This document shows, one piece after another, positions 1-64,000 of a stretch of 64,000 nt of DNA; positions within the stretch are counted from its first letter, which is position 1; each line of letters opens with the position of its first letter. The notes under the pieces are model-generated. The model made no database searches. It saw only the letters and a program-made list of their open reading frames with translations, and was not told the DNA's origin. The position numbers and the translations under genes are program-made. Origin of the DNA: Blepharisma stoltei ATCC 30299. Lineage: Eukaryota > Protista > Ciliophora. The stretch is taken from assembly GCA_965603825.1 (NCBI GenBank), contig CBFDEM010000027.1, forward strand, positions 186,001 through 250,000, in the 5' to 3' direction.

Positions 1-122
1 CTAGCAAACATTCGGTTTTTCTCCTTGAAAAAGTATTTTATATTATTAATGATCCCTTTAATAATAAAACAACTAGCTATAGTGCTTACATTACTATGAC
101 ATTTGTCTTGCCAATTTATTAA

Positions 123-575
123 ATGGAAAACTTAACTGATGAACAAATAGAAGAATTTCGTTTAGCATTCAAGCAATTTGACAAGAACATGGATGGACTG
201 ATAAGTCTAGGAGAGTTAGGTACTGCAATGAGAGCAATGGGGCATAACCCTACAGATATTGAACTTCAAGAAATGATCCAAGAAGTCGATTCAGATAAAG
301 ATAATGCTATTAATTTTGATGAATTCGTTTCAATGATGCTAAAAACAATTAATGATGTTGAAACTGAAGAAAAAACTCTCGAAGCTTTCAAAGTTTTTGA
401 TAGAGATGGGTCTGGGGTTATAAGAGTTTCAGAACTCAAAAATATTATGATGAATTTGGGAGACCCGATTAATGAAGAAGAAGCTGAGGATTTATTAAGT
501 CTGGCTTCTCAGGAAGATGGGCTGATTGATTATATTGAGTTTGTTAAAAGTATTTTTGGAAGAAGCACAAATTAA
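123..575 (+). CDS. Calmodulin-like EF-hand protein (150 aa)
   Basis: LTDEQIEEFRLAFKQFDKNMDG, NPTDIELQEMIQEVD and AFKVFDRDGSG follow calmodulin; 4th EF hand degenerate, so not canonical CaM; TAA stop. Confidence 0.9.
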   Translation: MENLTDEQIEEFRLAFKQFDKNMDGLISLGELGTAMRAMGHNPTDIELQEMIQEVDSDKDNAINFDEFVSMMLKTINDVETEEKTLEAFKVFDRDGSGVIRVSELKNIMMNLGDPINEEEAEDLLSLASQEDGLIDYIEFVKSIFGRSTN

Positions 576-829
576 AGATCTATTAAAGCATTAAATATAG
601 AAAGACAATTTGTTTTTAAGAGGATTTTATATTTTTAGCTGATGTGTTTATAATATAAATAAGCCTTACATGTTTACACAAAATTTATACTAACTAAATA
701 TTGGTTAGCAAACAGAAAATTAACTTGCTAACTAAGGGGAATAAATTTTATTTAGAATTAGAACTCTATTCCTTTTAACTTTATTTACTGCAGCGTCTAT
801 TCTAATTATAAGATATTTTAGCTTAACTT

Positions 830-1309
830 TTAGCTTGATTTATCTCCTCCAAGTGCTGCATCAATAAACCCTTCATGCTGCTTTAAGAAAGGAGACACAA
901 TATGATTGTAAACCCAAATTGCTCCAAGAGTCTTAGGCCAGAAGAGCCACACAAGGACAATAAGCTTGATTGTGTGATAAAATGGGAACCAGAAGAACAA
1001 AATATCAATGAAGTGGTCTAAAAAGCTATAGCCTGCAAAGATAACCCAGTAAGTAAGCCATTGCTTGTCATCATCAGTTTCTTTAGATTCAATTGCTTTG
1101 AAGCTGACGTATGCTGGATATAAAATCCCCACTACATTGACCATCAAGCCTGAACAAATTCCAAAAAGCACAAGCATAAATGAAAAACCAATAAAGCCAA
1201 TTGCCACATATGAAGCAGGGAGGCCTGATTTCTCGCTGATTTGCTTTACGAGTGGAACAGTCTGGAAGTGCTGAGTGAGGGAATCCAAATAGTCAGATTG
1301 TGCAGCCAT
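830..1309 (-). CDS. YOP1: REEP5/DP1/Yop1 (TB2/DP1/HVA22) ER-shaping protein
   Basis: YPAYVSFKAIES...DDDKQWLTYWV and WFPFY motifs. Confidence 0.92.
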   Translation of the reverse strand: MAAQSDYLDSLTQHFQTVPLVKQISEKSGLPASYVAIGFIGFSFMLVLFGICSGLMVNVVGILYPAYVSFKAIESKETDDDKQWLTYWVIFAGYSFLDHFIDILFFWFPFYHTIKLIVLVWLFWPKTLGAIWVYNHIVSPFLKQHEGFIDAALGGDKSS

Positions 1310-1381
1310 TTATTATTATGAGGGCGCAATGAATTACTATAAATAGAGCATAATACGTCATTTTGGATAAAATTAATTAGT

Positions 1382-2848
1382 TTATAATAACTTAGATCTA
1401 TAAGCATAGCAACTTAGGCGGCTTAAGCTTGAAATACTGTCAAAAGATTGGTTACTATTAGAGGTTGGCTGTTTATCAGAGTCTGTTTCAGGTTCTTTTC
1501 TATGGATTTCATTGTTTTGCAAAACATTTGCTTTAAAAAGGTCAGATATATCAATTTTTTCAAATTTTGAATTATTTGCAGAATTTTCTACTATTTCTTC
1601 ATCGTCTTCGTTTATTATATTTTCTTTATTACTTTGAGAATTAAAAAATTTGCTTGTTTTTGTCTGCTTTTTTGTGTTTTCAATATACTGTACAATCGTT
1701 ATAAAATCCGACTCATTCTTTTTTGGCTTTTTTTCAAATTTAATCGGCCCGCTCTTTTCAAAATAATCCAAAATCTTTTTCCTCTTCAAAGCTGAAGACT
1801 CCTCTACTTCAAACAGCTCTTTCGTAAGCGGGTGCATTTTACCTTGCGCGATTAGCTGAGCTGCCTTATCTTCCAATTTCTGTCCTAAAAATTCCAAATT
1901 TCCTGCATTTTTCACCACTTGTTCGTCCATCTCATTTATATGAACCACTCTCTTATTAACTGGACAAAATACTTGATGATGTCGAAAAGAATACATTGCA
2001 GTCAAAAATTCTTTTTGATAATTTTCTCCAATATTATTTACCTCTAGTTTTATTTTGTACATAATTCTCGTAAGATCAGTTGTCTTCGAAATGATCTTAT
2101 GAGCTGTTTTTATCCCAATACCTTTGAAATTTTTTAAGTAGTCGCATCCTGCTAATATGCACATCATCATGAATTGTTCATGGCTCCACCTGGAGAAATT
2201 AAAGGTTGGGTGCTTATATAAGTTCTCCATGTTCATTTCTTGAAGAATTCCATTAGTTTCATATTTATATAAGACTTTTTGGCAACCGAATACCAAAAGG
2301 TCAGAGTCTTCACTTATGGCGGCGGAAATATAGCCAATTTTAAAGAGATAGGCTAGTTGGGCATCGGCTTCATAGGGGGCTACGATGCATTCAATTTCGT
2401 ATTTTTTAAGCTCTTTGATTAATTCAAATGCCATTGTAGGAGTAACACTTATAGACTTTGCGAACTGCTTGTCAGCTTCTTTTAGGTTGCCGATCTTTAA
2501 AAGTTCATTAGCTTTTTCGAGGGCTTCTTTTCTTCCATTTCTTCGAGCTTCATTAGTTTCTCCTTTTGCTGGCATAGGTGCACCATCAAAAACCATGACT
2601 GGCTCAATGCCAGCCTTCTTCAGATCAAGGGCTCTTCTAACACAATATTCGATGTGCCTAATTTAATTTTACCGCTTAGTAGATCTTCCTTCAGCTAAGT
2701 CTTTTGAGCATGTAAAAACAGATTTATGAAGCCTAATTTTGATTTACCAGCAATAGCTGTCTACTCCAATCCTTTGCCCTGAATATTCATCAATCCGTTT
2801 TTCAGTCATCAATGGCTTAAGAAGTTGCAATAGTCCTTGAATACCCAT
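1382..2848 (-). CDS. EXO1: Exonuclease 1 (XPG/Rad2 family), two 15-nt introns
   Basis: ATG at 2848 gives MGIQGLLQLLKP; removing 2733-2747 and 2658-2672 restores VDSYCWLHK and joins to VFDG, VAPYEADAQLAYL, SEDSDLLVFG, CILAGCDYL. Confidence 0.93.
2658..2672 (-). other. 15-nt spliceosomal intron (EXO1 intron 2)
   Basis: GTAAAATTAAATTAG; removal deletes an in-frame TAA and keeps frame. Confidence 0.9.
2733..2747 (-). other. 15-nt spliceosomal intron (EXO1 intron 1)
   Basis: GTAAATCAAAATTAG; removal rebuilds the TGG of the conserved YCWLHK motif. Confidence 0.92.
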
Positions 2849-2962
2849 TTTCAAATTAAACTTATAAATTGTTGTGTTTCAATCTCAATTTCAATTGAAT
2901 ATAATTGCTATAGAATTTCTGTTTTATCCACTTGGATTATGCTTTAAAAATTTTATGTAAAT

Positions 2963-4240
2963 ATGGGAGTTGATTTAATTTTCTTAGTTTGACTTGGACT
3001 ATGTGGGCTCGTCTATATACCTACCGGCGCATTGCTTTTCTGATGGTCACATACAAAGCCTATACGAAACCGCTCCCCTTATATGGTCTCAATCATTCAC
3101 TGGAGCAATTTTTTTGAGACTTGTGTATTTCTAATTACCCTTTATTTATATTTTCACGGAATTCACCACAACTTGACCTTAGAAATTATTTTTCAAACTT
3201 TGCAAACCCTACTACATTGTTCATTCATTATCCCTTATCTACTTAGGTGCTATCGTATTTATTTCGTTTTCCACTTAGAAAAAGGCTGGGATGAGAATGA
3301 CAGCAAATTCAGAAAAAATATACACAAAGCGTCTCAAAAATGACTATTCAAAATATATTGCACTTCTATGATACCTGTGATTATATTTGCATCCTTTAAC
3401 TTTATTATTCCTGGATTTCATGGCTATTTCCCAACTTCTTATTATGAAAGAAATGCTACAGAGAATTCGATAACTGAGATGGCTTATCTTTTTATACTTT
3501 TTGTGGAGGAATTAGCATTTGTTTTCTTTGTGTATAAATTAAAGGACGTAAATGATGACTATAAAATGACAAGAGAAGTCACAATAGTCTGCTTGTTATG
3601 GACGCTAAATGGAATTGTGTCAACAATTCCAAGCAAAACGATCTGGATGATTGAAGGGACCATTAGAAACAATTTGATTATGTTATTAAGCTCTTTATAT
3701 CCTGTTTTGCTTGCTGCCAAAGGAGACTCATTCGAAGATGTAATTACATTAGAAGTTTTAGAATCTCTAGAGCTTATTTTGCAAAATGAGCTTACATTAA
3801 ATGCTTTTGAAAAAGCTCTTGCCAAAGAAATCCCAAAATTGACTAAAATTCAGTCTGCCCCTGAATATTTACAGATTTGGCTTAAGTGTGAGTATTATCA
3901 AAACTACCCTTCTGATGAGCTAGAAAAAGAAATAGTACTTACAGCTAAAGCATTGTCACGCGTCCAAGCAAATGATGTGGAGAATATTGAATATGAAGTC
4001 TATAAAGTTTTAAGCCAAATACTTTTTCCACTATTTAAAAAAACTAAAACTTATCAGAATCTCCTGAAAAATGTGGTCCATCAGCAAATTTATACAAACC
4101 GGATACTGCAGACATCGTTTACACTTGAATCTGATTTTGAGTATTCAATTATGAGCCATAGCTTCGACTTGTTAGCAAGCCCCTCGGTCTATTCTCCATC
4201 TCCATCTATCATTTCCCGAAACCCGTCTGCACTTTTATAG
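2963..4240 (+). CDS. 7-transmembrane protein fused to an RGS-like domain (425 aa)
   Basis: One frame from ATG 2963 through three TGA codons to TAG 4238-4240; seven hydrophobic segments, IRNRSP after TM1, YLLRCYRIYFVF after TM3; C-terminal LELILQN...FEKALAKE...EYLQIWLKCEYY...EYEVYKVLSQILFPLFKKTKTY matches RGS helices. Confidence 0.75.
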
Positions 4241-4320
4241 AAAATACACAATATACAGAGTAATAATTAATAATTGATTTAATTACTGCAGCTAGTTTAC
4301 ACATTTATATTACAAAAGGG

Positions 4321-6456
4321 TTATACATATTCTTCAAGCTCTCTCATCACATCTCTTTTTTTAGCATGATACTCCTCAATCATTTTTTTTTGCTCTTCAG
4401 TTTTCTTTTTCCTTTTCATTTCTGCTTCTTGTTTAAACCTTTGCATTTTTTTATTTTCTTCTTCAAGTTGGAATTTTTTTGCTTCTTTATATGTGTTAAC
4501 TAATTTTTTCTGCTCATTTAATAGTTTTCTTTTTTTTGCTTCTTCAGCCTGCCTTTTTCTAAGCTCTTCATCTTCTTTGCGTTTTTCTTCTTCAAGCTTT
4601 TCAAGTTCTGCTTTAAACTTTTGCTTTCTGAAGCTTTCTATTTGAGCTAGCTGCCCCAATCTGGCTCGAATTTGTTTTAATTCTTTTTGTCTTGTTTCTT
4701 GTTCTTTAATTTCTTCGTCAACCCCATTGTCTTCAACAGCATATCCATGCATTTTATACCTGATGTTTAATTTCTTTGGTAGACTGTGCTGCTTTGATAT
4801 TCTAGACTCTAAGGAATTTGTAGTTGATCTGTATGTTGAATAATATGATGATGGAGGAGATCGTTTATATTGAGAACCTGGGATATGTTCACAAGGAGGA
4901 AATTGACCACATTGAGAACAAACTGCTTTTCTTGAATGTCCTACAGATGAAGGAGATATAGCTCCAGTTACATTTGGGGAGAAATCTGAGTATTTTCTCA
5001 TTTTTTGAGAATTTGGAGTTTCATCTCTTCTATGTTGATTGCTTTCTTGAGTATCATAAATTGGTGAGTTTATATCAGAATCCTGATAAGTCATTTCTAC
5101 ATCATTTGCAAGCCCATTATGCTGTAACTCCAATCTCAACTTTTTATTTTCGACTTTTAATTTCTCCACTTCTTCAATCGTATAAGTATTTGTTATTTTT
5201 TTCAGTTTCTGGTTCTCTTCCCTTAGTTCCCATATTTCTTTATTAAGCTCTTCTAGTCCACCTTTCCGCTTTAAATTTAAAATTGACTTTAGATGCTGGA
5301 TTTCTCTTTGAAGCTTTAAAACAAGCTCGTCATTTGTGGCGGAAATTTCATTTTTTTTGATTTTTACCATTACTTGTTTGGCTCGATCTGCAAATTTTAG
5401 AGTGCTTATCGTTTCTTCAGCATATCCAGCTGATGGGGAAACTGTTGCAATGAGAATAGTTCTAGTGCTTACCCCTAAGGAATCTTGGAGAAGCCTTGTG
5501 AGCTTAGAGTCTCGATAAGGAATATGTGTAGCATTTCCTGTTCCTAAGCAAAAAATGACTTTTCCAAGCGCTGACAAAGATTTGTTGATTTTAGTTAATT
5601 CTTGGACATGTTCATGAGCCATAGTGTTTTCTTTATCATACTTTTCAGACCCTGCCAAATCACAAAAATTTAATTTTCCTTTTTTAAGTACTCCTCTCTT
5701 ATTTGCTTTATCCCTTTCCAAAAGAAGCTGAAAAATAGTATGAGACCTACTGCTATGATGATTAAACCTAGTTTGTCTAACTGCTCTATTTCTATCCCCC
5801 TTCGCAAGTAGCATAAAGCAATCTTCCGCATTTTCTACCACAAATTCTGCAAGCCCTTCCACATAAATCCCATACATTTTGCTTTCCCTGATATTCAGTG
5901 CTTTATCTCTTCTCGGATCTTGTAACAAATCATAAATTTTTTCATTATAAATCTGTAAAAAACTCGAATAATAAGTAATTTCTTTTTCTTGAGTATTCTG
6001 AAAAAGCATAGCGATTGATTTAGGAATAATCCCTTGCTTTATTGGATTATCTAATGGGTGATCAATACTCTCTAGCTGGCTTTTTCTACGCATTTGTGCT
6101 CCATTCTCATAGTAAATTTGTGCAGCTGGGTTATTCATTTCTCAGTCAGCCCCAAACATCGTATATGTTTTCCCTGAGCCAGTTTGTCCATATGCGAATA
6201 TTGTGCAATTAAATCCTTTTATGGTTTGTCCCAAAGCAGGAGAGACGAAATCGAAGATTTCGTCCTGTGAAGCTTCAGGTCGAAAAATTTTATTGTAAGT
6301 GCTTGATATGTAATGTTCTCCATCACTGACTCTGATTTCTTCGTTCTAAATAACGGTTACCTCGCCGAAGTATACAATTGTGTCTTGGCTTCTGTCAATT
6401 GATAACAATGGGCGAACTCTAACAGCCACTTTGAGGTTCTCAGGAGATGGTTCCAT
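4321..6456 (-). CDS. N-terminal motor kinesin with coiled-coil tail, one 15-nt intron
   Basis: NLKVAVRVRP, FAYGQTGSGKTYTM, SSRSH, DLAGSE, HIPYRDSKLTRLL; one TGA read through; intron 6346-6360. Confidence 0.93.
6346..6360 (-). other. 15-nt spliceosomal intron (kinesin)
   Basis: GTAACCGTTATTTAG, phase 0, ends in an in-frame TAG. Confidence 0.9.
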
Positions 6457-6490
6457 TTTTATAAAGAAAACTGCTTAAAACCAAAATTAA

Positions 6491-7159
6491 TTACTCTGAG
6501 CCTACCCACAGCTTCATATTTTCTTTTATTATACCTGCTAGTTGTTCAACCTCTCCATGCTCCTTGACTGGATATTCAGCATTATTTATTGTATTCAACG
6601 CTTGTTTTGCAACTTCAAGGGCTTTGATTTTGTTATCAAGGATTTCGTAATAAAAAACTGAAAAATTCAAAAGGGATCTGAGAAAAACGAGCTCATTGAC
6701 ACAATAATTAGAAAACTCCATTACTTTTTGATAAGCTAATAAGCTTTCTTCAGAGGCTTTAGAGTGTTCTTCTTCTGTGGAAACTTCAGCAATATAGCGG
6801 TATGCATCACCTATAAGCTTAAAAGCTCGGACTTTTTCTCTTTTCTCGTAAAGAAAAGGAAGCACTTTTATGTCAATTAAATTGATAAGTCGCTGGCATT
6901 TTGCGATTATTTCTTTTGTGACTCGTGATTTATAGACTGTGTGGAGCAAAGGGAGGTTTGTGGATTCTTTAGCTTGCTGGGAAAGAGTTCTTCACCCTTT
7001 TCGTGTGCTGGCTAGTACAAATCTGAAAGATTTCTCGAGGAGCTCTAAATGGCTGCTTATAATTGTTTCTTGCTTTTCGAGGTAGGTAAAAAGAAGCTCG
7101 AGTGTCTGCTCATATCTCCCACATTTCAGGCCTAAGTCTGCCTTTTTCAAAATATCCAT
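6491..7159 (-). CDS. Divergent 14-3-3 family protein (222 aa)
   Basis: RKG(TGA=W)RTL, GDAYRYIAE, LNFSVFYYEIL, IIKENMKLW. Confidence 0.85.
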
Positions 7160-7326
7160 TTTTATAATATAGGCATTAGCAAGGAATTGGGGATCTTTAT
7201 AATTCTCTTAGTTAATTTCAAATATAATGCTCTTTAATTATTATTTTAAAAGAAATTGCTATTCTTTAAACCTTAAAAATAGTTTACTTAAAAGCTTTAA
7301 AAAATTAATATTTATCTTGTAGTAAA

Positions 7327-8278
7327 ATGGGATGCTGCTCTGGAAGAGTATTTTCTACTTAGATACAAAAGCCGATGGAAGATCCTAACTTAATAAAAAT
7401 AAAGCAAGGCCACGAAATAGTCGATAAAACTTATTTTTCAAGTGTTGCCAGTAATTATATCAGCAACAAAAATAACTACTATCGAAAAAACTTTAATGTT
7501 GCATCAGTAGACAGCAAGCATTTAAATCAAGAACTAGAGTAAAATTCAACTTAGAGAGCTTAGTTTTATAAGGTCAAACGTCAACCTAGAAAAGCTCTTA
7601 AAGCTTTTATCGTCAAACACCAAAATAACGATGGATGAAGATGTTGTTTTACACTCTTGGGCTGAAAACCCAAAAACAATAGGGACACTTGCAACAATTC
7701 AATTAGGAATTTTCGCATCAGACAAGGACATCTCTCATGAATCATCCTTTACAGACGCAATCTTAAAAACGGGAATTGTCGATAAGTTGCTTGAATTTAT
7801 AAACAGCCAGGAAAGAGACAAATTTGAAGCAGCTGTGCTTGCCATTAGTTTTCTATCTGAAAACAATGCAGATATTGTTGAAACTTTAATCAAGAAAAAT
7901 GCTTTGCCTGCATTGATAAGGCATATGAGGGATCCAAAAGAAGGCCTTAAAGGAACAGCAGCGTTATGCTGCAGGAATTTATATGTTGCAAGGCCTAGTG
8001 TCCAGCAAGAGTTCATCCAAGAGCAAGGGAGCGGCCTTTTAATCAAATTGCTACGATCAGAAGACAGTGTCACAGTTTTTGAAACGATATTGAATCTTTT
8101 AGATCTAATTTTAGACGACGAAGACACCATCCAACAAGACGTCAAGCAACACCTACAAAGTTTCGACATCGTCGACGAGCTAGACCGAATTATCTTTGTA
8201 AACTCTACACAGGACACATCAAGATACGAGCAAGACACAATAAATGAAGCTGTCAAGCTTAAAATGCTATTTAATTAA
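7327..8278 (+). CDS. ARO: N-acylated armadillo-repeat protein, ARO-like (306 aa), introns 7348-7362 and 7539-7554
   Basis: MGCCSGR start; two tiny introns join it in frame to ORF 7631-8278; HSWAENPKTIGTLATIQLGIFAS, DKFEAAVLAISFLS, AALCCRNLY resemble apicomplexan ARO motifs as I recall them. Confidence 0.8.
7348..7362 (+). other. 15-nt spliceosomal intron
   Basis: GTATTTTCTACTTAG, phase 0, in-frame TAG. Confidence 0.88.
7539..7554 (+). other. 16-nt spliceosomal intron
   Basis: GTAAAATTCAACTTAG; removal shifts exactly into the frame of ATG 7631. Confidence 0.85.
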
Positions 8279-8291
8279 TAACTCTAATAAA

Positions 8292-9092
8292 ATGCAAAGT
8301 GAGAAAAAGTTCATAACAGATGGAATCAAGCAAAATTGCAGATGTGACGGCAGAGGCATTTTATCCTCCCGACGTATCAAAATAGAAAAAGGAGTCTGCA
8401 CACTTTCTCCTGGAAGTGCCCAGCTTAATATTGAATTGTCCTCACCACACATTATATGTGGCTGCAAACTCGAAATTGGAGTGCCTGAAGTAGAAGATGA
8501 AGGAATTGTCAACTTAAGCATAGAGCTTGCTGGAAAATCACTAATGACTGACAAAGAAAGGATGGCTGAGGTGAAATCTCTTATAGAAATGCTGATGCTG
8601 AATTATTTTAATAAGAAGCAGCTATGTATTATCCCAGGCCGCAAGTGTTGGAAACTGTTTATTGACGTAGAAATCCTTGACAAGGACGCAAGCAATTTGA
8701 TAGAACATATAAGCTTGACCATAACGTCAGCATTAGAAGATGTGAAAGTTCTAGCCACAGAAGGGATAGTAAATAAAAACACAAAAGAAGAGTATATTGA
8801 AATTCTGGATGGGACAGTTAGGATTAATATTGATGAACTGCCAATCATTACGACTGTTGCTCAAATAAATACCAGTTCAGTCCTTGATTTAACTGCTGAA
8901 GAAGAAGGATGTGCAGACAGCTTGCTTCATTTTTCTATTGACAAGAATGGAACAATTAAAGGAATCATTAAAGAAAACCCTGGAAGACTTGCAGTAGACC
9001 AAGTTCTTTCAGCAGCAAATATCGCAAAAGAAGTTGCTGCACACATATTTAGTGACTTAGGAACAGGCTCAATTAAATATAAGCTGAGTTAA
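8292..9092 (+). CDS. RRP42: RNA exosome RNase PH-like subunit RRP42/EXOSC7
   Basis: SEKKFITDGIKQNCRCDGR, GSAQL, QLCIIPGRKCWKLFIDV, DLTAEEE; start taken at ATG 8292 just after the upstream stop. Confidence 0.85.
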   Translation: MQSEKKFITDGIKQNCRCDGRGILSSRRIKIEKGVCTLSPGSAQLNIELSSPHIICGCKLEIGVPEVEDEGIVNLSIELAGKSLMTDKERMAEVKSLIEMLMLNYFNKKQLCIIPGRKCWKLFIDVEILDKDASNLIEHISLTITSALEDVKVLATEGIVNKNTKEEYIEILDGTVRINIDELPIITTVAQINTSSVLDLTAEEEGCADSLLHFSIDKNGTIKGIIKENPGRLAVDQVLSAANIAKEVAAHIFSDLGTGSIKYKLS

Positions 9093-9095
9093 AAG

Positions 9096-9635
9096 TTAAT
9101 TTGAATATGTAGTATAAGGATAAGGGTGATATGGTGTTATGATTTTCAGAAAATTGTAAACCCTCGTGACTGTTGATATTTTTCAATCTTCTTCTACTAC
9201 AAAATGGCTGATTTCTGAGTTTTCGACCACACATCGAAAAGCTTTTGACCGCAATCCAAAGGAAGTTGTGTAAAACGTTGTGTTTAAGTACTGTGAGAGT
9301 TTTCCTTCCCAGTCACTTATAAAGATCATTTTTTCTTCAAAGTCAACTTCTTCTGCAAAAGTTTGTAAACTATAAGGATCGTTGACAGAGAGAACACAAA
9401 TTTGGCTAATTCCGCTGAGGGCTTTTATTTCTTTGGCATATCTGAAGTATTCAGGAAGGAATTTTACTTGTATAGTAGGAATGAATGCACCGGGGATTCC
9501 TAGAAATAAAGTTTTAGGCTTGAATAGGCGGTTTAAGCTTTGGGCTTGCTTGATATTATAGTTGTCTTCAGACCTTTCATAAACAATAATAGGCAGATCC
9601 ATGGCTGGGATACTTTTAGCAGCGAGCTTCAACAT
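9096..9635 (-). CDS. Peroxiredoxin-5/Ahp1-fold protein lacking catalytic residues (179 aa)
   Basis: GIPGAFIPTI, ICVLSVNDPY, FISDWEG, FGLRSKAF; extended through TGA 9183-9185 to TAA 9096-9098. Confidence 0.8.
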
Positions 9636-9659
9636 AATTATGATTATGCGAAAATAAAA

Positions 9660-10544
<885 letters not shown>

Positions 10545-10567
10545 TTACAGGTATATTTAACTTAAAA

Positions 10568-11350
10568 ATGGAGAGCACAAGTCCTAGTAGGGATTCCTTT
10601 GAGTGTGGAGTTGTTGAGCACCATGGAAGATTTGTTGAAGCAAAAAAACTAAGAAAACAGGCAGACGATGACGCTAAAAGACTTGCTAATAGAGTTGCCT
10701 TGCTCAGACTAGAAGCTGCAAAAGCTAGCAGATTAATCGAAAAGACTCGCGTTAGAGTTTTAGAAGCAAAAGAAGTAAAAATCAGAAACCTCGAAAATCA
10801 AATAAACAAAGACGAACTAAAAAAAAGACGGCAAAATGAACAAGAAAGGAAAGCTGCCTTCAATCATGAACTGAGAGAAGAATTTAGTCTAAAAAAGCAA
10901 ATAGTTAAAGAATCAGTTTTAACCAAAAAAAGAATGTCTGCCTCAGCCCAAAGGCAAAGAAGAAAAGACGACTTGGACTGTATAGAGCAGCAGAAAAATG
11001 AAACTGTTTTAACGAAAAGCTTAGTCGCACAAAAAGTTAAAAATGAGAAAAGATTGGCGGAAGAAAAAAGGATGAGACTCGAAGCTGAAAAAAAGGCTCA
11101 AATAAGGGCTGAGCTTGAAAAGAAAATTAAAGCTGAAGAAAACGCGAGACTCATGAGAGAAGAAGAAATCGCCAGGCTTGAATTAGAAGAAACTGAGTTG
11201 ATAAGGCGGCTGCAGAACTCTCAGAGCATACAAAAGAGCGTTTTTGAAGAGCTGAGTATGGCTTTAACAAGCCCATTAGACAGCAGAGTGCTGCTTGACG
11301 AAATTTCTGTTGAAGATATACAAATGCAGAATGAAAATATTGGACAGTAA
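10568..11350 (+). CDS. Coiled-coil protein of unknown function
   Basis: Open 260-codon K/E/R-rich frame from ATG 10568 to TAA. Confidence 0.75.
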   Translation: MESTSPSRDSFECGVVEHHGRFVEAKKLRKQADDDAKRLANRVALLRLEAAKASRLIEKTRVRVLEAKEVKIRNLENQINKDELKKRRQNEQERKAAFNHELREEFSLKKQIVKESVLTKKRMSASAQRQRRKDDLDCIEQQKNETVLTKSLVAQKVKNEKRLAEEKRMRLEAEKKAQIRAELEKKIKAEENARLMREEEIARLELEETELIRRLQNSQSIQKSVFEELSMALTSPLDSRVLLDEISVEDIQMQNENIGQ

Positions 11351-11357
11351 GTTAAGT

Positions 11358-12785
11358 TTAAATATAAAGTTTCTTTTTAATTTCTCCTGGCAGGTCTTCA
11401 GGAAATATCACGTTCAGCATCTTCATTATACTGTGAAGAATTGCAGAGTGGCTTAAAACTGCTTCACACTGCTTTTTAACGTGCAGGTATTCTTCAATTA
11501 GCCTTTTAATTCACTTGTAAACTCTTTCTAAATCAGGTTTGGACTGTAATGAGTTTGGCTGGGAGTATTTAGATAGCAAGTTTGTTATCTTTTTGACAAA
11601 TTTGTTGGTTTCAAAAGCGGATTTTGAGTCACGAAGCAATCGTTGGCAAGCTTGAGTAATGTCTCCTACGTTGTCTACTTTGAGGAGAAGCATTAACTGG
11701 CCAAGGATTTTTCGTAGCATTGGGTCTGTTTCTGGAGAAAACTTTCCATCTTTTGTAGGACTGAAAATTGGTCTACTTTTATGGCTTGTAGGAGTGATTG
11801 GAGCAGTTTTATATGCATCTTGATGCCCTTTTTTTGGCTGTTTTTTAGAAACTTCTTGTTTGATGTCCAGGATTTCTGACTTGAGTCTTTCAACTTCGCC
11901 TTTTAATAGTGATTCTTCATGCTTTTTTATTGGAGATTTTCTGGGTGATTTCGGGATGGAATTATCTTGAGCTGGGGTATTTTTAGAAGAATGGTGCTTC
12001 AATTTGTGAAGCAGCTCTTTATTTTTGCTTTTTAATTTAGAAATCTTTCTTTGATGCATCAAAATTTCAGCCTCCATTGTCAATTTTTTCTCTTTTAAAG
12101 ATTGATTTTCTGTTTCTAGCCTTTCTCTTTCAGTTTCACTTTCTTGCAGCTGTCTGAGTAGATCATCATTTATATTTCTTTCACGATTTTTATTGCCTGT
12201 GTCTTGGAGTTCTTTAAGTTTGGCAAAATAATTTATTTCTTGCTGCTTAAGCTTATTTTGCATAATTAAAAGCTCATTAGTCTGCCCATTTAGCATCAGA
12301 TCTTTATATGCTAATTCCTGCTTAAGTTTTTCAACTATTTCTTCAGAATTTATATGAATCTCAGATTTATCTTTGCTTTTTTTTAATGGTCTTGCTTCAG
12401 AGTCTTCTGCTTTTATATCTGTAGGTTCTAATGATCTTGTATATCACACTGATGATGCAGGGTCTTTTGATTTTCCAAATGTTAATTGTCTTCCTAAAGG
12501 CTCGTCAAATGTTTCTGAATTTTCGTTTTTTGGGCTATGAGGTTCATATGCCTGCTTTTTCTTTGAATTCTCCTGATTTTTTTCTTGCTTTTCAATAATA
12601 TCCTTTGCTTTTTTTTTAGATTCCTCCTGAGAACTTAATGAGTATAAAGGAGATTTAGAAATCGAATACTCTGAGCTTGAACTTTGATTTTGGCTTTCTA
12701 CAGTAAAGGAGTTCTGGATTTTGATTAAGGAATCTTTTATTGACTCAATTCGTGCATCTACATCATAATTTTTCACTTTTGACAT
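11358..12785 (-). CDS. Coiled-coil protein (475 aa), possibly basal-body/centrosomal
   Basis: ORFs 12444-12785 and 11511-12296 are one frame via TGA; continues through TGA 11511-11513 to TAA 11358-11360. Confidence 0.75.
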
Positions 12786-12823
12786 TTAAAAATGATTTTA
12801 TAATTATACAAATCGATTTATAG

Positions 12824-13696
12824 ATGGTGGACATACTGGGGTGCACTTTTGTAGCTCTTACTTATATGTTTTTGGCATTGGGCGAGGGGATTGTAGTTTT
12901 TCAGCTTATCCCTCTATGATTTACAAAAAATAATGAGTATACTTGGGCTGGGATTTTTTGGATGATTATATATAATATATGCATGATTTTGGCAATTATT
13001 TCTCATCTAAAAGCTCTTCTTGGCGATCCCGGATACACTCCTAACCTTCAAATTCCTGACAGCATTCCTCTAGAACGATTGCGATACTGTGATAGATGCA
13101 GCCAATGAAAACCTGAAAGAACTCACCATTGCAGCACTTGTCAGAGATGTATACAAAAAATGGACCACCATTGCCCCTGGATAAACAACTGTGTTGGTGC
13201 TAAAAATCAAAAATCTTTTGTTTTGTTTCTAGTGTACGTATTTTTAGTGTGCTTGCTTACACTGATAATTATGAGCAGCATTACTTACTGGTATTTTACA
13301 AGATCATCAAAAAGAGTAGTATCAGGCAGCTTATTTTTGTTTATTGCAAGCGTAATGACTTCAATATTTGCTTTAACTTTTATGCTATTTACTGCGATTA
13401 TGTTCTGGGAACAGTTGTGAGCAATAATCCACAACCAAACAGAAGTTGAAGAAATGAACCGAAGAATAGCACCGCAAAAGCCAATTTTTGAGAACCTAAA
13501 GAATTCAATGGGTATATCCGTAATTATGTGGTGAAATCCCTTTGCTGAGCCCCCTGAGCCTGATTATATGGAGCCACTTGAAGTTCAACCAAAAACAGAG
13601 TCCAGTACATGAGTATACTGGGTTGGATACGCAGTATGTGGCTGCGTTATTTTAGCTGCAACGTTTATAATTGTCAAAGTGATATGGATAAAGTAA
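12824..13696 (+). CDS. DHHC palmitoyl acyltransferase (290 aa)
   Basis: DPG, CDRCSQ(W)[30 protein letters not shown]; five TGA read through; extra C-terminal hydrophobic helix. Confidence 0.93.
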
Positions 13697-13732
13697 TTTT
13701 TTATGTTATTAAATTTGCTTAAATTAACTAGC

Positions 13733-15052
13733 TTATAACACTCCTAGAGCTCGATAATCTATCATAGGCTGTGCTCGGGATATTAAATCGTTAACATTGA
13801 ACCCAGACTGATAACTAATATTTTTTACTGTTGGAGACAGACTTCTCAAGACTGGTGGCGGGCTTTGGCTTGAATATTTTGTTTTGATTTTTGGCGGTAT
13901 TTTTTTGACTGCCTTATGTATTTTTTCAAATACTCTTGGTGATCTAAGCCTATTTGAAGATGATCGATAATGTTTTTTGTTTAAGTATATTTGTGTATAG
14001 CTTAAACTAAGTTGGCCGACTGACATTGACCTATTTAATCCGTTTATTGAGCTTTCTGAATAGTTTGTGGTCACTCTAGGACTGATTTGAGGACTAAAAG
14101 TGCATCCTTCAATTTCTCTTTTTGCGAGTCTTTTTCTTTCAAGTTCTATTTTTTCATGCTTATATTTTAGCCAAAATTTTCCTCTCTCGAGAACGTCCAT
14201 TTCGAGCAAATCTGGGGGCTCTTCATGCTCAAACACTTTTGGCCTTGCTCGAACTGCTTGTCTAAGTTCTTCTATAGACATTCCATGCACTTCGTGGATT
14301 TCCTGGGTGCGATTTTGACGATCTGTTTTAACTCCATTTGTCCCTCTTGATGTTGGTACTGTTGTTTCTCTTAGAGGAGAGCTGACATCTAATGATGATT
14401 GCAATTTCGCAAAAGATTTTGGAGAGTTTAATTGGGTTGTGTCTGACGGAAACCTGAATACTTTCGTCGGAGCAGCTTGCCTTGGAGTAGTGTCTTTTGA
14501 ATTTACTGATTTTTCCAATTCTTTTAGTGATATTTCAGTCTGTTTTGGTCTCGAAATGCTTGATACTTCATCAAAAGCATTCTGTGCATTTTCTTCTGGT
14601 TCCTGCTTCAATTGCATTTTTGAATATCTGGTATTAGACAGAATTTCCTGAACTCTAGTCGAATAGTCCTTCTCATCTCTTACACCCTCTTCTTGCTCTC
14701 TTGATAACTTTGTGCTTCATTCCACTATTTTTCTCGAAGTATTGTTAATTTGAGGAACTGGTCTCAGATCTTTTACTTCTTCTGCTTGATACTTTATTTT
14801 TAACTCAGCCAGTCTTGCTTGAGCTGCTTGATGCTTCTGCATAAGAATTTCCTCAATTTTATAATCCAGTTTTTGAGGCTTTGGCTTTGGCTTTATTTTT
14901 TGTGTGTATACAAGAATTTCACTGTTCTTCTTTCTTAAGGCTGAATCCTGCAGAAGTCGATCAAAAACATTGCCTTTAGAATAAGAAGTTTGGGACTGAA
15001 TAAAATTAGATGAGTGATTTAGCTTGTCGTTACATACACGGAAATCATTCAT
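13733..15052 (-). CDS. Uncharacterised protein with ExTFxPxI-type motifs
   Basis: ORFs 14717-15052 and 13733-14617 joined in frame by TGA; NVFDRL, DLRPVPQIN, EGCTFSPQI motifs. Confidence 0.75.
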
Positions 15053-15206
15053 TTTCTTTTATAATTTGGCTTGAAAAAATTCAAAATGAAATAAATCAGA
15101 CACTCGCAATTATGTGCAATAGGGCGGTTCATTAGAACAGTTAATTGTGAATTACTTAATATTTTATTATAAATCAATTTTTTGCTTATTTTTTTATAAT
15201 TAAAAT

Positions 15207-15644
15207 TTATCCTGGAGGCCAGCCTAATTGTCTTCCGCCAATTATATGAAAATGAAGGTGGTAAATTGATTGACAAGCTAATGGACCGTCGTTGATAACT
15301 AGTCTCCATCCTTCTTCAAGCTTTTCGTTTCTTGCAATTTCAGCAGCAGCCCACATCATATGCCCAAGTATATCTTTATGCTTTTCTTGAATTTGGTTAA
15401 GCCTTGTTAAGCTATCTCTTACTTTTGGAATTAATAAAATATGAGTAGGAGCTGCTGGGCTTATATCTCTAAATGCTAACACTTTATCATCTTCATAGAC
15501 TATATTGGCAGGAATTTCCTTTCTGGCAATCTTGCCAAATAAAGTATCTTCATTTTCTGCAGGCGGCCTTGCTATTTTTGCTCGATCTACTTCTGAGAGG
15601 CTTCGTGATATTAGAGTGAGCCTCTTAGCTATTCTTGTTAACAT
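15207..15644 (-). CDS. HINT: Histidine-triad nucleotide-binding protein (HINT), probable mitochondrial presequence
   Basis: DTLFGKI, AFRDISPAAPTHILLIPK, QSIYHLHFHIIGGRQLGWPPG. Confidence 0.93.
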   Translation of the reverse strand: MLTRIAKRLTLISRSLSEVDRAKIARPPAENEDTLFGKIARKEIPANIVYEDDKVLAFRDISPAAPTHILLIPKVRDSLTRLNQIQEKHKDILGHMMWAAAEIARNEKLEEGWRLVINDGPLACQSIYHLHFHIIGGRQLGWPPG

Positions 15645-15911
15645 ATTATTTTAACATATATATAATCCAATAAATAGATTTCTCAATTTTAGCATAAAAT
15701 TTATTATGTTAAATAGAGTTTCGATAATAAAGTTTAGTATAGGCTTAACTTAATCAATATTTGCAATTGAAATTTTATATACTAATTCTGTGGAATTAAT
15801 ATTTTTTTAAATTTAGAAATTAAGTTAGTTTTTCAGTTTCATGGATTATTAGACAACCTGTTCTTTAAATAATAAATTTTTAGAATACTAGAGCTAATAG
15901 AACTAAAATTT

Positions 15912-16166
15912 TTATAATAAGGTGCAACAGCTAGTTCTTCGCCTTTTTAGCTGCAAAGTGTGCCCTTCTCTAATATTTTGCTTATCAAGAGTGGTACTAA
16001 GAGGGAGTAGTCTTCCATTGTAGATCAATTCCAGTTCACTTGATGATACCGTCGTTATTTTAAGTGATATCAAGCACATTACGTTTTCAATTGTATCATC
16101 ATAGTTTGGATCAACAGATATAGCTTCAATTCCCAAGGTTCTTTCTGGCTCAATAGTAATTCTCAT
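15912..16166 (-). CDS. Small ubiquitin-fold protein with polybasic CaaX tail (MUB/UBL3-like)
   Basis: DTIENV...LIYNGRLL...TLDKQNIREGHTLQL ubiquitin pattern, ending KRRRTSCCTLL instead of GG. Confidence 0.8.
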   Translation of the reverse strand: MRITIEPERTLGIEAISVDPNYDDTIENVMCLISLKITTVSSSELELIYNGRLLPLSTTLDKQNIREGHTLQLKRRRTSCCTLL

Positions 16167-16412
16167 ATTTTTATTGCTTATTAAATTCTTATTATGAAAC
16201 TAACTTAATCTAATCTTTATTTACAATGATCATTACTTATTAATTATTTTTTAGATTTCTCTAGAATAGACAATTATTTTTGATATTTGCACTTGAATTC
16301 GTCATGTCCTGACACAAGTAAAATTATGATCTATTATCTTAATAAGAGTCAATTTAGATTCTAGACTTTCATAACCCACCCAACACGAATTTAAACAATA
16401 TTTTAAATTAAA

Positions 16413-17060
16413 ATGAGAAAGCGACTCCAAAAGAAATCTAAGTCCGAGCCTAAGTATAAAGTATGTGACGCCAATGGAAACTTATTAGTCCGTTGTCTTG
16501 TGTGTATAGAAGGCATAGAGCCCGGCATTGCACGCGGTATCATCGATTGCGGCCACGATCAATTTTGCTTTGCCTGTATCAAAGATTGGGCTAATGTCAC
16601 TAATAAATGCCCGCTTTGCAATTTACGGTTCTACACAATAAAAGAGCTAAATGGTCAGCAAACAATTTCAATCGAAGATAAAGACCAAAAGAAGCCTGAA
16701 GTAAACGATCCATTTCTTATTGAAGTGAGATGCATAAAGTGCGGGTCTGACCTTGATGAAGATATTATGCTTCTTTGTGACGAGTGCGACAATGGATTTC
16801 ATACAACCTGCATTGGACTGAAGCAGATACCTGAATTAGACGAATGGTTCTGTGATGAGTGTATAATAGAAAAACCATTAGAAATCCAAGAAAATCAAAA
16901 ATTAGCGATGATTAAAGCGGGAAGGGAAGAGGAAAAAGAAGTTATTGAGCAGGAGCCGAAGAAAAGGAAAAGGCTTAGAAAATTAGGAGACCAAATTAAG
17001 AAAAACCAAAAGCGTAGAACTAGTTCATCTATGGAAAATGTGGAAATTTGCTTGAATTAA
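16413..17060 (+). CDS. RING + PHD finger protein (PHRF1-like architecture)
   Basis: CLVC...CGHDQFCFACIKDWANVTNKCPLC then CIKC...MLLCDECDNGFHTTCIGL...WFCDEC. Confidence 0.88.
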   Translation: MRKRLQKKSKSEPKYKVCDANGNLLVRCLVCIEGIEPGIARGIIDCGHDQFCFACIKDWANVTNKCPLCNLRFYTIKELNGQQTISIEDKDQKKPEVNDPFLIEVRCIKCGSDLDEDIMLLCDECDNGFHTTCIGLKQIPELDEWFCDECIIEKPLEIQENQKLAMIKAGREEEKEVIEQEPKKRKRLRKLGDQIKKNQKRRTSSSMENVEICLN

Positions 17061-17265
17061 ATTTGACATTATAAATTTAACGAGAAACACATAATTAAAA
17101 AATAATAGGTAGACCCTAAAGCTTTGAAGAGAAGGAGGGAAAGTTTAAATTTAAATATGTTTATTGATATGAGACTATAGAGTCTTTATAAAAAATCAAT
17201 AAAAATTCTCTTTTAGCAGCAGATTGCTGACTATAGATTGATTTATAATTAAATCTTAGTGATAA

Positions 17266-18036
17266 ATGGAATCAAAAATCTTTGACTGCACCTTAGATGA
17301 ATGAATCAATATAAGGCCAGCCATTATTGATCTCGGAAAATGAAATATCCAAGAAGGCGAAGTTATAGAGCTGAATTACACTTTAAGCGAAAGTAAAAAA
17401 TGTCTTTTAACATATATCGCAAATCAAGCCTCTGATCAATTCGATATAATTATATGATTCAATATGTGTAGAACCCTAAAAGTTGTGGATCTCAAAAATC
17501 CTCATAAAGTTCTAATATACAGCAGTTTTAATCTCCAAGAATTCTTAATTCAAGCTGCCTCACTTTCAAGCTTTTTAAAAGATTCAAAGCTTAGATCTCT
17601 TATTATCATTGATTCATATAACACTTTTCTCATGCATGATTCAGTTCTGCACTTAGATAAGAGCAATATTAATGAAAAACATAACAAAGAAGCATTGCTT
17701 GAGGCAGCACTTAGCAGGAAGCTTCAGCAGATATTAATAAAACTGAAACAAAAATATGGCTCCACTATTATTTTGTGTAGAAAAGAATATTTTCCAAAAA
17801 AAATTGCAAATATTGTTACAGCCACTGCAAGCTTTACATTTTACGCTGCTATGTGTGAGCCAGAAAAAGGAAAGCTCATTGATTCTAGATACTTTTTGCT
17901 GGAGTCTTGTTTTGATGAAATAGGAAATATGCTTCATGCTTTAGTGAAACAAGAAAAATCATCTGTTGAGCTGATTCTGTTTAGGTATCCAATTGAATGG
18001 ATTTTTCAAGATGATATCAAATACGAACCATTGTAA
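17266..18036 (+). CDS. Divergent Rad51 paralogue (XRCC2-like), degenerate Walker A (256 aa)
   Basis: Extended 5' through three TGA to ATG 17266; EGEVIEL...SESKK at the P-loop position, LIIIDSY Walker B, LIKLKQKYGSTIIL. Confidence 0.55.
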
Positions 18037-18079
18037 AATAAAATAAAACCAATAATTTAATTACCAAATTCTATAAAAT

Positions 18080-19318
18080 ATGAAAGTAGAGGTCACTGAT
18101 AAACAAAAGAATCACTATGTTCTTGAAATTGAAGAAAGTGCTTCACCTCAAGATTTTAAAAATCGTTTCCGCCAGGAGTATAATCAAGATATTGATAATT
18201 GCAAACTAATTTACAAAGGCCGCGAGATTAAAGATGACAAAAAATTTTCAGACTACTCAATTATAGAAGGCTCTAAAATTGCGCTATTGGAATCAAAATT
18301 TCAGAAGCGAGAAGAAGTAAAAATCCCTCCTGAGCAGAATTTTTCAAAGCCAGTTTCGTCTTTTTCACAAAAACCTAAAATCCCTGAGCCTAATTTCCCA
18401 CAAAATATTTCATCAAGCTCAAAAAAGCCTCAAATCTCTTCAGAGCCGAATTTCCCACAACCAATTTCTTCTGGCTCTCAAAAGACTCAAAATTCCCTGT
18501 CTGATTTAACGCCTTTGCAAAGGCTGAGCAGAGATTTGATGAGTCCAGCTACTGATGAACTGGTCTGCCAATTGATTATGATGGGCTTTGATCCTGAATT
18601 ATCTAAACAGGTATTAATTCAAACAAATGGAAATTTAGAAGACTCTGTTGAAATTCTTATAGCTCAAACTCAGTATGATCAGCCTACAATGCAGGTCGCT
18701 TTGGATAATATAAATAACGTGGTAGATCAATTTATGAGTAATCCGCAGTTTCAGCGTTTTATTGTGGAGATTGCAACCTCCCCAGACCAATATGAGCGAG
18801 TTATTTCACAATTGTCAATACAAGATCCTAATGTAAAAACATGGTTTTTGATCAATAAAGAAGCCTTTATTGAGGCTTGTAAGAAGAGAGTAATAATGCG
18901 CATTAATAATACCCAAAGAAATCGAATTGAAGAAATCCCAGATCAACCAATCAAAAGACAAAATCAGGGTCAAATGGGAGGAGGGATGGGTGGAATGTTT
19001 GGAATGGGTGGAATGAGTGGAATAGAAAGTCTAAGCAGTTTAGGAACTTTGGGAATGTTTGGAAATATAGGAGGTATGGGAGGAATTGACGGGATGAGTG
19101 GTATGGCAAGAATGGGAATGGACGGATCTGGAATGATGAGTGGCCTCGGAGGATTGGAAAACTTTGGAACGGGAAAAATGGACAGAATTATGAATAGAGG
19201 ATCTGATAAATTCTCAGAATTAAACAAAAAGAGCTCTAGTCCCCAAGAGTCAGATGAAGATAGTTCAATATCTGGCGAGGACTCTTTATCATCAGACATA
19301 GAGGACAAAAACTTTTAA
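18080..19318 (+). CDS. UBL-UBA-STI1-like (Rad23/Dsk2-type) protein with Gly/Met-rich tail
   Basis: KLIYKGREIKDD UBL; QLIMMGFDPELSKQVLIQTNGNLEDSVEIL UBA; MSNPQF; GGM repeats. Confidence 0.8.
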   Translation: MKVEVTDKQKNHYVLEIEESASPQDFKNRFRQEYNQDIDNCKLIYKGREIKDDKKFSDYSIIEGSKIALLESKFQKREEVKIPPEQNFSKPVSSFSQKPKIPEPNFPQNISSSSKKPQISSEPNFPQPISSGSQKTQNSLSDLTPLQRLSRDLMSPATDELVCQLIMMGFDPELSKQVLIQTNGNLEDSVEILIAQTQYDQPTMQVALDNINNVVDQFMSNPQFQRFIVEIATSPDQYERVISQLSIQDPNVKTWFLINKEAFIEACKKRVIMRINNTQRNRIEEIPDQPIKRQNQGQMGGGMGGMFGMGGMSGIESLSSLGTLGMFGNIGGMGGIDGMSGMARMGMDGSGMMSGLGGLENFGTGKMDRIMNRGSDKFSELNKKSSSPQESDEDSSISGEDSLSSDIEDKNF

Positions 19319-19457
19319 TATATTATTTTTGAATAAATTCAGCAATAAATATAAATTTGCCTAATAAATAATAAAGAGTTTGCTATATATTGAAGTACCA
19401 AAATAATATATGAATAAAAATTTTTAAGCTCACACTTCTTATTAAAATTCTATAAAA

Positions 19458-20294
19458 ATGAAAGTTCACGTTTTAGATTCTCAAAAGAATAACTATGATA
19501 TAGAAATTGGTGAAAATGCTTCAATTCAAGATTTTAAAAATTTATTTTATGAGAAGTATAATCAAAACATTCAAAATTGCAAATTATTATACAAAGGTCG
19601 AGAACTCAAAGGAGACAGGGATCTTTCCTCATATTCCATAGAAGAAGGCTCTAAAATTATGCTAATGGTAGCAAGACTGAATAAGCCGGTTGACACTGAA
19701 ATTATAGCACCACCAAAAATAGATCAGCCAATTAGGCCAATAGAAAAAAATTTGCCTGCTGAAACTCCTAAAATTTCAAGCAATGTTTCCCAAAGCCTTC
19801 AACAGAGAGATCAGCTTGATATTGATCCTATCATTAGTCAAGCCTTAAATGAGTTCACAAGAAATTCTAAAAATAACAACACTATTATTACCATAGTCAA
19901 GGACAAAAAATTGTTCACTAAAATGATCAAAAAGCTTAAAGACAGTGATGATTTATCATGAATATTTTTTGAACAATTTAAGCCTAAAATTATTCAGGCA
20001 TGCAAAAATGCAATAAAATATCTGCCTCCAAAGGACCAAGAAGAAATCAATGAATATAAAAATAAGAGAAGGGAAGAAAAAGAAAAAATGAAGGAAATCA
20101 GCCAAAATGATATGGGAAGAGGGCTTGGAATGGGAGGATTTGGAGATTTTGGCCTTGATGGGTTCGGATTTGGAGGAATGGGAGGATTTGGAGCTATGGG
20201 AGGTATGGGAGGATTTGGCAGAATGGGTATGAGTGGAATGGGTGGAATGGGAGGAATGGGGAAAATGGGTGGAGGAAGAGAAGAAGAAAAATAA
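19458..20294 (+). CDS. Tandem paralogue: UBL protein with Gly/Met/Phe-rich tail, no clear UBA (278 aa)
   Basis: ORFs 19458-19961 and 20088-20294 joined by TGA; N-terminal UBL closely similar to 18080 gene. Confidence 0.8.
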
Positions 20295-20404
20295 AATCTT
20301 GGTTTTATTTTAAAGATTCAACATAAATTGGTGAAGAATTATTTTGAAAGAAAATATAAGAATATGAATTATTTAGTATTTAAAATTATGTATTGCAGGA
20401 TATG

Positions 20405-21121
20405 CTATGACCGTATTTTTTTGATCACACTCTTCCTAATCCCTTCTTTTCCGACACTTTTAAAATGTTTTTTATCATTGAATTTCGGAGTTTCCTCAAT
20501 ATTTTTTTCATCGCACTCGACTATTTCTAATTTAAGCTGCTCTATCACCTCTTTTTGCTTGAGCCTAATATTTTCCGATCTTTCAAACGACTGCATCAAA
20601 ATATTATAATCTTCTTGCAGCCTTGCAAATTTCATTTGTAAATCTTCCTTATGATTTAATTTTTTTCTCAAAAGTTCGTTTTCCTTTCTTTTTTGTATGT
20701 TTTTTTGCCTTTCAGAGAACAGTTCAGCTTTAAAGCTATCAGACTTTTTAGTTAATGGGATATCTTTTGAGCTGCTTGAAGTCGACATAATGCTCCTTTC
20801 CATCTCTTCAATTTCTAATTCAGATTTATGGATGCTTCGAAGAATCAATTCAGATGGAGATTCAGACCGATAACGAGAAGAACTTTTTGATCTTTTATGG
20901 GTTTGGGAATTTTGCACTCTTGATTCAAGAATAGCAATTTTATCTTGCATGCCCTCCAAATCAGATTTAAATATTTGTTGGGTGCTTTGGTCAGAAATAA
21001 AAGAGTTAGATATAGGTATTTCTGTAAATTTCTCTGGAGATTGATTAAAAGATTCAATTCCTTTGTCGAGGATAGAGTTCAGACGCTCTTCTTGATCAGC
21101 TGAAAGTTCAAAGCTAAACAT
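20405..21121 (-). CDS. Coiled-coil protein of unknown function
   Basis: 238-aa ORF, TAG stop, LMQSFERSENIRLKQKEVIEQLK coiled coil. Confidence 0.7.
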   Translation of the reverse strand: MFSFELSADQEERLNSILDKGIESFNQSPEKFTEIPISNSFISDQSTQQIFKSDLEGMQDKIAILESRVQNSQTHKRSKSSSRYRSESPSELILRSIHKSELEIEEMERSIMSTSSSSKDIPLTKKSDSFKAELFSERQKNIQKRKENELLRKKLNHKEDLQMKFARLQEDYNILMQSFERSENIRLKQKEVIEQLKLEIVECDEKNIEETPKFNDKKHFKSVGKEGIRKSVIKKIRS

Positions 21122-21550
21122 ATTTTTAAATAATAAGAAACTATAATCATTTTTAGCATGCCTATAGAGTTAAACAAAGATCCTTCTTTTTAATTCAATT
21201 TAAGAATTTCCATCAAAAATCTTAAAATTAAAATTAACTATCCCTTTGTTTATTTTCCAATTATTATTCAGTTTTATAAACTAAGTTTTACTTTATAGCT
21301 TAATTCAAGTATAGAATACTTACTCAAAATATTTTTTAAAATATAAAAATTTATGAATTATTTAACTCAAAGGCAATCAACTTGGTCAAGCTTCTTATTT
21401 AAAAGCTATGAATATTTGATTTGAATTGGAAAATTATTAAATTTTGTAAATTATTAGTCAGTCTCCAAGGCATTTTACTGTCCATTATAATTCTAGACTT
21501 ATTGTCATAAAATGTCTTCATAATGAGTTATATATATACATACTCTGTAA

Positions 21551-22492
21551 ATGATAAATAACCAGGAAAATTTATCCAGATCAGAGCTATTTAGGAGATC
21601 ATTGCTTCAAATATCAAAAAATAATAAAGTCCTTCCCTATTGCAATAGCCCTGAATCATCTTTTCAAAGTATTAAAAGCAACCTAAATTCAGAAAAATTA
21701 TGTAAGATTTGTTTCGACTCTGAAACAGAAACTCATACTCTAATAGCACCATGCCAGTGCTCTGGCTCTGTAAAATATATTCACCAAGAATGCCTAAAGG
21801 TATGGTTGGTGTCAAAAAATGAGGATTTAGCCCATACTAAATGTGAACTTTGTAAAACTCCATATATAATGACATATGATATATCAGTTAAATGCAGGCC
21901 ACCTAAACAGCGCCTTGATGCGTCCAAGAATGTTGTAACAATCATTCTATTTGTTTTGTTTATACTGGTTCTTCTTATTTTACTATTAATAAGTGGAAAT
22001 GTAGTTCATTTTAAAGGAAATTGAGAGTCTGTTTACAAAAGTTGTTTCTACACCTTATGTGCTTTTTTTGATGCTGTTATACTTTTAGCAATTCTCAAGA
22101 TCCAAAAAGAATCATGTATGGAAAACACACTTAGTAATTGGAAAATATTAGATTATGAGAATAATAGAAAGGATACAGAAAATAAATACTTAAAAGCTGA
22201 AAATTCAAACCCTGACTTGCATGGCCATACAGTTTATAAAATCCCTGAAAATATTATGGTTTCAGGCAAGAGAGTCAAAACACCTTCAATCATAGCCAAA
22301 ATGCAGCCAATTTTTCGAAATGGAAATATTTCTGGATACAGCCAGCAATTCATTAAATCTGATTTTCTGCAAATAGAAAGAGCCAAAGATATAATGCTTC
22401 ATACCGAGCCTTCTTCAATGTATTTGAAATCTTGCCCCAGTGAAAAATGCATATCTGCAAATGAGCCAGCAAATTCTCAGCCTGCAATATAA
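21551..22492 (+). CDS. RINGv (MARCH-type) membrane E3 ligase (313 aa)
   Basis: CKICF...LIAPCQCSGSVKYIHQECLKVW...CELCK then two TM helices flanking TGA 22022-22024. Confidence 0.88.
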
Positions 22493-22518
22493 AAGTTATT
22501 AATTCTTAATTATAAATA

Positions 22519-23121
22519 ATGGAATTACTCAATCCAAATAAATTTTTAGGGTGCTTAGGAAGTCCCTATGAAAGCGTTTGTGAATGTATGACTCTTAAAA
22601 CAGCTGTAATTCACTTGGCAATTATTGATGTCATAATTGGAATTCTAAGATTACTCTATCTTATCATGACACTTAATGGATTTTTTGGTCACTATATTTC
22701 TTTGGTCAACATTTCATCCAGCTTTATTGATATAATTTCCATAGTATGTATAGTTTTTGCTATTACAGGAGGCATATCTGGAATGACGAAGATTAAATCA
22801 GAAAAAATCCACCAATACAGTGCTTTCAAGATTTTTGAATTTATTGCAATAACCATTCTTACTTTGATATTTTCAATCTCACAATGCTATACAATAGATG
22901 GGAAATGTAAAGACTTCGGATTTCTTGTGTTTGGGCTTTTATTCTGTAGATTCGTATATATGTTTGCTATTAAAGTTATATGGAGTGCAGATGTGAAAAT
23001 GAGGTCTAATGAAGTAATACTTGTATTGCATGGAAAAGATGCACCAGTTTACACATTGCATGCTCAACAAGAAATTGGAACATATCAGCCTCCTAATGCA
23101 TATGAAGAAATCGATTTATAA
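22519..23121 (+). CDS. Four-pass membrane protein of unknown function
   Basis: 200-aa ORF with four hydrophobic segments. Confidence 0.72.
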   Translation: MELLNPNKFLGCLGSPYESVCECMTLKTAVIHLAIIDVIIGILRLLYLIMTLNGFFGHYISLVNISSSFIDIISIVCIVFAITGGISGMTKIKSEKIHQYSAFKIFEFIAITILTLIFSISQCYTIDGKCKDFGFLVFGLLFCRFVYMFAIKVIWSADVKMRSNEVILVLHGKDAPVYTLHAQQEIGTYQPPNAYEEIDL

Positions 23122-23163
23122 AAAATTAATATAAATTATGCATAAAGTTATGTGTTGAATTGC

Positions 23164-23823
23164 TTATTTGGTCAAATAATTTGCTGCAATATCCAATTCT
23201 TTTTTCAATATTGCATTATTCTTTTCAAGCTCTTCTAAATGAGCTTTTAAACTCCCTAAAACATATTGATAATAATTTATGATAGACTCGCCCCCATTCA
23301 GAACTTTACTTAAATTTTCATACTCAAGAGCTAAAGGCCAGTAATATTCGCAAGCACAGTTAAGTTCTTCCTCAAGCAATTGTTTTTGTCTGCTATCTCT
23401 GTCAATATTATCCAATAAATTCCCAATTTCATTTTCTTTGTTTTCACATGAATTATTCCTTATATTTTTATTTATCTGTTCAATTTTGCTTTTAAGTTCA
23501 TCAATATCTTCTTTAGTTTTTCGTTTTTCCTCTTCTATCTCAAAAAGCTTCATCTAAGTTAAATATACCGAAAGTTTAGCTGACTTGTTATAATAGTCAT
23601 TATAGTGGATTTTTTCATCATTATGCTGCTCCTTTAATTGAGTAAATTCGTCTGATAAGTTTTCTGTAGTTGGAAGTATTTCTATGCTTTCTTCTTTTGC
23701 TATCTTTAAACTAATGGTTCAAGTTCTTGGCTTAATCTTTATCTCATACAAACGCTGCATTAAAAGTGGATTTTTTATTTTTAAAGGCTTAGGGATTGGA
23801 GAGTTCGAGCAAATGTTTCCCAT
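23164..23823 (-). CDS. N-acylated coiled-coil protein, one 15-nt intron
   Basis: MGNICS start at 23823, one TGA, intron 23554-23568 joins to ORF 23164-23553. Confidence 0.75.
23554..23568 (-). other. 15-nt spliceosomal intron
   Basis: GTATATTTAACTTAG, phase 0, in-frame TAG. Confidence 0.85.
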
Positions 23824-23905
23824 TTATTCATTATATTTAATGGAAATCTATAAAATGCCATTGATTAATCGAAACTATTTTTTATTATCCCTAACATTGT
23901 ATTAT

Positions 23906-26023
23906 TTATCTAATAGGGACTTCAGGGACAAAGTTGGTATTCCTAGCTGGGTTAAAAGCTTCAGAGCATTTCGCCATTGTTGGAGAAGCACGAGAAATGG
24001 CGTCTGTCATATAAAAGTTATCAATAAAATCGCTTATGACTGTCTTGTTTACTTCACCTTTCACAGGGACTGTATGCCAGCTTAAACTGTAAGGCTCAAC
24101 ATAGTCATACTTAATCAAATGTGGAGCAAGCTCAGCGATTCTGTACCTTATTTCTTGCAAATTGTCATAAGGCAGTGTTTGGCCTAGCACCTCACTGAGT
24201 GCTCTGAGGATTTCCCAATCAGCTTTAGCTTGTCCTGGAGCAGGTATTGCTTTTTTGCCTAGACTTACTCTTCCATCAGTATTCACATAAGACCCTGACT
24301 TTTCTACATAGGAAGCTCCAGGGAGAATTAAATTGGCTCTAGACGCTCCTTCATCTCCATGAGTTCCTTGATATACCACAAAAGCATCATCTGGGATTTC
24401 ATCAGGTTTGAAATTATCAGCTCCTAATAAATACATAAACTTTGGCTTAGCTTTAGGGTCATATTCGCTGGTGATTCCAACCTCCAATGCAGCAACAGTG
24501 CCTACTTCATTATGTAGCACATTATATCCGTTCCAGTTCGACTCTGGTTTAATTACATTGTATTTCTTTGCAATTTCTTGGATTACGGAGTTCACAGCTT
24601 CCCCATCTTCTCTTTTCAGCACATTTGCTCCTACCAAAATCATTGGGAATTTTGCTTTTTCTAATGTTTTTGCAAATGGGTGGGTTCCTTTTAATAAATC
24701 AGTTAACGCTGACGTGGAGGTTCCCAAGTGGGTGTGGTCATAAGTTAAATAGTCATCAGTTCCAATAAGTCCTACATTTAAGCCATTCAAGACAGTTGCT
24801 TTTCTAACTCTTGCATTTATAACAGGAGAATCAAGCCTTAAATTGGCTCCAATTACAAGTAGCAAGTCAGCTTCTTCAATTCCAGAAATTCTGGAGTTCA
24901 TCAAATAGTTGTTTCTGAAATCAGGGCTGAGTTTGACTCCATTCTTTTTAGCGTCAATATTTTCACATCCAAGCTTATACATCAAATCTCTAAATGCAAC
25001 AACTGCTTCAACGTCCATAAATTCACCAATGATTCCTACCATATCATTTCCTGATGTCTTTGAAACCTCTTCAGCTAGAACTTCTAGGGCATCTTTCCAA
25101 GTAAGTTCTTCATAGCTGCCATCAGCCTTTTTCTTTAAGCAAGCATTTAGTCTTTGTCTTTTCAAGCCATCAAAAGCATGGCGTGACCTATCATGAATCC
25201 ACTCCTCATTGACTTCTTCATGGAGCCTTGGAAGCACCCTTTTGACTTCTCCACCTTTGCAGCTGATTTCAATTGACGGAGTAATTGAGTCTGTAGGGTC
25301 AATTGACATAACATTTCTCAGTTCCCAAGGCCTGGCAGTAAAAGCATAAGGAGCATTCGTCAAAGCTCCAACTGGGCACAAATCTACCAAGTTTCCTGAA
25401 AGCTCACTGTGCACCATTTTTTCCACATAGGTCCCGACCTCAGTTTCTCTGCCTCTTCCAGTTGTTCCAAGAATTGGAATTCCTGCGACTTCTTCATAAA
25501 ACCTTATGCAGCGGGTGCAGTGGATGCATCTTGTCATTACTGTAGCAACAAGTGGGCCGTAATTTTTATCCTCCACAGCTCTCTTGTATTCCATGAACCT
25601 TCCAATTTTGTAGCCATAAAGCGCTGATTGGTCTTGTAGGTCGCATTCGCCTCCTTGGTCGCAAATAGGACAGTCTAGCGGATGGTTTGCAAGCAAAAAT
25701 TCCATAACACCTCCTCTGGCATTATACGTCTTTTCTGACTTGGTGTTAATTCTCATGCCTGGAGAAACTGGCATAGAGCAGGCTGTCATCACTTTGGGCA
25801 TTTTTTCGATTTCTACAATGCACATTCTGCAGTTCCCGGAGACTGCCAGTCGTTCATGAAAGCAGAAGTGGGGAACCACGACACCAGCTTTTTGGCAAGC
25901 TTGGAGGATGGAGTAGTCGGGAGCTACTGACACTGGTGTTCCGTCGACAAAGACTTCGATGTTGTTCAGTAGCCGAGATGATGTCTTGAAATGACGAGAA
26001 ATCTTCTGGCAAAGTTTAAGCAT
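23906..26023 (-). CDS. NDUFS1: Complex I 75 kDa Fe-S subunit
   Basis: FCFHERLAVSGNCRMC, HPLDCPICDQGGECDLQD, RCIHCTRC, DLCPVGAL; mitochondrial presequence. Confidence 0.98.
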   Translation of the reverse strand: MLKLCQKISRHFKTSSRLLNNIEVFVDGTPVSVAPDYSILQACQKAGVVVPHFCFHERLAVSGNCRMCIVEIEKMPKVMTACSMPVSPGMRINTKSEKTYNARGGVMEFLLANHPLDCPICDQGGECDLQDQSALYGYKIGRFMEYKRAVEDKNYGPLVATVMTRCIHCTRCIRFYEEVAGIPILGTTGRGRETEVGTYVEKMVHSELSGNLVDLCPVGALTNAPYAFTARPWELRNVMSIDPTDSITPSIEISCKGGEVKRVLPRLHEEVNEEWIHDRSRHAFDGLKRQRLNACLKKKADGSYEELTWKDALEVLAEEVSKTSGNDMVGIIGEFMDVEAVVAFRDLMYKLGCENIDAKKNGVKLSPDFRNNYLMNSRISGIEEADLLLVIGANLRLDSPVINARVRKATVLNGLNVGLIGTDDYLTYDHTHLGTSTSALTDLLKGTHPFAKTLEKAKFPMILVGANVLKREDGEAVNSVIQEIAKKYNVIKPESNWNGYNVLHNEVGTVAALEVGITSEYDPKAKPKFMYLLGADNFKPDEIPDDAFVVYQGTHGDEGASRANLILPGASYVEKSGSYVNTDGRVSLGKKAIPAPGQAKADWEILRALSEVLGQTLPYDNLQEIRYRIAELAPHLIKYDYVEPYSLSWHTVPVKGEVNKTVISDFIDNFYMTDAISRASPTMAKCSEAFNPARNTNFVPEVPIR

Positions 26024-26160
26024 TTTATAAGAATTTAGGAGTTTATTTGAATTATCGGAATTCTTAGAGACAGTGGGAGATTGATTAATTACTGGAAATT
26101 TTTGGTGCGTGCTTAAAGAATAGGAAAGATAATGAGAAATGTATAAATAAATAAACCATT

Positions 26161-29013
26161 ATGAGCATCCCTATAACAGAAGGGAGTTATTCTCTGCTTT
26201 GGGATAGAGAAAACTCATTTAAGCTGCATAAAAAACGCTTAGATGAGATCAAAAAGAAAAACTCGAGAAAATCGAGTAAATCAAGCTTTGATGCTAAGAA
26301 ACATTGTTTGTTGAAAGAAAAGACAAGGGCGTTCCTTGAGCAAGAAAAAGCTGATGAAATTAATAAGCAGAACCAGAAATTTCTTGATAAATTGAATGCG
26401 ATAAAGTTAGGCAAAAATAATGTAATTGTTACACAGAAACATTCATCAAGCTCGAAAGATCTCAATGAGAGCAAGAGCCTTAATTTTACTAAACGAAAAA
26501 GAGAATCTGAAAGAATATCATATGAAAATGAAATGCTAGTAAAACGGCTCTCTGATCAGCCTTCAAATGTTTCTCGCCAAAAACTTATTGAGGAATATGA
26601 ACAGGTAGAAAAATATAAAAATGCAATTTCCAGAACAAAATTGCATGAAAAACTCAAAAAGCTTGCAAATTTTGAAGGGAGATATAATCATTTACCACCA
26701 CTTGATGAAGATAAAAGTGAAACAGGCAATTTTGCATCTATGTCTAGGTCTCATTCAGTGCTACCAAAAGATCATTCTAAAAAGAAAGATTTTTCAATGA
26801 CTGATAGGATTTCATTAAAGAGCAATAATAGAGAAAGAAAAAGCTCAACTCAAACTGATTTTCAATCTAAGACCCAAAGAGGTAAATCTCTTAGTAAGAA
26901 AATTTCTGAAGGTTCTTTTGCTTCTTCAGAAAAAAATGAAAAAAGGACCTCTAAAAGTAGCATCAAGAATAAAATTTTAAATGTGAACCGAGACTCTATG
27001 TATTCTAAAACTCCTGAAATAATTTCAGGAGGTAATATCATTTCCCAAGGCAATAATGTTGAGTTAGTCTCACAAGGTTCCAATTCTGAACAAATTTTGG
27101 AAAGCTCTAATTACGAGCCTATTTCTCAAAATACTAATATTGAGCCGATATCACAAAACTTTAATACTGAACCAACTGTGGAAATTACTAATTACGAGCC
27201 TATTTCTGATAGCACTAATGCTGATCTGATCTCGCAAAATTTTAATTTTGAGCCTGTACAAGAAAGTAATAAACTTGAGCCTATTTCTCAAAATACTAAA
27301 CCTGATGTTGCTCAAGAATCTGATATCGACTTAATTTCAGAAAGCATAAATACAGAAACTTTTTCTCAAAATACAGATGCTGAGCAAGCTTTGCAAAGTT
27401 TTCATGCTGAGCCAACTTTGCAAATCTCTAATAATAAAAACACTAATGCTGAGCTGATGCACGATCCTAGTGTTGATCCTATTTCAGAAAGTGAAGATGT
27501 TGATCCTATTTCAGAAAGTGTAGACGCTGAGCCTATTTCAGAAAGTGCAGAAGTTGGACCTTTATCTCAGTATAATAATGCTGAGCCAGTTTTCCAAAGT
27601 TCTAATGCTGGGCCTATTGCTGAAAGTTCTAATATTGAGACTATTACTCAAAGTATTTCACTAGAAGAAATATTGTCAATAGAAAAGAATGAAGAGATTT
27701 TCAGCAACAAAGAAGATTCCAAATTAAATCTGAAAAGTAAAAGAGGATCAATTTATATGAAGGAAAGTGCAAAATCAAAAGAGATTTCCAGCAAAGAAAA
27801 TTCAGAATTAAAGTTCGAAAGTCCTAGGGAATTAATCCATGTGAATGAAAGTGCAAGGTCAAAAGCTTTCAGTAGCAAAGAAGATTCCAAACTAAAGCTG
27901 GAAAGTTCAAGAGAACTAATTCACATGAATGAAAGCGTAGAACATTTGCGCAGCAAAGAAAATTCTAAATTAGATATAGAAAGCTCGAGGGAATTGATTA
28001 ATTTAAATGAAAGTGTAGAACCAAAAGAAGTTTTTAGCAGCAAAGAAAATTCGCAAATAGAATCAGGAAGTCAAAGAAAACAAATTTATATTAACGAAAG
28101 TGCAAGGTCTAAAGAAATCTTTAGTAGCAAAGAAAACTTCAAATTAGAGCTGGAAAGTCCAAAGGAATTAAGTCAAATGAATGAAAGCGTGAAATCAAAA
28201 GAAATCTTCAGCAAAAAAAATTCGAAATTAGAGCTGGAAAGTCCTAGGGAATTAATTCATGAAAATGAAAGCGAAAAATCAGCAATTTTCAGCAATAAAG
28301 ATTCCAAACTCAAGCTGGAAAGTCCAAATGAATTAATTAATATTGGCGAAAGTGCTAATACTAAAGAAATGTTCAGCAAAGAAAATTCGAAATTATCTCT
28401 GGAAACTCCAAAAGAACTAACCCATATGAACAAAAGTGCTAAATCTAAAGAAATTTTCAACGAAGAAAATTCTAAATTAGAACTGGAGAGTCCAAAGGGA
28501 TTAATCCATATGAACGAAAGTGCTAGATCTAAAGAAATTTTCACCAATGAAGAGCTGGAAAGCCCAAGAGAAATAATTCATGCAGCGTTAAAAGAAATTT
28601 TTGACAACAGTAAAGGCTCCATATTAGAGCTGGAAAGTCCTAGGCAACTAACTCATGTAGAGCCAAAAGAAATTTCCAGTAAACAAGATTCAAAATTAGA
28701 GATAGAAACTTTAAGAGAAATCCATGAAGAACTAAGAGAAATTTGTAGCAAAGAAGATTCTAAGTTAGATATAATCTATTTAGAGCCGAAAGAAAGAATT
28801 AGCAAAGAAGATTCCAAATTAGATCTAGAAATCCCAAGAAAATTAATCCTTATGAATGAAGATGTAGAGCCAAAAGAATTCAGTGTAACTGAAGTTGAGA
28901 AAGAAGAAACTAATTTGCATGAAAATAATAAAGACTATGAAATAAATTACAATGAAAATTCTCAAAGCATACCTCACATTCCTGATGGAGAAGTTGAAGA
29001 GATTGATATTTAA
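26161..29013 (+). CDS. CFAP97/Hemingway-like N-terminal domain plus long repetitive acidic tail (950 aa)
   Basis: LHKKRL...EINKQNQKFLDKL...KSLNFTKRKRESERISYENEMLVKRL pattern; two tandem repeat arrays downstream. Confidence 0.7.
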   Translation: MSIPITEGSYSLLWDRENSFKLHKKRLDEIKKKNSRKSSKSSFDAKKHCLLKEKTRAFLEQEKADEINKQNQKFLDKLNAIKLGKNNVIVTQKHSSSSKDLNESKSLNFTKRKRESERISYENEMLVKRLSDQPSNVSRQKLIEEYEQVEKYKNAISRTKLHEKLKKLANFEGRYNHLPPLDEDKSETGNFASMSRSHSVLPKDHSKKKDFSMTDRISLKSNNRERKSSTQTDFQSKTQRGKSLSKKISEGSFASSEKNEKRTSKSSIKNKILNVNRDSMYSKTPEIISGGNIISQGNNVELVSQGSNSEQILESSNYEPISQNTNIEPISQNFNTEPTVEITNYEPISDSTNADLISQNFNFEPVQESNKLEPISQNTKPDVAQESDIDLISESINTETFSQNTDAEQALQSFHAEPTLQISNNKNTNAELMHDPSVDPISESEDVDPISESVDAEPISESAEVGPLSQYNNAEPVFQSSNAGPIAESSNIETITQSISLEEILSIEKNEEIFSNKEDSKLNLKSKRGSIYMKESAKSKEISSKENSELKFESPRELIHVNESARSKAFSSKEDSKLKLESSRELIHMNESVEHLRSKENSKLDIESSRELINLNESVEPKEVFSSKENSQIESGSQRKQIYINESARSKEIFSSKENFKLELESPKELSQMNESVKSKEIFSKKNSKLELESPRELIHENESEKSAIFSNKDSKLKLESPNELINIGESANTKEMFSKENSKLSLETPKELTHMNKSAKSKEIFNEENSKLELESPKGLIHMNESARSKEIFTNEELESPREIIHAALKEIFDNSKGSILELESPRQLTHVEPKEISSKQDSKLEIETLREIHEELREICSKEDSKLDIIYLEPKERISKEDSKLDLEIPRKLILMNEDVEPKEFSVTEVEKEETNLHENNKDYEINYNENSQSIPHIPDGEVEEIDI
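27028..27650 (+). repeat. Coding 27-bp (9-aa, EPISQNTNx) degenerate tandem repeat
   Basis: e.g. gttgatcctatttcagaaagtg units at 27472-27552; boundaries approximate. Confidence 0.8.
27690..28880 (+). repeat. Coding ~84-87-bp (28-29-aa) degenerate tandem repeat
   Basis: KEIFSSKENSKLELESPRELIHMNESAxS recurs more than ten times, shortening towards the end; boundaries approximate. Confidence 0.85.
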
Positions 29014-29099
29014 TAGTTATAATATTCAATTTAAAACAAAAATATAGCAATAGTTGACACTGAATAAATAAATAATTAAATATGATTCCATATTATGAA

Positions 29100-29375
29100 T
29101 TACATTCATTTTCGGTAGCCATTTCTATTTTCTGCTTCCGTTTTTTTGTGCCGATCAGTATACGGGGAATCTTCTAAAAATGAATTTGCTTCCACAACCA
29201 CAAATAAATAAGTTTTGCTGTGAAACTTGCTTAAGTTGTGTAAAGACGAGGATATTTTAGGTTTTTTCCTTGATTCTGAGCATAATTTGCTCAAAATTCT
29301 TTTTGAATGGTCAACAAAAAGCTTGTCGCTTTGACAAGTTGATACTTTTTTCTGGGTAGAATTGAAACACCCCAT
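29100..29375 (-). CDS. Small N-acylated protein (MGCFNS), 91 aa
   Basis: ATG 29375; ends TGA ATG TAA. Confidence 0.65.
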
Positions 29376-29487
29376 ATTTTTATATTCATTTTATTTATAA
29401 ATGAATGATTATAAATACGGAAGATATATACTATATTATATTAAGCTTGCAATAAGCATATAAATAAATATAACATTAAGATGTTAT

Positions 29488-30531
29488 CTATAAATAAAAA
29501 CTGTTTTGTGACTTTCTTCCTAGTAATTCCTTTTTCTTAGGAATGTGAACATCTGATTCCCCTGTAAAGGAATCGTTATAAGTTGTGCTATATTGTCCCA
29601 TCCAAGACTGCTTAGGTACAACTTCATCCATTTTCCCTTTTTCTTTAGTTGGCCTCTTATCAATCTTATATGACCCAAAATCCTTTTTAGTTGAGCTTTC
29701 TCCTATAAATATTGAATTCGGTGGGAAAACGTCTGAGCTCTTTCAATTATTCAAAGCCAAAGATTTTGAAAAAGCATTGGCTTCTTTATTTTCAAGCGGC
29801 AGCTTTTTTGAAAACTCCTCAATATAGCTTGATTTAATATTCATTTTCACTTCCTTCGGTCTGTATGGTAAAGATTGCTGGTACGATTTTTCAATGAATG
29901 CAGGGCCTCAGTTCAAGTAATCAGCATCATATGTGCTCCTCCCAGCAAATTTAAGCTTTTGGTCCTTCGATCCTTCTTTTTCTAATTTTTTTTGAGGCTC
30001 TATTTGATGAGGTTTATAGTCCTGCCGTTTTATTGTGATATTTTCAAAAGGAAATTTATTCGGACTGTAAGATGGATTACTTACTAAGTTAACGATTGGA
30101 AATCTTTTCTTCTTATAATATTCAATTTTATAGTTTGTTGAAAACTGTGCCATTGCAAATTTAGTGTTAGGCTTATATTCCCCTGGACATTTATGCTTTC
30201 CACAAGTGCATAAATAGCAATAGCATTGCCCAACTGTATGCTCCATTTCGTTTACTGGCGGAAGTTTTGGATCATCAAGAGCACAGCCTGTCTCATTTCT
30301 ATTGGAATTTCTCTTGCTATTATTAGAAGAGCCTTTACAGTTATTGACTGTCTCGAAGTTTGCAAATGAGCTATTTACCGACAAACTTTTTAAAACCGCT
30401 GCTTTTTTCTTCGCAAAATCGACTGATTGAGGCCTTGCATATTTTTTTTTGATTTTCACTGAATGAGGTCTGCTTAATGCAGAAGAAGTTTGAGGCTTAA
30501 CAAATAATTTCAAGTTTCCATTAGCTTTCAT
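29488..30531 (-). CDS. SAXO/FAM154-like microtubule-stabilising (STOP-related) protein (347 aa)
   Basis: CYCYLCTCGKHKCP motif followed by repeated STNYKIEY, STYDADY, SSYIEEF, STKKDF, TTYNDSF modules; two TGA read through to TAG 29488-29490. Confidence 0.8.
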
Positions 30532-30644
30532 TTGCAATTTTTTTATATTTTAATAGAGTAATCTATTATTTATTACAATGCTCAAGGCTAATTAACTACT
30601 TCACTCTATCTTGGGTAAAGCAAAGGACTGCCTTAAGAGCTTTA

Positions 30645-31286
30645 TTAAGTTTTAACAGAGATTTTTGGCTTGAAAAAATTCGTTGAAAGCCAATTGATTT
30701 TATCCAGACAGATGTTAAGGGGGAATTTATCATTTAATTTGTTGTTGATATTAGATATTTCAAAAGATCTATTTCGCTTTAATACAGGTTTTGACTGGAT
30801 TTGTGTCAATTTTCTAGGTTTTGGCTTATTTATGTCAAAATTCCATGTTGATTTAGTCGCTAGTTTTACTGGCGGGTCAATTGGAGGAAGGCTTTTGAGC
30901 TTCACAAATTTTTTGGACTTGCGTTGAAACATAGCAGGAGAGATATTTTTAAATAGCTCTTTTACGTTCTCGTGATGTACAGACAAGTCTTCAGTTGTGA
31001 AAACAGGGCTGTCATTCAGAGTTTTTCGTTTTTTAGTGTTTCTTTGGATTGGAATTAGAGAAGGCTTGAATTCTGTGTTTCTGGATATGGCGGATCCTTC
31101 GTTTGTAGGGGAAATATTTTGGGTCTTTGGCAGGAGAGTTTGATTTTTAGATTCAGTATCTTTAATACTGTCAGTTCTTAATATATTGATGGTTATTTGG
31201 TTTTGAGAAGACACGCGTGATCTTCGACCTTTCGGAAGGATGTGGTCTGGCAGAAGGTAGCTTTGAAGTACATTTGGTTTTTCCAT
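30645..31286 (-). CDS. Basic hypothetical protein
   Basis: 213-aa ORF with ATG and TAA; no family recognised. Confidence 0.6.
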   Translation of the reverse strand: MEKPNVLQSYLLPDHILPKGRRSRVSSQNQITINILRTDSIKDTESKNQTLLPKTQNISPTNEGSAISRNTEFKPSLIPIQRNTKKRKTLNDSPVFTTEDLSVHHENVKELFKNISPAMFQRKSKKFVKLKSLPPIDPPVKLATKSTWNFDINKPKPRKLTQIQSKPVLKRNRSFEISNINNKLNDKFPLNICLDKINWLSTNFFKPKISVKT

Positions 31287-31751
31287 TTACTATGAATAAA
31301 GCTGATAATTCTTGTAAAATTTTTGATAAGTATAATGATTTTTAAAGAATCTGCTATTTTTATTTCACTTAATGTTTAAGTCTCTTATGAAGATGCATAA
31401 AACTTGATAGAATTTGTAACTCTCATTTTGGAAGTTTCAAGAAATGATATAAATGAATTTAAAATTTATAAACATATTAGCAATTTATTATGGAATTTAT
31501 CCTCTTAATAATATTAAAGCAATTTATTTGCCTCAAAATTTTCATTAACTATAAATTAGTTTAATAAAGAATTATATCTTATACTATTTCACATATATAA
31601 TTTTTAGGCATTAGCTGAACGCATACAATTTAAAAGAATAAATATAATGCATTTCATGACGCTAACACATGATATTCTGAATGAAATAATTTTACATCCT
31701 TCTAGACTCTAAAGAAAAAGACACATTTTACCATCTGAATAAGCCGTATCG

Positions 31752-32132
31752 TTAAATTAATAGCTGTTCCACCGTATCCTTTGCCTCATCAATGCTTGGC
31801 TTCAACGGTGAACTCTTGTTAATAGTAATCGCGCAAGAAATGACAGGTCTAGAAACCCCACAAGCCCTACCCAAAGCAGCTTTGCTTTTAATAAAAACAT
31901 AAGGAACATTCTTATCCTCCGCTAACAATGGAAGATGCAAAATAATTTCCAAAGGCTCAGTGTCAGCTGTCAAAATAATCAATTCCGCTTGCCCTCTATT
32001 TAGCGACTTTGTAGTCTCATTCGCACCTTTTTTAAGCTGCGAATAGTTTTGTGCTTGTTGTACAAGCTCCAATAAAGTATTCGTAAGCTTGGCGTCAGCC
32101 AGAGGATAAGCTCTTGATTTTGGATCAGCCAT
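31752..32132 (-). CDS. SNU13: 15.5K/Snu13 K-turn-binding protein (L7Ae family)
   Basis: [52 protein letters not shown]. Confidence 0.96.
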
Positions 32133-32157
32133 TTATTTATCTTAATTTAAATAAACA

Positions 32158-33435
32158 TTAAAGACTTGCATAATTCGCTATGACTTGCTCCAAACACGGA
32201 AATGTGTACTCAAAGAAATGAGAAGTTTCGATACCAAATTTATTGTAGTGGTGCAAATAAGCGCCTGATTGAGACATTCGGAAAGTCTTGTCAATTAGAG
32301 CATCAAGCTCTTCCAAAATAGCTTGACTGTTGTTAATCACCGTCATTCGCTTTTCATAGCTTCCACATCGAATATCAGTTCGATAATCTGCATAAGGGAA
32401 GTTGGTCCAGCTTTCTGACATTGCAGGAATAGAGGAAAGATCAGCTGTGCTGCTTTCTCGGCCTCTTAATATGGAGATTGAGGAAAGCACTTTGTTTCTT
32501 TTGGGGGATGTAATGTTCATGTTTCAGTTGATACTTGGCTCAGATGTATTGGTTAGAAGCATTTGAGAGCAGCGTTTAGCTAGAGTTGACCAAGTATCAT
32601 TGGAAAATTCAATGCTTTGGTCTGATTGAAGAGGGGTAGTGATTATGTCTAAGAAGGGAAAGCCTGTATTGCTGCAAAGGTTCCGATACACAGCTCGTAA
32701 TGGATTTTCGCCAAACTGGGAATATGAAGCGACTTGCCTAGGCCTTATGATTGGGGTGAACGCAGATGTAAGGACTGATGCTGAAAGCTTGTTAATGTGA
32801 GTGAAATCAGGTTTTGGAACATTTAGACAGCTTATTGCTGTCTGATAAAGCCAATTATTTTCTAATAATAAAATTCCATCTGCAGCTTCGACTAAATGAG
32901 ACAGAGTGAGAGCTGTATTGTAGTTTTGCAAAATCACTTCTCCAAATGAATAAGGCCAAACTGCAATACTTAGTAAATTTGCATCAAATTCTTCTTGAAC
33001 CATTTCTGCGATGCATGTGCCAACTCCAGAGCCTGTTCCTCCAGCAAGACTCATATAGAGAAGCATACCTTGAAGAACATCACACATTTCAAGCTGCTTT
33101 CTTATTTTATTCAAAATTTTATCTTTGCACTTTGCTCCATGAACATTATAACCGAATGCTCAGTTATTTCCTGAGCCTTCTTGCTTGCAAAATACAGCTG
33201 AAGGATCATAAGTTCATTCCTTGTTTTGGCTAAGGCATGCATTCACGACTTTTGGCTCCATGTCAACTAGCACAGCTTTTGCAGAGTGCTTTTGCCCATT
33301 AAAATTGAAGTAAGTATTTAAAATCGCGCTTGAAAGAGCTGGTGGAGATCTCAACGCTTCTTCATATAGCTCATTAAAGAAGGCTGATCCTGTTTGGTTT
33401 CCGCATTGTCCTACTTGCAAAGTCAAAATCGACAT
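32158..33435 (-). CDS. TUBD1: Delta-tubulin (425 aa)
   Basis: MSILTLQVGQCGNQ, AVLVDMEPKV, GSGNN(TGA=W)AFGY, SLAGGTGSG, EVILQNYN, GAYLHHY; three TGA read through. Confidence 0.92.
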
Positions 33436-33710
33436 TTTTTAATAGGAACAATTCAGCGTTCTACTCTCTTGTTTTCCTTATAATATCATGCTGCCCACTT
33501 TATAATTTTTTTTACGTTTTTAATACTAGCACAAAATTTAGCTTTTCCAGCGGCTTAAAAATATGAAAAAATGCAGGTTCCTGAAGATAGTTTCTATTCA
33601 ATATGTCAGTTTGACAGCAAGCTGCAGCTTATTTTATATAAAAATAGGTGTTTTGTTTCTTATAAGAAATAAAAAACACCATAATACCTAAACTATAAAT
33701 AATTAATTTT

Positions 33711-34697
33711 ATGTCCAAAACTCTAAAGAAATGTCTAGACAAAACTCAGGAAGATAATATTCGCGTGTCACCTATGATCATTCCAAAGGTGATTCGAGTC
33801 GTAAATTGTTACGCATCACTTATTGAGTCAAATATATCTCCTCCACCTTTCAGTCTAGACTCTGATCAGGAATGCTCCAAGCCTAAGAAAAGCTACAAGA
33901 AAAAAATTCGTGTTGCAAAAAATCCTGTTGAAGGAACCTACCTAAATCGTGCTCTTGATTTTTTAACCAGCATTGAGACATCCACAGCTCCAGAAAGCAA
34001 CAACCAATCCTCAGATGACAGCTCATCAGATTCTTCTGATTCCGATGAAAATTCAAACACCCTGACTAGATCCAGTACAAAGGAAAAACGAAAATCGTTT
34101 AAATGATGTTTAAGTCCTATTGACTCATCTAGATGACCTCAGATTGACCTGAGTGATGCCCCCACCACCATAAAGAATTCTCCTATGAAAGACAGCTTAA
34201 ATCTCGAGTTCAGGGCAAAATATCCTTTTCTAGACAGCAGACTGACTCTTTGCAAAATTGTGACTGTCAGAGAAAACATCATTTTTTGGCTCTGCAAAAC
34301 TTTCGACATTGAAGTTTGCACAGTCGCAATCGCTTGGACACTTTTCCAGAGGTTGCTTGGGATGAATGTAATCACTTTTGATAATATCAAGCTGTATGGG
34401 GGAATTTGTGTATTATTAGCATACAAATTTAATGAAGAAACCCATCTGAATGTTTCGAAAGAGCAGTTGAGGTTAATAGTGAAAGCAGTTTGCAGCATTG
34501 ACAAGAACCAAATTTTGCAGACAAAGGAGATTGCTAAGTGGGAGTTCAAGGTTTACTCATATTTAAGTTTTTCACTGCTTTTAGACCCTGATGAATATGA
34601 AAGCAGCTTTAATTACATTTTAGGCAGGCTAAACGTAACCGCTGAAGAGTATTTATCAGAATCTCCTAAGTTTATTCCAAGAAGTCCATCAGTATAG
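33711..34697 (+). CDS. CABLES-like cyclin-box protein (328 aa)
   Basis: Two ORFs joined by two TGA; LNLEFRAKYP..LTLCKI...TVAIAWTLFQRL...CVLLAYKF...EFKVYSYLSFSL matches the CABLES cyclin fold. Confidence 0.72.
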
Positions 34698-34723
34698 ATA
34701 AAATTCTAGTTAATTTAAATTTC

Positions 34724-36067
34724 TTATTGAGTATGCTTTTTATACTGAACAACTTCAACCAGAATTCTATGCAGCACTGCTTTGGCATCATTTTCGCCTC
34801 CATATCCGAATTTAAGTCTTTCAATTTGTTGAGTAATTCCAAGGAGGTCTCCACATTCTCTGATATAATATTCAATATCTGTATCAGAGTACTTATTAGT
34901 CAGCTGAGCCAGCTTCACAACTTCACTCGCGAATTCTTCGTCAAGATCAAACATATCAAGCGCAGGCGGGTTCGGCTCTTTTAAGTTTGGAGGGAACAAA
35001 GCTGGCATTAAGCCTGGCAATGGAGCTTCAAACTGTGGAGGAATTAATGAGATCTGTTCATGCTTAACTCCTGTAGTTTCATACAGTTTAACAGCTTCTG
35101 GAATCATATCGGTGTCAAATTTGAAAAGAGACTCGTCAAAAAGCTGCCTGAAATTGGCTGATATGTTTTCACTCGTCTGCAAACAAGATTTGAGCGAGTC
35201 TGATAGTGATGCAATATCAGGGATTACAGCGTAATCTTGCAGATCATTATCTTCTTCAAGGCCTAAGTCTATATCAATATCTCCTCCTAAAAGTCATCTA
35301 GTTAGGATTTCCATCAGCTTGAAATTTTCTTCTTTTTCAAGATAATTGTCAGAGAACATAAGGTATGAGCCTACTACCATTAGTCTTCCTTTTCTTGTCT
35401 TTGAAGTATAAGCAGCTGCTATCGGTCTGTTCAGTGGGTATGAAATCGGGCCGCTTGATAAAATAGGTATTGCAGGCTTCTGGACATTCAAAGAAGCTCC
35501 ATTAGGGTACAAAAATGTCAAACCGCCATGGTCATCAGTTAACTCTACACCTTCATTCTTCAGCATGTGGGCAACAAAATTTTGTGCAATTAGGCTGCCT
35601 GCTTTAGCCTTTTGTTTTCCTTTGGCGAAATTTGAAATTTCTCGGTTGATGATACCATTGGATATACAGTTTTCTTTAGGGTGGAAATATTTTCTATTGT
35701 AAACTGTTCTTATTACTGAGTCATTATTTACTGAAATTCCATAATCCTCCAATAAATAGTTTAAGTTGGTTCCAAGCTTGGCTTCTCCTCCTTCATTGTA
35801 AAGAATAAGGATATTGCCGCCGCCTTGAGTATAGGTTTTCATTGCGTCTACTTCTTGTTTGCTGAACATCTCTCGAGGTCCCGCCAGAATAACTAAGGTT
35901 GCTTCAGCGAGCGTTTCTAATGAGATTTCTGATTGATTTACGGCGACTCGATATTTCTGGCGGAAGTAAGTTGAAAGTTTTCTATAAGATGAGTCAGGGA
36001 GACCGAGCTCTTTTTTGCATACGTTGAAAATTATGAGACCATTTTGGGAGTTTTCTTTACCTGCCAT
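34724..36067 (-). CDS. IFT52: Intraflagellar transport protein 52
   Basis: GIFT domain (NYLLEDYGISVNNDSVIRT, YFHPKE), LIPPQFEAPLP, LDMFDLDEEFASE; joined by TGA 35294-35296. Confidence 0.95.
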
Positions 36068-36506
36068 GAGGGAATTTTAAATGATCTATGAAAAGAGGAT
36101 ACAATAAAATGCAAGTTAAAATTGATGTGAGTGTGATAAATAAGAAATTTTGGATATAATAAATGGAATAGTATAAAACTAAAAGATTACATTTTATTAA
36201 ATATGAATCATGATTTATTAAAATAAATCCTATTCACTTATAAATAATTTATGTATGATTTTTGAAAAAAAATAAATAAACACCTCAATCGAAATAAATA
36301 TTCGTAAATAAAATTTTGAGCTATAATATTAAATTTAAAGCTCAACAGCTGCTTGTGATGCTTTTTCTTTCTAAGCATTATTATAATAAATAGTAGTTGC
36401 CATGCATTTTTAATTGCTAAAAAGTTGATTTTAGCTTAAGTTAATTACCTCTAAATGCAAAAACTTAATTTCACACTACTTAAATTTTTATTGAAAACAT
36501 TTTAAC

Positions 36507-38108
36507 TTAGTTTTGATTAGCAATTTCTTCTTTTTTAGCCATTTGGGTAGCCCTTCTAACAGTCAATCGTTTCTGTGAAAGTCTCCTCGTCACTTTTCTT
36601 TCTTTCCCTCTCCCATCATTTGCCTCTTCTGGCAAAGCTGAGGCATCTTCTGAAAAGCAAGTCATAATTTCTTTAAAATCCCCAAAATTCATCCCATTCC
36701 CAGCTTTTAGCTGAAACTCATTTAATATCTCAACCATATCTAACTCAGATATGAAGCACCCAGCTTTTTCCAATGCAAATTTTAGCTCTTCTACTTGAAT
36801 TGTCCCATTATTATCAACATCAAAATGCTTAAAAGTGCTTCACATTGACTCTTCGTCAAGTAGCCTTTTTCTGTCCATTGCTGCTATAAGAAATTGTGTG
36901 TAATTTAATTTTCCGTTACCTATATAATCAATTTGTTCTATTAAAGAGGATATCTCTTCACTAGCTAAGGAGTAGCCATTTCTTCTCATTGCGTCAGAAA
37001 TATCTTCTGCTGTGATAAATCCTGTTCTGCTTTGATCAATTTCTTGAAATGCTGCCTGTAGCTCAGCTATTTGTTCCTCTGATAAATCCCTAACGAAAAC
37101 TTTCATGGCTTCTTGCCACAATTTGCTTGGAGCTTTTAAGCTTTTAATTGAATTAAAAATTTCAAGCTTGATATGCTGAGCTTGGTGTTTTTGTCCTAGA
37201 TAGTGAAATCATGGATGGATCAAGGCATTTTTGATAGAAATCCTATGGTGAGGGTTCACCACAAGAAGCTTTTGGATTAAGCTTTTTGCATGTTTTGAAA
37301 TGACTGTTCATCTTTCATCATCAAAGTTATATTCGCATTTAACAATTTTTTTAAAAAGACCTTTAACATCATTCGCACGGAATGGATGGGTTCCTGAAAG
37401 CATAAAATACATTAAAACGCCTAGTGACCAGACATCACACTCTTTTCCATAATTTCCTTTCAGCACTTCTGGAGCTACATAATAGGGAGTCCCTACCATA
37501 GTATGAAGAGTATGGTCTTCACCAAATTTATTTGACATTCCAAAATCCACTAGTTTTATGTCAGCATCATGCGCTTTGCTCGCAAACAAAAAATTCTCTG
37601 GCTTTAGATCTCTATGGACTATTTTTAAGCTATGCAAATGGTTAACAGCTGAGAGCATACACTTCATGATTTTCCCGACTTCATCTTCAGTCAGCACCTG
37701 CTTATTTAGAATATAGTCAAAAATATCTCCTCCAGTACACAATTCCATAACAAGGTGGATATATCTGGCGTCTTCATAAATCTCATACAGTTTTATTATA
37801 TTAGGATGATCCACAAGTTTTAAAATATCGAGTTCTCTTTTCATTGTCACTAGGTTCTTTTTGACCTTGTCTTTGCATATAGATTTAATCGCGTATGTTT
37901 TTTCCATATGAATGTCTCTAATCTTTTTTGCTTCTCTGACGGTTCCAAATTGTCCATAACCTAAGACTTTTAAAAATTCGTACTTATCTCTGATGCCTAA
38001 TTTAAAATTACTTTCGAGTCTGACGTCGTTTGAAATTTCTGAGGTAGAAAGAATGCGAGCTTTACGAGGATTTTTCAATTGGGATTCTTTACATATACAC
38101 ACTCCCAT
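36507..38108 (-). CDS. CDPK: Calcium-dependent protein kinase (kinase + EF hands), N-acylated
   Basis: MGVCIC, GYGQFG, HRDLKPEN, DFG, GTPYYVAPE, HP(TGA=W)F, EF hands DQSRTG, DYIGNG, DVDNNG. Confidence 0.93.
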
Positions 38109-38272
38109 TTATTGAAGTAATTTGTTAATAAGAGGAAAAAAGAAAAATCGTTCTCGAATATTAATTTAGAATTGGAATTTAGCTGTTTAAGTAAAAAATT
38201 ATAGGAAAATGAAGGTTAGATAGAAAAAACAAATCATTTATAAATTTATTTGTAAATTAATAATACGAAATA

Positions 38273-38905
38273 TTAGTTGTGAGATCCTGACTGCTTATTT
38301 TGGTACTTCTTCTGGTCCTTCTGCTTTGGCTTGTTATGCTTCTTTTTCTTTTCATTATGCCTTTCACCTGAAATTTCATTATTTTGCCTTTTTGGTTTAT
38401 TTTTAGCTGTAATAGTAGTCCATTCATCATTATTTGGGCTTTTCTCGTCAGCTTTGAGCTCTTTTACTTCTTCTTTCTGAACATTTTCAGATGGTAGAAA
38501 AGTTTCAAAGCCAGGCGGAATTTCTAGGCCTTGTTGAATAATAAAATCATAGGTCTTCTGAGTAATCTGAAGAATTGGCCATTCAGGGTCTGGGATGTAA
38601 ATTTCGTTTAGGTCATTGTTTAGATCTGATTTAGGCTGAGATGAGGGTTGCTGGAAAATTCCGAAATTTTCTAGTGGAGACAAGGATTGGAAATTTGCTT
38701 CTCCTACCTCGTTGTAGTTACGGTCAGGGCAAGCCAACATATGAGAATCTAATTCATCAGTTAATACATGATGAATGCTGTTAAATGGACAAAGGACATA
38801 TACATTTGGAGTCGATTTCTTGTCTGGAGTTTTTGCTGTATATGGACTTTTATCTGAGTTTCCTCTAGGATCATAATAGTTCGCACTTTCCTTAGAAGAT
38901 CTCAT
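38273..38905 (-). CDS. CHHC (U11-48K/GTSF1/TRM13-type) zinc-finger protein
   Basis: CPFNSIHHVLTDELDSHMLACP = C-x5-H-x9-H-x3-C; rest disordered with a basic tail. Confidence 0.75.
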   Translation of the reverse strand: MRSSKESANYYDPRGNSDKSPYTAKTPDKKSTPNVYVLCPFNSIHHVLTDELDSHMLACPDRNYNEVGEANFQSLSPLENFGIFQQPSSQPKSDLNNDLNEIYIPDPEWPILQITQKTYDFIIQQGLEIPPGFETFLPSENVQKEEVKELKADEKSPNNDEWTTITAKNKPKRQNNEISGERHNEKKKKHNKPKQKDQKKYQNKQSGSHN

Positions 38906-39080
38906 TTATAGGACTCAATATTTTTTCATAATGATTTATTCCAAGTTGAAGTTAAGTTTGGTGTGCTGATAAACATAATCAATGAAAAAATTATTTTCAC
39001 GCTAAATTCATACAAATACTTATAATTTTATAATCCTTCTACTAAAACAAATTTTAAAATTGCTGTACTTAAATATAGTA

Positions 39081-40682
39081 TTATCTACGATTCTCATGTC
39101 TTTTCGCAATTTCATTTTGCTCTCTATGGAACTCTGCATGTATATCTTCGATTTTCTTGACTTCTTCTTTATTAGATTTTTGCCAATTATTTTTCCTTTC
39201 GTCCATAAGGTTCTAAATATCGATTACCATAATGTAAAATCTAAGTTTATTTGAAAGTTCTCCACTTCTATGTTCAAGTAAACTTCCAAGGTAGTCAAAA
39301 ATTCTGGTTGTTTCTGGCTTTAGCACATTTCTTTCAAAGCTTCCTCCACCTGTCCCTAACAATATACATGCTCCTTCAAGCTTGTCTTCATCTATCTGGT
39401 CTGAAATTACTCTGTCAGGAGGATCATGCTTCCCTGGCAGTCCTACTAAATCATGGACGCATTGCAGCACAACTCTTGCAGTGATTAATTTTACGTTGAA
39501 AAGTTCACCAATAAAACGAACATTTCCTAGCGTTTTTTTCTTTAAGAGGTTTCGCTTGTTTTCTTTTTGTTCTTCGTTTAATCCTTCTAAATAATTATCC
39601 TCAGGATTATACGAAAATGCTTCTTCACATATGTGTAATAATTTATGCTTAAAATGGTTTTTCGTCTTCGATTCGTCATCAGGGTATTTAAACCCTTCAA
39701 ACTGGTCCTTAAAATATCCGCAAAGCTTCGCGTACATTTGTGTGTATTTCTGTTCTGATCATGCTTTGTCAAATATTCCTTTTACTAATAGTCCAAGTTT
39801 TTCATAGCTTTCTCTCGCTATTTGGAGAAGCTGGTCTTGAAGTTTGTCTAAATTATTAGGAGAAAGCTTGTTTAAGGTAACTCTTACCTGTCTTTTTACC
39901 TTTTCTTCGTCTTCTACGGTAGCTTTTAGCTTTTCTGTATGTACTCTGGCTCTGTGGAAAATTTTTTCTTCTTCTTTGGTCTTTTCTCGTCTCCAGTTCA
40001 AGACCATTGGCTGCTGAGCCTGCCGCTCTTTTTCTCGCCATTCTCGGTCTTTTTGGCTCATTTTTTTGGTGTTGTGCCTATGTTCTCTTCGCTTGATCAA
40101 AATCGTTCTTTGGCTTATGGCTGATAATTCTTGGTCGATGTTCTTAAAATCGCTGTGGTTTTCGAATTGTTCTTTCAGGCTTCATATAATATCATAAGGA
40201 TAGACAAATCTTCCATTTACTTTCTCCACTTTTATATAAGGATCTCAGCTGGAGCCTGAATCTGAAGAATAATCATCGTCACTTTCCTCTTCTTCTAAAA
40301 TTGGTTCTTGGATAGGGTCAGCTTCTTGAATAAAAGGCGTTGTGGAAGGAAGAGTTGAAGGCTCAAAGCTGGTTGATGAAATTGTTGGGATAAATTCTGA
40401 GGCTGACGGGGAAAAGTTGACACTTACGAATTCCTTTGCGGATGGCTGCAGGGATGAGGGCAAAGTTGAGGTGGGAGTTCCTGGAACGAACTCAAAGGCT
40501 GTTGGGTTCCACTTTGTAGGTTCAGATTTTGGTATTGATATTGCTCCAGGAACAAATTCTTCTGCAGTAGAATTAAATGCAGATTTTTTTGGAGAGTCCT
40601 TTAGATGAGGTTGACCTTGATCGGGAGGAGCAGAACTGATTCTCTTTGGTAATAGGCCTTGCCGGGAGTCAGGTCCCTGCAT
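39081..40682 (-). CDS. eIF4G-like MIF4G protein with four PAM2 motifs, one 15-nt intron
   Basis: Three ORFs joined by TGA; RVTLNKLSPNN, IFDKA, KKKTLGNVRFIGELF; intron 39213-39227 restores RFYIMNLMDERKNNW...KKIEDIH. Confidence 0.88.
39213..39227 (-). other. 15-nt spliceosomal intron
   Basis: GTAATCGATATTTAG, phase 0, in-frame TAG. Confidence 0.9.
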
Positions 40683-41727
40683 AATTAATATGGCCAGTGT
40701 AAGATAATGAAGTTTTATTTACAAGATCTAACGAAAATACTTGATGTTGTGGCTATTTTTAAATGGAATAAACAAATTTAAATGCTCATCAATAATAGAA
40801 TCCTGTGAAAAATCAGTCTGTTGGAATTTATTTTACTTCAATAATTTTCACCTTAAAAGATATGTCGTACATATTTTACCCAGAAATTGCCTCAAATCAA
40901 AATGGTATTAATTTTGAATATTTCTCTCTTATCAAAAGAGTTTATTAGTTATAATACAACAGCATTTAAATATTAAAATGTCATTGCATTGCTTATCGCC
41001 CAGCTTGATAATATTCAAGCCAATTGATTTATTTAATTTTTGAAATTTCTAAGAAAAATTTGATGTGGAAAAACTTTCCTAAAAAATATTTTCAATTATG
41101 TGCTTACTTTCTTAGCACAGTGTACATCGAACTTAAAGCTGTTTATTAATTAAATTGAATAAAATTTTGTTTCAATAATGAAAATATAGTAAATAATCTT
41201 CTATTTGAATTTTTTTATGCAAATATTTTAATGGTATTTTGAAAATTTATTTATTGTATTCATTTTTGATCTTTAATTTCTATATATAAAGCCTGGAGAG
41301 TTTATTAAATTATATCAGTTATTTATTTTTAAAAGTCTTTATTCAATAATTTCTTCATTTAATGTGCTAAGGACTCTACAAAATATTTTTTAGACTTTCA
41401 AAGCAATTAGATTTTACCTTTGAAAGAAAGAAATTCTACGACTTTCACTAATGCTATTTTATTATAGAGGCTTTATTTTCTTGTCTACAATGTCAAAATA
41501 TTTTATGAGTTTTGTTAAAATTTATAAAAAAATATAAGGTGACTCCATAATTATCTCAAAATTTTTGAATAAATCAAAGGTGAATACATATACATTAAAA
41601 CCATCTTAATATTATATTTACAATCGATAATTTCATAATCACTTCTGGAATGAATTTAAATAAAAAATAAGTTATAATTCATTGGATTGTTTAATAAGTA
41701 ATAAAGAGATAAAAAATAGTAATAATC

Positions 41728-43482
41728 ATGGGACAAGCTGAATCATATAGTCAAATAAGGCTACAAAGAAGCACCACAGAAATTAAAAAACCTATCACGC
41801 GGCACAGTACAGGTGCTGCTTTTCACCCAAAAACTCTGAAAGTTCGTATTGGCTCAGATACTGTTTCAGTCGAAGTACCTGATGACTCAGTTACATGTGG
41901 ATGGCTTTTATCTGAAACAATTCGATTAAATAATTCACCGAATACATTAATTGGATTTAGAACTGCTTTGAATTCAGATATTTTGGATTTTTTATTAACA
42001 AAGTATGACAGGCCATTGTCATTCTTAAAAGATAATGAAGAATTAATTGCAATTTTTTCAGAACCTGTGCCTTCAGAAATTTCGTGCGGGACTTTCACAC
42101 CTATAAAGGTGATAGGAAAAGGCGGGTTTTCTACTGTTTTTCAAGTGCGGAAAAAAGATACTGGACATTTATATGCAATAAAAACAATTAGTAAAAAATT
42201 TGTAATAAAAGAAGATAAAATTTTCCAAATTGTAAGTGAAAAAGATATTATGACAAAACTTCAACATCCTTTTATAGTGAAATTGCACTGGACTTTCCAA
42301 ACTAAGGAAAACTTGCATTTAGTTATGGACTTGTGTCCAGGCGGTGAGCTATTTTTCCATCTGCATAACTTGGGGAGGTTTACAGAGGACCAAGCCAGAT
42401 TTTACTTTGGCGAAATTTTACTTGGGCTAGAGTACTTGCATGAAAATGGGGTATTATATCGAGATTTGAAGCCAGAAAATATTTTATTAGATTATGATGG
42501 ACATATAAAAATCACGGATTTTGGATTATCTAAGCAAGGAATTTTGCCGAATGGTTTAACATATAGTTTCTGTGGCTCACCAGAATATATGAGTCCTGAA
42601 GTTTTGAAAAGTCAAGGACATGGCCGAGCAGTCGATTACTACAGCCTAGGCGCTCTCCTATTTGAAATGCTAACTGGTTTACCTCCATTTTATGACTCAA
42701 ATAGATCCAAAATGTATTTTAAAGTTCTCAACGAACCATTAATGCTTCCAAATTTCATATCGAAAAGTGGAAGATCATTATTATGGGGATTATTAAACAA
42801 AGATCCATCTGAGAGGCTTGGAAATCTGGGAGGCTTCGCAGAAATCAAAGCCCACCCTTGGTGCAAAAAAATAAAATTTGACAAAATGCTAAGGAAACAA
42901 ATTGTACCTCCTTTTCGGCCAAATTTAAGGCTCTCAAACTTTGATCCTGAATACACAGTGATGGATATAGATCAAGATTTTTTGGCTGAAAATAGGAACT
43001 TTCATGATGAAAATTTTGCTGATTTTGAATATAGCATTGAGGACGAAATAAAAGATACTCTAGCTGTACCAAGTCACAATTTATCATCAATGTCAACTAT
43101 AACCTCAAAATCAGCTGACGTAGTATCAAGAAACGGCAGCCAATTAAAAGTTTTCGCTATTAATGAAGAAGAGGAAGAAGAAAAAGAGTCACAAATCGAA
43201 TCCAAGGCCAATACTCCTAGGGCGCTTTCAGCTGAAAATACCATCTCTTCTTTTATGTTCAAACCTCCAAAAGAACTAGGATTTTCTCTGAAAGCATTAA
43301 AAGAAAAAATTCCCAGAAAAGAAATAAAAATCCATTTACCTATAAATACAGCAAAGCACGCAACAGTTCTTCAAAGTGCTAATAAAGAGCCAAGCGGTAC
43401 GATGTCTTCCAATGAAGATTATGATGAAGCTGAAATCAATTTAATACCAGGATTTTCATCAAAATTTTTGCAGGAAGAGTAG
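41728..43482 (+). CDS. AGC-family Ser/Thr kinase (SGK/Akt/S6K-like)
   Basis: GKGGFS, GGELFFHL, YRDLKPEN, SFCGSPEY, PPFRP..NFDPE, FADFEY hydrophobic motif; MGQAES myristoylation signal. Confidence 0.93.
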   Translation: MGQAESYSQIRLQRSTTEIKKPITRHSTGAAFHPKTLKVRIGSDTVSVEVPDDSVTCGWLLSETIRLNNSPNTLIGFRTALNSDILDFLLTKYDRPLSFLKDNEELIAIFSEPVPSEISCGTFTPIKVIGKGGFSTVFQVRKKDTGHLYAIKTISKKFVIKEDKIFQIVSEKDIMTKLQHPFIVKLHWTFQTKENLHLVMDLCPGGELFFHLHNLGRFTEDQARFYFGEILLGLEYLHENGVLYRDLKPENILLDYDGHIKITDFGLSKQGILPNGLTYSFCGSPEYMSPEVLKSQGHGRAVDYYSLGALLFEMLTGLPPFYDSNRSKMYFKVLNEPLMLPNFISKSGRSLLWGLLNKDPSERLGNLGGFAEIKAHPWCKKIKFDKMLRKQIVPPFRPNLRLSNFDPEYTVMDIDQDFLAENRNFHDENFADFEYSIEDEIKDTLAVPSHNLSSMSTITSKSADVVSRNGSQLKVFAINEEEEEEKESQIESKANTPRALSAENTISSFMFKPPKELGFSLKALKEKIPRKEIKIHLPINTAKHATVLQSANKEPSGTMSSNEDYDEAEINLIPGFSSKFLQEE

Positions 43483-43545
43483 TGTGTATTATAAAAGTGA
43501 AAATAGAAATTACGAAACATTATTATATAAATAAGCATAACCCAA

Positions 43546-45822
43546 TTAAGTTGCAGCAGGAGATTGTATTTCTTTTTGAATCCCATTTGAAGCTAAACTA
43601 ATTCTTCTGGACGCTGAGTCTTCAAATCCAGAGCCAGATGCAAAAGGCGTTAATCTTCTTTGTCTTCCTTTTTCTTCTCAACTTCTATAGTTGTTTTTCA
43701 ATTGTTCTAGGCAATTTACATTGATTTCTTCTGAGTGCAAATATTTGCACCACACTTCGTATAATGGTATACATATATTTTTAAGAAACCCAGCTTGGCT
43801 TTTATACACATCTGTTGTATCTCGATCACAGTACGTAGAAACTGGCATTCCTTTAGCTTTTTCTATATCTCCCTGCTTGAAAAACTCCTCCATAACAAAA
43901 GATGTCCATTTTTCATGCAGTTCTGGTATCTTTGCACTGTGGCCTATATCTGCACATTTTAATCCCATTGATAAAATAATGATTTTATCATCGTGGTTTT
44001 CCATTGATAAATCAGCTAAATTATTAGCTCGGGTATTGAATTTCCCCAAAATTTCAAAATGCCGCCCCATATCAGTTTCCAGGATCATTTCTATTATTAA
44101 TTTTCTGCATTTAACATAGTCTTCGTTCGATAAATTTTGGAAAATATTCTGACCAGCTTTTTGCATTATACTATATGTTTTATAAGCATGCATATTTTCC
44201 AAAACTCCTGCATCATTGTATTGTAAAGCTAGCTCGTCTCTGTTATTTATTAAAAACCTGTTGGTAACACCAGGGTGCTCAGCATCATGGCCTAAAGCAG
44301 CTACAATGCAAGACATAGTGTCTAAAGGAGTTAATGTTTGAAGTAGTTCACCTCGAATAATGAAATACAAAAGAGTATGTAAAACATCAGCTGCATGGCA
44401 AGCATTGTGATAAGCATTTTGGGTATGATATGACTATATAAATATTACTCTTTCAAGAGCTTGGAAAAATCTATCAGAGACTTCTTCTTGAATCGAAAAA
44501 GTTTCATTTAAGCTTCATTTCTGAAATAAATATTTTGCAACTATTGAAAGACTGCTCCCAGTTGTCTGGTATACAAATCATATGTCAAATTTTCAATTAA
44601 CCCCAACACAATATAAAACAGTTTCCAATTCTTCCATCCCATAACTTTTGGCTAAAAATTCAGGCTTTTTTTCTTGGACATCGAGCATTGAAACTCTTCT
44701 TACAGCTCCTCGCTGCGTTTTTTCATGCTTTTGATCCAAGCAAAGCTGCAGCACAAATGCTCTATCTTGTTCATCCATTTCTTGATTTTCACTGAATTTA
44801 TCAACATTAAACATGAACATATCGCCATGGGCAATTTTTCTTTTAATTTTTTCTATTTCGATGGTTGCGTTTTTTAATTTCACTTTGACGTCTTTAAACA
44901 TAATCACAGTTGCAGCAGCTTTTATATTTTGCTTAATTTTGTCAATAGCTCCTACAGTCACTTCAATTTCTGAATTAAACATGTTTTGAGTGTTTTTTTC
45001 GGGCTCTAAAAAAGAAGGATTTGGGTCTAAAGCTTCCTCTTCTTTTATCTTCCTATAGAATAGCTGTTTTGCTCTCATTTCTGCTTGATGTGATTCGATA
45101 ATCTGAATAACAAAGAAAATAACTAAAATAAAAAAATCAGAGAGAACAGCAATTGGTGACAAACTTGTCAACGTCAAAAAGCAGCCCAGCATAAGTATCA
45201 TCGTTATAAAAGAAATTCCCACAATAATAAAAAAGTTGTCATAAGTGATAGTTCTCAGAAGTACTATAAAGCAAGCCATCGCTAAAGTATGAGTCTGGGC
45301 ATTAGGATTATAATCATTACCAAACATTCCTGATAATACATTTTCATCGCATAAAACTAAATAAAACATAATCAGCAAACCAAGGATTCCAAAAAATAAA
45401 TTTGTGTAATATGCAAAATGATGATATTTTCAAATAAAGTATAAAACTGTGTATGACATCACTAAAATCATTGTCAAAAAAATCATTCTCACCGTAAATG
45501 GGCCAGTTTTTATTTTGTCTGAGTTGTAGAGTAGTGATCATGTCGCTAAGGAAATGACTAAATAGCAGGTTAGAAATAAATAAAAAATCAGTAAATTATT
45601 TTTGTATTCTCGGGATAGGTTGTTATCATTATGCTTATGGAAACATAGAGATTCTAAATATTTTTGGTTCAAAACCTTTTCTTTATAACTTATAAAGTTC
45701 GGATTTATTGGGAAGCAAATACTTTCATGCTCTTCATGGCCAAGAACTGAATAAATTGCATGACCAGTTTGTCTGAAATAAGGAGGGTCTCCTCTTCCAC
45801 CTTCTAGATGTGATCTTCGCAT
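43546..45822 (-). CDS. Membrane-anchored class I cyclic-nucleotide phosphodiesterase, one 15-nt intron
   Basis: Multi-TM N-half; (W)NFDI(W), YHNACHAADV, HDAEHPGVTN, LENMH, TDM, KCADIGH, EFFKQGD, SQAGF; several TGA read through to TAA 43546-43548. Confidence 0.92.
44434..44448 (-). other. 15-nt spliceosomal intron (PDE)
   Basis: GTAATATTTATATAG; removal gives ALERSYHTQNAYHN. Confidence 0.92.
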
Positions 45823-46020
45823 TTTTGACTAATAATTTACGGTTTTTGAAAAATTAAAATTTTATTAATTGAATAAACTGAGATTAATCAATATGAAATT
45901 GGTAAATTTGCATAAAAATAATATCAGAAAACAAATTTTGAGGAAATAAGCATAGCACTGAGCTTTTAGTTTCTGAAAATGTAGAGAATGAATAATGGAA
46001 TGAATTTTGTGCTAAATATT

Positions 46021-46038
46021 AAAAAAAATGAATAAAAA
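46021..46038 (-). terminator. Pol III oligo-T terminator of tRNA-iMet
   Basis: T5 one base after the tRNA 3' end, followed by T8. Confidence 0.7.
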
Positions 46039-46039
46039 G

Positions 46040-46111
46040 TAGCGAAGAATGGTTTCGATCCATCGACCTCTGGGTTATGAGCCCAGCACGCTTCCACTGC
46101 GCCACTTCGCT
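46040..46111 (-). tRNA. Initiator tRNA-Met (CAT)
   Basis: AGCGAAG...CTTCGCT-A acceptor with A1:U72, anticodon arm CTGGG CTCATAA CCCAG with three consecutive G:C pairs, GATCGAAA T-loop typical of eukaryotic initiators. Confidence 0.97.
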
Positions 46112-46352
46112 TGAGATTTAGATATGAATAAATATTATATAGGTCTTCTGAATTTCTTCTGTGTAGATACATATCTGCAGAGTTTATTTAAGATGCTCTT
46201 AATATGCTAAAAATCAATAATTTATTATAAAATAATAACTACCATTAAATTTCTTAAATAAAGCTAAACTATTTTATGCCTTGATCCAATTGCAATGCTA
46301 TTATTTGATAATAAAATTGCCCTAAAAATATCATCAATAAAATTGGGAATAA

Positions 46353-49300
46353 ATGATAGGAATAGTCAAGGAACAAATAAAAAGTTCAGACTCCAATGAA
46401 TCCTTGCATGCTTGCAATTTATTAATTAAATACATCAAAAAACCTCAGACTTTACATTATGCTTTACAACTTTATATTGAATTATTCAATGATGACTTTG
46501 CTCATAAGAACCAATTTTTAGAAAAGACAGAAAGCATAATATATTCTCTAATGGAGTCTTCATCAAGTCTAAAAATATTACTTTCAGTATATAGAAACCC
46601 AAAAATCAAAAGAGGGAATAAATCATCAATCTCAATAAAGCCCTGATTTTTGGATTTAGATGTGACATCCTACAAGTATTTTATGGAAAAAGCTACAGAG
46701 AGCTTCAAATGGAATTATATAGAATTAAGGGCAAGTGAATTTTCTCATAGTGAAGCAATCCCATGTGATTTGTATATCCAAGTTAGGGAATTCCTCAAAT
46801 CAAAGCCTCAAAAGCTTTGCTTTATCATGGGAAGTTCTGGCTCAGGAAAATCATTATTTTGCAAATTTTTGTGTTTGAGATTATTAAATAATCCAGATAC
46901 TGAATATTTCCCAATTTTTATTAGCTATTATTGAGCAATTCTTGAACATGAGAATTTAATTGAAGACATTCTAGCAGAATACTCAATAAATATTGATTTT
47001 GAGCATCTATGAAATAAAAAGATACTTTTCATTCTAGATGGATTTGATTATTTTTCATTAAATTCTGATTTAATAAAATTTTATAGCATCATTGAAAAAT
47101 TACCAAATAGCAAAATCGTTATTACATGAAGACATTTATCAGAAAACTCCCATAGAATGGTTTTTAATAGCTTTCGTGATGAAATCTATGAGCTTTATAT
47201 CAAACCTTTAAATAACCAACAAATCATAAAATATATAAAAAATTACTTGAAAAAAGAAAAAGGCTATTGAATAAATTACGAAGCTGCCTTATACGAAATT
47301 CATACAGTCCATAAGCTTCACAAAAACCTTAGAAATCCTTTCTTATTAAATGCTTTAATGTCCAAACCGAACATCATCAGCATTTTAAAAAACCATAAAA
47401 ATCTCCTTGCCAAAAAATCAGAAATTTTTGAAGCTGTTATTGAAAATCTTATTTTTTCATCTGATAATTTTGACCACCAAAGCTATGATATCATTAGAGA
47501 CATCTATATGAAAACTCTAATGAAATTTTCCCTAGACACTACCAATGGAAAACCACTTGAAATAAAAAACTCTGAATGGACTCCAATATTATCAGTGATT
47601 ACAAAATCCCATGGTTGCCCTTTGAATTTAATAAAAAAGACTGAGAAATCAAGATTTTATTCGTTTACGCAGACATCATTTATAGATTATTTTATATCTC
47701 ATCAAATCGTTGATGATATTGAATTTTGGAATGATATTGAAGTTGCTCAAGGCAGCTATTTCAACCAAGTGAATTTCATTGATAAGGTTGAAATCATCCA
47801 GTTTATTGGAGATATAATCAACGAAAGCAAGTTAAAAATATTCGAAATAATTGCGAATGGCTGGAAAGATAAAGAAAAGTTACAAAAAGCGTTTAAAAAT
47901 AGTCAAGAAATCCTTATGAGGATTAAGCAACGATTTTGTAAGTATGAGCATCTTAATACGTTATTATATAGAAAAATGCAGCAGGAGAATGAAAAATCTC
48001 AATTTGATCTATGGAAGTCAGGAATTCAGTTTAAAAAAATAAAATTTGTAAAAACTTTAAACAAACCAATTAAAAAAATACCTGCGTACAATAGCCAAAA
48101 ATATTTAACCCTTGACATGCTAATATCTCCTGATAAACAACTATTTTGCCTACTCAGGGCCGATGGTAAAATAATAATAATTTCCTTGAAGACATTTAAA
48201 AATATTTGGACTATTAAAGTCTCTGATTCATTTGCATGTTTGATTTCTCCTTGTAGTAGTTATATTTGCATAGGAAATATTGATGAAAATTTAAAATTAT
48301 GAAGCATAGATAGAAAAGAACTATTTTTCGAGATCAAAAACTCTTCATCAAGTGAAGGAACTATGTTTACATTTTCATGCTGTGGAAAAATTTTGGCTTA
48401 TTGCAATACTATTGGATTAATAATTTTAAGAAATTTAGAATCATGCGAAGAATTTTGTTTGATTGTGGGGGAACAAATTATCACATCATTTTCGTTTGCA
48501 GAAACTGGAAATTTGTTTTTCGTTGGAAATTCCGAAGGTTTTTTGAGAGTTTATGAGCTTGAAAATAAAACCCTTGTTTATACGCTAGTAGGGCAAGATT
48601 CAGCAATTGATAATATATTTTTATATCCCAGTAATGATCTTGCTGTAACAGTGAGTAAAGTCGATTCTGTTGTAAAAATATGAAACCTCAATAAAAGAGT
48701 CCTTTGTAAAACAGTTATTTCTAAAACGTCTCCTGGTCTACTTATATGGGAATTCACAAAGGATGGGCGTTATTTTATTACTTTGGACGAAAACAGATCG
48801 ATAGGTGTTGCTGATTTACTAGCAGAAGATAGTCAAAATCGCGCATATATATTAAACAGTCAGGTGACATCTATTAAAATATGTCCTGATGAAAATGGCT
48901 TTATAGCTTGCAACATTGATGGCTCATTTTTATTTTATGACTTTACAAAATATTTTAGCTATCGAGACAATCAAAATGAAGAAGAAGACGAAAGTGAAAG
49001 CGAAACTGAACAAGAAAAATTGGCTATTTCTGCTGTAAATTTCTCAAAATCAGAAAATTTATTAGCATCAGGAAGTCATGGAGGACAAATCAGGATTTGA
49101 AAAATAGACAAAATGGAAAAAATTATTGAATTTACTGCTCATAAAAAGAAAATAAAAGCGCTGTGCTTTTCAGAAGATAATAGATTTCTTGCTTCATGCT
49201 CAAGAAAAGAAAAAAACGTAAAATTGTGAAGCTTGGAATCTTATGAACTGATATCTGAGGTAAACGATCTGAATAAGTGCACTATTTATTATATTCCACA

Positions 49301-50886
49301 TAAAGGATTTTGAATTTTAGATATTAATAATGGCGTGCGGGTAATTGATTTAGGGTTTTATACTAGTGTTGTTGACCTTAAAGAAGCCATTAATGAGTTT
49401 GAAGTGGTAGAATCAGCTTTAGTTTCGCCATTAGGGAATCTTTTAGCTGTAAAACATGGTAGTACTGTAGATATTTGAATAATAAGTGGTGGAGATGCGT
49501 GAAAATTGACTGAGCTGACACATAAAAATAATAGCATTGCAACAATGAACTTTTCTTTTTGTGAAAAATTTATAGCGACTTGAACTTATATGGAAAAAAT
49601 TACGATTTGGGATATAGAAACCAGCGAAAAAATAATGTGTTTTAAGCTTTCAGGCTCAAAGAGTAGAAAAATAATTTTTTCACCTTGCAGCCAATTTATA
49701 GCACTTTTTAGTAGATCAATCAGCATATTAAGCTTAGAAACTAAAGCGACTATATATGAAATTGCAGATGCTTCTAAAGATACAAAGCTTCATCGCTTTT
49801 CTCCTTCTGGGGATTATCTGGTCACAACTAATGAAGACACTTTAAAAATATGGAGATTTAAAGACGCTACCAAAATTACAACAATTTGCAAACCTTCTAA
49901 AAAGAGGCATATAAAATTTTTCATATTTTCAAAGGTAGGGGATATTATTATTTCTCTATGATCAGATGACGTTATTAGGATGTTTAGCTTTCCTGGAGGA
50001 GAGCTGCTCCATGAGCTTAAAAATGATGAAGAAATTAAATTTTTTTGTATTTCATCTAATGAGCTAACTTTAATATCAGTTCCTGATTATGCTTCTGAGA
50101 TTAATATTTGGTCACTAGAAACTTATGACTCTATTTTTAAAAGTAAAGCCCGTTGAACAAATTGACGCTATTGATTTTTCGCCTTGTGGCAGATATTTTG
50201 CTTGTGGAAGTAGAAACTCAGAGTATTTATATATATATGACTTAGAAAATATTGACGAAGAAGTCTCAATAGAAATGGGACTGCAAGAGATTAGATCAAT
50301 TCGCTATTCTAATTCTGGTAAATATATAGCATGTTCATTCCTATTTATTCAATTATGAGACCAAAATTCAAAAATAACTTCAGACTTAATAGTTAATGAC
50401 GCCGAGTCTTTAAAAATTTGTTTTTCAAAATGCGATAAATATCTTGCATCTGCATGTTCTGATGGGTGCATTAGGATATGAAATATCGAAAATGCTGAAA
50501 TTACTTACATTATAATGGCTCATGCAGAAGTTTATCAAAATCCGTTTTTTGGCCTTAGTATGGATATGTTTGATAGGGTGCATGATTTAATTACTGCTTT
50601 AGAGTATTCGAATTGTGGCCGATATTTATTAAGTGCTGGAAATGATGGATATGTTAAAATTATTGATTTAGTAACACAGAACAGTTTCTACGAAATTAAA
50701 GCCCATATGCAAAAAGTACTTTCTGCTAGCTTTTCAATAGATGGGAATTGGATTATTTCGACAGGAGGTGGAGGGATCAGAGTATGGGACTTTAAACAAA
50801 TATTGGCGAAAAAGAAGCATATTTTAAAAATAGAAAAATCAGAGTGTGAGAAATTAATAATGGTATCAGAAGATCGTCATGAATAG
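46353..50886 (+). pseudogene. NACHT/STAND NTPase + WD40 repeats (NLR-like), with a +1 frameshift near 50125-50150 (pseudogene or assembly error)
   Basis: GSSGSGKS Walker A, ILFILDGFD Walker B, KIVIT(W)R, RNPFLL, YSFTQTSFIDYF, then many WD repeats; one frame 46353 to ~50140 with TGA=W, last repeats in the +1 frame to TAG 50884-50886. Confidence 0.75.
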
Positions 50887-50954
50887 AAAGATCAGTCTAT
50901 ATAGACATCTATAAAAGATAAATGAAAAATTATTATTAACTCTATCAAATTATA

Positions 50955-52628
50955 TTATCGATGGTGGAACTGAATAAAAATTACTAATTGTGGTGTTTGT
51001 GGAGAGTATGAAATCCTTGGCGTCATTCTATACTTTTTTTGTAGTAAACTTGGCATGCTCATCTGAGTTATTGGTCTTTGCATAGTTGTGAACGCTGGAG
51101 TAAACACTCGTTGATTGCTAAGAGGATCAGGACTTGTCCTTGACTGGAAATCGCCCCTTGCTATATATTCAGTAAAAAATGTTTTTCTGTCAAGATTTCA
51201 ACTTTTGTCAATTGATTTTTCCTTAATAGTTATTACCATCCTATTCCTAACAGAAATTGTATACAATTCTTTGAATTTTTCTATATCTCGTAAGGTTTCT
51301 TGACACTCATTCTCTAGCTGCTCAAAGCTTAATTTATCAGTTTCAGAGTTAATTTTGTCAATTTGCAGATAATTGAATTTAATAGCTTTTTGGAGGTTTT
51401 GCCCCATTTCTATCAGATCTGTTTGCTTTGATTGATTTAGCTTTTGGTCAATTGATTTCTCGATATCTTCTAGGCGTGGCCTAGTAACTTCGGCATGATT
51501 AGTAACTTTTCTTTTTTTAATTCGGCTAATTAACTTATCAATCGCTGTATTGCTCATAGTTGTCTTCAGGCTCAAAGAATTTAGGCTTGACTTTACTGTC
51601 TCTGATATTAAGCTATCAATAGGCTGATACGAATTTTTTCTTTTTTTTACAATTTCAAGGATAATTCTAAAAATCCTATTTATTATTTACTTTGGAAATC
51701 TTGAAACAAGCCATTGATTTTTTTCTGACATCAAATTTTCATGATTTTTCCTTTCGTTTTTATTTTCTAATTCTTCAAATATCGTCATCTGAGTATGAGC
51801 AAACCCAAAAAGTCCTAAAGCTTCTTCTTTCATTTCATTATATTCTCTCCTAAATATTCTTTACTCTAAATCATGAATTTCTGCAGTTTTTACTTTTGTG
51901 AGCTCCCATATTTCTTTTTCTATTGCTTTAATTTTTTTTTCATATTCCTGCTCAAGCTCGTTAATTTTATCTGTCATATTTCGATGCTTGTCAATAAATT
52001 TTTTTCTATAGCTTGCTTCGTTTTCGTTTCTTCCAATCTCCCACATGTTTACGGCTTCTTTAAATCCATCAGCTTGATTAATAAAAATATTTTTTATATT
52101 GTGTAGGCTTGAGTATTTTTCTTCAATTTCTATATGTTTTTGCACTAATTGCTGCTGCAGTTCTTCGTCAGTATTTCTCAAAGTTTGTTCTTCTAAGCTC
52201 TCATTAAATTCTCTTATAGAATTTCGATATTTTGAAATTTCCGATTCTAATTTTTTGACTTCTTCACTGTTCTCAAAACCTGCTTTTATTTTGGCTTTTG
52301 CTTCTTTAATAAGCTCAGCGTTATTTTTTAATCGTTCCTCTAGCTCTTGATTTCTTTTAGTATAATTTTCCATTCTCTGGTAAACTTCTCTATATCGTGC
52401 TGCAATTTTATATTCCATTGAGTTTTGATGAGCATCAATCATTGACTCTAAGTCTTCATCAATTCCTATCAGTTTTCCGAAATTTTTCAGTTTTTTTTCA
52501 TGAATTGTTTGAACATCCTGTATATATTTTCGTAAATCTTTGATTTCTTCTTCAATTTTGTGCATTCTTTCGACCTGTTCTTGCTTCTGCATTAAAGTTA
52601 AGGTTCTCTTCATAGCCCTTCTGTCCAT
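50955..52628 (-). CDS. Coiled-coil protein, at least two 15-nt introns
   Basis: Introns 51850-51864 and 51676-51690 join ORFs 51861-52628 and 51198-51575; TGA read through to TAA 50955-50957. Confidence 0.78.
51676..51690 (-). other. 15-nt spliceosomal intron
   Basis: GTAAATAATAAATAG, phase 2, in-frame TAA. Confidence 0.85.
51850..51864 (-). other. 15-nt spliceosomal intron
   Basis: GTAAAGAATATTTAG, phase 2, in-frame TAA. Confidence 0.85.
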
Positions 52629-52795
52629 CTTTTACAGTTCTTATAAAAAATTTTATTAAAACAAAATTATATTAGAGGTTGATTTACAGTAAAAATAAAT
52701 ATAAAATTTGAATTATATCCAATCATATCTATACAAAAGCCATATGTTTATTATTATTTAAAATTGATTTACTTTTAAATTGATATAAGTTTATT

Positions 52796-54073
52796 TTAAT
52801 CTCTAAATACTAAATTAAAGTTCATAGAGTTTATGAAAGTTTGGTCAGTCACAGTCAAAAAGTCTTCTCCATAAAACCCTTGGTCAATCAACTCCTGGAA
52901 AGTTAAATCAAGCTTAAACCTATGCTTTTCTTCTAGAGCAGGTGGCTTTGGCATATACAGAATCCCAGCTCCACAACTAATAGAAGGGCTTATCATTTTA
53001 TATTTTGAGTTGCTATCAGTCAAAATGCTTATGAAATCTTTCAATTTAGAGTTTTTTCCAATCGTGATTATCCCAGGTTTATTACTGCAAACCAAGCAAT
53101 TTGGATCTTTTTCTATCTGCAGTGTAGCTGTATGTATCCCAGTTTGTCCCATAAACATAAAATAATTATCCACTGGCTTCGTCACATAAGTCGCTATTTT
53201 TAGTGCTTCAGCCGCACAAGCAGCTGCAACAATTGCATTAGTCGATGCTATTGCTGGTATAATATTTTTAACGACTCCCATAGTTTTCATATATGTAACT
53301 CCTTCAATTCCATACGCTTTTGCTCTTTCCAGCGCAGTTTCATATATCCAATTCATATCCTCATAACTGTCTTTATCTACTTTTCTATTAGGAAAGGCTT
53401 TTTCCCACTCAATAATATAGGCATACTCAATGCAATGTTCAGGAATTCTTGGAGTTTCAGCAATTGTACACATTGGGACACCTTTTTGTGGAGTCATCAT
53501 AGGGAGAGTGCACTCATAGCAAGCGGTTTTATAAGGAATTACAACTCTGGCTTGACCTTTAAAGCCTTCAGTGCCGCCATCGATAATAGGTCTGACCGTT
53601 TCTGGTAAAGGCTCTCCATCTTTATCAAACTTTACCATACTGTAGATCATTGAGTTTAGCCATCTGCGGGCTTCAATGTTGTCAAGACCAGCGATTATTA
53701 TATGGAAGCCACTATAAAATTCTTCATCAAATTCTTGGATGGGGCAAGTGTAAGCTTTTACTTTGCATTCCGGGACTCTTTCCATAATGAATTTAGCAGC
53801 GACTTCTGATTTGAAAGAGCCGACATCAGATTGGCGGAATAAAAATTGACGGTTAAGGTTGGTGATGTCAATACGGTCAAGATCGATCACTTCAATATCA
53901 CGAAATCCACTTAGTGCTAAATCTTTAAGAATTTCACATCCAAGCCCACCTGCACCAATAACCAGCACTCTTGCATAGTCTCTAAGCACTGATTTAATAT
54001 CTTCGCCCGGTTGGAATTCTGCAGGTGCTAATTCAGAGCTTTTTAATAGAACCCTATCTAAATCAGCCCACAT
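52796..54073 (-). CDS. UBA3: NEDD8-activating enzyme E1 catalytic subunit
   Basis: VLVIGAGGLGCEILKDLALSGF, NLNRQFLFR, DGGTEGFKG, PMCTIAETPRIPEHC; first ATG at 54073. Confidence 0.95.
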   Translation of the reverse strand: MWADLDRVLLKSSELAPAEFQPGEDIKSVLRDYARVLVIGAGGLGCEILKDLALSGFRDIEVIDLDRIDITNLNRQFLFRQSDVGSFKSEVAAKFIMERVPECKVKAYTCPIQEFDEEFYSGFHIIIAGLDNIEARRWLNSMIYSMVKFDKDGEPLPETVRPIIDGGTEGFKGQARVVIPYKTACYECTLPMMTPQKGVPMCTIAETPRIPEHCIEYAYIIEWEKAFPNRKVDKDSYEDMNWIYETALERAKAYGIEGVTYMKTMGVVKNIIPAIASTNAIVAAACAAEALKIATYVTKPVDNYFMFMGQTGIHTATLQIEKDPNCLVCSNKPGIITIGKNSKLKDFISILTDSNSKYKMISPSISCGAGILYMPKPPALEEKHRFKLDLTFQELIDQGFYGEDFLTVTDQTFINSMNFNLVFRD

Positions 54074-54092
54074 TAGATTTTTATTATAATAT

Positions 54093-55541
54093 ATGAAAAG
54101 GCCAGAAGATACTTTTGCGTTGACTTCTATTGATGAAAAGCTAAACTCACGCTCAACAGTAAGGAACCCAAAGCAAGTCCAATTACCGAATATCAAATCT
54201 GTCCCAACGCTTTTTATGAAAACTTCAATGACTCCATCAACAAAAGCGACGCCACGAGCGAATTATACGTCAGTTCCGTCAACAAGAAAATCTCAAAATC
54301 GGTCCTCAGTAACACATGATTTACTTAGAAATATTCAGCAAAGGGCAAACCAGTAACTCCTATATAGAGAAATTGAAGAACTGTTTACACTTAAAGCAGG
54401 AGACCTCACTGATACAGTGAGAAAGCTGGAAAAATCAAAGTATGTAAAAGAAGTCATCAAGGATTTATATGACCATGTATTGAGGAAAAAAAAAGAATAT
54501 AATTCTCTGAAGCATGACCAAAGTTTATTAAAAGCTGAATTAGACTCACTAAATCAGAAATATAACGATTTAACGCACGTTGAAAAAGAAAACACCGATC
54601 GGCAGCAATATCTAGGAAACTTGCAAGAGAAATTTGATAAGCTGCAGAACAAAATTGATCTAGAATCGATTTTTACCGATTCATTAAATCATATGGCGAA
54701 TGTTAGATATTTAAATTTGTGCTCAATTAAAGACCCGACTAGGCTATTAAAATCACAAATAGTGCACACTCTAGCTCAGAATAAAATTTTGGATCGAGGA
54801 AGCGAATATCACATGACTTCTGCCTTAGCTACAAGAGGAAAATTAGGAAAAATCCAAGAAAACATTAATTCTCAACGCACAAAGATGAGAGAATTATTAA
54901 ACCAAGAATTAAAAAAATACGAAGAAAGAAGTAAAGCTATTGCATTTTACAAACAAGAGCAGCAGCTTTGGTATAGACAAAAAGAAGCTGAAATAAAAGA
55001 CCAAGATATCAATAATTTAGTAAAAATTGACAATGAAGTCAGAAAAGGTGACAAGCTTCGGCTAGAGTTTGTAGAAGCAAGTCAAAATTTAGCGACAAGA
55101 GAAGGCGAAATTTCTGAAGCTCTTCGAATTACAAATTCCACTTCAGTGTCCAACCTTTTCAGTCAGCTTCAAAAACTTCGAGTTACTAAAGAGAGCCTTG
55201 AATCTTTACGAGCTGACTTAGAAGCTACACTCCGTAGGCAGCAAAACGAAATAGAAAGGCTTAATAAAGAATATGATAATTTAAGTTTGCAAAAACATCA
55301 AAAGGATGAATATGATTATCATACTCTTTATGATTTAGAAGTTGGGCTTTCTAAAAGAGAACATGAGCTACAAACTCATTCAGAAGACTTGGATAAGGTT
55401 AAAGCAGACTTTTCTACAGGACTACTTGGGCTGAACAGAATTATCCAAAAACTTGGAGAAAATAACGATATAAGAGAAATCAGGACTATAAAAGATGCAA
55501 TTGAATATATTTGTTATAAAATTAATCATTTGACTGAGTAG
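54093..55541 (+). CDS. Long coiled-coil protein, one 15-nt intron
   Basis: Intron 54353-54367 joins ORFs 54093-54356 and 54417-55541 in frame. Confidence 0.78.
54353..54367 (+). other. 15-nt spliceosomal intron
   Basis: GTAACTCCTATATAG, phase 2, in-frame TAA. Confidence 0.87.
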
Positions 55542-55543
55542 AT

Positions 55544-56062
55544 TTAGCTTAAAACCATTCTTAAAACCATAATTAGAATGATAACCACAGCGAAGCCTGC
55601 ATAAGTTTTAATAAATCCACTGATGCCAACATAATGACTTTTTCTTATACAGAGCCACCAAATGCTGATCATATTCCAGCCGCCTCCTTCAAAGTTTATT
55701 TGGTTTAAAACATAAGCGACATGGCTGTGACAATTATCACAGCACAGGTTATGCATTCTTTGGCTATATTCGCCGTCACCCTTGTCTACAGCCTCATCCC
55801 ATGATTTTTTGCTTTCACATTCTAAAGGAACATATTTAGTTGGGTTTCCAAAAGCCATATCGTCGACCGAAACTGTATAAGGACCTGAAAAATCATGTAT
55901 AACACCTTCGCTTGAGCAAATCCCAGTGTGGCCTATAAACGGGATCAGAGCAGTTATCAGAGGTAAAGGAGTCCATACAACAGAATAAGGAAACCTTTGT
56001 CTTTTAAAATCAAATTTTTCTTTCAAATTTTCATCAGTTTGTTGTAGATAAGTTGGCTTCAT
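55544..56062 (-). CDS. TMEM222: TMEM222/RTE1-like protein
   Basis: RFPYSVVWTPLP, PFIGHTGIC, DFSGPY, MAFGNPTKY, HNLCCDNCHSHVA. Confidence 0.92.
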   Translation of the reverse strand: MKPTYLQQTDENLKEKFDFKRQRFPYSVVWTPLPLITALIPFIGHTGICSSEGVIHDFSGPYTVSVDDMAFGNPTKYVPLECESKKSWDEAVDKGDGEYSQRMHNLCCDNCHSHVAYVLNQINFEGGGWNMISIWWLCIRKSHYVGISGFIKTYAGFAVVIILIMVLRMVLS

Positions 56063-56084
56063 ATTTTTATTATCCTAAATTAAC

Positions 56085-57494
56085 TTAGTTATATTTTTTC
56101 TGGATCTCTTCAATTAAATCCACCATCATTGCTTCATGCTTTCTATTCATTCTCACGACATCTCCAGAGTTTGTATTAAAAATAGAAATCCAGTTAGGGA
56201 AAAGATCAACAATTTCCTTGACATCTTCTTCAATTACTTCTTTTGCCAATCCTTTGCAATTGTTCTTGATTTTTTTAACTAAGCATGAGAAAAAGATACT
56301 TGGAGTCTTGTGGACTGAAAATAAAGCTTTCATTAATTCGCACATGTTAATTAGCCTTTGAGCTCTTACTTGTTTAGCTTTTTTCTCAGGACTTTCCATC
56401 TGTAAACTTTCTTCAATAAATGCAGCTTCTTTTGCTAATATTTGATTAGAAATTTCTAGTGAGAGCCCTTTAATTGGTGTATTTTCACCAGTGACTGGTG
56501 TTTCTGCAATATTAATTTCTTTATTTTCTGAAATTCCTTCAAAGACATTTTTTAATAATTTATTTCTTGAAAACCCTAGCTCATAAATATCAGAAATGTT
56601 TGGGATTACTGGAGAGTCTGGTTTGTCTGGAAGATCTTTGAGAGGAAGGTCTGGCAAATTATGTAAATCAAAAGAAGAGTGCCATGTTTTGAGTTTTTCA
56701 GGGTCTATTTGTGGGCGACTTGGGAGTGAAGATAGGAAGGCTTCGTGGTATTGCTTGATGATTTCTATTAGCCCTTTTCTGAAATGAGACTTTCTTACTT
56801 CAATTAGATCTCTTGTAATTTGATTCTCAATTTTTGGAAGATTTTCAGGGAAATCCATAATTAAATCGAATTCTCTTGCATTCTTTTTCAGCCATGTCAT
56901 CCTATAGATGGTCGGAATTACATAAAGCATCTGCTGGAGCTGAGTTAGATCAAATTTCAGTTTATATGTTTCTGACACCGCCCTTTTTATATTTTCAAAA
57001 GATATATGATTTTTTAAACGAATTTCACAATTTAAGCTCGTATCTGCGGCTTCTAACAGGTCTAAGAGTCTTCTGTACTTATAAGGAAGGGCAAGAGCAC
57101 GCTGGGGGTCTAATAGGTCTTGGTACTTTTCTTTCGCGGTAACCGAGCTCAACACCTCATCGACCTCTTTTCTTGGACGATCTAAGTTTCGTTTTTTAAG
57201 AGTTTCTATTAAGTCTTGGGTTTTTTGAGATAGAAGAGGGACTTGGCTAGGTGGGGTTAGAAGGACTTTGAGTTTTTGTGCCTGGATGGGTTCAGATGCT
57301 GACTTTTCAAAGTCACCATTGAGGCTTTTGCAAATGCGCGGGTCGACTCGTTGAGTTTGAGTGGGCTCCAGCTTGAGAATTTTCGAAACATGAAGAGATT
57401 CATCATCATTTTCTTTGTGCTTTCGCTTGCGTGTAGCAGAATCTAGGTCTGGTTTTACACTTGGGAAGTGGGTTGATAAGGTTGTTTGTTTCAT
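56085..57494 (-). CDS. CDT1: DNA replication licensing factor Cdt1
   Basis: N-terminal PIP-box-like QTTLSTHF, LALPYKYRRL..D, IIKQYHEAFLSSL, WHSSFDL; ATG 57494. Confidence 0.85.
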   Translation of the reverse strand: MKQTTLSTHFPSVKPDLDSATRKRKHKENDDESLHVSKILKLEPTQTQRVDPRICKSLNGDFEKSASEPIQAQKLKVLLTPPSQVPLLSQKTQDLIETLKKRNLDRPRKEVDEVLSSVTAKEKYQDLLDPQRALALPYKYRRLLDLLEAADTSLNCEIRLKNHISFENIKRAVSETYKLKFDLTQLQQMLYVIPTIYRMTWLKKNAREFDLIMDFPENLPKIENQITRDLIEVRKSHFRKGLIEIIKQYHEAFLSSLPSRPQIDPEKLKTWHSSFDLHNLPDLPLKDLPDKPDSPVIPNISDIYELGFSRNKLLKNVFEGISENKEINIAETPVTGENTPIKGLSLEISNQILAKEAAFIEESLQMESPEKKAKQVRAQRLINMCELMKALFSVHKTPSIFFSCLVKKIKNNCKGLAKEVIEEDVKEIVDLFPNWISIFNTNSGDVVRMNRKHEAMMVDLIEEIQKKYN

Positions 57495-57798
57495 ACCAGA
57501 GTTTATTATGAGGAAATTTAATAGAAATGCCCCCAAATAATAAATATTTTACTAAAACTATAATAATCTAAAGAGTTTACAAAGAAATAAATTATAATTA
57601 TGGAATGAGTTTTCCATCTATATAAACTCCTCATATCTCAGTTTTTTATCTTAGATAAAAAAACTTTTTATATCTTGAAATGAGTTATTTTAAAGTTTTT
57701 AGTCAGGTTTGATTGAAATAAACTGATATAAGAATATAGAGTGAGAGATTTGAGATTAAAAAATTCTCATCTCAAGGAAATTTTCCAAATGATAATAA

Positions 57799-59816
57799 AT
57801 GGAAGCTCAATTAGAGTGTCCTGTCTGCTTGACAAAGTACACAACGAAATCTAATCGCCCAAAGTCCTTACATTGTGGACACAATATATGCTGCGAGTGC
57901 ACTTCTGGTTTATTATTAAAACCAAAGCCCTCATGCCCATTATGTCTTCGAGAGATAATCAACATTAATTCTATTGAGGATTTAGGTGATGCCTGATTTA
58001 TCCTGGATAGATTGAATTTTATTGAGTTGGTATGCCAAAATCACCCTCAGCAATTAGCTTCATATTTCAATACTCACAAATACAAAACCCTCAAAAAATT
58101 CCTGCAAGCCAAAGACAAAAATTCAGAGAAATTTCTACCAAGCCAAACCAAGAAAAATTACGCCTTTATAAAGAATTATCAGGATTAGTAAAATCTATTT
58201 GTTGTGATATCCATACAAAAACAAATGGGATTTTGATTAATATTGAGAATGGAGAAGTGCTATGTGAAAATTGTCCGCCCCAAAGAAACCCTTCAGTTTT
58301 ACCTATAGAAAACGCTGATACTTTTGATAAAATGCTTAAAAATATAAACTCACATATATCTCACGTTCATTATGCAAGAATTAATAGTGATTTGAAATTC
58401 ATGCTAAAAGAATTTTTAAGAAAATCAACAGAAGAAAAAATATTTTTATTGAAAAAAATAAAGAGCATTCATACAGAGACAAACGAGGAAAGGGGAAAGC
58501 TATTGAGTCCACTCTGTATTTTATGTGATAAAGAATTTAATTTATCTAACAAAAGACCAAAAGCGCTTTCATGCCCAGCCACTCACCTGATCTGTCAAGA
58601 TTGCTCACAATTTTTAAAATCTACCTCAAATGCAGTTACTTGTCCATTGGATTTCATCATAACCCAGCCTCACATATTGCAAGATATTTTTTCTGAAAAT
58701 TTATCGCCAGGCACTTGCTTAACATGCCAAGAGTTTTTTGATGGAAATTCTAGGCTGCCTATGATTTTACCTTGTGGATCCTTATGTTGCTCTGTCTGTA
58801 TCGAAAACCATTTTCCTGGAGGTTCTGGACCTTGCTTTTTCTGCAATGAGCAACACCAAAATGTTTTTCCTTCTCCGAGAATTAAAAGTCAGCTGATCTC
58901 AGAGATCATAGAACTATGCATAATTTATTGTAACACACATCAAAATAATGTCGCTTATTATCTGGACGCTGAAGAGCTAGTAGGATTATGTAGGCAATGT
59001 GGACAAGGAAGGAATAAACAGCAAATTATAGGAACCGATTTTAATTTAGCTGAATTTTTAGCAAGAGAATGCTTTAAGCAAGGAAATGATTTGGGAAATA
59101 AATTGACACCAAAAATAAGCAAGGAACTTTCTGAGGTAAGAAATTTGGGGAATATAGCAAAATTGCAGCTAATAAAAGAAATAAAAAGAATTAAAGCAGG
59201 GCAGCCTTTAATTTTGCCTTCTACTATGGTTCAAGGGCCTGGGAATTTCAAAGGAAGAGCTATAGCTCCAGCGAATTTTCCAAACTTAACCGTTTTAACT
59301 AGATTTCGGTCTATTTTACCACCAGAAAATATCAAAGGGATCATTCCACCTCCACTTAAAGCTTGGTTTATTGATAAGAAAAAAAATCAGGTTGAAGCTG
59401 TCTCATTCAAAGTAAACCGAGAAATTGAAATTTTCGGAGTAGGAATTTCAGGACCAAGCAAGCCAGATTTAATAGGAAAAATAGAATTCTTCAGCATTAT
59501 CAGAGGTGAAAATTTAGGCGGCCATATCGAATGAAGAGATCTTGAAAATCGAGACTTCCATAATAGCTCAATAGTCGAAGATTTCTTTTTCGCAAGACCA
59601 ATTGCAATTCACCCTCACGAATCCTATTCATTTTTATTTAAAATCGACGCTGAGCAAGTGTTCCGAGGAAATCCAACTGACAGAGTCGAAGTCCAGCAAG
59701 GCTCAGACGGGGCTTTATTTGAATTTTTTGAGCCACGAAACAAAGCAGGTTACTTCTTAAACGGCCAATTATTTATTTCCGGCCCATTAATTCGAATAAT
59801 TTATAAGAGCTTATAG
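57799..59816 (+). pseudogene. Multi-RING / B-box-like / C-terminal PHR-domain E3-like gene with a frameshift near 58080-58100
   Basis: RING CPVC..PKSLHCGHNICCEC..CPLC in frame 57799; two more RINGs and a PHR-like end (EAVSFKVNREIEIFGVGISG...NGQLFISGPLIRIIY) in frame 58032; no tiny intron explains the shift. Confidence 0.65.
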
Positions 59817-59852
59817 GCTGAAAATGTCATTGATTTTTCGAATTAATTAATA

Positions 59853-60896
59853 ATGGAATCTAAATCTGATGACTTTTCTTGCAATAGATGCAAAAAACCT
59901 TACAATACGACTGACCGAGAGCCTCTAATGCTCCCATGTGGGCACACATTTTGTTCTCAATGTATCCAGGCTTTATCAGTTAAAAAAAATATCATTTGTC
60001 CTGATAATCCTGCCCATACCACAGACGTCCCCTATCAAAAACTCCCCAAAAATTACTCTCTTTTGAACCTTATGTGGAAATCTTCAACAAAAGAAGAATG
60101 CGGTGAGCATAAAAAGCCTTTAGATTACATTTGTGTTGAAGATAAAATAAAGACATGTGCTGATTGCGCTTTATTTGGGGTTCATAAATTCCATGATATT
60201 AGACCTATTCAAGCTTCTACGAGTGAAATAGCTATTAAAGCTGTTTATTTAATTGGGATGTCAGAGCAGATTAATCATGGAATATCGGAATATTTTAGTG
60301 AAAATAATAAGCAAAGAATGGAGCTTGTTTATGAAGAATTTCAGAAAAAAAAAAGAATGCAGGAAAAAGAGATAAGAGAAGGCTTTCAAAAACTGAGGAA
60401 AAAATTAATAGAGACAGAAAAACAGGCGCTGAAACTTATGCAGAGAAATTTTGAATTTATTGAGTATCATTTGGTAGCTGCAAGGGATATTCCAAAATTG
60501 ATAAATTCTCAAGCTATAATATGAAAAGAAAAAGTAGATATCAAGCTAAAAAACATCATAAATCATGCTGGAGATCTTAATTATATCCCTATTGACCTAT
60601 TAGAGCAAGAGTGCACTGATTTACTAGAAATGGGAAATATGATAATTCAAGATATGGATGGCCTCAAAGACATCAATTTTGATTTTGTTGAAAATATCAT
60701 TCATCAGATTGATGTGGAATTCAAAGAAGAATTGCTTTACAAAATATGTGATATCAGCCCAAATATAAACAAGCTAGGAGCAGAAACGGAAAGAAGAACC
60801 TGCAATCCAGACGATAGTTTGAATGTTTCTCGAGACATAAGTTTTGATTACTCATATGTAAACAACGACAAAATCCTTCAATTTCATCACAATTAA
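59853..60896 (+). CDS. RING + B-box + coiled-coil (TRIM-like) protein (347 aa)
   Basis: CNRC..PLMLPCGHTFCSQC..CP, LPKNYSL, CGEHKKPLDYICVEDKIKTCADCALFGVHKFH; TGA 60522-60524 read through. Confidence 0.85.
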
Positions 60897-60946
60897 TTGT
60901 ATTATAACTGTTTCTAGGCAAATATTATTTTAATTAAAAATTTATG

Positions 60947-61527
60947 TTAAATTTCTTCAACATTATCCCCTTTATTTTTTAGCTTCATTTTATTTGCATC
61001 AATAGCTTCATCTAATAAAATCAGCACATCTGATCGTGAATTGTTGTTGGATTCTGCATTAATTAAAGCTTGATACTGATTCGGTTTCTTTTTAGCAGGC
61101 TTGACCTGGTTAGTTATAACTTGGAAAATATACTCACAAGTCTCATATTCATCACATTTATACCAATTGTCAATTGTATATTTCAGTAGGTTTTTGGCAT
61201 TTTTTTCAGAGGGGTGCATGCTTGTGACATGTATGGCAATTTCTTTTTGCTGAAGGAATTTTCTATAGCAATAAGGGCATTGTAAAGCTGGGTCAAAAGC
61301 TAGTCTTTGTGGTTGGTTTTTCATGACTTCGAGCTTTCGCTCATTTTCAGCTAAGGTGGAGACGAATTTATTTATAGCAAATTCTTCAGGTTCTTTTTTT
61401 GGGCATTTGTGAAGGTTTAAAAATGTTTCTTCAGTGAACTGTCGACTACACTTTTGGCAGATATGAGGGAGATTTTGGTCTTCGCCTGAAAAATCAAGTC
61501 CATCTAACTATTGTTCCTTGATCCCAT
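60947..61527 (-). CDS. Zinc-finger protein (C2HC + C2H2); 5' end uncertain
   Basis: CPYCYRKFLQQKEIAIHVTSMH; frame stays open upstream of ATG 61324 through CQKCSRQF...HKCP to a TAG at 61508-61510; nearest upstream ATGs (61503, 61527) are out of frame. Confidence 0.6.
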
Positions 61528-61572
61528 CAGTTTATTTATGTTTTAATATGGTTCAATTGCATTTTATTTAAG

Positions 61573-62031
61573 ATGAAATTTTCTATTGATTCCATCAATG
61601 AAACCCAAACGATTCGCACATTTACTTGCTCAAACCATGAGTGCTCTCCTTTAAAACTTGCCTTGACAATAGCTTTTCTCTCAATTTTCGGGTTTTATCT
61701 AAAACAATTCTGGACAATTCTAATAATCGTATATCTCTGGCAAAAATATACAAATGAAATTATTGAAGAAACTCTATGTGTAATTAAAGGAGTTGGCATT
61801 CAAATCACTGAAGTAAAGAGAAATTGAGGCACAAGTCATTTATTTATTGAATTGAGTGACATTCGTGAAATCATTATTAATGAAGGTCTAACCCCATATG
61901 ATGTGATTACTTATATTGGAATAATTCTCCACAAACATACAAAATTAATACTTCCTTTCAAGAAATTTTCAATTACCCAGGATCAAGCCAAAGAAATCTA
62001 TTTAGGTGCCAGAGAACTTTTATTTGAATAA
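61573..62031 (+). CDS. PIGH: GPI-GlcNAc transferase subunit PIG-H (152 aa)
   Basis: TM hairpin then EETLCVIKGVGIQI, FIELSDIREIIINEG, IYLGARELL; TGA 61825-61827 read through. Confidence 0.82.
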
Positions 62032-62079
62032 TTAATTTATTTTAGTTTAATAAAAGTAATATAAATAGTATCCGACGAT

Positions 62080-63096
62080 TTAATCATCATTATCTAACTT
62101 GATGGCTAGATAATAATCATGGAGTATTTCGAAAATTCTTTCTTCAAAATTTCTGCAAGCATAATCCAATTCTTCAATGAGATACTTTAATTTTTTATTT
62201 TTTGGATTTATGTAAGCATAGGTGAAGCATCTCGATAAAATTGATGGTATTTTAAAATTATGAGTTGCTTTGCATAACTCATAGGATCTACTATGTGATT
62301 CTTCGTTTTGATTTTCAAGCACTCGATTTTCCTGATAAATTTCTAATAAAAACTTTATCACACTTAACGCTGAATCATAATAAAATTTTGCCAACGATTT
62401 GGTTTCTTCATCAATGCCTAATTCTTCAGGCAGGTTTTCTGCTTCAATGCTTAATCATATCGACTCTATTGTAAAATAATCATTAGTTAAGCTCTCCATA
62501 TCTAGTAACCCTGTGTGGCCATATTTTGGTGAAAACCTATAAAGCAGATTTGTTAGATTTCCAATCTTCCATTTGATTGTTAATTTGGATGCAAACTGCA
62601 GAAGTTTTCTTACTAAGTCATATTCGTCACAATAGTCACCAATAATTTTTTCGCCATAGTCTTTTCTTGCTCTTTTGTCTTCAATGTCTTCTATTTGATC
62701 CTCATCAATACGATAATATGGATGGCAATATTTAATTGCTGATAAATCTAAGTCTTTTTGCTTGTTGCTCCATAGTTCTGTATATAATATAGCTAGTTCA
62801 TTATCTATGTCCTCATATTTTATCTTCCCATAATTTTTCTAAATAATTTTTACCAGTTTTTTCTTTAAAATTCCTTTTAGATTCTTAAGATTGTATTTTG
62901 GTTTTCTATTTATTTCAGAAGGCTTATGATTACTCACAAAATTGGGTACTGAGGCATCCGTCATTGGTGATGGAGGCTCTGTATTACTAAAAATATTTTC
63001 CATATCAACATTCTTCCCAATATTATTACTATCAATAGGTAGACTAAAAATCCGAATGTCATGCTTTTCTTCTTCAAGCGGAACTGATTCTTCCAT
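62080..63096 (-). CDS. Hypothetical protein, one 15-nt intron
   Basis: Intron 62839-62853 and one TGA join ORFs 62839-63174 and 62080-62394; start could be ATG 63096 or 63174. Confidence 0.7.
62839..62853 (-). other. 15-nt spliceosomal intron
   Basis: GTAAAAATTATTTAG, phase 0, in-frame TAG. Confidence 0.85.
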
Positions 63097-63546
63097 GATG
63101 AGTAGAATTATTATTGTTCTACAAATGCCATTAATTTGTCGTAAAAATGAGAAATTATATGAAAAACTGAGCATAATGGAAATTTATTTTCCTATAGAAA
63201 TATATAATATATCAAAAGGGATTAAAGTCTGCTAAGAAATTAATTTAACCATTAGAAAATATAACTAATACTAAAAAAAATAGAAAGTGCTGACTAAACT
63301 TTATTTTTTCTCTTAATCAAAATACTTTGACACAAGCCTATTAATGCCTTTTTAATTATACTTTATTTAGCATGGACTTTTTGAAGTATATAAAACCAAT
63401 ATTTACGATTTATATATTCATTTAAACATTAAAATTGTTATCTAAGACTCGAATTTCTAAATCTCTTAATAAATTGAGAAATAATGATATTAACACCTAT
63501 CTTAGAAAAATTAAAATAATAATTAAATAAACTTTAGAATAAATAA

Positions 63547-64000
63547 ATGGCAACAGTGACTACACAAGCCTTCTTTGGGTTCATGGGAGTATCAAGCGCA
63601 TTGGTTTTCGCTAATCTCGGCGCTGCTTATGGTACTGCAAAAAGTGGAGTAGGTATTTCTTCAATGGGTGTAATTAAGCCAGAACTGATCATGAAATCAA
63701 TCATCCCAGTAGTCATGGCTGGTGTCTTGGGCATTTATGGTCTTATCGTTGCAGTTATTCTCGTCCAAAAAATTAACGACAATGACTACTCATTCTATGA
63801 TGGCTACAAACACTTGGCTTCAGGATTGTGTTGCGGATTAAGCTCATTAGCAGCTGGAATGGCTATAGGAATAGTAGGCGACGCTGGAGTTCGAGCAAAT
63901 GCACAGCAAGATAAAATCTTTGTCGGGATGATTCTGATCCTTATCTTTGCTGAAGCCTTAGGTCTTTATGGACTCATTATTGCACTAATCTTATCTCAAT
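63547..64000 (+). CDS. ATP6V0C: V-ATPase proteolipid subunit c (stop codon runs off the window end; absent from ORF track)
   Basis: [59 protein letters not shown]. Confidence 0.96.

What the first reader, a model, noticed from the sequence alone, without database searches (positions are those of the whole stretch)
7327..8278. Apparent orthologue of the apicomplexan rhoptry-positioning protein ARO in a free-living ciliate
Seen: two tiny introns hide an MGCCSGR N-terminus (Gly2 myristoylation plus di-Cys palmitoylation) on a ~300-aa armadillo-only protein. Established: ARO (Armadillo Repeats Only) of Toxoplasma/Plasmodium is an acylated ARM protein that clusters and anchors rhoptries apically. 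From memory of ARO, its motifs HPWAADPKTIGAL..TQLAILAS, DRVHAAVVALSFLS and A..CRN line up in order with HSWAENPKTIGTLATIQLGIFAS, DKFEAAVLAISFLS and AALCCRNL here. Inference: an ARO-based organelle-positioning module predates the ciliate/apicomplexan split and may dock extrusomes or pigment granules at the cortex, paralleling the shared Nd6/Nd9 exocytosis machinery. The standard-code ORF call misses the acylation signal completely.
Basis: partly seen in the sequence, partly recalled or inferred. Interest (0 to 1): 0.82.

Follow-up and report, generated by a model that had tools for sequence, protein, structure and literature searches.

The report
ARO rhoptry-anchor relative in Blepharisma
A free-living ciliate (Blepharisma) has an expressed gene for a true relative of ARO, the fat-anchored protein that malaria and Toxoplasma parasites use to hold their invasion organelles in place, so the ARO family goes back to the common ancestor of ciliates and these parasites; its job in the ciliate is untested.

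Summary
The + strand gene at 7327-7278... precisely 7327-8278 has three tiny introns, not two: 7348-7362, 7539-7554 and 8198-8212. All three are absent from transcript contigs of four runs. The product is 301 aa, not 306, starts MGCCSGR, and is identical to an already annotated Blepharisma stoltei protein (P0001).

It belongs to the ARO family:
- Best solved-structure hit is PfARO 5EWP (E 2.6e-24; Foldseek TM 0.86).
- A profile built only from apicomplexan, chromerid and squirmid AROs finds this gene as the best hit in the whole 41-Mb genome (E 9.4e-49).
- Profile against profile gives E 1.8e-47.
- In the tree the ARO-like family separates from importin and other ARM proteins (100/98). A ciliate-type clade (99/97) sits beside the myzozoan clade (94/89).
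- The CC-x-G-R acylation motif and the HxWAxxPxTxG motif are shared.

It is one of three close paralogues and at least five family members in this genome, so it is a co-orthologue.

Function is inferred only. No localisation data exist, AIP and ACβ could not be searched, and no MyoF-type myosin was found.

The scan met this before on other DNA: paralogues of this genome (s1-629542, s1-657734). I found no paper naming a ciliate ARO.

Verdict: new member of a known kind, moderate interest.

The parts
7327..7347 (+). Exon 1: MGCCSGR. Gly2 is the predicted N-myristoylation site; Cys3 and Cys4 are the predicted palmitoylation sites.
   Evidence: Translation. Equals P0001 residues 1-7. RNA contigs start at 7322-7332. 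Fits the PROSITE-type myristoylation pattern, and the CC-x-G-R motif is shared with apicomplexan AROs.
7348..7362 (+). Intron 1, 15 nt, gtattttctacttag
   Evidence: Left out in contigs of all four runs. GT..AG.
7363..7538 (+). Exon 2: low-complexity N-terminal linker with a conserved (I/V)DK.YFSS stretch
   Evidence: Translation. P0001 residues 8-65 plus two bases of codon 66. Conserved in the paralogues and in environmental homologues L018 and L020.
7539..7554 (+). Intron 2, 16 nt, gtaaaattcaacttag
   Evidence: Left out in contigs of all four runs.
7555..8197 (+). Exon 3: the armadillo-repeat body, homologous to ARO
   Evidence: phmmer against PfARO 5ewp_A, E 2.6e-24, one collinear stretch. 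Myzozoan ARO profile hits 7580-8209 at E 9.4e-49. AF2 helices 58-300, pLDDT above 90 over most of it.
7652..7720 (+). Family signature HSWAENPKTIGTLATIQLGIFAS (residues 99-121)
   Evidence: Aligns to PfARO HPWAADPKTIGALSATQLAILAS. The H.WA..P motif is present in about 100 family members of the exhaustive search. Invariant columns H99 W101 A102 P105.
8198..8212 (+).
   Evidence: Left out in contigs of three runs; the fourth contig ends there. Absent from P0001 and from the paralogues.
8213..8278 (+). Exon 4: C-terminal helix and TAA stop (8276-8278)
   Evidence: P0001 residues 281-301. RNA contigs end at 8292-8309.

Best explanation
The gene encodes a Blepharisma member (co-orthologue) of the alveolate ARO (armadillo repeats only) family.

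Shown here:
- the spliced, expressed 301-aa product;
- specific homology to ARO in sequence, profile, fold and tree;
- the conserved N-terminal MG..CC.GR motif.

Inferred mechanism. N-myristoyltransferase (one gene in this genome) acylates Gly2 as the protein is made. A membrane-resident DHHC palmitoyltransferase then acylates Cys3 and Cys4, which traps the protein on the cytosolic face of one organelle membrane. There the short ARM superhelix acts as an adaptor and recruits partner proteins that hold or move the organelle.

By analogy with TgARO/PfARO on rhoptries, the single most likely target is a cortical, lysosome-related secretory organelle (pigment granule or other extrusome). I put that specific target at only about 0.3.

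The confidence given below is for ARO-family identity plus an acyl-anchored adaptor role.
For: - Gene model and expression.
- Best PDB sequence hit is PfARO 5ewp_A, E 2.6e-24, as a single collinear stretch (query 11-196, chain 28-216). The next hits are designed ARM proteins at 4e-15, reached through multiple repeats.
- BLASTP: 34% identity over 192 aa to P. gaboni ARO (E 5e-31); 29% over 266 aa to Neospora ARO, including the N-terminal CC (E 9e-32).
- Reverse test: a profile of apicomplexan, chromerid and squirmid AROs only (A3), run against the whole genome, finds this gene first (E 9.4e-49). The two close paralogues follow (6e-45, 7e-34).
- hhalign of the ciliate profile against the myzozoan profile: probability 100, E 1.8e-47, 213 columns.
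- AF2 model pLDDT 86.5. Top Foldseek PDB hit is 5ewp_A, E 4e-12, TM 0.86 by target, rmsd 2.6; the next hit is at 8e-8.
- Nearest ESM Atlas cluster by features is a 288-aa Arm cluster, commonest phylum Apicomplexa (score 0.96).
- Tree: ARO-like family 100/98 against importin-alpha and other ARM proteins; ciliate-type clade 99/97; myzozoan clade 94/89, with branching close to the species tree.
- N-termini: MGCCSGR here, GGCCSGRE in Cryptosporidium, MGNNCCAGRD in Plasmodium, MGCCAGR in an environmental ciliate. 74 of 113 likely complete family members start MG..CC.
- NMT and many DHHC enzymes are encoded in the genome.
- ARO's acylation-dependent rhoptry anchoring and positioning role: PMC3567180, PMC13432881.
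Against: - There is no localisation, acylation or loss-of-function data for any ciliate member.
- Identity to apicomplexan ARO is only about 30-34%.
- The gene has two close paralogues, and the genome holds further ARO-like subfamilies. One of these (P0178) has a hydrophobic, weakly TB2/DP1/HVA22-like N-terminus instead of MGCC. Family members therefore probably serve several membranes.
- The known ARO partners could not be shown. No myosin with a WD40 tail exists among the four myosin-head loci. AIP and ACβ were not searchable.
- CpARO already shows functional drift within Apicomplexa (PMC13432881).
Confidence: 0.8

Rival explanations
1. It is an ARO-family, acyl-anchored adaptor, but it works on a membrane other than extrusomes or pigment granules. 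Candidates are the plasma membrane or alveolar sacs, phagosome/lysosome, contractile vacuole, or ER. On this reading the paralogue families divide different membranes among themselves, and the rhoptry role is a myzozoan specialisation.
For: - The family is expanded: three close MGCC paralogues plus P0143, P0178 and further MGCC-ARM loci.
- A subfamily has a reticulon/REEP-like hairpin N-terminus, which suggests ER-type membranes.
- Dinoflagellates also carry many paralogues.
- There are at least 120 DHHC matches, so many possible target membranes.
- No MyoF-type myosin was found.
- CpARO behaves differently from TgARO (PMC13432881).
Against: - The only experimentally known role of the family is on rhoptries, which are related to ciliate extrusomes.
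- Among all Blepharisma members, this gene is the closest to the myzozoan ARO profile.
Confidence: 0.45
2. It is a generic ARM protein or a Vac8-like protein that acquired an MGCC acylation signal convergently. On this reading the resemblance to ARO is repeat-level similarity only.
For: - ARM repeats give broad cross-hits: designed ARM proteins at 1e-15, importins at 1e-5.
- Vac8 clusters rank 2nd and 8th by features in the ESM Atlas, and Vac8 tops the shape search there.
- TgARO itself has been described as homologous to Vac8p (PMC3567180).
Against: - The alignment to ARO is a single full-length collinear stretch, about nine orders of magnitude better in E-value than to any other solved ARM protein. 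No entry named Vac8 is among the 60 best PDB sequence hits listed (E up to about 4e-5).
- Reciprocal best hit in the genome.
- Family-specific motifs lie outside the generic repeat consensus.
- 100/98 support for the ARO-like family against importin-alpha and other ARM proteins.
- Length is 301 aa, against roughly 510-600 aa for the Vac8 clusters seen.
Confidence: 0.03
3. It is an ARO-family protein that is not stably membrane-anchored in the ciliate. It would be a soluble or shuttling ARM scaffold, as the nucleo-apical shuttling reported for PfARO suggests.
For: PMC4734682 reports nuclear and apical pools of PfARO. Acylation here is predicted from sequence only.
Against: MG..CC is strictly kept in all three paralogues, in P0143, and in environmental ciliate homologues L018, L020 and L021, despite divergence of the residues around it. 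That argues for selection on the anchor.
Confidence: 0.1

Closest known systems
ARO (armadillo repeats only protein) of Apicomplexa: TgARO TGME49_261440, PfARO PF3D7_0414900 (PDB 5EWP), CpARO
   Same: - Size of about 270-300 aa and ARM-only architecture.
- Gly2 plus a Cys-Cys acylation motif followed by x-G-R.
- The HPWAxxPxT(I/V)GxL..QL.I.AS, D(R/K)..AAV.A(L/I)SFLS and CRN motifs in the same order.
- Fold TM 0.86 to 5EWP.
- Reciprocal best hit and a common clade in the tree.
   Different: - About 30-34% identity.
- A longer N-terminal linker: the ARM body starts about 25 residues later.
- Three close paralogues and further subfamilies, against a single copy in apicomplexans (two in Chromera, PMC13432881).
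- The host has no rhoptries.
- Partners MyoF, AIP and ACβ are not demonstrated.
- Function is untested.
Yeast Vac8p, with its palmitoyltransferase Pfa3
   Same: An N-myristoylated and palmitoylated ARM protein on the cytosolic face of a lysosome-type organelle. It acts as an adaptor for organelle inheritance, tethering and fusion, so the working logic is the same. Vac8 clusters are the next-nearest named clusters in the ESM Atlas.
   Different: The Vac8 clusters seen are about twice as long (roughly 510-600 aa). No entry named Vac8 is among the 60 best PDB sequence hits listed. Vac8 lacks the ARO signature motifs. The ARO-like family is a separate clade from the other ARM proteins sampled; no sequence known to be Vac8 was in that tree.
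Paramecium Nd9p and the Nd6/Nd9/NdP/Fer2/CRMP exocytosis machinery shared by ciliates and Apicomplexa
   Same: This is the precedent for extrusome and rhoptry factors conserved across Alveolata. Nd9 also contains ARM repeats (PMC3567180, PMC13739732).
   Different: Nd9 has no acylation signal. It acts in rosette assembly and exocytosis, not in positioning (PMC3567180). It is a different family from the protein here.

Membership tests
ARO (armadillo repeats only) family | Short (about 270-300 aa) protein made of armadillo repeats only, with no other domain | tested here: met
   301 aa. Pfam finds only Arm, plus weak ARM-type matches. The AF2 model is all-helical from residue 58 to 300.
ARO (armadillo repeats only) family | N-terminal Gly2 myristoylation site with adjacent double Cys for palmitoylation (sequence motif) | tested here: met
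   MGCCSGR fits the G-{EDRKHPFYW}-x(2)-[STAGCN]-{P} pattern. Compare MGNNCCAGRD in Plasmodium and GGCCSGRE in Cryptosporidium. The motif is kept in the paralogues and in environmental ciliate homologues.
ARO (armadillo repeats only) family | The protein is actually myristoylated and palmitoylated, and membrane-bound through these lipids | not testable with these tools
   Only the enzymes can be shown: one NMT gene and at least 120 DHHC matches in the genome.
ARO (armadillo repeats only) family | Specific, full-length collinear sequence similarity to experimentally characterised AROs, reciprocal at genome level | tested here: met
   - PfARO 5ewp_A is the best PDB hit, E 2.6e-24.
- BLASTP E 5e-31 and 9e-32 to the Plasmodium and Neospora orthologues.
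- The myzozoan-only profile has this gene as its best hit in the genome, E 9.4e-49.
- hhalign E 1.8e-47.
ARO (armadillo repeats only) family | Family signature motifs (HPWAxxPxTxGxL..QL.I.AS; D.xxAAV.ALSFLS; CRN) in order | tested here: met
   The sequence HSWAENPKTIGTLATIQLGIFAS has one substitution (P to S) at position 2 of the first motif; paralogue P0006 has HPWA. Alignments are; the family-wide survey is.
ARO (armadillo repeats only) family | Groups with AROs rather than with other ARM families in a tree | tested here: met
   IQ-TREE with 60 rows: ARO-like family 100/98 against importin-alpha and other ARM proteins. The window protein lies in a ciliate-type clade (99/97) beside the myzozoan ARO clade (94/89). 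The root rests on repeat-protein outgroups, so it is only moderately safe.
ARO (armadillo repeats only) family | Three-dimensional similarity to the PfARO crystal structure | tested here: met
   Foldseek top hit is 5ewp_A: E 4.3e-12, TM 0.70 by query and 0.86 by target, rmsd 2.6 over 245 columns.
ARO (armadillo repeats only) family | Sits on the cytosolic face of a secretory organelle (rhoptry) and is needed for its positioning | not testable with these tools
   No localisation or phenotype data were found for any ciliate member (literature searches).
ARO (armadillo repeats only) family | Partner module: myosin F (myosin head plus WD40 tail), AIP, adenylate cyclase beta | tested here: inconclusive
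   - Only four myosin-head loci exist. Their tails carry IQ only, IQ plus an RCC1-like propeller, or no Pfam domain. None has WD40.
- AIP and ACβ were not searched.
Vac8 | Long ARM protein; the Vac8-named clusters met here are about 510-600 aa | tested here: not met
   The protein is 301 aa. No entry named Vac8 is among the 60 best PDB sequence hits listed (E up to about 4e-5). Vac8 clusters are only second by Atlas features, behind the apicomplexan 288-aa cluster. No sequence known to be Vac8 was included in the tree.
Importin-alpha | IBB domain, ten ARM repeats and the atypical Arm_3 repeat | tested here: not met
   No IBB or Arm_3 match. Importin-alpha sequences form the outgroup in the tree.

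The most novel reading that the evidence does not exclude
Acyl-anchored ARO was already the organelle-positioning adaptor for extrusome-type secretory organelles in the last common ancestor of alveolates. On this reading the three MGCC-ARO paralogues of Blepharisma hold pigment granules or other extrusomes at the cortex. The wider ARO-like expansion would mark different organelle classes; it includes a subfamily that swapped the lipid anchor for a reticulon-like hairpin. Rhoptry positioning in parasites would then be an inherited trait rather than an invented one.
Probability: 0.25. Interest if true: 0.75.

Novelty: new member of a known kind. Interest (0 to 1): 0.55.

Why it matters
[quoted passage not shown] In July 2026 its range was extended, but only to chromerids (PMC13432881). 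In 2013 the field looked to ciliate trichocysts for a counterpart and could name only Nd9p, which lacks the acylation signal (PMC3567180).

This work shows that bona fide ARO-family genes, with the lipid-anchor motif intact, exist and are expressed in a free-living heterotrich ciliate. Named members were also found in dinoflagellates and Syndiniales. The family is therefore dated to the alveolate ancestor. This adds a positioning factor to the list of shared extrusome/rhoptry components, which so far covers exocytosis (Nd6, Nd9, Fer2, CRMPs, Nd-GTPase).

The question becomes testable in organisms suited to gene knock-down by RNAi (my own knowledge, not checked here, is that feeding RNAi works in Stentor and Blepharisma): is organelle anchoring by ARO ancestral, and what does it bind where MyoF is absent?

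The limits are clear. This is homology, not function, and the scan had already reached the same conclusion on a paralogue.

Tried and rejected
- The word-index protein searches with the exon-3 translation and with a ciliate alignment reached only Blepharisma and unnamed ciliate-like metagenome proteins. They did not reach Apicomplexa, so the exhaustive profile search was needed.
- A 97-row IQ-TREE run timed out. It was replaced by a FastTree overview and a 60-row careful run.
- The ESM Atlas shape search gave only generic ARM families and was uninformative for this fold.
- Attempts to name the ciliate-type environmental sequences failed. Records are metagenome or SRA contigs without organism names, and two proteins are not on record. 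Only the 15-nt introns point to relatives of Blepharisma. I could therefore not test whether Tetrahymena, Paramecium or Stentor have an ARO.
- P0037 (TSA GILJ01) branches near the base of the family, and its organism is unknown to me.
- AIP and ACβ were not searched, because no reference sequence was obtainable by tool.
- The MyoF search was negative.
- Linkage to a DHHC gene 5 kb downstream (window 13076-13462) was considered and rejected as meaningful. There are at least 120 DHHC matches genome-wide, and the paralogues show no such close neighbour in that list.
- The Cabrera 2012 paper that first described ARO is not held.
- The gene-model artefact reading (transcript from ATG 7631) was rejected by the RNA contigs.
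Exons were used by reference, and the whole-length steps used the database protein P0001. P0001 was shown piece by piece to equal the gene product.

Full report
**What is there**

The window is contig C27:186001-250000 of a 41.46-Mb, 64-contig genome. The gene's product is identical to a protein deposited as 'unnamed protein product [Blepharisma stoltei]' (P0001).

On the + strand an ATG at 7327 opens MGCCSGR. The coding sequence has four exons (7327-7347, 7363-7538, 7555-8197, 8213-8278) and three GT..AG micro-introns:
- 7348-7362, 15 nt
- 7539-7554, 16 nt
- 8198-8212, 15 nt

It read the third, which is in frame, straight through as VNSTQ. The protein is therefore 301 aa, not 306.

Each exon's translation is found in P0001, at residues 1-7, 8-65, 67-280 and 281-301. 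The codon split by intron 2 gives Glu66.

Exons were sent by reference, and the whole-length steps used the database entry P0001.

**Expression**

Four runs of one study hold the stretch. Their contigs lack exactly 15 nt at 7348, 16 nt at 7539 and 15 nt at 8198, and they run from 7322-7332 to 8292-8309.

The runs are only guessed to be RNA. Precise loss of the three introns shows that they derive from spliced transcripts.

The mRNA therefore contains the MGCC exon, with a 5' UTR of only a few bases in these contigs.

A naive ORF call does give only 7631-8278. The public annotation already has the full protein.

**Homology to ARO**

- Pfam sees only Arm repeats.
- Against all PDB sequences, the exon-3 translation hits PfARO (5EWP) best, at E 2.6e-24. 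This is one collinear stretch, query 11-196 against chain 28-216. Designed ARM proteins follow at about 1e-15, reached through summed repeats, and importins at about 1e-5.
- An AF2 model of P0001 (pLDDT 86.5, pTM 0.85) has 5ewp_A as its top Foldseek hit: E 4e-12, TM 0.86 by target, rmsd 2.6. The next hit is at 8e-8.
- The nearest ESM Atlas cluster by features is a 288-aa Arm cluster whose commonest phylum is Apicomplexa. Vac8 clusters come next.

**The family**

The word-index searches reached only Blepharisma paralogues and unnamed ciliate-like proteins. I therefore ran the exhaustive profile search.

It returned about 100 proteins of 230-400 aa that match as a single stretch. They share H-x-W-A-x-x-P-x-T-(V/I)-G. 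Of 113 likely complete sequences, 74 have an MG..CC N-terminus.

Members that carry a name:
- Plasmodium 'armadillo-domain containing rhoptry protein'
- Neospora, Eimeria, Cryptosporidium, Babesia, Theileria, Cardiosporidium
- the gregarine Lankesteria
- Platyproteum
- Chromera and Vitrella
- the dinoflagellates Oxyrrhis and Polykrikos
- Amoebophrya
- further Blepharisma proteins

Every named member is an alveolate.

**Reciprocity and tree**

A profile built only from apicomplexan, chromerid and squirmid sequences (A3) was searched against the whole Blepharisma genome. Results:
- the window gene first, E 9.4e-49
- C29:158487-159167, 6e-45
- C2:132262-132915, 7e-34
- C2:343429-344088, 4.5e-28
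- all others at 3e-16 or weaker

hhalign of the ciliate profile against the myzozoan profile gives probability 100 and E 1.8e-47 over 213 columns.

A 60-row IQ-TREE analysis (LG+G4, ultrafast bootstrap / SH-aLRT) gave the following:
- The ARO-like family separates from importin-alpha and other ARM proteins at 100/98.
- A ciliate-type clade (99/97) holds all five annotated Blepharisma members.
- A myzozoan clade (94/89) has inner branching that roughly follows the species tree: apicomplexans 100/99, then chromerids and squirmids, then dinoflagellates.

The simplest reading is one ARO gene in the alveolate ancestor, followed by duplications within ciliates. The window gene is thus a co-orthologue of ARO, and by profile score it is the member that has diverged least from it.

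The root depends on repeat-protein outgroups and is only moderately secure.

**The anchor**

The N-terminus fits the myristoylation pattern and carries two adjacent cysteines. The following x-G-R is shared with apicomplexan AROs:

| Organism | N-terminal motif |
|---|---|
| Blepharisma (this gene) | MGCCSGR |
| Cryptosporidium | GGCCSGRE |
| Plasmodium | MGNNCCAGRD |

Environmental ciliate homologues were called as truncated ORFs. Their DNA shows upstream MGCC exons:
- L020: MGCCSGRF, with one 15-nt intron
- L018: MGCCHRK
- L021: MGCCAGR, GC-rich, with two 15-nt introns

The genome has one NMT gene and at least 120 DHHC matches. Acylation itself is inferred, not shown.

**Function**

In Toxoplasma and Plasmodium, ARO is held on the cytosolic face of rhoptries by these lipids. 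Without it the rhoptries disperse (PMC3567180, PMC11343613, PMC13432881).

The likely working mode here is the same: a lipid-anchored ARM adaptor on an organelle. The identity of that organelle is unknown. Pigment granules or other extrusomes are the obvious candidates by analogy, and I put that at about 0.3.

Three things weigh against a simple transfer of function:
- The family is expanded. Besides the three close paralogues there are P0143 (MGCCEGRE) and further MGCC-ARM loci. There is also a subfamily, P0178/P0099, with a hydrophobic N-terminus that is weakly TB2/DP1/HVA22-like instead of MGCC.
- The four myosin-head loci have no WD40 tail. Their tails carry IQ only, IQ plus an RCC1-like propeller, or no Pfam domain, so a MyoF-type motor is not evident.
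- CpARO already departs from the canonical behaviour (PMC13432881).

AIP and ACβ could not be searched.

**Novelty**

In the searchable literature I found no paper naming a ciliate ARO.
- The 2026 CpARO paper extends the family only to Chromera.
- Beck et al. 2013 discussed ciliate trichocysts but could point only to Nd9p, noting that it lacks the acylation signal.
- The paper that first described ARO is not held.

Within this scan the same conclusion was already reached on other DNA. Notes s1-629542 (followed up: 'true relatives of ARO ... job untested') and s1-657734 concern paralogues on other contigs. I did not use them as evidence. My tests on this paralogue agree with them.

**Verdict**

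The ARO homology is real and specific. 'Orthologue' should read 'one of several co-orthologues'. The organelle-docking function and the conserved partner module remain hypotheses. This is a new member of a known kind. Interest is 0.55.

Noticed in passing
window 13076-13462 (+), = G000:C27:199076-199462: A DHHC palmitoyltransferase domain (E 1e-37) lies about 5 kb downstream of the ARO-like gene. The genome as a whole gives at least 120 DHHC matches in 41 Mb, which looks like a very large expansion. The list shows no DHHC match that close to either paralogue, so the proximity is probably chance.
   Followed up: partly
G000:C2:343405-344088 (L005/L012; protein P0178) and L022:4001-4834 (P0099): An ARO-like ARM subfamily in which the MGCC lipid anchor is replaced by a hydrophobic N-terminus. 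That N-terminus gives a weak, below-cut-off TB2/DP1/HVA22 (REEP/reticulon-like hairpin) match. It may be an ARO-type adaptor hard-wired into ER-like membranes.
   Followed up: partly
L014 (G000:C5:102946-106494) and L015 (G000:C37:163755-167300): Both distant ARM paralogues have an MGCCEGRGG start about 1.3 kb upstream of the ARM match. I did not work out whether this is a long N-terminal extension of the same gene or a conserved neighbouring gene.
   Followed up: no
G000 DHHC and myosin loci: Many conserved-domain matches contain in-frame TGA but rarely TAA or TAG. This fits TGA read as a sense codon (Trp) in this genome. The ARO-like gene itself has no in-frame TGA.
   Followed up: no
L025:3671-5032 (G000:C9, myosin tail): One of only two full-length myosins has an IQ region followed by an RCC1-like beta-propeller tail (PF25390, E 4e-72). 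This is a propeller cargo domain of a different family from the WD40 propeller of apicomplexan MyoF.
   Followed up: partly
window 8276-8310: The next gene's ATG (8292) lies 14 nt after the ARO-like gene's stop codon. Transcript contigs of the two genes abut at about 8303-8309, so the intergenic spacing is extremely compact.
   Followed up: no
L021:1930-2860 (JGI metagenome 3300010965): A GC-rich environmental ARO-like gene with an MGCCAGR start and two 15-nt introns. It suggests that micro-intron ciliates with a very different base composition also carry the family.
   Followed up: partly
P0005, P0039, P0055 (database names): UniRef auto-names call the Blepharisma paralogue 'Nucleotide exchange factor SIL1' and the Chromera and Vitrella AROs 'Fes1 domain-containing'. 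These look like misleading labels arising from generic ARM similarity.
   Followed up: no
window 4321-6138 (-), 6491-6949 (-), 9660-10544 (-): The neighbouring ORFs look, by eye, like a kinesin, a 14-3-3-like protein and a Dim1/KsgA-type rRNA dimethylase. These are ordinary housekeeping neighbours with no evident link to the ARO-like gene.
   Followed up: no
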